Virus record (IMG/VR): IMGVR_UViG_2778261705_000029 | DNA length: 15,064 bases | Direction: 5' to 3' (one strand) | Source of the DNA: a virus | Lineage: Duplodnaviria; Heunggongvirae; Uroviricota; Caudoviricetes | Part shown: positions 1 through 15,064 of the stretch, piece by piece | Numbering within the stretch: the stretch's first letter is position 1 | How the letters are laid out: each line of letters begins with the position of its first letter | Program-made: the position numbers and the translations under genes | Notes under the pieces: model-generated | Seen by the model: the letters and a program-made list of their open reading frames with translations, nothing else | What the model was told of the DNA's origin: nothing | Databases searched by the model: none

Positions 1-600
<600 letters not shown>

Positions 601-649
601 AGGCATTTCGTCATCTCTCACCTCGCGATATTTGCGGGTGCTGTGTTGG

Positions 650-675
650 AAATAAAAAGGCCACGCAACGTGGCC
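650..675 (-). terminator. Rho-independent terminator downstream of the methyltransferase fragment
   Basis: 7-bp GC-rich stem ggccacg/cgtggcc (659-665 / 669-675) with 3-nt loop; on the minus strand it is followed by a T-rich run (complement of aaataaaaa, 650-658). Confidence 0.55.
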
Positions 676-742
676 ACCAGAATTATTTCCCCACCAGTTC
701 ACTTACCTCTTTCACCGTCTGATTAAACCGCTCTGACTCAAG

Positions 743-1057
743 TTAAACACCTAACGCCCGACGCCCCAGCGCCATTGCTGCTTTTATTGTGGAACCGAAT
801 CCCATAAAGAAATCAGCAACCAGATCACCAGGTCGACTACTGGCATTGATTATTTGCCTGAGCATATCCGCCGGTTTCTCGCACGGATGTTTACCCGGGT
901 AGAACTGAACGGGCTTATGCGTCCTGACATCGGTATAAGGCACGGAGACTGATACGGAGAAATAGCGCCGGTGAGATTTAAACTCATCCAGCAATTCAGA
1001 AGATTTGCAATTCAGTGAATCATGAGATACCACCAACTGGTGGTAGGATTGTCTCAA
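743..1057 (-). pseudogene. C-terminal fragment of a DNA (N6-adenine/N4-cytosine) methyltransferase, 5'-truncated
   Basis: The C-terminal ~60 aa (HPCEKPADMLRQIINASSRPGDLVADFFMGFGSTIKAAMALGRRALGV) resemble the C-terminal SAM-binding region of YhdJ-like DNA methylases (HPTQKP ... DPFxGSGTT pattern). The ORF begins with a TTG and has no catalytic (D/N)PPY region; upstream is AT-rich unrelated sequence. Confidence 0.45.
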
Positions 1058-1226
1058 CTAGTGAGCTTTATACATTTAAGTGCGATGCACAGATAATAAC
1101 CACGCCAATGGAATATCACACACAAAATTGATAGAACACTAACAATAAGCCACAAAATAATTCACAATTTATTTTTACAGTGGATAAGTAGCAAAGTAGT
1201 GAATGTGAATAACGGCTAACTAAGAT

Positions 1227-1256
1227 GAAACAAAAAGCCCCACAATATGTGGGGCT
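1227..1256 (-). terminator. Rho-independent terminator after the 61-aa gene
   Basis: 9-bp stem agccccaca/tgtggggct (1236-1244 / 1248-1256) with 3-nt loop; on the minus strand followed by tttttgtttc. Confidence 0.6.
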
Positions 1257-1314
1257 CCTTCGCGATTTATAGTAAAATAATCGATTCTCTAGCTGAAAAA
1301 ATCTTTAAAAATTA

Positions 1315-1500
1315 TCAGCAATACGCAAGTTTTTTACCGTCATCCGGTACTAGTTTGATCACTACACCAGGATTCTTACGCTCTAACATCTGAGTTTGAC
1401 TCCATGTAATACCAAAGGTTTCCATTGGAGATGCATTGCCAGCAAAGAGTTCGGCGACGACTTTAGCTGCCTCAATCTCTATCTGCTCATGATGTTTCAT
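1315..1500 (-). CDS. Hypothetical small protein (61 aa), part of AT-rich cargo
   Basis: ATG at 1498-1500 preceded by AAGGGGA Shine-Dalgarno about 7 nt upstream; the longer ORF start at 1548 has no RBS. Terminator immediately downstream. No family recognised. Confidence 0.45.
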   Translation of the reverse strand: MKHHEQIEIEAAKVVAELFAGNASPMETFGITWSQTQMLERKNPGVVIKLVPDDGKKLAYC

Positions 1501-1691
1501 AAAAATCCCCTTGTTCAGCACTAAGCTGTAGTTGCTTCTTTGAAGCATAAAGGCAACAAAGTTTGTTACCTGAAGATGTATAAAGTAAAGCGTAGTACAT
1601 TTTGTGTGTGCTTTGTGTGGATCCAGATTGCATCAACTAAAAGAGGTTTTCAATACTTTTGTAATGATTCTGGAGAAATTAAGAATCTAAC

Positions 1692-2234
1692 TCACACTGA
1701 TTGGTTAGGTAAAACGCTCCTAAGCACCATTGCGCAACCACCTCGTTCGTAATCAGCAATGTACTCAAAACCACTTTCAGTATAGTATCTTATTGCCCCA
1801 TCAACTGGACTAACTAAAGCTATCGAATCAATAGATTCACCCTGAAGGTTCAGAAATCGTGCATATGCAGAGAAGCAATCCAAAACGATACCAAGCATCT
1901 GATGGTCTAGGTCTTCATGTGCATCATTACGTTTTTCCATCCAGCAAATATGCACCGCATTTTTCGGCTTACAGTAACACCCAAATGCAAATCCAATAGG
2001 CTCCCCACGATAATAAACAACTAGTTTTATCGGGTTTTCTTCCATCATATCCATAAACACTCGCGACTTTAGTCCGGGATCCCACCGCAGTTTATTGTTA
2101 GCCTTGAGGAACTCCATATCTTTTAGTACCAGCTCGTCGGCATATACGAGCCCTAACGACTTATGAGGGAAGCGCCCTTTTAAATACTCTGCAACATTTT
2201 TAAATACTGCTGTTTGGAAGGCTTGAAACATCAT
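1692..2234 (-). CDS. GNAT-fold-like acyl/acetyltransferase candidate (180 aa), AT-rich cargo gene at the late-gene position
   Basis: 180-aa ORF in a clearly AT-rich stretch. The C-terminal segment AIRYYTESGFEYIADYERGGCAMVL resembles GNAT motif B and YYRGEPIGFAFG is a possible acyl-CoA-binding loop. Start codon uncertain (weak RBS at 2234). Family call is low confidence. Confidence 0.4.
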   Translation of the reverse strand: MMFQAFQTAVFKNVAEYLKGRFPHKSLGLVYADELVLKDMEFLKANNKLRWDPGLKSRVFMDMMEENPIKLVVYYRGEPIGFAFGCYCKPKNAVHICWMEKRNDAHEDLDHQMLGIVLDCFSAYARFLNLQGESIDSIALVSPVDGAIRYYTESGFEYIADYERGGCAMVLRSVLPNQSV

Positions 2235-2312
2235 GTCGATCCAGACGAGACGAAAGTTTAAATTCTACCTACTCGCCGAATACCATTTCAATGCCACACA
2301 TCTAAAATTCCG

Positions 2313-2340
2313 AAAAAAAACCCGCACATCAGCGGGTTTT
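2313..2340 (-). terminator. tR'-like rho-independent terminator downstream of the late promoter
   Basis: Stem cccgc/gcggg (2321-2325 / 2332-2336) extended by A:T pairs; on the minus strand followed by 8 consecutive U (complement of a-run 2313-2320). Only 4 T follow it on the + strand. Confidence 0.7.
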
Positions 2341-2385
2341 CTACTTTTTATTAAAGCCGGACACACAATGCCTATCATTGAGAAA

Positions 2386-2414
2386 ATATTATCCATTTTT
2401 TTTGAAAAATGCAA
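2386..2414 (-). promoter_or_regulatory. pR'-like sigma70 late promoter downstream of the Q-like gene
   Basis: On the minus strand: -35 TTGCAT (complement of 2409-2414), 17-nt spacer, -10 TAATAT (complement of 2386-2391). Predicted start near 2379 gives a ~65-nt transcript ending at the 2313-2340 terminator, the classic Q-antiterminated pR'/tR' arrangement. Confidence 0.5.
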
Positions 2415-2445
2415 GCATCATGTCGCCATTTTCGTCGAAAATCAT

Positions 2446-3198
2446 TCATCTCGTCACTTTCCTCAATTGTGTCTCAGCATACGCTTCTTCCTGCCAGCAC
2501 TTTGTAACCAGTTTATCAATGACATCTGCATATCCTTTGTACCACTGATAATCCGTCAGGTCTGGTACCAGCTTCTGGACATGAAGCCGCGCCAGTGTGG
2601 TTGGTAAACGGCTAAACCGGTTTCCATTGCAACGCCCACAAACCTTATAAACAGGCGTGCCATGAAGCCTGGTTCTTTTTTCATCCAGGACAATACCTTT
2701 ACCCTTACACCCTCTGCACGCTGTGCTGACTTCTCCCTTACCATGACAATGCTGACACAGTTCCTTCACCCACTCTTCCTTGATAACAGATTCCCCGCTT
2801 CTGGAGTGTTTCACCACCTCGCGCAATACATCATGAAATCCAGTACCAGCACAATGCTCACAGCGAGCCTTACTTGCCGCAGACCTGGAATAATCAGCAA
2901 AGGCAAAATTCACAAGGTAAGGAATGATCTGTAGCCGGGTTTCTTCACTCAATTTGTTCAATGTCGGGTTATCCAGTGCCATCGCGTAATTGAGCAGACC
3001 TTCAATCGCAAACTGAGGATCCTGAACACCAACTTTTGCCAGGAATAAGGCAAACCCAAGCGGTGCTTTCGACTGCACCATCCCCTGCGCAGCCATTACA
3101 TCCGTAATTGTTAAACCACCAGAGCCTGTCGCCGGTGCGTCATCGCTCAATTTTGGAGATTTTGGGGAGTAATATTTCGGTAAGGCTTCAAAGTTCAT
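2446..3198 (-). CDS. Q-like late antiterminator candidate (250 aa) with DnaJ-type CxxCxGxG zinc-finger repeats
   Basis: ATG at 3196-3198 with GGAG RBS. Last gene of the early-right operon, immediately upstream of the pR'/tR'-like unit. Contains CEHCAGTG, CQHCHGKG, CRGCKGKG and CGRCNGNR. Length and position match my recollection of Qin-prophage QuuQ. Confidence 0.5.
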   Translation of the reverse strand: MNFEALPKYYSPKSPKLSDDAPATGSGGLTITDVMAAQGMVQSKAPLGFALFLAKVGVQDPQFAIEGLLNYAMALDNPTLNKLSEETRLQIIPYLVNFAFADYSRSAASKARCEHCAGTGFHDVLREVVKHSRSGESVIKEEWVKELCQHCHGKGEVSTACRGCKGKGIVLDEKRTRLHGTPVYKVCGRCNGNRFSRLPTTLARLHVQKLVPDLTDYQWYKGYADVIDKLVTKCWQEEAYAETQLRKVTR

Positions 3199-3211
3199 GC
3201 TCGTTCTCCAC

Positions 3212-4207
3212 TTACGCCAGTACGCCTATTGCCAGCGCACGATCGATAAAACGAAATATCAGCTCCAGCTGGGAGCCATACTTCTCTTCAAATGCCACGG
3301 TATCCGCATGCAGCTCGTCGTGATGCTTTCTGCACAAAGGCAACACAAAGAGGTCATGCGCTTTTGTACCCATTCCTCCCTGACCGTGACCTATCAGGTG
3401 GTGGGGATCATCAGCAGGCTTTCCACAACATGCACACGGCTGTGTCTTAACCCAGCGCGTGTACTTTTCATTAACCCAGCGGCGACGTTTTGGGCGTAAC
3501 ATAAAAGACTCCGGCGACTCAGGATCCACTTTCAGCGCCAGCACCTTTTTCGCTTTATCCTGGATGATGCTGGTGGCAGGAACCGAAGGCACAAGGTCAC
3601 TTTCCCGGGTAACAGACGGCACAACAGGCTTCGGTAATCTAAGTGCCTTACGGGCTGCACTTTCCGGTAAGGCATCCGCCAGGTCATTACGAATCAGCCA
3701 CCAGCACAGTTCCGGCATTGTCACAACGTGACTGTCATCAAAACCGAGATCCCGACGCACAACAGACAACACCCAGCGGGCACAGTTATCCGTTGCCATT
3801 GATTCCAGCCGTTCCGTGAACTGATCGCGCAGCTGGTTATCGCAGTGCCAGCACAGACGGATTGCGCCCGGAGCGTGTCGCATTGTGGTCATGTTCTCGC
3901 TGTGCCAGTCGGAATGAGGCCACTGGCAGCCTTTTTCACGAAGTAACCAGCTTTCAAGACATTCCACGCCACCAGCACGACGGATCACTGCCTCATTGCG
4001 GAACACGGCCCGAACGGCAGGATCATCCGCCAGCGGTTGTGATGCCGCCGGAACGGCACCACTGGCGAAAGATGAATAACGTTCCGGCTCAGGCTCCAGC
4101 AGGACACGCCCCTGCATAAACAGGGGCATCAGCTCTGAACCTGGCCTGAACAATACGATCCCCATACGCGGGGCAATTTCAGGAGTCAGTAGTGCTCTCA
4201 CGGTCAC
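3212..4207 (-). CDS. DUF968/YdfU-like prophage protein with C-terminal HNH-like Cys/His motif
   Basis: 331-aa ORF with GTG start at 4205-4207 directly after the upstream stop. C-terminus CACCGKPADDPHHLIGHGQGGMGTKAHDLFVLPLCRKHHDELH is an HNH-like metal-binding motif. Position upstream of Q matches my recollection of ydfU in Qin. Confidence 0.5.
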   Translation of the reverse strand: MTVRALLTPEIAPRMGIVLFRPGSELMPLFMQGRVLLEPEPERYSSFASGAVPAASQPLADDPAVRAVFRNEAVIRRAGGVECLESWLLREKGCQWPHSDWHSENMTTMRHAPGAIRLCWHCDNQLRDQFTERLESMATDNCARWVLSVVRRDLGFDDSHVVTMPELCWWLIRNDLADALPESAARKALRLPKPVVPSVTRESDLVPSVPATSIIQDKAKKVLALKVDPESPESFMLRPKRRRWVNEKYTRWVKTQPCACCGKPADDPHHLIGHGQGGMGTKAHDLFVLPLCRKHHDELHADTVAFEEKYGSQLELIFRFIDRALAIGVLA

Positions 4208-4208
4208 C

Positions 4209-5018
4209 TCAATGAACGGTATCGAGCAGCTTTAACAGCTCAGGGAATCGGGATTCGAAGAAATGCGGCTGCGTCTCGCGCGGATTTGCGGGACTGGTGA
4301 TGTTCTTGCCGAACATGCAGCCTTTCGCTGTCAGCGACCAGAATTTTTTGATGTTGTTAATCGCAGTGCGGCTGTATCGTTCACGTTGTTCAACGATCCC
4401 CAGCTTCGCCATCTGGTGATATGCCTGATTAGCTGTCAGGCGGATACCATACTGCTTCAGCAGTGCACTCAATGATAGCGTGGGGCGGCTTGAGCCATCA
4501 GGCGCGTCAGCAGGAGCATCAATGGCATAGCGCGGTGCCAGATTCGGTAAGCCAACAGCCTCCTGGAGTTTCTGACAGGCACCAAGCACTGAAGAGTTAG
4601 ACAGGTTTAACTCCCGGCGCATAAAGTCCAGCAGGATCACGCCAGCCTGCATCTTGTCAGCAGCCTGTCCGGATAATTTTTCCGGTGCGCTGGTTACCAT
4701 ATCGAAAGTACGGATCACCTTCAGATGGAATGACGGGCTGATCCACATTGCATAGGCATACACCAGTTCCTTGCAGACATACGTTCCCCGTTCATTTCCC
4801 CCATGAATCACACTCACCGGGTCAACACCCAAATTCTGGGTGTTGGTCAATTCATGAACAAGCTCAACAGTTTGTTGGCTGGAAAGAAACTTTCCCGGCT
4901 CCTTGGTTCTGGCATTTGCACCAGATGCTACTGCTGCGCGATGCAGATCGTTCAGGCTGTAACGCCCATAAGCATCACGACGAACTTCAATACCATCAAT
5001 GACCATCAGATTATTCAT
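4209..5018 (-). CDS. KilA-N domain protein (269 aa)
   Basis: ATG at 5016-5018 with AGGAG RBS. N-terminal ~100 aa (VIDGIEVRRDAYGRYSLNDLHRAA ... HGGNERGTYVCKELVYAYAMWISPSFHLKVI) fits the KilA-N/APSES-type DNA-binding domain. Confidence 0.65.
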   Translation of the reverse strand: MNNLMVIDGIEVRRDAYGRYSLNDLHRAAVASGANARTKEPGKFLSSQQTVELVHELTNTQNLGVDPVSVIHGGNERGTYVCKELVYAYAMWISPSFHLKVIRTFDMVTSAPEKLSGQAADKMQAGVILLDFMRRELNLSNSSVLGACQKLQEAVGLPNLAPRYAIDAPADAPDGSSRPTLSLSALLKQYGIRLTANQAYHQMAKLGIVEQRERYSRTAINNIKKFWSLTAKGCMFGKNITSPANPRETQPHFFESRFPELLKLLDTVH

Positions 5019-5037
5019 ACTTCGTTTCTCCTCTTAA

Positions 5038-5427
5038 TCAGGCGGCTGCACCCGCCGTTTTCTCGTACTTACTGATAGTGATCTCGACCTTCCCTTCCGG
5101 GATAACCGGTCCCCACTCCACCAGCATTCTTTTCACCTGACTGTCGTCTTCCCACACACCCGCGTGGGTCAGGGCGTCAAACAGCGCCTTGTTATAGTTG
5201 TCCAGATCGCGGATCCGGTTATCCGGAGGAAACAACACGATCTCCACTGAAGCAGGTGCCGACGTTGGTTTCGGCAGACGACGTAACTGCTCAACTATTG
5301 CTGCGCACGCCGCGCTCTGGAATTTTCGCCCCGCCGCGCTTATCAGGCTCTTACCAGCAAACGCCCCTTTGTTGGGGTGTCGCCAGTACGTGTTCACGCT
5401 GGGCGGAAAAGGCAGGATCAGCTTCAT
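5038..5427 (-). CDS. rusA: RusA-family Holliday-junction resolvase
   Basis: 129-aa protein with the RusA pattern (LPFPPSVNTYWRH ... RDLDNYNKALFDALTHAGVWEDDSQV). Start ATG 5425-5427 overlaps the upstream stop (ATGA coupling). Confidence 0.85.
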   Translation of the reverse strand: MKLILPFPPSVNTYWRHPNKGAFAGKSLISAAGRKFQSAACAAIVEQLRRLPKPTSAPASVEIVLFPPDNRIRDLDNYNKALFDALTHAGVWEDDSQVKRMLVEWGPVIPEGKVEITISKYEKTAGAAA

Positions 5428-5750
5428 ACTTTCAGGTCCCTCTCATGTAACCAGTGGGTTGCACGCAGCCTTGCGTTTTCCTCACCGGCAAGCAGTGCGC
5501 GGATAATCCCGACCGCCTCGCTGTCGTCGTCCTTCACCGCGATATGAAGCGTTATCCCCCGGGCCACGCCACGCTTTATCGTGATGACGCCTTTTTTCTC
5601 CAGTGCGCGAAGATGCTCCACCGCTGCATTCACTGAACGGTATCCCAGCATGGTTGCCACCTCCTGATTGGTTGGCGGGAAGCCACGTTCTTTCTGATAA
5701 GAAATCAGCATATCCAGCACCTGCTGCTGGCATTGAGTTAACGTCGTCAT
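5424..5750 (-). CDS. LexA N-terminal DNA-binding-domain homolog lacking the S24 peptidase domain (108 aa)
   Basis: Residues 1-70 align with the E. coli LexA winged-helix DBD, including the recognition-helix region (LexA RSPNAAEEHLKALARKGVI vs here RSVNAAVEHLRALEKKGVI). No Ser/Lys peptidase domain follows. ATGA coupling with the upstream methyltransferase gene. Confidence 0.7.
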   Translation of the reverse strand: MTTLTQCQQQVLDMLISYQKERGFPPTNQEVATMLGYRSVNAAVEHLRALEKKGVITIKRGVARGITLHIAVKDDDSEAVGIIRALLAGEENARLRATHWLHERDLKV

Positions 5751-6400
5751 GCCGCCATCTCCCTGACCAGTTTTTCTGCCTGCTGGCGAACCTGCGCCAG
5801 AAAGGCCTCACCACATGCCTCAAGTTCATAGCGCCCGATGTAGCTGATTGCCGGTCCCTTCCAGGTCTTGTCGAAAACAGCAATAGCACCAGCGAAGAAA
5901 GCGCCTGTCGGCACCTGCTTCTCATCCTTCGGGATAAACCAGGCAGGCAGTTCAAAACCAATACGCCCGCGAATAAAAGCAATATGATCTGCATCTTCCG
6001 GCCACCACACTTCGCTGGTGGCAGCTTTGATCAGGAAAACATAGCGCCCGCCTTTATCACGCATGGCACTGGCATGCTTCATGATGTAACGCATGCCGGT
6101 GATGTATTGCCCCTCATGCTGACTGGCGCGGCTGTATGGGGGATTACCAAAGGCAGCACCTTTAAGCTCCGCAAGACGTTCTGACCAGTCATGCGCCAGC
6201 GCGTTGTCTTCCGCAGTGTAATAAGCGGCACATTTGGCGTTATCACCGTCAGTGAACAGATCCAGAACAAACGGGCCAAACAGGGTGTTAATTCCCCAGA
6301 AAATGTTGTCCGGCGTGCGCCACTGATCGCCCACTTCCTTCAGTTCATGGGCTGGTTTGTTCCGCAGCTCCACCAGCGCCTGGCAATATTTATTACTCAT
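5747..6400 (-). CDS. Phage Dam-like N6-adenine DNA methyltransferase
   Basis: Catalytic NPPY motif (GNPPYSR) and a DLFTD-type SAM-binding region. Start ATG 6398-6400 overlaps the upstream stop (TAATG); an in-frame alternative start lies at 6433. Confidence 0.75.
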   Translation of the reverse strand: MSNKYCQALVELRNKPAHELKEVGDQWRTPDNIFWGINTLFGPFVLDLFTDGDNAKCAAYYTAEDNALAHDWSERLAELKGAAFGNPPYSRASQHEGQYITGMRYIMKHASAMRDKGGRYVFLIKAATSEVWWPEDADHIAFIRGRIGFELPAWFIPKDEKQVPTGAFFAGAIAVFDKTWKGPAISYIGRYELEACGEAFLAQVRQQAEKLVREMAA

Positions 6401-6888
6401 TAAGCCCCCACGTAATTCCCTGACAGATACCACTCTTCACCCGATACAGCGCGCTTGCTGCTTTTCCGTAAGCACCGCTCACAACGCGCCAGAAAATTGT
6501 TTCGTTCTGGCTGGGAGTGGCTTTCACGGAATGCCGCCATCCACACCGTTGCAGCACGACGGTATAAGCCCCTGGACTCCAGTTCTTCAGCCTGGCGGGT
6601 CAGGCACAAAATCACCCGGGGATCGTTAGTGCCGACATAGAAATTGCGCACAGGTCTGGTTTCACGAACTGGTTGTGGTTCCGGCTCCTGCGCTCTCTCA
6701 GTCAGGCGCGGGAAATGTCTGCGTGTATCCCCTTCACAACGGTGAGCCACACGCCCACTCTGACGTAACTTGCTTGCAGACTGCAGAACGCGCTGCCGTG
6801 AGTAACCTGCAAAAGCATCCGCAATGTCTCCGGAAGTACAGCCCGGATGGGCTTCAATGAATTTCTGAACGTCATTCAAAAGACTCAT
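6400..6888 (-). CDS. Hypothetical prophage protein (162 aa) downstream of the replication initiator
   Basis: ATG at 6886-6888, 2 nt after the O-like gene stop; the track's start at 6894 is a GTG. No Walker motif, so not a DnaC/helicase-loader type. No family recognised. Confidence 0.5.
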   Translation of the reverse strand: MSLLNDVQKFIEAHPGCTSGDIADAFAGYSRQRVLQSASKLRQSGRVAHRCEGDTRRHFPRLTERAQEPEPQPVRETRPVRNFYVGTNDPRVILCLTRQAEELESRGLYRRAATVWMAAFRESHSQPERNNFLARCERCLRKSSKRAVSGEEWYLSGNYVGA

Positions 6889-6890
6889 GC

Positions 6891-7832
6891 TCACCCCCTG
6901 AATCCTGCCGGGATCTGGCTGTAGTCCACGTTGTCGTAACTGGCTTTGAAGTACGGGTCCTCGCGTTTTTCGGTGTACGTGCTGACGGACGGCGATAAGC
7001 GCAGGGAAAGCTCATCCCATTTTTCCCGCAGCTTCGACGGGCTGAGCACGTTACGGCACCAGAACGGATCGCGACTGACGCGGCTGTACATCTCGCAGAT
7101 TTGTTTATGAGTACGACCATCCTGCACACACATCAGGCGAATTTCGTTTGCCCAGGCTGTCCAGTTCGGTTCTTTGGGACGAACCACCTCGCCGTCACAT
7201 TCGGCGGCATGCTCGTACAGGGCGATGATTTTTTTCCAGAGCCACTGTGCACAGGTCAAATCATCCTGCGTCCCCCACTGGCGCTTTTTAGGGCTGAATA
7301 CAACCGCATCAGGATGGCGAGTTAAAAAATCCTGTTCATCCGTCTGCGTGTCCGGTTGCGAAGCGTCCGGACGAGAAGGTTTTTTATCTGACGGATCATG
7401 TTTTGATTTTACTGACGGATCCCCGCCAGATTCTGACGGGTGAAAACCCGCTTTTTTGCCAGATTTCGACGCATCAAATTTTGACGGGTCAGATTTTGAT
7501 GCGTCAGATTTTGACGGGTCAGAATCTGACAGTTGAGAAAATGCCGCTGCCTGAAGCTTCGCAACGTTAAGCTGATAAACATTCGACGCATTGCGGTTAC
7601 CCTGGCGACGCGCCTTACGCGTTAACCAGCCTTCTGCTTCCAGCCGTGCGATAGCCGTTCTGACGGTGCTCATCCCCGCGCCAATCTGGCGGGCAATGGT
7701 TTCAATTGATGGCCAGCACACACCTTCGTCATTACTGAAATCAGCCAGGCGGGCCATAATTGCCACGCTGGATAACTTCATGCCTGACGCAGCGCAACCA
7801 TCCCATACATAGCCGGTTAATTTAGTGCTCAT
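6891..7832 (-). CDS. Lambda O-like replication initiator (replisome organiser) with internal origin iterons
   Basis: ATG 7830-7832 with GAGG RBS. N-terminal winged-helix region (MSTKLTGYVWDGCAASGMKLSSVAIMARLADFSNDEGVCWPSIETIARQIGAGMSTVRTAIARLEAEGWL) typical of phage replication initiators; a repetitive D/S/K linker is encoded by the DNA iterons. Confidence 0.7.
   Translation of the reverse strand: MSTKLTGYVWDGCAASGMKLSSVAIMARLADFSNDEGVCWPSIETIARQIGAGMSTVRTAIARLEAEGWLTRKARRQGNRNASNVYQLNVAKLQAAAFSQLSDSDPSKSDASKSDPSKFDASKSGKKAGFHPSESGGDPSVKSKHDPSDKKPSRPDASQPDTQTDEQDFLTRHPDAVVFSPKKRQWGTQDDLTCAQWLWKKIIALYEHAAECDGEVVRPKEPNWTAWANEIRLMCVQDGRTHKQICEMYSRVSRDPFWCRNVLSPSKLREKWDELSLRLSPSVSTYTEKREDPYFKASYDNVDYSQIPAGFRG
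7385..7530. repeat. Origin-of-replication iterons embedded in the O-like gene
   Basis: At least seven direct or inverted copies of a TCTGACGG(G/A)TCA-type motif (tctgacggatca, ctgacggatcc, tctgacgggtga, ttttgacgggtcagatt twice, tgatgcgtcag twice). Confidence 0.65.
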
Positions 7833-7841
7833 GACCGACCT

Positions 7842-8180
7842 CTATTTCCCTGAATTTACGACGAAACTGTTCGAGCGGGCTGAAGCACTCATGCTCATAG
7901 CCTTCGCGGAGGTAGATAACCCGTTGTGTTTCCGGTTCCCAACGAATGACTCTGACGGGCACTCCGTAGTGATCTTTGAACCAGCGGTTAACTTGTCGCA
8001 AAGGACTGTCTCCTTTTGCCTGTTGAAATCACCCACAGCCCACTCTGCAAAGCTGTGGGTTACAATTTCCCTGTCACCTGGTACATTCACTGCATAGCAA
8101 TACTCCACCTTCGCTTTTCCACCCGGTACAGGAAGTGCAATCAGTTGCGAGCGACGGTAGTGTGTTGTTAAACTGTTCAT
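7842..8180 (-). CDS. Hypothetical protein between the CII-like gene and O (extent uncertain)
   Basis: ATG 8178-8180 overlaps the upstream stop (ATGA). The N-terminal ~68 aa look protein-like, the C-terminal third is Ser-rich and low complexity. A + strand ORF (7831-8097) overlaps it, so the true coding frame is unresolved. Confidence 0.35.
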
Positions 8181-8728
8181 GCGTTAGTTTCTCCACAGTC
8201 ACGACACGCCACGGCGCCCGGAGCTGCACACTCGCGGGCGTCATTACTTTCTGAAATGCAAAAAATTTTGTAGACCAGTGCTGCATGCTCCTGCAGCTTC
8301 GAAATTGAGAGGTACAGCTCGTCGTTAATTGCTGTCTTCTCATGCGGTTCCACTACACCGTCTTCAATTGCTGAACGAATCTGTTTTGAATAACTGCCGA
8401 TCTGTTCAATGACCTCCAGCAGGCGTTGGTTGATATCGGCGTTGTCCACATCCTCGACATCAGGAAGAGACACAAAGACGCCATTTGCAGACTGCGCCAC
8501 AGCGTCAGCAATGAAGTGAGTTCCACCAGCACGTTGCAAAATCATTGCCCATCCCAGCGGGAAAATCTGATCGCCATCGGCACGAAGGCGGTTAAATAAT
8601 GCGTTCTCTGTTACATCCAGCCAGTCAGCAGCTTCAGCGTACCCCCCCGGCAACGCTGCGATAGTTTTTCTGACAGCTTTCACGTACCACTCAGGCTGTT
8701 TTTCTACTTTCCAGTGATGCTTACCCAC
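8177..8728 (-). CDS. CII-like regulator candidate (YdaT/CP76-type, 183 aa)
   Basis: GTG start 8726-8728 with strong AGGAGG RBS, overlapping the last codons of cro. Position directly after cro is the cII/YdaT slot. The family call rests on position and general resemblance only. Confidence 0.45.
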
Positions 8729-8981
8729 GGTTCACCTCCTGTTCCTGTGGTTTAAACCCATTCTGGTTTTGGCTAGATTGAAAACGTGCCGGATAAAGAA
8801 TCTGCATTTCGCTGACTTCACCCTTAAAAAAATTGGCTAAACGTTCTGCAAGCTCGATAGATGGAATCTGCTCCAGCCTCTCAATACGACTCAACGTCGC
8901 TGGATTGACTTGAACACCCGCAGCAACATGCTGCAAAGTGAAACCATGCGCCTTACGCACATTTCGTAATGGTGATTGCAT
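8721..8981 (-). CDS. cro: Cro-like HTH (XRE-family) repressor
   Basis: 86-aa helix-turn-helix protein (FTLQHVAAGVQVNPATLSRIE) transcribed divergently from cI; ATG 8979-8981 with GGAGGG RBS. Confidence 0.75.
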   Translation of the reverse strand: MQSPLRNVRKAHGFTLQHVAAGVQVNPATLSRIERLEQIPSIELAERLANFFKGEVSEMQILYPARFQSSQNQNGFKPQEQEVNRG

Positions 8982-9078
8982 ACGCCCTCCAAATATTGCG
9001 CGTTATGCATGTTATTTCACGCAATTATTTTGCGCAAGTTGATTTGCTTATCACGCAATAAAGAAATGTAATAAACGC
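8982..9078. promoter_or_regulatory. OR-like divergent promoter/operator region (pR for cro, pRM-like leaderless promoter for cI)
   Basis: TTGC-N7-GCAA-type sites at 8996-9010 (TTGCGCGTTATGCAT) and 9044-9058 (TTGCTTATCACGCAA), plus palindrome CGCAA-N5-TTGCG at 9020-9034. Candidate pRM: -35 TTGCTT 9044-9049, -10 TGTAAT 9067-9072, with the cI ATG at 9079 and no Shine-Dalgarno. Candidate pR on the minus strand: -35 TTGCGC, -10 TAACAT. Confidence 0.55.
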
Positions 9079-9771
9079 ATGAACATAGGAAACCGAGTCA
9101 GACAACTTCGCCAAGCGAAGAACATGAAAATCGCCGATCTCGCTGAAGCGATAGGAGTAGATGCGGCGAACATCTCGCGCTTAGAAACGGGTAAGCAAAA
9201 ACAATTTACCGAACAAACACTGAGTAATATTGCCAAGAGCTTAGGTGTTGATATTGCTGATCTCTTTACCTCTGCCCACAAAAGTAATACTGTATATAAA
9301 AACAGTAATAATGAGGATGTTGCGCAGGTGAAGGATGTGTTCCGTATTGAAATGCTGGATATCAGTGCCAGTGCGGGAAATGGCCTTATCCAGGGCGGTG
9401 ATGTCATTGATGTGATTCATGCCATCGAATACAGAACTGATAATGCTGTATCAATGTTCGGCGGACGACCAGCCAATCACATCAAAGTTATCAACGTTCG
9501 TGGGGACAGTATGTGTCCAACCATTGAGCCAGGAGATCTCATCTTCGTTGATGTCAGCATCAATCAGTTTGATGGTGATGGTATATATGTCTTTGGTTTT
9601 GATGACAAAATATACGTTAAAAGACTTCAAATGATTCCTGACAAACTGCTGGTGATTTCTGATAACCAGATTTACCGTGAATGGGGAATTACTAGCGAAA
9701 ACGAACACCGATTCATGGTCTTTGGAAAGGTCTTAATCAGTCAGTCGCAAACCCTTAAGAGACATAATTAA
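9079..9771 (+). CDS. cI: CI-like prophage repressor (N-terminal HTH plus C-terminal S24 LexA-like autopeptidase domain)
   Basis: N-terminal XRE HTH (VRQLRQAKNMKIADLAEAIGVDAANISRLETGK) and C-terminal S24 peptidase with the Ser nucleophile in GDSMCPTIEPGDLIFVD and the Lys in VKRL. Divergent from cro. Confidence 0.85.
   Translation: MNIGNRVRQLRQAKNMKIADLAEAIGVDAANISRLETGKQKQFTEQTLSNIAKSLGVDIADLFTSAHKSNTVYKNSNNEDVAQVKDVFRIEMLDISASAGNGLIQGGDVIDVIHAIEYRTDNAVSMFGGRPANHIKVINVRGDSMCPTIEPGDLIFVDVSINQFDGDGIYVFGFDDKIYVKRLQMIPDKLLVISDNQIYREWGITSENEHRFMVFGKVLISQSQTLKRHN
9288..9307. promoter_or_regulatory. Near-consensus LexA/SOS box inside the cI coding sequence
   Basis: TACTGTATATAAAAACAGTA against consensus TACTGTATATATATACAGTA: CTGT-N8-ACAG with TA flanks and an all-A/T spacer. 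It is the only CTGT-N8-ACAG I found scanning the window by eye. Lies in the linker-coding part of cI. Confidence 0.55.
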
Positions 9772-9791
9772 CCTCAATATCCCATCCATCG

Positions 9792-9812
9792 GCCACCGAA
9801 AGGTGGCTTTTT
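9792..9812 (+). terminator. Rho-independent terminator immediately downstream of cI
   Basis: Stem gccacc/ggtggc (9792-9797 / 9802-9807), GAAA tetraloop, then TTTTT (9808-9812). Confidence 0.7.
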
Positions 9813-9825
9813 ATTACCTATAAAT

Positions 9826-9876
9826 TTGCATATCTCGCAAATACCACTTGCATATCTCGCAATTTAATTTTATCTT
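9826..9876 (+). promoter_or_regulatory. OL/pL-like operator-promoter: two perfect 15-bp TTGCATATCTCGCAA repeats overlapping a sigma70 promoter
   Basis: Identical repeats at 9826-9840 and 9848-9862, same TTGC-N7-GCAA pattern as the OR sites. -35 TTGCAT 9848-9853, 17-nt spacer, -10 TATCTT 9871-9876, oriented toward the genes on the + strand. Confidence 0.55.
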
Positions 9877-10069
9877 TTATTCCAGACCAACTACAGGATT
9901 ACAACAAAATCTGGTTGCAACACGGTGCATGTGTCGTAAGCAGTCAGTAAATGTCAAAAACGAACAGGCAGGACGCCCACGAAGTAGCCGCCTGGGGCAT
10001 ATGAAGTCCAGGATGATTCGTTGAGTCATGTTGTGCCACTAGGCACTCATGTTAAAGCAGGTGTATGAA

Positions 10070-10345
10070 ATGAAAGTCCAGATTTTAAACAATAACTGTG
10101 AAGTCGTTTGGTCATACGACATAGCCGCCCCTGTAGATCAGAGCGGCGATAGCTGGACCAATGGGAAACATCAGATTATGGCTGGAGTTGTGTTCTCTTT
10201 ACGCCGTGCTTTAGAACAGGCTGAAGTCTTTCCATCAGACCCTGAATGGAAATGGCCTTTTTCTATTTGTCCAAATTCGGAGAGTACATTTCAGAAAATT
10301 GGTCAGAAAGTCGCACTCGAAGAGCATCAGCCAACTGTTTCCTGA
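10070..10345 (+). CDS. Hypothetical protein (91 aa), first gene of the pL-like operon
   Basis: ATG 10070-10072 with AGGTG RBS 6 nt upstream. Not arginine-rich, so not an obvious N homolog. 3' end overlaps the convergent minus-strand gene by 83 bp. Confidence 0.45.
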   Translation: MKVQILNNNCEVVWSYDIAAPVDQSGDSWTNGKHQIMAGVVFSLRRALEQAEVFPSDPEWKWPFSICPNSESTFQKIGQKVALEEHQPTVS

Positions 10346-10508
10346 TTTTTTCAGGTAACTCGTCGGCATCGCAGAAACAACAACGCTCGATCATGTTGAA
10401 AGCCGATTCGTAGAACTGTTTTTGCTGAGTGTCGCTGAGACAGGAAAAGAGCGACGTTACGATGATTTTATTAATTGCATTATCAAGTTCTTTTTCATCA
10501 AAAGTCAT
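10263..10508 (-). CDS. Hypothetical protein (81 aa) convergent with and overlapping the pL-operon first gene
   Basis: ATG 10506-10508 with AAGGAAAA RBS about 7 nt upstream. Contains a CCFC motif. No family recognised. Confidence 0.45.
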   Translation of the reverse strand: MTFDEKELDNAINKIIVTSLFSCLSDTQQKQFYESAFNMIERCCFCDADELPEKIRKQLADALRVRLSDQFSEMYSPNLDK

Positions 10509-10762
10509 TTGATTTTCCTTTTATGTATACGGGCTTAAAAGGATACCACCGAGCCTGAAGTGGTGAAAAGACAGGCACATAACAGCTAAGTATTTTCAAC
10601 CAGAGAGAATCCTTAGCGTTGTGGTGAATGCGGCTCAGCGCACGCGGGTTAAGGTTGAGGCTGACAGTCGACCTTCTGTGGATACCCACCCGCCTGGTGT
10701 GCAACCTTCGCCAGGCACCGGGAGGCACCCGGCACCACAACTTTATGCTGTGTGTAGTCTTA

Positions 10763-10808
10763 GCGGTACCAGCTTGTACCCTTGCTTCCGGCTGGTACCG
10801 TCCTTTTT
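10763..10808 (+). terminator. Terminator-like hairpin (10-bp stem, 17-nt loop, T-run) inside the non-coding island
   Basis: cggtaccagc (10763-10772) pairs with gctggtaccg (10790-10799), followed by tcctttttac. Confidence 0.4.
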
Positions 10809-10897
10809 ACAAAACAGAGAAGAGCATCACCGGACGACGGGCTCATAACCCAATCCATCCGGGCGGCTGCCACCGCAGGTGTTCTTCTCTGTTTTGT
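10809..10897. repeat. Long perfect inverted repeat (15 bp arms, 59-nt structured spacer); candidate structured RNA or cis element
   Basis: acaaaacagagaaga (10809-10823) is the exact reverse complement of tcttctctgttttgt (10883-10897); a further cacc/ggtg pairing lies inside. The region has no credible ORF. Confidence 0.5.
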
Positions 10898-11021
10898 GGA
10901 GAAACTAACCGCCCCTACGGGGGCATTTATGGAAATGTAATTGACTCAATAATCGCCGGACGGTGAGGGCTTCCTTTTACCCGAATTCAGCGCGGTGCAG
11001 CGCATATACGTGGAGAACAAA

Positions 11022-11558
11022 ATGTCATTTATTAAAACTTTTTCCGGGAAGCATTTTTATTATGACAGGATAAATAAAGACGACATCGTTATTAACGATA
11101 TCGCGGTTTCCCTTTCAAATATCTGTCGCTTTGCAGGACATCTTTCACACTTCTACAGTGTCGCCCAACATGCGGTGCTTTGCAGCCAGCTGGTGCCACA
11201 GGAATTTGCTTTTGAAGCTTTAATGCATGATGCAACAGAAGCATATTGCCAGGACATCCCCGCACCACTGAAACGACTTCTTCCTGACTATAAACGGATG
11301 GAAGAAAAAATAGACGCCGTAATACGTGAGAAATACGGGTTACCTCCTGTTATGAGCACGCCAGTGAAATATGCCGATCTCATTATGCTGGCAACCGAAC
11401 GCCGCGATCTCGGGCTTGATGATGGCTCTTTCTGGCCTGTACTGGAAGGTATCCCGGCAACAGAGATGTTCAAAGTGATTCCACAGGCACCGGGCCATGC
11501 CTACGGGATGTTTATGGAACGTTTTAACGAGTTATCGGAGTTACGCAAATGCGCATGA
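11022..11558 (+). CDS. yfdR: HD-domain phosphohydrolase, YfdR-like (178 aa)
   Basis: ATG 11022-11024 with GGAG RBS; the track's 10995 start is a GTG without RBS. HD motif region (HFYSVAQHAV ... MHDATEAY). Lengths 178/120/101 aa for this and the next two genes match my recollection of yfdR-yfdS-yfdT in the CPS-53/KplE1 prophage. Confidence 0.6.
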   Translation: MSFIKTFSGKHFYYDRINKDDIVINDIAVSLSNICRFAGHLSHFYSVAQHAVLCSQLVPQEFAFEALMHDATEAYCQDIPAPLKRLLPDYKRMEEKIDAVIREKYGLPPVMSTPVKYADLIMLATERRDLGLDDGSFWPVLEGIPATEMFKVIPQAPGHAYGMFMERFNELSELRKCA

Positions 11559-11911
11559 ATGTTTTCGAAATGGAAGGGTTTCTTCGTGGGAGATGTGTAC
11601 CGCGAGATCTGAAAGTGAATGAAACAGATGCTGAATACCTGGTGCGTAAATTCGATGCGCTTGAAGCTAAATGTGCAGCACAGGAAAACAAAGTAATACC
11701 AGTGTCAACTGAACTGCCACCAGCAAATGAAAGTGTTTTGTTATTCGATGCTAACGGAGAAGGCTGGCTAATTGGCTGGCGTTCTCTCTGGTACACCTGG
11801 GGACAAAAAGAAACCGGAGAATGGCAGTGGACATTTCAGGTCGGGGACCTTGAAAACGTCAATATCACTCACTGGGCAGTAATGCCAAAAGCACCGGAGG
11901 CTGGAGCATAA
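11549..11911 (+). CDS. Hypothetical prophage protein, YfdS-like by position and length (120 aa)
   Basis: ATG 11549-11551 with GGAG RBS 8 nt upstream; overlaps the upstream stop. Confidence 0.5.
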   Translation: MRMNVFEMEGFLRGRCVPRDLKVNETDAEYLVRKFDALEAKCAAQENKVIPVSTELPPANESVLLFDANGEGWLIGWRSLWYTWGQKETGEWQWTFQVGDLENVNITHWAVMPKAPEAGA

Positions 11912-12216
11912 TGACCACTTTTACCGACAAAGAACTGATTAAAGAAATTAAAGAGCGTATCAGCAGCCTTGACGTGCGAGACGATATTGAGCGCCGTGCT
12001 TATGAAATCGCACTCCTATCTCTGGAAGTAGAACCAGATGAACGCGAAGCTTATGAATTATTCATGGAAAAGCGTTTCGGTGACTTAGTAGATCGTCGGA
12101 GAGCAAAAAACGGCGATAACGAATACATGGCATGGGATATGACTCTCGGTTGGATCGTCTGGCAGCAACGAGCAGGTATCCATTTTTCAACAATGTCACA
12201 ACAAGAGGTGAAATAA
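11911..12216 (+). CDS. Hypothetical prophage protein, YfdT-like by position and length (101 aa)
   Basis: ATG 11911-11913 overlapping the upstream stop (TAATG), preceded by GGAGG. Confidence 0.5.
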   Translation: MTTFTDKELIKEIKERISSLDVRDDIERRAYEIALLSLEVEPDEREAYELFMEKRFGDLVDRRRAKNGDNEYMAWDMTLGWIVWQQRAGIHFSTMSQQEVK

Positions 12217-12566
12217 TGGAGCCATACAGCCTCACACTCGATGAGGCCTGTCATTTTCTCAAGATATCCAGACCGACTGCCATTAACTGGATACGCACAG
12301 GGCGTCTTCAGGCAACACGCAAAGATCCCACTAAGAATAAATCTCCTTACCTCACAACACGACAAGCCTGCATTGCGGCTCTTCAGTCTCCGCTGCATAC
12401 TGTCCAGGTGAGCGCGGGTGATGGCATAACAGAGGAAAGAAAATGTCACTCTTCCGCAGAGGTGAAATATGGTACGCCAGTTTCACATTGCCGAACGGTA
12501 AAAGATTTAAACAGTCTCTTGGAACAAAGGACAAAAGGCAGGCGACAGAACTCCATGACAAGCTAA
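12216..12566 (+). CDS. xis: Excisionase (Xis-like winged-helix); 3' end uncertain because the frame overlaps int
   Basis: ATG 12216-12218 with AAGAGGTG RBS and TAATG coupling. N-terminus [38 protein letters not shown] has the Xis/AlpA-like pattern. The frame runs to 12566, 124 bp into int. Confidence 0.55.
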
Positions 12567-13606
12567 AGGCTGAAGCATGGCGGGTCAGCAAACTTGGTGA
12601 AATACCTGATATAACGTTCGAGGAAGCGTGTGTCAGGTGGCTTGAAGAGAAAGCACATAAAAAATCGCTGGACGATGACAAAAGCCGGATCGGATTCTGG
12701 CTTCAACATTTCGCAGGAATGCAACTAAGAGACATTACTGAATCAAAAATTTATTCAGCAATGCAGAAAATGACGAACCGGCGTCATGAGGAAAACTGGA
12801 AACTCAGGGCAGAAGCATGCAGAAAAAAAGGGAAACCTGTTCCAGAATACACGCCAAAACCAGCGTCCGTTGCAACGAAGGCTACGCATCTTTCATTTAT
12901 AAAGGCCCTACTAAGAGCCGCAGAGCGTGAATGGAAAATGCTGGATAAGGCACCAATTATTAAAGTGCCTCAACCAAAGAATAAACGGATCCGCTGGCTG
13001 GAGCCCCATGAAGCACAAAGGCTGATTGATGAATGTCCGGAGCCATTAAAGTCTGTTGTTGAATTTGCACTGGCAACAGGCTTAAGACGCTCGAACATCA
13101 TCAACCTTGAATGGCAACAAATAGATATGCAGCGCCGGGTGGCATGGATAAACCCGGAAGAGAGTAAATCAAACCGCGCAATTGGCGTTGCGCTGAATGA
13201 TACTGCATGTCGCGTATTGAAAAAACAAATCGGGAATCATCACCGTTGGGTATTTGTGTACAAGGAAAGCTGTACCAAACCAGACGGAACGAAAGCGCCA
13301 ACAGTAAGGAAGATGCGGTATGACGCAAACACAGCCTGGAAAGCGGCGCTGAGACGGGCTGGTATTGATGATTTCAGATTTCACGACTTGAGACACACCT
13401 GGGCAAGTTGGCTGGTTCAAGCCGGAGTCCCGTTGTCAGTGTTACAGGAAATGGGAGGCTGGGAGTCTATCGAAATGGTTCGTCGATATGCTCACCTTGC
13501 ACCTAATCACCTTACCGAACACGCACGGCAAATAGACTCGATCCTGAACCCATCGGTCCCAAATTTGTCCCAGTCAAAAAATAAGGAAGGTACTAATGAT
13601 GTGTAA
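12443..13606 (+). CDS. int: Tyrosine site-specific integrase (lambda-family)
   Basis: 387 aa, AGAGGA RBS 6 nt upstream. C-terminal catalytic motifs HDLRHTWAS and VRRYAHL (Tyr nucleophile). Directly adjacent to the tRNA 3' end. Confidence 0.9.
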
Positions 13607-13620
13607 CTTATTGATTTTAA

Positions 13621-13696
13621 TGGTGCCGATAATAGGAGTCGAACCTACGACCTTCGCATTACGAATGCGCTGCTCTACCAACTGAGCTATATCGGC
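13621..13696 (-). tRNA. thrW: tRNA-Thr (anticodon CGU)
   Basis: 76-nt reverse complement gccgatatagctcagttggtagagcagcgcattcgtaatgcgaaggtcgtaggttcgactcctattatcggcacca: 7-bp acceptor stem, anticodon loop TTCGTAA, T-loop GGTTCGA, encoded CCA end. Immediately downstream of proA. Confidence 0.85.
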
Positions 13697-13810
13697 CCTG
13701 AAAGGACATGTTCACGAACGTGAATCACGGTGGACAAGGTTAAAACTAACCGGGCGATGCGTCAATGGCCTTGTGAATCAAACGGCTACTTTTGCATCAC
13801 CCGGTTTTAT

Positions 13811-15064
13811 TTACGCACGAATGGTGTAATCACCAATGCCGATCCACTTGTAAGTGGTCAGTGCTTCCAGCCCCATTGGGCCACGCGCGTGGAGTTTTTG
13901 TGTGCTTACCGCCACTTCCGCACCCAGTCCAAACTGGCCGCCGTCGGTAAAACGCGTAGAGGCGTTAACGTAAACAGCGGACGAATCCACTTCGTTAACA
14001 AAACGCTGGGCGTTGCGCATATCGCGGGTCAGGATCGCATCGGAGTGTTGCGTGCCGTGTTCACGAATATGGGCGATGGCATCGTCAAGATCGCTGACGA
14101 TTTTGACGTTCAAATCTAATGACAGAAACTCATCGTCATACTCTTCGGCTTTAACCGCCACCACCTTCGCAGGGCCTGTCTGCAACTGCGCCAGCGCAGA
14201 TGCATCTGCGTGTAACGTCACGCCGCTTTCCGCCATTTGTTTGCTTAATGCGGGCAGGAAGCTATAGGCGATGTTTTTATTCACCAGCAACGTTTCTACC
14301 GTATTACATGTGCTCGGACGCTGAGTTTTCGCATTGACGATTACTTTCAGGGCTTCAGCAATCTCTGCACTTTCATCAACATAAATATGGCATACGCCTA
14401 TACCACCTGTGATCACCGGGATCGTCGACTGCTCGCGGCACAGTTTATGCAAACCAGCCCCGCCGCGCGGGATCAGCATGTCGATGTATTTATCCATACG
14501 CAGCATTTCACTGACCAGCGCACGGTCAGGATTATCAATCGCCTGCACGGCACCCGCCGGTAAGCCACAGGATTTCAGGGCGTCCTGAATCACCACCACC
14601 GTTGCCGCGTTAGTGCGACAGGTTTCTTTGCCACCACGCAGGATCACCGCGTTACCGGTTTTCAGGCACAGCGAAGCGACATCAACCGTCACGTTCGGGC
14701 GCGCTTCATAAATCACGCCAATAACCCCCAGCGGTACGCGACGACGCTCAAGACGCAGGCCGCTGTCCAGTACGCCGCCATCGATTACCTGCCCCACTGG
14801 ATCGGCGAGGTTGCACACCTGACGTACATCGTCGGCAATGCCTTTCAGCCGTGCGGGCGTCAGTGCCAGACGGTCAAGCATCGCTTCGCTAAGGCCATTG
14901 GCTCGCGCGTCAGCAACATCCTGGGCGTTAGCGTTGAGGATGATTTCGCTTTGTGCTTCCAGTTCATCGGCGATTTTTTCCAGCACGCGATTTTTTTCGC
15001 GGCTGGAGAGTTGCGCTAATTTATACGAGGCTTGCTTCGCGGCAATGCCCATTTGTTCCAGCAT
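13811..15064 (-). CDS. proA: Gamma-glutamyl phosphate reductase (complete, 417 aa)
   Basis: Full-length translation starting [13 protein letters not shown] at the window edge, recognised as E. coli ProA, ending GDYTIRA. Confidence 0.9.

Follow-up and report, generated by a model that had tools for sequence, protein, structure and literature searches.

The locus raises the question of what two genes in AT-rich DNA are doing directly behind the Q antiterminator gene of a prophage, and whether their expression would be coupled to induction. The window, as the term is used here, is the whole analyzed stretch of 15,064 nucleotides. It comes from a lambdoid/P27-like prophage of E. coli O157:H7 located at thrW. 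This prophage was absent from thrW in the Sakai genome, where a different element, Sp1, occupies the site, and an Rfam scan of the window at gathering thresholds returned tRNA-Thr as its sole match. All cargo features lie on the minus strand, in the order Q gene, late promoter, terminator, and AT-rich cargo. The presence of cargo behind Q, described in a first-pass annotation, was partly confirmed, and the interpretation given there was partly supported. The best overall explanation, with a probability of about 0.5, is an autonomous two-gene moron that carries a GNAT-fold enzyme and its partner.

The Q gene and the late promoter region

The Q antiterminator gene (2446–3198, minus strand) encodes a 250-aa protein of the QuuQ/SfV-Q type with a DnaJ-like zinc finger. 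The protein matched Pfam PF03589 (E = 8e-53) and phrog_127, and RefSeq labels the gene as an "antitermination protein". The nucleotide identity of the Q region was 95% to both SfV and the Stx2c phage.

A pR'-like late promoter was located at 2386–2414 (minus strand), with TTGCAT (2414–2409) and TAATAT (2391–2386) separated by a 17-nt spacer. Its −35 core TTGCA was invariant in five phages or prophages sharing this Q family. The promoter has 7 of 12 consensus matches and was not picked up by the promoter scan, so the assignment is based on conservation and the pause element, not on consensus strength. The promoter behind Q had previously been called strong; a conserved promoter with a pause element is indeed present, but the strength was not borne out. 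The putative −10-like sigma70 pause element (2371–2379, minus strand) consists of AATGAT and AGG at about +1 to +9. In the alignment, this site reads AACGATGGG in relatives, which corresponds to the sigma70 pause element of lambda pR', where AACGAT at +1 to +6 is followed by GGG (PMC4005639). By this analogy, 2371–2379 may act as a sigma70 pause element.

The tR'-like intrinsic terminator (2313–2340, minus strand) is formed by the hairpin AAAACCCGC-TGATGT-GCGGGTTTT and a T8 run, and would close a transcript of about 67 nt. The 81-nt stretch covering this short transcript had a fold z-score of −3.4, and in SfV the annotation also places a terminator at the homologous site. Rfam matches on the pR' leader were all below threshold (RF02891, 26.6 bits with a gathering score of 40; isrK, 18.9 bits with a gathering score of 50). 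The region therefore has the lambda-type pR'-qut-tR' layout of Q, a promoter with a pause element, and an intrinsic terminator that would yield a short RNA; a Q-like gene with such a terminator right behind it had been proposed from the first reading.

Boundaries and composition of the AT-rich segment

The AT-rich replacement segment (1053–2313) is 1261 bp long and is absent from SfV and the Stx2c phage. It begins exactly at the end of the tR'-like terminator; homology to both phages stops at 2314 and resumes at 1052. At the matching place, SfV carries orf47 and the 5' two-thirds of a DNA methylase gene. In the window, only the 3' remnant of this N6/N4 DNA methylase gene is left (743–1057, minus strand), its 5' part having been lost to the insertion. 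The remnant covers positions 156–209 of the 221 in PF01555 and is described in RefSeq as "missing N-terminus", whereas the gene is complete in SfV and the Stx2c phage. Recombination would have placed the segment exactly at the tR' end, with loss of orf47 and the 5' portion of the methylase gene. The transferable core, at about 2339–1311, is shared with another prophage locus (L028) at 81% identity. Of 5426 complete E. coli genomes, 98 carried the whole segment, and its context was the same each time.

The AT-richness of the cargo DNA was confirmed. The segment had a GC content of 39.1%, whereas the remainder of the prophage stood at 49.5% and had no equal-sized window below 41.8%. The GC3 value of the cargo was 0.38. 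Most of the other prophage genes examined had values of 0.46–0.67, and the cI-like repressor (0.42) and the integrase (0.45) were lower but still above the cargo.

The predicted cargo promoter P1 (2262–2291, minus strand; TTGAAA-18-TAGAAT) lies 28 nt 5' of the 180-aa ORF. With 10 of 12 consensus matches, it is the consensus-strong promoter of the region, and it sits past the tR'-like terminator as part of the cargo. Read by hand, most homologous genes had a P1-like site on their 5' side; the few exceptions, with a poor site or none, include L032, L039, and L041. The cargo ends with a strong intrinsic terminator at 1228–1260 (minus strand), which has a 13-bp stem with six GC pairs and a T-run. 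On this reading, the layout would be P1, the gene for the 180-aa GNAT-fold enzyme, a spacer with a second promoter-like box, the 61-aa gene, and the terminator.

Four properties identify the segment as a moron. It stands between flanks that are 95% identical to those of SfV and the Stx2c phage, both of which lack it, and the same module occurs at other positions in other prophages. It is bounded by a promoter and a closing terminator of its own, as predicted from sequence, and its base composition is unlike that of the surrounding phage. We regard this anatomy and the moron status of the cargo as very probable.

Genes downstream of the cargo

The holin gene of the lambda family is represented in the window by its first seven codons (586–606, minus strand). 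It is cut after codon 7 by the right end of an IS1203/IS629 element of the IS3 family (1–585, plus strand), which is 99.8% identical to the IS1203 copy of an intact prophage (L001). The IS–holin junction was found in none of the 5426 complete genomes. In the intact prophage and in phage vB_EcoM-689R6 (L002), the holin, endolysin, and Rz genes lie about 0.7 kb beyond the cargo. The earlier impression that the cargo stands in place of lysis genes is therefore an artefact of this IS insertion. Nor is the slot exactly that of stx, as the Stx2c phage runs Q, tR', a 141-aa ORF, a 75-aa ORF, the methylase gene, and stx2cAB.

The 180-aa GNAT-fold protein

The two ORFs had the sizes reported at first reading. 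The larger (1692–2234, minus strand) encodes a 180-aa protein of phrog_11949, a PHROG family labelled as of unknown function. The protein showed no match in Pfam or NCBIfam at E ≤ 1; across its family, PF00583 was reached by just two of 39 members, with a best E-value of 0.11. Structure prediction, the check that had been named beforehand, confirmed the suspected GNAT fold. The AF2 model showed a confident fold containing the GNAT core, in the order beta1-alpha1-alpha2-beta2-beta3-beta4-alpha3-beta5-alpha4-beta6.

The closest solved folds were N-terminal acetyltransferases of the RimI/Naa50/NatD type, with only 9–10% identity to the 180-aa protein. The hhalign comparison of the family profile with E. 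coli RimI gave a probability of 1.3%, that is, no detectable similarity. Unlike these enzymes, the protein has an extra N-terminal helix (residues 2–21) and a non-canonical beta4-alpha3 loop. The loop, R102-N-D-A-H-E107, is of the right length and invariant among close relatives, but Ala and Glu replace the Gly and Gly/Ala of Q/R-x-x-G-x-G/A, and the most distant members do not conserve it. Use of acetyl-CoA by the protein is uncertain for this reason. Candidate catalytic positions are E100 at the end of beta4, which is nearly invariant across the family, and a motif-B-like RYYxxSGF in alpha4. The protein is acidic (pI 5.8; family median 5.7).

The 61-aa partner, the spacer, and conservation of the pair

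The second gene (1315–1500, minus strand) is preceded by the Shine-Dalgarno sequence AAGGGGA at 1512–1506 and encodes a small, acidic protein of 61 aa and 6.8 kDa, assigned to phrog_11292 (also labelled as of unknown function). Its model was helical, with three short helices and a disordered tail ending in Cys; the confidence was moderate (pLDDT 70, pTM 0.36), and the structure search matched no known fold. In the tail, PDDGK..A.C is conserved and the terminal Cys is invariant in the clade at ≥44% identity, whereas both are missing in the most distant pairs (L041 and L045). Conservation of the partner equals or exceeds that of the 180-aa protein. Sequence and profile searches of Pfam, NCBIfam, PADLOC, and the PDB gave nothing significant for either protein, and PHROGs returned only the two families named above.

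The spacer contains a conserved box (1625–1653, minus strand; TTGAAAAC...GATGCAATCT), which was kept in eight diverged loci while the flanking spacer was not. This box may be the promoter P2 of the 61-aa gene. A weak hairpin follows (1551–1571, minus strand), with a 9-bp stem, three GC pairs, and a poor T-run; relatives have clear intrinsic terminators close to this place. Each gene had been described as having its own terminator, which is correct for the 61-aa gene (1260–1228) but doubtful for the 180-aa gene (1571–1551). No consensus RNA structure was found for the spacer, whose sequences are too divergent.

In each of the 35 related loci, the 61-aa gene was located 3' of the 180-aa gene and shared its strand. 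The start-to-stop gap is 191 nt in the window and about 150–240 nt in 13 non-redundant loci. Pairing also held in all six distant members at 20–35% identity, with gaps of about 90–170 nt and recognisably homologous partners. The family of the 180-aa protein is rare, with 37 clusters among 1.84 billion protein representatives, and its homologues span 20–99% identity and several Enterobacterales families, with synteny kept. Both genes are under strong purifying selection (dN/dS 0.04–0.06, dS about 1). The pair is a strict module, with the 61-aa protein as a real and obligate partner. That the two work as an obligate enzyme–partner pair is likely.

Genomic contexts and possible coupling to Q

The order Q, pair, and holin was found behind Q genes of either PF03589 or PF06530 (window, L028, L030, L008, L010, L032, and L011). 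Altogether, at least seven independent contexts had the module behind a Q gene and co-directional with it, and these Q genes belong to two unrelated families. In other prophages, it was located past Rz (L005) or among tail genes (L014 and L033), and at L039 it ran against the direction of Q and the late genes. L046 represents a non-phage context. In a P2-like prophage (L038), a distant pair (33% and 29–33% identity) occupies the interval from gpA to the portal gene.

The cargo had been proposed to be Q-dependent and induction-coupled. The repeated co-directional placement agrees with this, and Q-driven read-through into the cargo upon induction is plausible from the gene order. However, each of the two genes had a predicted sigma70-like promoter of its own in most loci, and the module also occurs where Q cannot drive transcription, namely on the opposite strand at L039 and in the P2 hotspot at L038. 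Coupling to Q therefore stands as a possible addition to autonomous expression, and simple dependence on Q does not.

Comparison with known morons and hotspot cargo

Like the morons of the Q-to-S interval (the stx operons) and lambda bor beyond the lysis cassette, the cargo is extra DNA amid conserved late genes, with lower GC content and a predicted promoter and terminator of its own (PMC3430580). It is likewise placed after pR'/tR', so Q read-through could boost its expression, and the Q/pR'/tR' module itself shares 95% identity with its counterpart in Stx2c phages. Unlike described morons, its proteins are unrelated to any known moron product. Unlike stx, which lies beyond the methylase gene, the insert comes first behind tR' and has destroyed that gene.

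The P2 gpA-gpQ interval is a documented anti-phage hotspot (PMC9122126; PMC13586616). The pair resembles cargo of this tin/old hotspot in that one homologous pair lies in the interval, at the single locus L038. Since hotspots of this type house non-defence genes too (PMC9122126), the position is circumstantial for a defence role. In contrast to described defence systems, neither cargo protein matched PADLOC-DB v2 at E ≤ 1. GNAT or acetyltransferase is unmentioned in the text of PMC9122126, PMC13586616, or the 2022 supplements (Rousset et al.). Literature searches on the protein accessions, the PHROG ids, and GNAT combined with anti-phage or prophage returned no description of the pair.

Proposed role of the pair and alternatives

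On the moron explanation, both genes would be transcribed in the lysogen from their own predicted sigma70 promoters. Upon induction, Q-modified RNA polymerase from pR' would also transcribe the pair, as it does stx. The 180-aa protein would be an acyl-transferase gated or directed by the 61-aa protein, probably via the flexible C-terminal tail, and the pair would protect the lysogen as a TA-like or abortive-infection type module rather than as a virulence toxin. A protective or TA-like role is possible and is proposed tentatively; the mechanism of a partner-gated acyl-transferase as a protective module is put forward with similar caution. More speculatively, the pair may be an undescribed two-component system, in which a cofactor-divergent GNAT-fold enzyme is switched by, or covalently modifies, the 6.8-kDa partner via its Cys-bearing tail. 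Such a system could act in TA, abortive infection, or superinfection exclusion, with its dosage coupled to Q in lambdoid hosts.

Alternatively, the pair may be a Q-driven late function of lytic growth that acylates a host defence or takeover target, a virion component, or a lysis component, with the small protein as adaptor or substrate. In most prophage contexts, the pair is indeed co-directional right behind Q or by the lysis cassette, and this placement recurs with several holin families and with both of the unrelated Q families. Against it, a terminator precedes the module, most loci have their own predicted sigma70-like promoters, and the opposite strand (L039), the lysogen-expressed P2 tin/old position (L038), and the non-phage locus (L046) do not fit. 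We consider this alternative unlikely. As a separate observation, repeated co-directional placement behind Q would suit a phage-serving late function equally well, which counts against the moron explanation.

It is less probable again that the true product is the 61-aa protein, with the GNAT-fold protein serving as its dedicated modifier, for example by acylating the Lys/Cys tail to yield an effector. The strict pairing, a partner conserved no less than the enzyme, and the tail motif with its invariant Cys in the ≥44% clade would suit this view. However, the terminal Cys and tail motif are lost in L041 and L045, and no export, protease, or immunity genes accompany the pair in the loci examined.

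An Stx-like lysogenic-conversion or virulence cargo, that is, a factor directed at host cells or animals and released on induction, is improbable. The Q-to-S interval shared with stx, the Stx2c-like Q/pR'/tR' module, and the O157:H7 host recall such cargo, but both proteins are small and acidic and no signal peptide was evident by eye in either sequence. The family also occurs in prophages of Photorhabdus, Pragia, Limnobaculum, Erwinia, Proteus, and Cronobacter and in non-pathogenic E. coli. On these grounds, and with no similarity to known toxins found, the toxin reading was rejected.

A canonical type II GNAT/RHH toxin-antitoxin of the TacAT, AtaRT, or KacAT type, acetylating aminoacyl-tRNA, is very improbable. 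As in TacT-TacA, AtaT-AtaR, KacT-KacA, and ItaT-ItaR, a GNAT-fold protein of about 175–190 aa stands beside a small partner, and the pair rides on mobile DNA. In the GNAT/RHH systems, the C-terminus of the antitoxin blocks the active site of the toxin, and the conserved disordered tail of the 61-aa partner invites the same idea. However, their antitoxin gene is upstream, adjacent or overlapping, and in one operon, whereas the small gene of the cargo is always downstream and separated by a spacer that holds a separate promoter-like box in Escherichia/Erwinia-type loci. Furthermore, the partner has no RHH/DUF1778 domain or fold match, and the enzyme is acidic and without sequence match to Acetyltransf families; its matches to GNAT toxins form a flat plateau common to about 60 unrelated GNATs. 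The reversed order, the spacer with its own box, and the lack of RHH/DUF1778 led to rejection of this candidate.

Finally, the AT-richness of the region, the lack of family annotation, and the partly degraded prophage (IS insertion and truncated methylase) might suggest that both ORFs arose by chance or are decaying in AT-rich junk DNA. This is scarcely credible and is refuted by the dN/dS values, the confident AF2 fold, and the range and synteny of homologues.

Significance

The Q-to-lysis interval is the home of induction-coupled lambdoid cargo such as Shiga toxin, and its other occupants matter for the biology of O157:H7. The moron described here carries a rare, strongly conserved pair that is absent from Pfam, NCBIfam, and PADLOC and has repeatedly been taken up, in various Enterobacterales, at hotspots where prophages collect cargo or defence genes. 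The cassette is small, at 1 kb with predicted native promoters, and is therefore cheap to test. Should the pair turn out to be TA-like or anti-phage, known defences would gain a GNAT-fold effector whose partner is of a new type; a role in protein modification would instead make it the founder of a new enzyme–substrate family.

Late promoter and terminator downstream of Q

The Q-like gene (2446-3198, minus strand; PF03589, E = 8e-53) is followed by a pR'-like promoter, TTGCAT-17-TAATAT (2414-2386, minus strand), by AATGAT-AGG (2379-2371, minus strand), which begins exactly 7 nt past the -10 element, and by a tR'-like hairpin with a T8 run (2340-2313, minus strand), whose homologue in the comparison phage SfV is annotated as a terminator. 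The 81 nt covering the predicted ~67-nt transcript folded better than 200 of 200 shuffles (z = -3.4). The pR'-like promoter is conserved in SfV, the Stx2c phage PV98-693 and another two prophages whose Q belongs to the same family. It was absent from the output of a consensus promoter scan. In the alignment of relatives with the same Q family, AACGATGGG stands at the AATGAT-AGG position; it is the sigma70-dependent pause element at +1 to +6 of lambda pR', followed by a GGG discriminator-like sequence (PMC4005639). Based on the conserved promoter, the pause element and the SfV annotation, a predicted pR'/tR'-type unit was accepted downstream of Q. Thus, of the strong promoter and short-transcript terminator proposed by the first-pass annotation, the unit and its terminator are conserved, but only 7 of the promoter's 12 consensus positions match.

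The predicted pR'-to-tR' transcript (2313-2379, minus strand) scored 26.6 bits for RF02891 and 18.9 bits for isrK in Rfam, below the gathering scores of 40 and 50, respectively. Short late-promoter transcripts of other prophages have been described as small regulatory RNAs, and this transcript may itself be a candidate.

Insertion of an AT-rich segment

SfV and the Stx2c phage showed 95% identity to 2314-3400 in BLAST. Neither matched between 1053 and 2313, and the SfV match resumed at 584-1052 (95%), where the Stx2c phage reached only 76% over 717-993. Since the matches stop on either side, the novel segment was defined as 1053-2313; it starts at the last T of tR'. In the corresponding interval, SfV carries orf47 together with two-thirds of the methylase gene orf48, from its 5' end. 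Here, only the 3' third of an N6/N4 DNA methylase gene remains (743-1057) and the rest is lost. The cargo insertion took the 5' part, leaving a prophage without the late-region methylase kept by SfV and the Stx2c phage. The composition check agreed with the earlier description of the cargo DNA as visibly AT-rich: the segment has 39.1% GC (GC3 0.38) compared to 49.5% for the remaining prophage, and lies below every equal-sized window of it.

Of 5426 complete E. coli genomes, 98 contain the whole segment, its 260 bp past the small gene included, and in this one context only. The related locus L028 is homologous (81%) across 2339-1311, between the tR' hairpin and the small-gene stop codon, and this extent defines the transferable core.

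Prophage context and lysis genes

Window 700-3300 is 100% identical to several E. coli O157:H7 chromosomes. The prophage is integrated at tRNA-Thr (thrW, 13621-13696), adjoining proA, and its genes relevant to the cargo are all on the minus strand. The intact prophage of strain SS TX 754-1 (L001) has the order DUF968, Q, two hypothetical genes, truncated DNA methyltransferase, holin, endolysin and Rz, then terminase, P27-type head genes and myovirus-type (sheathed) tail genes. This arrangement is shared, at 99.7% identity, by the free phage vB_EcoM-689R6. Just past Rz, L001 carries iss, a bor-like serum-survival lipoprotein gene (12309-12602), as another moron beside the lysis cassette; because of the IS, this region falls outside the window.

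The cargo had been read as replacing the lysis genes. However, intact relatives keep the lysis cassette after the methylase remnant, and here an IS1203/IS629 copy (window 1-585, ending at 585) interrupts the lambda-family holin gene, of which the first 7 codons are left as a stub (606-586, minus strand). The IS-holin junction was found in 0 of 5426 complete E. coli genomes, so this prophage copy is predicted to be lysis-defective in a strain-specific manner. The window begins inside the IS; beyond it, the lysis genes may be deleted or merely displaced.

The Stx2c phage carries, in this order, Q, tR', a 141-aa ORF, a 75-aa ORF, intact methylase, stx2cA and stx2cB. The toxin genes lie beyond the methylase, not precisely in the post-tR' slot as had been supposed, which makes this slot a variable place for cargo, distinct from that of stx. 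The different cargo of this phage (L003, 3999-4851; Q/pR'/tR' 95% identical) includes a lipoprotein-like 141-aa product, judged by eye from an N-terminal hydrophobic stretch and a Cys.

The two cargo proteins

The 180-aa protein (gene at 1692-2234, minus strand) had no match in Pfam, NCBIfam, PADLOC or PDB sequences, and its family profile did not recognise RimI at the sequence level. It belongs to phrog_11949, a PHROGs family of unknown function. The family is very small. A set of 5.8 billion proteins yielded 27 clusters at 90% identity, and a set of 1.84 billion yielded 37 representatives at E<=1e-3; a single record among 50,697 phages and a single plasmid carried a member.

The earlier GNAT-like assignment was right at the fold level. 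The beta4-alpha3 loop (R102-N-D-A-H-E107) is invariant in close relatives (WMEKRNDAHEDLDHQ), lost in the most distant members, and deviates from Q/R-x-x-G-x-G/A. E100, at the end of beta4, is nearly invariant across the family, Y74 and G85 are invariant, and the alpha4 motif RYYxxSGF resembles GNAT motif B. These features make acyl-transfer chemistry plausible, with an uncertain donor.

The 61-aa partner gene (1315-1500, minus strand) has a homologue downstream on the same strand in 35 of 35 fetched loci encoding a 180-aa relative, with a start-to-stop gap of ~150-240 nt in the 13 non-redundant loci measured. All six distant members that were checked (19-33% identity) have a 54-59-aa ORF directly downstream that is alignable with the partner family. 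Both proteins are acidic (pI 5.8 for the 180-aa and 6.0 for the 61-aa protein). Compared to L028, dN/dS was 0.056 for the 180-aa gene and 0.043 for the 61-aa gene (dS ~1.1); both are under strong purifying selection.

In most loci, a sigma70-like promoter stands 30-50 nt 5' of the large gene, here TTGAAA-18-TAGAAT (P1; 2291-2262, minus strand). In Escherichia- and Erwinia-type loci, the box TTGAAAAC...GATGCAATCT (1653-1625, minus strand), a candidate promoter (P2), is conserved in a spacer that otherwise diverges. The Shine-Dalgarno AAGGGG of the small gene is invariant. A terminator for each gene had been proposed; in the spacer, most relatives have a clear intrinsic terminator after the box, but here it is degenerate, with a weak hairpin as its remnant (1571-1551, minus strand). 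The spacer (1500-1692, minus strand) and those of L006, L008, L014, L028, L030, L032 and L033 carry the box, mostly then a terminator and a second hairpin, and then AAGGGG. No consensus fold was recovered across the pair spacers. This layout resembles an attenuator, or a small RNA embedded in the spacer.

Locations of the pair

The co-directional order Q, pair, holin occurs behind PF03589 Q genes (the window, L028, L030) and behind unrelated PF06530 Q genes (L008, L010, L011, L032); holin families differ and a methylase sometimes lies in between. In L032, a HicB-like gene is just 3' of the pair. In L044, the pair is directly 5' of holin. In a Pragia fontium prophage (L005, 7444-9037), it follows Rz and precedes two genes that may be further cargo, a bacteriocin with its immunity gene: one with a Pyocin_S domain (433 aa) and an ORF of 100 aa. 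It lies among tail or morphogenesis genes in L014 and L033. In Photorhabdus australis (L012, 2846-6008), its flanking genes encode a HicB-like antitoxin and a chloramphenicol acetyltransferase (CAT).

In three loci, the layout does not let Q drive the pair: L039, where it lies beside umuDC on the other strand from a Q-like gene; L038, a P2-like prophage that has it between gpA and the portal gene; and L046, whose neighbourhood is non-phage. The gpA-gpQ interval is a documented phage P2 hotspot for anti-phage systems (PMC9122126; PMC13586616) that also holds other genes (PMC9122126).

Interpretation

In anatomy, the cargo is a moron on every count: it is inserted where close relatives lack it, its composition is different, and it carries a predicted promoter and terminator of its own. 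In lambdoid and Stx phages, morons are known to cluster in the late region (PMC3430580). Dual expression is most simply predicted. In the lysogen, transcription from P1 and the candidate spacer promoter P2 would be constitutive or regulated; upon induction, Q-modified polymerase from pR' would add read-through into the cargo in this prophage. The proposed Q dependence would hold in part: a predicted pR'/tR' unit lies ahead, but the module has predicted promoters of its own and occurs where Q cannot drive it, so this dependence would be a property of the landing site and not of the module.

The strict pairing, conserved order, separate predicted small-gene promoter and flexible conserved tail point to an enzyme paired with its own regulator or substrate. 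For the lysogen, a role that is protective or resembles toxin-antitoxin action is tentatively favoured (probability roughly 0.3) because of the moron logic and the phage P2 hotspot case. A late function serving the phage is unlikely, and dedicated modification of the small protein by the 180-aa enzyme is quite improbable. By gene order, partner type and charge, the pair falls outside the GNAT/RHH toxin-antitoxin family, and it is of no recognised toxin-antitoxin type; this makes it less likely to be a TacAT-type system and does not lower the possibility that it works like one. Recognised defence families and an stx analogue by content were also rejected.

The first-pass observation was therefore largely correct. 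The cargo is a real, rare and uncharacterised two-gene module at a biologically meaningful site, and the pair, though no surprise, makes a clean candidate for testing.

Follow-up and report, generated by a model that had tools for sequence, protein, structure and literature searches.

Two accounts are usually given of prophage induction: self-cleavage of the repressor on RecA*, as in lambda, and LexA control of a separate antirepressor, as in 186 and the Gifsy phages. The locus described here raises the question of what a LexA site would do inside the coding sequence of a repressor gene. In the window, the whole 15,064-base stretch of phage DNA that we analysed, a palindromic LexA (SOS) box, TACTGTATATAAAAACAGTA, lies in frame within cI at 9288-9307. 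We propose that this 20-mer is a LexA operator kept by selection on the DNA, and that an SOS gene, nested within cI in the same reading frame, is built around it. Judged from sequence comparison, we give this reading a probability of about one half. The box probably switches on a shortened form of the repressor after DNA damage.

The repressor gene and its immunity region

The features that define the setting of the box are as follows.

9079-9771, plus strand: cI, a 230-aa HTH (XRE) plus Peptidase_S24 prophage repressor (ORF, domain matches)
9373-9378, plus strand: Ala99-Gly100 codons (GCG GGA), the predicted site of RecA*-stimulated autocleavage (invariant in protein alignment A1)
9508-9510, plus strand: Ser144 codon, the catalytic serine in GDSM (invariant in alignment A1; S24 domain match)
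9619-9621, plus strand: Lys181 codon, the general base in VKRL (invariant in A1; aligns with the UmuD VKKL segment)
8721-8981, minus strand: cro-like HTH gene, divergent from cI (domain match, annotation comparison)
8982-9078, no strand: OR region (operator TTGCTTATCACGCAA at 9044-9058 and related half-sites)
9791-9808, plus strand: intrinsic terminator common to cI and the proposed nested transcript (annotated as a terminator in SfII)

The protein shares 100% amino acid identity with the CI of SfII. It consists of an HTH_3 domain (PF01381, residues 3-64, E = 1.2e-11) and a Peptidase_S24 domain (PF00717, residues 104-218, E = 6e-19), and the region that holds Ser144 and Lys181 aligns with UmuD. 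The context expected of an immunity region is present, with a divergent cro, repeated operators of the TTGC-N7-GCAA type, cII and int/xis. The original prediction had taken CI for a lambda-type repressor that is normally inactivated by autocleavage, and this fits both domains, the invariant Ala99-Gly100, Ser144 and Lys181, the divergent cro and the operator type. No Shine-Dalgarno sequence precedes the cI ATG, where pairing with the anti-SD of 16S rRNA yields just -0.6 kcal/mol, and the PRM transcript therefore probably lacks a leader. AlphaFold modelled CI poorly, at a mean pLDDT of 47.

A strong LexA site in the linker-coding part of cI

The box spans cI codons 70-76 (N-T-V-Y-K-N-S), between the segments that encode the HTH and Peptidase_S24 domains. 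That a near-consensus SOS box is embedded here, and that it is the sole CTGT-N8-ACAG in the window, had been predicted and is confirmed. When the window was shuffled, 0.16 occurrences of CTGT-N8-ACAG were expected, with one or more in 27 of 200 shuffles; the bare pattern is only mildly improbable, and the full 20-mer far more so.

The 20-mer is identical to the umuDC operator of E. coli K-12 MG1655 (record L002, 330-349), which is regarded as among the tightest of LexA sites. Scoring against a LexA position weight matrix had been put forward as a check, and on a matrix built from 16 K-12 LexA sites the box reaches 28.3 bits, at the top of the range of known operators and level with the best of them (umuDC, sbmC). 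With umuD and sbmC removed from the matrix, it still scores 26.8 bits, a value exceeded by just one known site; no other site in the window scores above 8.7 bits. The box also matches the gamma-proteobacterial consensus TACTGTATATATATACAGTA at 18 of 20 positions, including an exact CTGT-N8-ACAG, and the sbmC LexA operator given in Table 4 of PMC3009722 is identical to it. In the literature we searched, most of it outside subscription journals, we found no published account of a LexA site within cI, and an earlier description is possible.

Conservation of the box at the DNA level

The first viral and metagenome scans returned almost solely identical CI proteins; the diversity of homologues used here was drawn from a species-level genome scan and from alignments led by divergent members. 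Of 155 distinct homologous cI genes, 152 have a LexA box at this codon position, within an otherwise hypervariable linker. These genes represent over 15 enterobacterial genera, among them Escherichia, Shigella, Salmonella, Pantoea, Serratia, Proteus and Cronobacter, and extend down to 50% protein identity. The box is the mark of one clade, with at least 50% identity to the CI encoded at 9079-9771: seven more distant HTH-S24 or related repressor genes (HK022, HK639, BTP1, SfV and others) had no site above 11 bits. No other repressor family with a box in its linker was found among a sample of 120 viral contigs matching TACTGTATAT-N4-ACAGT.

Across 38 non-redundant homologues, whose shared ancestry means that the conservation and start statistics overstate independence, mean pairwise identity is 84% in the box as against 49% and 37% in its 20-nt flanks. 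The third positions of the seven box codons are 0.88 identical, the highest value of all seven-codon windows (median 0.43), and carry 1.4-1.8 bits of information, compared with 0.1-0.6 bits in the flanks. Codon choice is correspondingly narrow: T71 is ACT in 37/37 homologues (family usage 29%), V72 is GTA in 35/38 (19%), Y73 is TAT in 28/28 and S76 is AGT in 37/38 (12%). Residue 70 varies among S, N, T, D, I and P, and residue 75 among N, D, H, Y, S, T and P, with the nucleotides of the box kept regardless. What variation there is follows the LexA motif, in that CTG and CAG never change, the central bases vary freely and a CCAG form is tolerated; conservation within the box correlates with the information content of the E. 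coli LexA motif (r = 0.67).

Whether homologous genes keep the box despite synonymous drift was thus answered strongly in the affirmative, with synonymous sites frozen. On the evidence of these alignments, the box is under strong purifying selection at the DNA level across the cI family, and as such is neither chance nor relic. Selection of this kind implies that it has some function.

A candidate sense-strand promoter

One such function would be the control of a promoter, for which two elements are candidates.

9265-9270, plus strand: -35-like hexamer TTTACC, in codons L62-F63-T64 (sigma-70 model scan)
9288-9293, plus strand: -10-like hexamer TACTGT, the left arm of the box (sigma-70 model scan)

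In a weight-matrix scan of the 38 homologues, for which the sigma-70 frequencies are approximations, TTTACC-17-TACTGT is the best conserved of the promoter-like arrangements that overlap the box, with a mean of 7.7 bits. It lies above the 99.9th percentile of all positions in the 38 cI genes and is the only arrangement to score that high. The same geometry is found upstream of K-12 umuD, as TTGATC-17-TACTGT, and a 47-bp umuDC-derived fragment, TTGACA-17-TACTGTATATAAAAACAGTA, is a functional SOS-inducible promoter (PMC9074414). We infer that a transcript would start near 9300.

The hexamers match consensus at four of six (TTTACC) and three of six (TACTGT) positions. TTTACC is set by the conserved Leu-Phe-Thr residues, with no extra constraint at its synonymous sites, and TACTGT, as part of the box, is expected to be conserved for LexA binding regardless; for these reasons, the promoter is without independent support. 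We considered the TTT codon of Phe63 as a sign of a selected -35 and rejected it, other Phe sites being equally TTT-rich. A strict consensus promoter scan of 8600-10100 found nothing, and is uninformative because PR and PRM were likewise missed. The A/T core of the box, which had been suggested to resemble a -10 element, is not the strongest candidate for one: TGT variants remove its key A, TATAAA lacks the final T, and TACTGT placed 17 nt after TTTACC scores best.

An in-frame start downstream of the box

Beyond the box, the linker appears to hold the elements needed to translate such a transcript.

9314-9317, plus strand: Shine-Dalgarno-like GAGG, 10 nt ahead of an in-frame GTG (anti-SD duplex of -6.4 kcal/mol for the stretch upstream of 9328)
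9328-9771, plus strand: proposed nested in-frame ORF, from GTG (Val84 of CI) to the cI stop, 147 aa (conserved in-frame SD plus start)

In the product of this ORF, an arm of 16 residues would lead into the Ala-Gly cleavage site, followed by the S24 domain. The distance from the end of the box to the start is 20 nt, compared with 19 nt in K-12 umuD. An in-frame SD plus start falls within codons 77-99, between box and cleavage site, in 36 of the 38 non-redundant homologues, whereas any other 23-codon window of cI has one in 0-7 of 38 and synonymous codon resampling leads us to expect 7.3. Clades differ in the start codon used, which is 84, 87 or 95. Val87 by itself was rejected as a conserved start, since roughly one member in four has GTA or GTT there; what is shared is that some codon from 84 to 95 can serve as an in-frame start with an SD. 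Reading in frame +1 from this SD gives ORFs of 1-28 codons, which are not conserved, and the sole useful frame is that of cI.

The start also tends to go when the box goes. An SD-backed start is absent from six of seven box-less relatives tested (ST101-KPC2phi6.1, BTP1, HK022, HK639, Stx2_EH1846 and Dryocola L098, the last having lost the box and having no in-frame start); PHL101, which has an SD-backed ATG despite lacking the box, is the exception. In L099, a degenerate box is accompanied only by an SD-less ATG. Ribosomes would recognise the internal site on PRM-derived mRNA as well, so the short form may not be strictly SOS-specific.

The original prediction had suggested extra SOS-linked control through an internal promoter, an antisense promoter or a roadblock. 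Its premise stands to the extent that the box appears to be selected as DNA, and of the three routes the internal sense promoter is best supported, because its -35/-10 geometry is umuDC-like and an in-frame ribosome-binding site and start just downstream co-evolve with the box.

A proposed LexA-repressed gene nested in cI

We hypothesize that, in an unstressed lysogen, LexA bound at 9288-9307 masks the -10 TACTGT of a weak sense promoter, TTTACC-17-TACTGT. Upon DNA damage, LexA would be cleaved and transcription would begin at the start proposed above; ribosomes would bind the GAGG at 9314-9317 and initiate at the GTG at 9328. The product would comprise the C-terminal dimerisation and autoprotease (S24) domain of CI behind a short arm that retains the Ala-Gly site, giving the nested unit a UmuD-like architecture. 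LexA occupancy, promoter activity, the short product (~16 kDa) and its role are all inferred.

The likeliest role of such a protein would be the modulation of induction. A short form devoid of the DNA-binding domain could pair with full-length CI to give dimers with a single HTH, which would bind the operators more weakly early in SOS. Induction would then respond rapidly through LexA as well as, more slowly, through RecA*-stimulated cleavage of CI. The direction of the effect, promoting as opposed to delaying induction, is a guess from analogy. In its fullest form, the idea is of a two-in-one cI, whose linker conceals a LexA-repressed promoter together with a ribosome-binding site and start, so that the C-terminal domain is made separately as an SOS-induced 'poison subunit', an antirepressor encoded within the repressor gene; we put this forward tentatively, as a possibility that is on balance doubtful.

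Alternative explanations

A LexA-repressed promoter could also face the other way, giving a minus-strand transcript that runs from the box through the 5' half of cI and onward in the PR/cro direction, with cI lowered by interference or RNA pairing and transcription toward cro made independent of CI. LexA control of the lambda oop antisense RNA has been reported, and the arrangement would resemble it. The palindromic box offers the same arms on each strand, and, with cro on the minus strand and left of cI, antisense read-through would be co-directional with PR. A minus-strand -10 (TACAGT) and -35 (TCCTCA in the window) average 4.4 bits over the family, about the 99th percentile, against the 7.7 bits of the sense arrangement, and this -35 would sit in the hypervariable, indel-prone linker. 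An antisense ORF or ribosome-binding site is not conserved (6 of 38 homologues, none in the window), and why a sense-strand SD and in-frame start accompany the box would be left unexplained; we consider this reading unlikely. The box might instead be an operator with no promoter, where intragenic LexA acts as a roadblock to RNA polymerase that has started at PRM or PRE, or signals occupancy to it; full-length cI would be held down in unstressed cells and released early in SOS, buffering the lysogen against mild damage. It would suit this explanation that the 20-bp box alone is unambiguously constrained at the DNA level, that the promoter hexamers lack support of their own, and that the site is that of umuDC, which is generally known for tight binding. 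It accounts neither for the family-wide in-frame SD plus start nor for their loss together with the box, and more repressor during SOS would oppose induction, yet the autocleavage apparatus is intact; we regard it as improbable.

The nested gene may also be what we propose and serve another purpose. Its short S24 protein could be a RecA* decoy or cleavage inhibitor that delays induction, an effect like that of 434 Hex, or a UmuD'-like partner of host UmuC, which is how HumD of phage P1 acts. UmuD/UmuD' are the closest solved S24 relatives (E = 2e-4, PDB search; 36% identity over 83 aa, pairwise BLASTP), there are weak NCBIfam matches to UmuD (E = 7e-8) and HumD (E = 2e-4), and an internal ribosome-binding site usable on PRM mRNA as well would fit a lysogeny-stabilising role. 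Hex itself, a second product of the cI transcript able to block RecA-stimulated cleavage (PMC3564112), counts in favour of this possibility; against it, the phage genes known to target repressors under LexA control (Tum, the Gifsy antirepressors) promote induction (PMC3121763). The family matches are well under their cut-offs (32.5 bits vs 110 for UmuD, NF007621; 21.4 vs 120 for HumD, NF051876), the domain is closest to CI-type repressors of two domains and 210-260 aa, not to UmuD proteins, and neither the window nor SfII has a umuC; we rate the chances of such a role as low. Finally, conservation could have nothing to do with LexA and reflect a protein motif (T-V-Y-x-N-S), an mRNA hairpin, a recombination 'linker' between modules or the inert relic of a umuD fusion. 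T71, V72 and S76 are indeed invariant in the protein alignment, the 20-mer can fold as a 6-bp hairpin, and, among the matches listed, the same box lies 5-9 codons ahead of the ATG of umuD-like genes from phages or plasmids, in some of them in a frame that gives TVYKNS. Against this, codon choice is frozen well past protein need, with residues 70 and 75 changing while nucleotides stay; the CCAG right-arm variants disrupt the hairpin yet are normal for LexA sites; and the pattern of conservation tracks the LexA motif. A relic would not be expected to last in a linker that is otherwise 37-49% identical, and the flanks of the box are unlike those of umuD. Recent fusion to umuD was rejected as an origin on these unrelated flanks and on the CI-type affinity of the domain. 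As far as alignments can tell, explanations of this last kind are largely refuted, and we think them very improbable.

Relation to known systems

The nested SOS gene that we favour most resembles E. coli umuDC, with which it shares the 20-bp operator, the geometry of the proposed -35/17 nt/-10 (TACTGT) and nearly the same spacing from box to start; the predicted product, like UmuD, is an S24 protein with a short N-terminal arm that bears the cleavage site. It differs in that the cI unit lies in frame within a larger repressor gene, has no umuC partner and is flanked by unrelated DNA, and in that the domain falls far below the UmuD family cut-off, with CI-type repressors as its nearest relatives. 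With the LexA-controlled antirepressors (Tum of coliphage 186; Gifsy-1 and Gifsy-3, PMC3121763; AntC of N15) it would have in common a LexA box that puts a repressor-acting phage gene under direct SOS control, and a first trigger that is LexA cleavage, not repressor cleavage. Those antirepressors have small genes of their own with no relation to the repressor, and their phages have non-autocleavable repressors, whereas the candidate effector here is an in-frame isoform of a CI that keeps its Ala-Gly/Ser/Lys apparatus.

With repressors of the lambda CI/LexA autocleavage type, CI shares the HTH plus S24 architecture, Ala-Gly site, Ser-Lys dyad, divergent cro and OR/OL operators, and its probably leaderless PRM mRNA is a further likeness to lambda; we know of no LexA box in lambda cI. 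In-frame repressor forms truncated at the N-terminus arise from internal promoters and starts in gene c of the Streptomyces phage phiC31, which differs in belonging to an unrelated protein family, in having no tie to LexA or SOS, and in its host phylum. As with 434 Hex (PMC3564112), a second protein from within or overlapping the repressor gene would modulate RecA-dependent induction.

Distribution and significance

At least 80% of the 1.5-kb cI-cro region is present in about 19% of complete E. coli genomes (1037/5426). Members of the cI family include the Shigella serotype-converting phage SfII, Salmonella ST64B, mEp460, Klebsiella and Citrobacter prophages, and several Stx2a-converting phages, of which the one checked, Stx2a_WGPS2, has an identical box. 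A phage gene for a LexA DNA-binding domain was considered as a partner of the box-bearing cI allele and rejected: it also accompanies SfV-, SfIV- and Stx2c-type immunity regions, and it is absent from the ST64B, phiNP and Klebsiella records that carry a box-bearing cI.

Toxin release by Stx phages follows induction, so an extra SOS input could affect toxin production triggered by antibiotics. More generally, the cI locus suggests a third arrangement for the control of induction, in which both inputs act at one gene and the LexA-controlled product is a truncated repressor. If this is true, a large phage family would be induced by fast cleavage of LexA combined with slower, RecA*-stimulated cleavage of CI. 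The locus is also a clean example of a transcription-factor site, and probably of a whole expression unit, kept inside a coding sequence through codon choice.

Immunity region of the prophage

The window is 100% identical to the corresponding locus of E. coli O157:H7 FRIK2455. It shares 99.3% identity with Shigella phage SfII across the 1.5 kb of cI-cro sequence that was compared, and the two CI proteins are 100% identical. The window covers the immunity and early region of a lambdoid prophage that has integrated at tRNA-Thr (thrW) beside proA, and insertion at thrW is the SfII-type attachment. The relevant features are:

5424-5750, minus strand, stand-alone LexA DNA-binding domain protein of 107 aa (PF01726, E = 1.7e-18)
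8177-8728, opposite to cI, cII-like gene
8721-8981, opposite to cI, cro
9044-9058, 15-bp operator TTGC-N7-GCAA in OR
9079-9771, plus strand, cI, 230-aa repressor with Cro/C1-type HTH and Peptidase_S24 (S24) domains
9826-9840 and 9848-9862, 15-bp operators TTGC-N7-GCAA, 3' of the cI terminator
12443-13606, plus strand, integrase gene
13621-13696, minus strand, tRNA-Thr (CGT), directly after the integrase gene
13811-15064, minus strand, proA, beyond tRNA-Thr

The two repeats 3' of cI are identical direct repeats (TTGCATATCTCGCAA) 22 bp apart, and the third copy, between cI and cro, is 87% identical (TTGCTTATCACGCAA); these are probably the CI operators of OL and OR. In the FRIK2455 annotation one hypothetical gene of the early-left region (L337 11022-11341, about 10621-10940 of the window) is marked as frameshifted, so the prophage may be partly decayed. 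Public records of Stx2a_WGPS2 (L339) and phiNP (L341) call the repressor from an internal ATG (Met16, 215 aa), dropping the first 15 residues and with them the start of the HTH domain; the conserved repressor start is MNIGN (230 aa).

A LexA box in the cI linker

The original prediction of a near-consensus SOS box in the cI linker, the only CTGT-N8-ACAG in the window, was borne out on both counts. The box, TACTGTATATAAAAACAGTA (9288-9307), reads N-T-V-Y-K-N-S in the cI frame (codons 70-76, in the linker joining the two domains); it matches the umuDC operator of MG1655, and the sbmC operator given in PMC3009722, at every base. Scored against a matrix of 16 K-12 LexA sites it reaches 28.3 bits, at the upper limit of known sites, and still 26.8 bits once umuD and sbmC are dropped from the matrix; no other site in the window exceeds 8.7 bits. 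Judged by sequence, the cI box is as strong as LexA sites get. Just after it, ATGTTGCGCAGGT (9317-9329) resembles the OR segment ATTTTGCGCAAGT (9027-9039) at 85% over 13 nt, probably a chance match within a variable linker.

Relatives of CI were gathered from 319 loci in genome, viral and metagenome collections, yielding 155 distinct coding sequences; removing sequences of at least 90% nucleotide identity and excluding L098 (from Dryocola) and L103 left a non-redundant set of 38. The check proposed at the outset was whether homologous cI genes keep the box despite synonymous drift, and they do: of the 155 sequences, 152 have a LexA box with no shift in codon position (median 25 bits). This and the counts that follow overstate independence because the sequences share ancestry. 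Carriers include members of Escherichia, Shigella, Salmonella (ST64B sb38), Citrobacter (phiNP), Klebsiella, Kluyvera, Trabulsiella, Buttiauxella, Pantoea, Mixta, Rosenbergiella, Serratia, Proteus and Cronobacter (ENT47670, 50% identity). The more distant repressors ST101-KPC2phi6.1, BTP1 c1, HK022, HK639, Stx2_EH1846, PHL101 and SfV cI contain no site above 11 bits, so the box marks one clade.

Outside the box, the linker varies more than any other part of the gene. Pairwise identity averages 84% within the box, only 49% and 37% in the adjoining 20-nt stretches, and 69% over the whole gene, and at third codon positions the seven box codons form the most conserved 7-codon window (0.88; median 0.43). 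Codon choice is effectively frozen: Thr71 is ACT in 37/37 (family usage 29%), Val72 is GTA in 35/38 (19%), Tyr73 is TAT in 28/28, and Ser76 is AGT in 37/38 (12%) and never TCN. Residue 75 may be N, D, H, Y, S, T or P, yet the third base of its codon is C in every case; residue 70 may be S, N, T, D, I or P, yet the third base is nearly always T. Inside the box CTG and CAG never vary and the centre drifts, and the information profile follows the E. coli LexA motif (r = 0.67). This pattern of codon choice and within-box variation excludes both a conserved protein motif and a relic, and it argues against a recombination linker. Some boxes have CCAG right arms, as do bona fide LexA sites; such arms would break an RNA hairpin, which argues against that explanation as well. 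Non-LexA explanations are essentially excluded.

A candidate nested in-frame start

In 36 of the 38 members, an in-frame ATG or GTG with a Shine-Dalgarno (SD) match (duplex energy <= -5.9 kcal/mol) lies downstream of the box and ahead of the Ala99-Gly100 cleavage site, compared with 0-7 of 38 in any other 23-codon window of the gene. Resampling synonymous codons with the proteins kept gives an expectation of 7.3 and a maximum of 17 in 20,000 simulations. The window's start is GTG 9328 (codon 84), with SD GAGG at 9314-9317 (-6.4 kcal/mol). Other clades use codon 87 (many) or codon 95 (one large clade), and because the position differs by clade this looks like repeated upkeep of a function and not a single inherited accident. 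Out-of-frame ATGs after the same SD open frames of only 1-28 codons.

Across the relatives examined, the nested start tracks the box. The box-bearing ENT47670 has GTG87 with a very strong SD (-11.2); the Dryocola locus L098, which has lost the box, has no in-frame start at all, and its relative L099, with a degenerate box, has just an ATG without SD. An SD-backed in-frame start is absent from five of six box-less distant relatives, PHL101 being the exception.

The annotated cI ATG (9079) itself has no SD (-0.6 kcal/mol) and lies 7 nt past a -10-like TGTAAT (9067-9072), with TTGCTT another 17 nt upstream. The PRM mRNA therefore probably has no leader, like that of lambda; in that case, translation of this mRNA from the internal SD-backed start could be no less efficient than from the full-length one.

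A candidate SOS promoter and its proposed product

We scanned both strands of the 38 genes with a sigma-70 weight matrix whose frequencies are approximate. One arrangement overlapping the box stands out, the sense TTTACC (9265-9270)-17-TACTGT (9288-9293), with a mean of 7.7 bits, above the 7.3 bits that mark the 99.9th percentile of all positions; on the minus strand the best arrangement has a mean of 4.4 bits. K-12 umuD has the same geometry (TTGATC-17-TACTGT), and a 47-bp umuDC-derived fragment of this form is a working SOS-inducible promoter (PMC9074414). The promoter lacks independent proof, since its -35 is set by a conserved Leu-Phe-Thr in which TTT is no commoner than at other Phe sites, and its -10 lies within the operator. 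The independent signal is the downstream start, not the hexamers.

We propose that LexA on the operator would cover the -10 of a weak internal promoter, and that LexA cleavage would release a transcript from about 9300, on which translation would run from GTG 9328 as far as the cI stop. The resulting protein of 147 aa would begin with a 16-residue arm that carries the Ala-Gly site; the S24 domain, which serves dimerisation and autoproteolysis, would come after it. All the evidence is comparative and computational. The predicted CI structure was too poor for use. A LexA-repressed antisense promoter in the box seems unlikely, and simple roadblocking by bound LexA is equally improbable: either would leave the co-evolving in-frame start unexplained.

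The nested unit may behave as a umuD-type SOS unit (box-to-start distance 20 nt, against 19 nt in umuD), yet it is not a UmuD. UmuD and UmuD' are the closest solved relatives of the S24 domain by sequence (E = 2e-4; 36% identity over 83 aa pairwise), and its score is far under the thresholds of the UmuD and HumD families. In a search of 1.8 billion representatives the nearest relatives were two-domain repressors of 210-260 aa, which leaves a recent umuD fusion unsupported. Stand-alone phage or plasmid umuD-like genes (viral contigs L363, L412, L447) have the same TACTGTATAT-N4-ACAGT box 5-9 codons before their ATG, and in three of five cases among the matches listed the box frame reads T-V-Y-K-N-S, which is also the peptide of the cI linker. 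The agreement is intriguing, though not significant, and the nearest relatives of the CI domain are not UmuD proteins. Separately, phrog_6201 (PHROG, "CI-like repressor" proteins of about 121 aa) matches the C-terminal domain only (9409-9756, E = 6e-45), and several short representatives (104-165 aa) in the 1.8-billion-protein search match the S24 domain alone. Rather than fragments, some of these may be genuine stand-alone proteins or genes called from an internal start.

We favour the inference that the short form would act as a poison-subunit antirepressor, forming mixed dimers with a single HTH, on the model of LexA-controlled antirepressors (PMC3121763). A serious alternative is a decoy for activated RecA (RecA*) that delays induction, an effect for which Hex is the precedent (PMC3564112); the internal ribosome-binding site would be read on PRM mRNA as well, which speaks for it.

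A phage-encoded LexA-like protein

The 107-aa protein, encoded in the PR operon between dam and rusA, shares 43% identity with residues 3-86 of E. coli LexA, has a nearly intact recognition helix (RSVNAAVEHLRAL vs RSPNAAEEHLKAL) and lacks an S24 domain. It could mimic LexA without being cleavable and bind the same boxes, the cI box included, during lytic growth. The gene occurs in SfII, mEp460 and Stx2a phages, and also with other immunity types (SfV, SfIV, Stx2c, cdtI). Records from ST64B, phiNP and Klebsiella that bear the window-type cI do not have it, so it is not strictly tied to the box.

Distribution and significance

At least 80% of the cI-cro region is held by 1037 of 5426 complete E. 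coli genomes. Stx2a-converting phages belong to the family; Stx2a_WGPS2, the single one checked, has GTG84 and a box of identical sequence. Full-text search, with most subscription journals outside its reach, turned up no account of a nested gene or LexA box in this cI family. SOS-controlled antirepressors, autocleavable CI repressors and nested repressor isoforms are all known kinds, and the cI box locus is a variant of these.

Follow-up and report, generated by a model that had tools for sequence, protein, structure and literature searches.

A convergent, 3'-overlapping pair of small genes in a variable cargo slot of an SfV-like Escherichia coli prophage

The prophage, its immunity region and the gene pair

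The stretch of DNA analyzed here (15,064 nucleotides, the window from now on) is 100% identical to the sequence of E. coli O157:H7 strains such as FRIK2455. It carries an SfV-like prophage integrated beside tRNA-Thr(CGT) and proA and extending over positions 550-13620, with a left end that appears truncated. At this left edge there is an ORF on the + strand (25-543) whose translation, on our reading of the sequence, resembles the catalytic C-terminal portion of a transposase of the IS3 family. In Sakai (O157) this tRNA (thrW) is occupied by another prophage, the lambda-like Sp1, so that the published transcriptome and ribosome-profiling data of EDL933 and Sakai do not cover the locus of the convergent pair.

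The features of the region are collected in Table 1. The repressor gene is labeled as an XRE family regulator by PGAP and as cI in the SfII record, and the terminator that follows it is annotated at the equivalent position in the records of SfV and SfII. Besides the two exact operators, the pattern search gave two degenerate copies between cro and cI (8996-9010 and 9044-9058). The hexamers of a putative pL overlap the CI operators, which points to an early-left operon running on the + strand with the convergent pair at its head. An earlier reading made from the sequence alone (the sequence-only reading) had placed the pair at the head of a pL-like operon, and this was borne out, CI, its terminator and both exact operators being found directly upstream.

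Table 1. Position of the features described in the text, in window coordinates.
Feature	Position	Strand	Details
cro-like gene	8721-8981	-	
CI-type repressor	9079-9771	+	Pfam Peptidase_S24 (6e-19), HTH_3/HTH_26
Intrinsic terminator 3' of cI	9791-9808	+	GGCCACCGAAAGGTGGCT then TTTTATT; terminator scan
Operator, two exact copies	9826-9840, 9848-9862		15 bp, TTGCATATCTCGCAA; pattern search
Putative pL	-35 TTGCAT 9848-9853; -10 TATCTT 9871-9876		17-nt spacer; hexamers read by eye; overlaps the operators
Leader element	9955-10030	+	Core GGCAGGACGCCCACGAAGTAGCCGCC at 9967-9992; between pL and the + gene, ~75 nt
+ gene	10070-10345	+	91 aa; PHROG 3195; SfV orf33; WP_021563905.1; first gene of the putative pL operon
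The - gene	10263-10508	-	81 aa; PHROG 3311
3' overlap of + and - genes	10263-10345		83 nt; ORF-list coordinates
Putative promoter block of the - gene	10540-10577	-	Conserved across genera
STnc100/PasD-like structured RNA region	10588-10810	+	Rfam RF02076
int	12443-13606		Right end of the prophage
tRNA-Thr(CGT)	13621-13696		Adjoins int; proA next

The ORF coordinates and the sequence confirm the tail-to-tail arrangement first described, an 83-bp overlap between a 91-aa (+) and an 81-aa (-) gene that are each preceded by a Shine-Dalgarno sequence. These are AGGTG at 10059-10063, 6 nt before the ATG at 10070, and AAGGAA on the - strand (10520..10515), 6 nt before the ATG at 10508. The ORF list allows a 98-aa version of the + ORF starting from an upstream ATG at 10049; the start at 10070 (MKVQILN...) is the one kept in all the homologues of the + protein. 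Coordinate arithmetic indicates that within the overlap codon position 1 of the + gene faces position 1 of the - gene, whereas positions 2 and 3 face positions 3 and 2 respectively, so that substitutions silent for one gene are not so for the other. In the + protein, the conserved core comprises residues 1-84 (ending in ...VALE) and only ~59 nt of the 83-nt overlap (10263-10321) fall on it.

The + protein matched phrog_3195 from end to end (3.8e-65, or 6.4e-70 for the 98-aa form) and the - protein phrog_3311, also end to end (3.1e-55), both families being labeled as of unknown function. These PHROG matches stand alone. Nothing significant was found for either protein in Pfam, NCBIfam or PADLOC, PDB profile searches gave only E > 0.5, and there was no match to a characterized family or fold, in agreement with the sequence-only reading, which had recognized no family in either of them. 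Both are predicted to be soluble (GRAVY -0.2 to -0.6). The - protein is acidic (pI 4.3-5.3 across the family) and its AlphaFold model (pLDDT 78.5) has three helices, at residues 5-22, 26-46 and 53-75. A CCxC motif in this protein was considered as a metal site and rejected, the cysteines not being conserved in distant homologues. For the + protein (pI 4.95) four short strands followed by two helices are predicted, in a model that is unreliable (pLDDT 47.8) and too poor for a structure search.

Selection on the two reading frames and on their overlap

Judging from the available annotation, only one of the two ORFs would be a gene and the other a spurious antisense ORF. The RefSeq PGAP annotation includes the + ORF alone, the - gene lacking a PGAP annotation in RefSeq E. 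coli genomes; the SfV record annotates orf33 alone; and gene callers took just one of the two ORFs in most of the diverged loci. Both ORFs are annotated in two recent phage records. We compared the window with the diverged loci by Nei-Gojobori counts of pS and pN, with a Fisher test and a six-frame control. In the + frame, codons 1-64 gave pS values of 0.79-0.86 versus pN values of 0.18-0.26 (Fisher p 1e-14 to 5e-9), and in the - frame codons 1-62 gave 0.70-0.92 versus 0.20-0.26 (p 8e-15 to 2e-6). The two annotated frames were the only ones that paired the lowest pN/pS (0.21-0.38) with zero stops, the other five frames having 2-11 stops and pN/pS of 0.40-5.4. The codon-aligned antisense frame, where a lowered ratio is expected opposite a constrained gene, gave 0.40-0.53 with 3-6 stops, and the frames left over ~0.6-5.4 with 2-11 stops. 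Besides, both ORFs were intact in 36 of the 39 distinct alleles found at 159 IMG/VR loci, scans that returned near-identical copies only, were used for polymorphism counts and include many contigs that appear twice.

The low pN and the lack of stops in both annotated frames lead us to reject the idea of a spurious ORF. Purifying selection acts on the non-overlapping part of each ORF (pN/pS ~0.2-0.4, with p values as low as 1e-14); for each of them homologues were found down to ~26-50% identity, and there is a separate PHROG family. The one-gene explanation is effectively refuted by the six-frame selection tests, and we give it a minimal chance. Lack of conservation or of a coding signature in either ORF had been chosen beforehand as the outcome that would tell against the pair; both ORFs proved to be conserved and both carry the mark of purifying selection. 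By these substitution patterns, both are genuine genes under purifying selection at the protein level.

The overlap behaves differently from the genes. Its length varies among loci from 83 to 197 nt, with 110 nt in L177/178 and 197 nt in L179/180. Past residue 84, the + ORF meets a stop after 7 codons in E. coli and after 38 codons in other genera, and in this tail pS was 0.12-0.19 versus a pN of 0.33-0.40 (pN/pS 2.3-4.2). By this measure the distal + tail is a passive, unselected antisense frame opposite the constrained - gene. We also simulated random synonymous recoding of the - gene and scored the openness of the + frame, which stayed open at least as long in ~80% of the trials (P about 0.8); selection for keeping the long + ORF open was rejected on these grounds. 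The variable length, the passive tail and this P value together indicate that the figure of 83 nt is incidental and that overlap length is not selected. What is kept in every pair, by coordinate arithmetic, is a shared overlap of ~38-71 nt between the stretches that encode the C-terminal helix region of the + protein and the last helix of the - protein. In the overlap stretch pS is roughly equal to pN in both genes (0.26-0.49), the picture of relaxed evolution. Residues 75-81 of the - protein are polymorphic, missing in other lineages or of low confidence in the model.

With no selection on its length, the overlap may itself be incidental, and the locus might then consist of two independent small genes that merely abut, with an orientation and overlap of no regulatory consequence. 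The range of overlap lengths would be explained in this way, as would the pN/pS of the + tail past codon 84, which is that of an unselected antisense frame, the recoding trials and the state of the last - residues (75-81). Yet the conserved C-terminal helix region of the + gene overlaps the 3' end of the - gene in every pair, convergent transcription from a pL located ~650 bp away is geometrically unavoidable, and the same overlapping tail-to-tail layout recurs in the slot with unrelated cargo (see next section). On balance we consider the independence of the two genes somewhat unlikely.

Distribution of the pair and contents of the slot

The pair is carried by ~7-10% of the complete E. coli genomes (404-551 of 5,426). 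Homologues of the + protein are found in Klebsiella, Salmonella, Yersinia and metagenomic phages with identities of 42-62% in a seven-sequence alignment, and a diverged copy (P0040) has 64%. The - protein has relatives of 56-64% identity in the same three genera and of 26-50% in metagenomic phages. Its family is very small, a set of 1.84 billion proteins containing 20 representatives of it, and a scan of the GTDB species representatives gave no relatives. The convergent overlapping pair appears in the window and in loci L004-7, L171-176, L177/178, L179/180 and L183, and every locus fetched for the forms of Klebsiella, Salmonella and Yersinia had the two genes in a convergent and overlapping arrangement. 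The distance from start to start is 439 nt in the window, L004 and L171-176 and, by arithmetic on the ORF coordinates, 439 in L177, 445 in L179 and ~436 in L183. In L177/178 the neighbors of the pair are a lysis cassette and a Fic/Phd module, in L179/180 a CI-like repressor and in L183 HigBA.

Such joint travel, to at least three contexts (the pL head, the lysis cassette and HigBA), with a nearly invariant start-to-start spacing, could mean that the two proteins form an obligate pair in function, such as an early protein that is toxic or directed at the host and its neutralizer, or a sensor with its effector; the overlap would then lock joint inheritance. Among the sequenced phages with either gene (SfV, 720R4 and SKA5) both always co-occur, and no case of a + gene without the - gene was found among the loci examined. 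Against this, L182 has a homologue of the - gene alone, between Q and holin and antisense to the late operon, and no + homologue, while in L181 an intact - gene is found beside a stop-interrupted C-terminal remnant of the + gene. The solitary gene in L182 and the decayed one in L181 indicate, at the level of gene content, that the pair is not obligate. Neither protein has similarity to toxin or antitoxin families or to PADLOC models. Pairs in which toxin and antitoxin are both proteins are not typically convergent. What was found here departs from a type II system in the convergence of the genes and in the lack of a match in Pfam, PADLOC or PDB, and from a type I system in that both partners are conserved soluble proteins with both frames under protein-level selection. 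We therefore regard an obligate pair as unlikely. The expectation that the pair would be conserved as a unit in related prophages held in that both genes are found together in several genera and contexts, and failed in that the association is not obligate (L182, L181) and the length of the overlap is not conserved.

Remnants of the cassette are also found. In some E. coli genomes, represented by L008 (NZ_CP098210.1) and H82-H86, a truncated phage tail gene has become fused through a deletion to most of the - gene (window 10307-10545). The resulting 95-aa ORF, WP_000141754.1, is what remains of the cassette in a prophage that has been rearranged.

The pair is flanked by two conserved non-coding elements. 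Upstream, the core of the leader element is nearly invariant among pL leaders that have otherwise unrelated flanks and immunity regions. We found the element in 51 phage records, none of them with an RNA or regulatory annotation and a few with a hypothetical CDS overlaid on it. Its carriers include SfII, SfV, SfIV, ST64B, mEp460, mEp237, SPN3UB, ZF40, YeP2 and even phages of Providencia and Aeromonas. It is single-copy in the window and had no match in Rfam. It is predicted to fold into a hairpin, in which one C>U variant retains a G-U pair on the + strand. In a Yersinia prophage the element is found 3' of the gene pair instead of 5'. Two candidate identities were discarded: a HK022 put site, since the HK022 early region that contains put gave no sequence match to the element, and a small arginine-rich ORF, which in L173 has an in-frame TAG directly upstream. 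As a guess, the element could serve as a signal for antitermination or processing.

On the other side, beyond the putative promoter block, the region 10588-10810 matched RF02076 (STnc100) with 43 bits over the full model (E 1.1e-7), which is below the gathering score of 47; background on the STnc100/PasD family is given in bioRxiv 10.64898/2026.05.13.724894. The STnc100-like RNA lies within a wider conserved region (10531-10990) that is GC-rich (53%). A 1.2-kb query that includes it (9780-11000) matched 2,823 of the 5,426 complete E. coli genomes, versus 551 with the pair. PGAP annotates here a frameshifted hypothetical CDS and the SfII record a 112-aa ORF, and in both cases a structured RNA akin to STnc100/PasD has probably been mistaken for a coding sequence.

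What is located between these flanks varies from phage to phage. SfV, 720R4 and SKA5 have the pair studied here. The SfII-type (L003/L009) has a 63-aa - gene and a 68-aa + ORF with an overlap of 39 nt; SfIV and Kati (L185/L186) have a 144-aa - gene and a 68-aa + gene that overlap by 29 nt; e14 (L010) has ymfJ/ymfI, with 63 nt of overlap; and ST64B (L187) has little or nothing, no gene being annotated there. None of the other cargo proteins (SfII-type, SfIV/Kati, e14) had a match in Pfam or PADLOC. SfII-type prophages retain just the first ~100 nt of the + gene, followed by a stop, with a recombination junction within the gene. From these comparisons of gene content, the cargo located between leader element and promoter block is interchangeable and often takes the form of convergent pairs that overlap at their 3' ends. 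The sequence-only reading had taken the position as the one where lambdoid phages carry N or exclusion/anti-defense cargo; related phages do have variable cargo there, but we saw no sign of an N-like, exclusion or anti-defense activity.

Transcription signals, proposed expression and known architectures

The putative promoter block of the - gene consists of a -35 TTCACC (10567..10562) and an extended -10 TGgTATCCT (10548..10540), with the inverted repeat ACCAC/GTGGT located in the 16-nt spacer between them. Its consensus, TGCCTGTCTTTT(C/A/T)ACCAC-loop-GTGGTAT(C/A)CT, is nearly invariant upstream of the - gene and is kept in the E. coli, Klebsiella, Salmonella and Yersinia loci and in L177 and L179. 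In Yersinia and L177 the sequence and length of the loop are altered, with the inverted repeat, the TGn (TGnTAnnnT) and a workable spacer retained. An identical block is found upstream of the unrelated 63-aa gene of SfII (L009 ~3442-3550) and of ymfI in the e14 element of K-12 (L010 ~5390-5497), and the pattern search of the window gave no CI operator near it. Since the block is conserved, is shared with unrelated cargo and has no CI operator, we infer that it is a CI-independent sigma-70 promoter that would drive whichever cargo gene occupies the slot. A simple promoter scan gave it 8 of 12 hexamer matches, versus a threshold of 9, and left it uncalled. As the inverted repeat is preserved where the loop differs, it might also function as an operator or, in the pL transcript, as an RNA hairpin.

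The putative pL and the putative promoter of the - gene face each other ~650 bp apart. Neither the terminator scan nor the comparison of leaders gave a conserved intrinsic terminator 3' of the - stop codon, the sole candidate being a weak hairpin with a T-run (9980..9964) that is not conserved elsewhere. A large part of the + gene, if not all of it, is probably traversed in antisense by the - transcript. In the SfV record (U82619.2) a putative rho-independent terminator is annotated at 25034-25066 (~window 10496-10528), on the start codon and Shine-Dalgarno of the - gene; our terminator scan gave no + strand terminator at ~10496-10528.

Taken together, these data are consistent with a two-gene accessory cassette that occupies a variable cargo slot at the head of the pL operon and whose expression would be reciprocal through convergent transcription, a proposal to which we give about an even chance. 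The + gene would be the first to be transcribed from a CI-repressed pL, so that the lysogen would not express it and infection or induction would turn it on. With a predicted extended -10 sigma-70 promoter of its own, free of CI operators, the - gene could be expressed from the repressed prophage, and in the lysogen its transcript would extend antisense into the + gene. After derepression, strong transcription from pL would collide with, and be antisense to, the - gene. The outcome would be transcriptional interference of the excludon type and reciprocal expression, as expected when transcription units converge and the 3' ends of the coding sequences overlap. We infer the activity of the promoters, the reciprocal expression and the timing of each protein from the arrangement of signals in the DNA. 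Our best guess is that the - protein is an accessory factor expressed in the lysogen and able to work alone, and the + protein a factor of the early lytic phase.

In favor of the accessory cassette, unrelated cargo appears in the same slot again as convergent overlapping pairs (29, 39 and 63 nt), and the - gene of L182, alone and antisense to a late operon, fits an autonomous, self-promoted cargo gene. On the other side, the - promoter falls below the scan threshold, there is no convincing - terminator and neither protein has a functional homologue. Mutually exclusive expression, suggested in the sequence-only reading, is plausible because the - gene appears to have its own conserved promoter facing pL and because the positional analogue ymfI-ymfJ is listed as a convergent excludon.

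The e14 element of K-12 provides the closest parallel in layout. There ymfJ is the first gene after a CI-like repressor (ymfK/cohE) in the same slot, ymfI is convergent with it, with a 63-nt 3' overlap, and the block upstream of ymfI is identical to that of the studied - gene. In contrast, YmfJ and YmfI have no detectable sequence similarity to the proteins of our pair, and homology between them was rejected. The pair ymfI-ymfJ is listed among the convergent excludons found by K-12 RNA-seq (PMC12288877), in an excludon list where sieB-ydaF of Rac appears too, and ymfJ goes up ~4-5 log2 late in the SOS response, ymfI much less (PMC11002266). These RNA data support the expression logic for the positional analogue ymfJ/ymfI, not for the locus studied here.

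Phage lambda has a related arrangement in N and sieB, where the first gene of pL is faced by a gene of opposite orientation that has its own promoter and is expressed from the prophage. The same opposition, by a putatively self-promoted gene, is apparent in the window, as it is in sieB-ydaF of Rac. However, the proteins are of a different kind. Reading of the + protein gave no arginine-rich motif at its N-terminus (MKVQILNNNCEVVWSYD...) or any other N-like feature, it had no match to a characterized family, and no boxA/boxB consensus was seen in the pL leader on an informal reading. SieB-type proteins are membrane proteins, while the - protein is acidic and soluble and has no match to PF14163. 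Besides, lambda N and sieB abut without overlap, and the genes studied here overlap. As for the excludons, the likeness lies in convergent genes on opposite strands whose transcripts would have to overlap, one of them under a putative strong, switchable promoter. The cassette also resembles a moron, or lysogenic-conversion cassette, in that it varies between flanks that are conserved, lies antisense to the operon that hosts it, is present only in some of the related phages and has a putative promoter, and the - gene is found also in the cargo slot between Q and holin. Differences from morons are that no dedicated terminator for the cassette was found in the window and that its GC content is just slightly under the prophage average (42% vs 48%). 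The architecture is already known in kind (e14 ymfJ/ymfI, lambda N/sieB, excludons, morons), and the studied locus is a new member.

A more ambitious scheme would see a modular antisense cargo slot in which interchangeable convergent gene pairs are framed by a conserved leader RNA and by the extended -10 promoter with an adjoining STnc100/PasD-type sRNA. The pair would then act as a module coupled to lysogeny and lysis, for example a prophage defense or exclusion factor and an early counter-factor of the phage, made mutually exclusive by the convergent overlap. We consider this very unlikely.

A direct consequence of these results is a correction of the annotation, a conserved - gene being missing from the RefSeq records of hundreds of E. 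coli genomes, while the distal part of the long + ORF in other genera is revealed by its substitutions as a passive antisense frame. The pair marks a hotspot of recombination and cargo at the pL head of SfV-, SfII-, SfIV- and e14-type prophages, framed by two strongly conserved non-coding elements and repeatedly holding convergent pairs with 3' overlaps. If the reciprocal expression proposed here is true, the locus would offer a natural and compact case of control by promoter collision linked to the lysis-lysogeny switch, and the slot would be a place to seek new accessory or defense functions of prophages.

Follow-up and report, generated by a model that had tools for sequence, protein, structure and literature searches.

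A structured early-left leader in an Escherichia coli O157:H7 lambdoid prophage with a predicted STnc100/PasD-type RNA and a conserved three-way junction

The island upstream of yfdR in an E. coli O157:H7 lambdoid prophage is best explained as the distal part of a structured early-left (pL-type) leader that carries two RNA elements on the + strand. We assign this reading a probability of roughly 70%. The first element (10588/10618-10808, +) is a predicted, unannotated and divergent member of the STnc100/PasD superfamily of prophage small RNAs with its own terminator. The second (10809-10897, +) is a conserved three-way junction without a description in Rfam or in the literature searched. Coordinates refer to the window, which is the whole 15,064-nt stretch of DNA that was analysed. 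The anatomy, homology, covariation, strand and synteny described below come from the analysis itself.

The window represents a prophage integrated at the tRNA-Thr gene thrW, with proA adjoining, and the O157:H7 prophages at thrW/proA are 100% identical to it over the island and its flanks. On the + strand, a cI-like repressor gene is followed in order by its terminator, two repeats, a pL-like promoter, two small ORFs, the island, yfdR, two small genes, xis, int and thrW. This gene order makes the + strand that of the 'leftward' early operon and places the island within its leader. The pL-like promoter (TTGCAT-N17-TATCTT) comes after both repeats, and the island makes up the 3' part of a leader of approximately 1.1 kb between this cI-controlled promoter and yfdR-xis-int. 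The features that precede the two RNA elements are:

9079-9771 (+): cI-like repressor gene
9791-9815 (+): cI terminator
9826-9840 and 9848-9862: two TTGCATATCTCGCAA repeats 3' of the cI terminator, resembling half-sites of the cI/cro intergenic operators
10049-10345 (+) and 10263-10508 (-): two overlapping small ORFs of uncertain status, between the pL-like promoter and the island
10545-10583 (+): leader hairpin ACCAC...GUGGU, then GAAAAGACAGGCACAUAAC, the first part of the structured leader to be widely conserved

The arrangement of a repressor gene, a gap without a credible gene and then yfdP/yfdQ/yfdR is common to SfV, ST64B, mEp460, the K-12 e14 element, phiNP, LLS and sal3. In LLS and phiNP, a promoter and palindromic operators lie directly 5' of the same structured leader. 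Klebsiella phages match window positions 10540-10585 at approximately 95% identity, and the sequence of the leader hairpin is also found 5' of the RNA in sal3, phiES15, LLS and numerous viral contigs. Read on the - strand, this hairpin resembles a terminator.

Four stems had been pointed out in the island by the initial annotation. All four are present, and those that were folded are far beyond chance. The gcctgg/ccaggc stem corresponds to 10692-10697 and 10711-10716. The terminator-like hairpin has arms at 10764-10773 and 10791-10800 that are 100% complementary and can be extended to 12 bp, followed by CC and UUUUU (10804-10808), and it folds with a dG of -20.9 (z -5.2, 0 of 200 shuffles). 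The perfect 15-bp arms occupy 10809-10823 and 10883-10897 with 59 nt between them, and they are part of a 20-bp stem (25 nt, 84%). The 89-nt element that they delimit has a dG of -45.5 (z -7.3, again 0 of 200 shuffles). A GCCCC/GGGGC stem with a UACG loop (10911-10915 and 10920-10924) has a z of -3.2, and the whole 10805-10990 stretch reaches a z of -4.5 (0 of 200 shuffles). The suggestion that the island encodes a structured regulatory RNA is borne out in that both halves are RNA structures supported by covariation, keeping their stems across homologous prophages through compensatory changes. Among RNA families, the left half matches Rfam STnc100, but the right half matches no Rfam family.

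The left half comprises an upstream hairpin, a core, a linker and a terminator:

10585-10617 (+): P0 hairpin with GCUAAG and CUUAGC arms, an inverted repeat directly 5' of the core
10618-10741 (+): STnc100-like structured five-helix core with a closing stem, three hairpins and a pseudoknot, defined by the Rfam match and covariation
10618-10626 with 10733-10741 (+): P1
10630-10634 with 10640-10645 (+): P2, with A10642 bulged
10651-10657 with 10702-10708 (+): pseudoknot AAGGUUG/CAACCUU, formed between the P4 loop and the segment that follows P2
10692-10699 with 10709-10716 (+): P4
10718-10722 with 10728-10732 (+): P5, with loop AGGCA
10742-10762 (+): G/U-rich single-stranded linker UUUAUGCUGUGUGUAGUCUUA, a candidate seed for base pairing
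10763-10808 (+): Rho-independent terminator predicted from sequence and folding, with a 12-bp stem, a 15-17-nt loop, CC and UUUUU

In a permissive scan, positions 1-206 of the 206-position Rfam STnc100 model (RF02076) match window 10588-10810 on the + strand with 43.0 bits (E 5.3e-8). Because 43 bits is below the gathering score of 47, element 1 is not called by standard Rfam annotation, and a scan of the window at gathering thresholds reports a tRNA only. The copies in SfV, ST64B and K-12 e14 score 39.5, 35.1 and 29.2 bits, respectively. A model of the core also detects divergent copies from outside its seed set, with 32.8 bits in LLS and 23.6 bits in mEp460, both at the syntenic position. 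The P0 stem of sal3 and phiNP encloses an insert of approximately 100 nt with T-arm-like motifs.

Viral contigs were scanned for the invariant 20-mer CCGGGAGGCACCCGGCACCA, which returned 120 loci. About 19 of these are of the window type, and the others share only GGUGAAU, the P2 hairpin, the P4 hairpin and the 20-mer. When 36 diverse cores, including that of the window, are aligned with MAFFT and compared with hand-drawn P1, P2, P4 and P5, 89.7% of cells are paired, versus 42-47% when the pairing partners are slid. Fourteen pairs in this alignment change on both sides, which is reached by 0 of 500 shuffles. For 94 distinct hits, pairing reaches 94.5% of cells, with compensatory changes at 19 of the 26 pairs, in an alignment that is fitted by the model and leans towards the structure on which it is scored. 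Helices P1, P2 and P4 covary in both alignments, and P5 covaries in the few copies of the 94-hit set that change it. P2 of the window retains all five canonical pairs and has one bulged base; three of the pairs are swapped from C-G to G-C. Under the Rfam structure this P2 is left unpaired; it fits the family with the third base from the 3' side bulged.

The pseudoknot covaries as well. It is formed by AAGGUUG/CAACCUU in the window, by AAGGCUG/CAGCCUU in phiES15 and by pairs such as AUCAGC/GCUGGU and CUGGUGU/ACACCGG in others. Native partners pair with -12.65 kcal/mol, versus -9.50 kcal/mol for swapped partners (0 of 10,000 permutations). This pairing is absent from the Rfam STnc100 consensus structure as displayed.

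Relatives of element 1 have been detected experimentally. EcOnc04, EcOnc05, EcOnc06 and EcOnc27 of strain Sakai give Northern bands of approximately 177-247 nt, and the 247-nt EcOnc27 species is destabilised in an hfq mutant. The EcOnc05 probe falls inside a canonical STnc100 core. STnc100_4 has been confirmed by Northern blot, and PasD, which a 2026 preprint relates to STnc100, is Hfq-dependent. In strain EDL933, 11 STnc100 copies are listed, and none of the 11 is at this locus. For prophage Sp1 of uninduced Sakai, located at approximately 300 kb, no Hfq cross-linking peak is reported.

Canonical copies have TTGACA-N17-TAAATT a few bases 5' of P1. A promoter scan finds no + strand sigma-70 consensus site near the core in the window, and because it has no consensus promoter of its own, element 1 is probably made from the repressor-controlled pL upon prophage induction. 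Two hand-picked candidates, aaGACA-17-TATttT and GAGAAT, are weak and are not conserved in ST64B, and no start site is claimed here. AZT strongly induces the K-12 homologue, known as 'ymfH' RNA, along with xisE and intE and in dependence on LexA, and promoter dissection has found the ymfH promoter to be almost inactive. A terminated pL transcript would be approximately 0.9 kb at this locus unless it is processed, and the label 'small RNA' may be wrong for this copy.

The linker and the terminator differ in how they are conserved. The linker (A)UUGCUGUGUGUAGUCUU is kept in window-type, ST64B, phiES15, LLS and phiNP RNAs despite their differing cores and terminators, and is absent from the mEp460 type. 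Such a pattern would be expected of a base-pairing seed. Target prediction for the linker within the window returns only a trivial antisense match and a hit on an unannotated strand. A hairpin with a T-run is present at the terminator position in every lineage, each time with an unrelated stem sequence, so that the stems of E. coli, Salmonella ST64B, Cronobacter phiES15 and phage LLS are entirely different. The window copy is omitted by a consensus terminator scan because its loop is longer than the scan's 8-nt limit.

In the mechanism that we propose, the leader would run from cI through pL to yfdR, yfdS/T, xis and int, and on to thrW. The terminator of element 1 would stop most transcription at a 3' end of 10808, before yfdR-xis-int. 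Terminated element 1 would most likely base-pair in trans through its linker, as the Hfq-bound relatives EcOnc05/06/27 and PasD suggest. The junction would be present on read-through transcripts only, where it would serve as a cis-acting 5' leader for whichever early-left gene is first. Its likeliest roles would be in processing or stability, for example through RNase III, or in the control of read-through. The transcription start, Hfq dependence, the seed function of the linker, attenuation and the role of the junction are thus the proposed components of this scheme.

An unlikely, although not far-fetched, alternative is a purely cis-acting attenuator. Here the leader and its terminator would only gate pL transcription into yfdR-xis-int. 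Either an antiterminator protein of the phage or the leader RNA would permit read-through, and element 1 would have no function in trans. The terminator is indeed kept in place between the pL-like promoter and the early-left genes in almost all variants, element 1 lacks a promoter of its own, the e14 homologue is induced together with xisE and intE, and the prophage encodes an antitermination protein. However, no covarying pairing that competes with the terminator stem is seen in the alignments, as judged by eye, and an antiterminator fold is unsupported. The terminator/antiterminator switch raised by the initial annotation is plausible in its terminator part, by position only, and unsupported in its antiterminator part. 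The complete turnover of terminator stems between lineages, and a linker that is unpaired and yet more conserved than the stems around it, as is typical of a seed, also argue against a role in cis alone. Moreover, homologous cores elsewhere are free-standing, Hfq-binding genes with their own promoter and terminator.

The right half of the island begins directly after the terminator:

10809-10897 (+): conserved three-way-junction RNA, defined by RNAalifold consensus, pair counts and model scores
10809-10828 with 10878-10897 (+): 20-bp outer stem of the junction
10830-10862 (+): inner hairpin 1, with tip GGG-CUCAUAA-CCC
10863-10876 (+): inner hairpin 2
10898-10905 (+): conserved GGAGAAAC after the junction, kept as (G/A)UGGAGAA(A/G) across diverged variants
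10911-10924 (+): small G+C-rich hairpin GCCCC-UACG-GGGGC, with a mosaic breakpoint at ~10910-10922

The 15-bp arms form the outer part of the 20-bp stem, which closes two inner hairpins. In a MAFFT alignment, 97.6% of junction cells are paired and 9 pairs are compensatory. Among 38 distinct sequences the values are 98.3% and 13 pairs, in an alignment that was again fitted by the model and shares the same leaning, whereas slid controls across both alignments give 37-52%. The two strands differ in their scores with the junction model (110.6 bits for +, 33 bits for -). Wobble pairs, both U.G and G.U, are common; at one position, 32 of 38 sequences have U.G. Because the G.U pairs and the model scores are strand-specific, the junction is assigned to a + strand RNA. 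Folding energy fails to make this assignment (-45.5 on the + strand versus -45.4 on the - strand). An Rfam search of 10809-10990 at E values up to 10 returns noise only, such as MIR1094 and PhotoRC-I.

A scan for the inner motif returns 120 viral loci and 26 species genomes. The junction occurs in prophages of approximately 25 species of Enterobacterales, spanning Escherichia, Citrobacter, Enterobacter, Klebsiella, Kosakonia, Leclercia, Pantoea, Mixta and Erwinia, among other genera. Two outliers of the scan are a Chryseobacterium assembly and an Acidobacteriaceae MAG. A T-run lies directly 5' of the junction in 102 of 105 distinct variants, and the first ORF follows 10-50 nt downstream in most loci. 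This first ORF is yfdP-like in 83 of 111 cases; window-type loci have yfdR here, and others an RdgC-like ORF. Since the first gene varies, the junction belongs to the entry of the operon and to no particular gene. The two elements can also occur apart from their usual partners: mEp460, LLS and phiNP have a very different upstream core and keep the junction, and phiES15 has an STnc100-like core with a kil gene downstream and no junction.

No start codon lies at Shine-Dalgarno distance from GGAGAAAC. A mini-ORF (MEK...) beginning at the (G/A)UG after the junction was considered and rejected, as one variant has ACG and the 'codons' change in an RNA-compensatory rather than a synonymous manner. 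The small hairpin that follows is replaced compensatorily by GACCU/AGGUC in the SfV type and by GGCGGU/ACCGCC in ST64B, and phages diverge in sequence downstream of the breakpoint. The long, near-perfect duplex of the junction in an early leader suggests, as a guess, an RNase III site.

At its tip, inner hairpin 1 carries 14 nt (10838-10851, CGGGCUCAUAACCC) that exactly match the anticodon arm of initiator tRNA (tRNA-fMet), as encoded by metY of K-12. In the matched arm, three G-C pairs close the loop CUCAUAA. The window has a single copy of the 14-mer, versus 0 expected by chance. Most junction variants were collected with this tRNA-like motif as a probe, which overstates its conservation; loci collected without the probe have CUCAUAA in five lineages, CUCAUUA in the Salmonella lineage and UUAAUAA in the defective e14. 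Inserts that resemble a T-arm or an almost complete tRNA are present in some related leaders, and ARAGORN calls no tRNA at the loci with tRNA-like inserts. Anticodon-arm mimics exist in mRNA leaders, for example in the E. coli thrS operator, and VapC toxins cut the anticodon arm of initiator tRNA. The mimic could act as a decoy or sensor for a VapC-type anticodon nuclease, for MetRS or for the 30S P site with IF3. The STnc100 superfamily, for its part, may consist not of simple base-pairing sRNAs but of a pseudoknotted scaffold in which fixed CACAAC/GUUGUG stems frame an exchangeable, cartridge-like interior, tRNA-like in some copies. That the junction is a new class of leader RNA mimicking the initiator-tRNA anticodon arm and that STnc100 is such a scaffold is a speculative proposal that we regard as rather improbable. 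Neither this RNA copy nor a phage mimic of initiator tRNA turned up in the literature searched.

A further possibility, which we hold to be quite improbable, is that the long hairpin is a put- or nut-like site for processive antitermination, at which RNA polymerase would be modified to pass downstream terminators of the early-left operon. The junction heads this operon whichever gene comes next, has two inner stem-loops, and is strongly conserved and strand-specific, and the put RNAs of phage HK022 sit at an analogous place downstream of pL. Yet the junction model has no match at the put sites of the HK022 genome, put RNA lacks a long closing stem, and no boxA/boxB pair is recognised.

Two open reading frames span the island:

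10628-10966 (+): 112-aa ORF, a 'hypothetical protein, frameshifted' according to PGAP, with a K-12 homologue named 'YmfH'; judged spurious
10621-10848 (+): 75-aa ORF in another frame

The earlier description of the island as having no credible ORF thus holds in that the comparison shows it to be non-coding, but not in that frames of these lengths are open. The K-12 e14 stretch annotated as 'YmfH' is 93% identical to the island. It is very improbable that the locus encodes a small YmfH-like protein, with its gene frameshifted in O157 and the hairpins incidental, even though both annotations name a protein, the frames of 75-112 aa are open and an overexpressed 'ymfH' clone has been found to trigger a retron toxin. 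The RNA would produce the retron result equally. Homologues of the region differ by indels of 1, 1 and 20 nt, and the open frames of different phages vary in both register and start point. In phiES15, LLS and mEp460, the core is not covered by any of them. Substitutions fall evenly on codon positions 1/2/3 (9/9/7 and 15/13/13), compensatory base-pair changes account for the conservation, no Pfam or NCBIfam model matches the ORFs of the island, and the original SfV and ST64B annotations have no gene here. Without a conserved frame or codon periodicity in the substitutions, a decayed protein-coding remnant is not supported either.

A small inverted-repeat (MITE-like) mobile element with the 15-bp arms as its ends, or a protein-binding palindrome at the DNA level, can practically be dismissed: the arms are perfect over 15 bp and 10760-10922 is common to phages with different flanks on both sides, but the flanks (TTTTT and GGAGA) lack a target-site duplication, the element is confined to a single syntenic slot with no dispersed copies, changes in its arms are compensatory, and its U.G and G.U pairs would be C.A mismatches on the other strand, in line with 110 versus 33 bits.

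The RNA reading has consequences beyond this prophage. Element 1 is carried by 1914 of 5426 complete E. coli genomes (approximately a third), including K-12, whose copy is catalogued as the y-ome protein YmfH and probably represents a widespread misannotation. Reassigning 'ymfH' to an RNA changes how its SOS induction and its triggering of a retron are read. It would also give the STnc100/PasD superfamily a branch that standard Rfam annotation has missed, in a new genomic position. The junction sits at the entry to the xis/int operon, where control of prophage excision would be exerted.

Several known systems resemble parts of this leader. The putL and putR sites of HK022 are likewise cis-acting structured RNAs that start an early phage operon. 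Those RNAs form a V-shaped pair of stem-loops, whereas the junction adds a long stem that closes both. Compared with thrS-type anticodon-arm mimics and VapC substrates, the junction copies the tip of the arm only and has no mimic of the T-arm or acceptor.

By position, the terminator of element 1 recalls those that generate the lambda pR'-tR' 6S RNA and StxS of Stx phages, in which a promoter-proximal terminator lies in an antitermination-dependent operon. The terminated by-product of such phage operons can be a regulatory RNA, as stated in PMC7547250. Those RNAs are made at a late promoter and depend on Q, whereas the present, predicted case belongs to an early-left operon. PasD1 and PasD2 of EPEC E2348/69 are reported to have a common structure and ancestor with STnc100. 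PasD RNAs are encoded within 10 kb of the Q antiterminator gene and lpxR in the late region, whereas element 1 lies between cI and yfdR/int in the early-left region.

The closest likeness is to STnc100 itself (RF02076), which corresponds to EcOnc04/05/06/27 and sRNA103 of E. coli O157 prophages. Element 1 has helices P1, P2, P4 and P5 in common with it, as well as the invariant CACCGGGAGGCACCCGGCACCA and GGUGAAU, a U-run terminator and a location in lambdoid prophages. In contrast to canonical copies, its P2 has been replaced by compensatory swaps, its interior, linker and terminator are different, it lacks its own promoter and it scores below the gathering score. Canonical copies occupy a 'moron' site after pR'/stx, convergent with an anti-sRNA, whereas element 1 resides in the early-left leader beside the immunity region.

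The early-left leader, a stretch of about 1.1 kb, runs from a pL-like promoter to yfdR, xis and int. Just past the cI terminator (9791-9815), two copies of a direct repeat are accompanied by a TATCTT hexamer, and the repeats are similar to operator half-sites in the cI-cro interval (8982-9078). Together these elements probably constitute the pL promoter and its operators. Two overlapping small open reading frames (ORFs) lie further along the leader.

9826-9840 and 9848-9862, direct repeat TTGCATATCTCGCAA
9871-9876, TATCTT
10049-10345 (+), ymfJ-like small ORF
10263-10508 (-), ymfI-like small ORF

Neither ORF matches a Pfam or NCBIfam family. One or both may be spurious, because the PGAP annotation of O157 calls the plus-strand ORF and not the minus-strand one, and the annotations of phiNP and LLS carry no gene in the homologous stretch.

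Mosaic breakpoints fall near 10760 and at 10910-10922. The interval 10760-10922, which contains the three-way-junction RNA (10809-10897, +), is common to phages at 93-100% identity, with both flanks differing. The usual next genes, yfdP and yfdQ, are absent from the prophage studied here, and in e14 xisE directly adjoins the junction element. Phage ST64B has a match to the isrK small RNA (L003 21-97, minus strand; 64 bits, exceeding the gathering score), which is located about 2.4 kb away from its copy of the element.

The RNA that precedes the junction element varies among viral contigs. The commonest is a different core type, GGUAAUCCGCGAAAUGGCGCGGCGG..., which is bounded by the same closing stem (L133, L139, L152 and about 30 other loci) and goes undetected by model R1, our model of the STnc100-like core. 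Some leaders instead carry tRNA-like inserts, with a D-arm, an anticodon arm and the T-arm GGGTTCGAATCCC among their parts, replacing the STnc100-like core inside unchanged CACAAC/GUUGUG stems. ARAGORN called no tRNA on these leader inserts. Some viral contigs have STnc100-like genes arrayed in tandem, three to five in a row at intervals of about 250 nt, and several of these are missing the exact 20-nt motif.

L205 and L199, tRNA-like inserts that precede the junction element by about 215 nt
L129 1545-1660 and L126 1210-1320, tRNA-like inserts
L030 1722-3286, L022 369-993, L067 4376-5465 and L013 2321-3354, tandem STnc100-like arrays

The tip of an inner hairpin of the junction RNA (10838-10851, +) is identical over 14 nt, CGGGCUCAUAACCC, to initiator tRNA-fMet (metY) at its anticodon stem-loop. 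This sequence occurs once in the window, where none is expected by chance.

A preprint reports that overexpression of 'ymfH', the K-12 e14 annotation of the homologous sequence (L005 2534-2845), sets off RcaT, the toxin of retron-Sen2. If ymfH is an RNA, the RNA itself may be the trigger.

Within the STnc100-like core (10618-10741, +), the segment 3' of P2 (10651-10657) pairs with the P4 loop (10702-10708) to form a covarying pseudoknot that is family-wide, extending across loci L006-L125. The consensus structure line of the Rfam STnc100 family contains nested pairs only.
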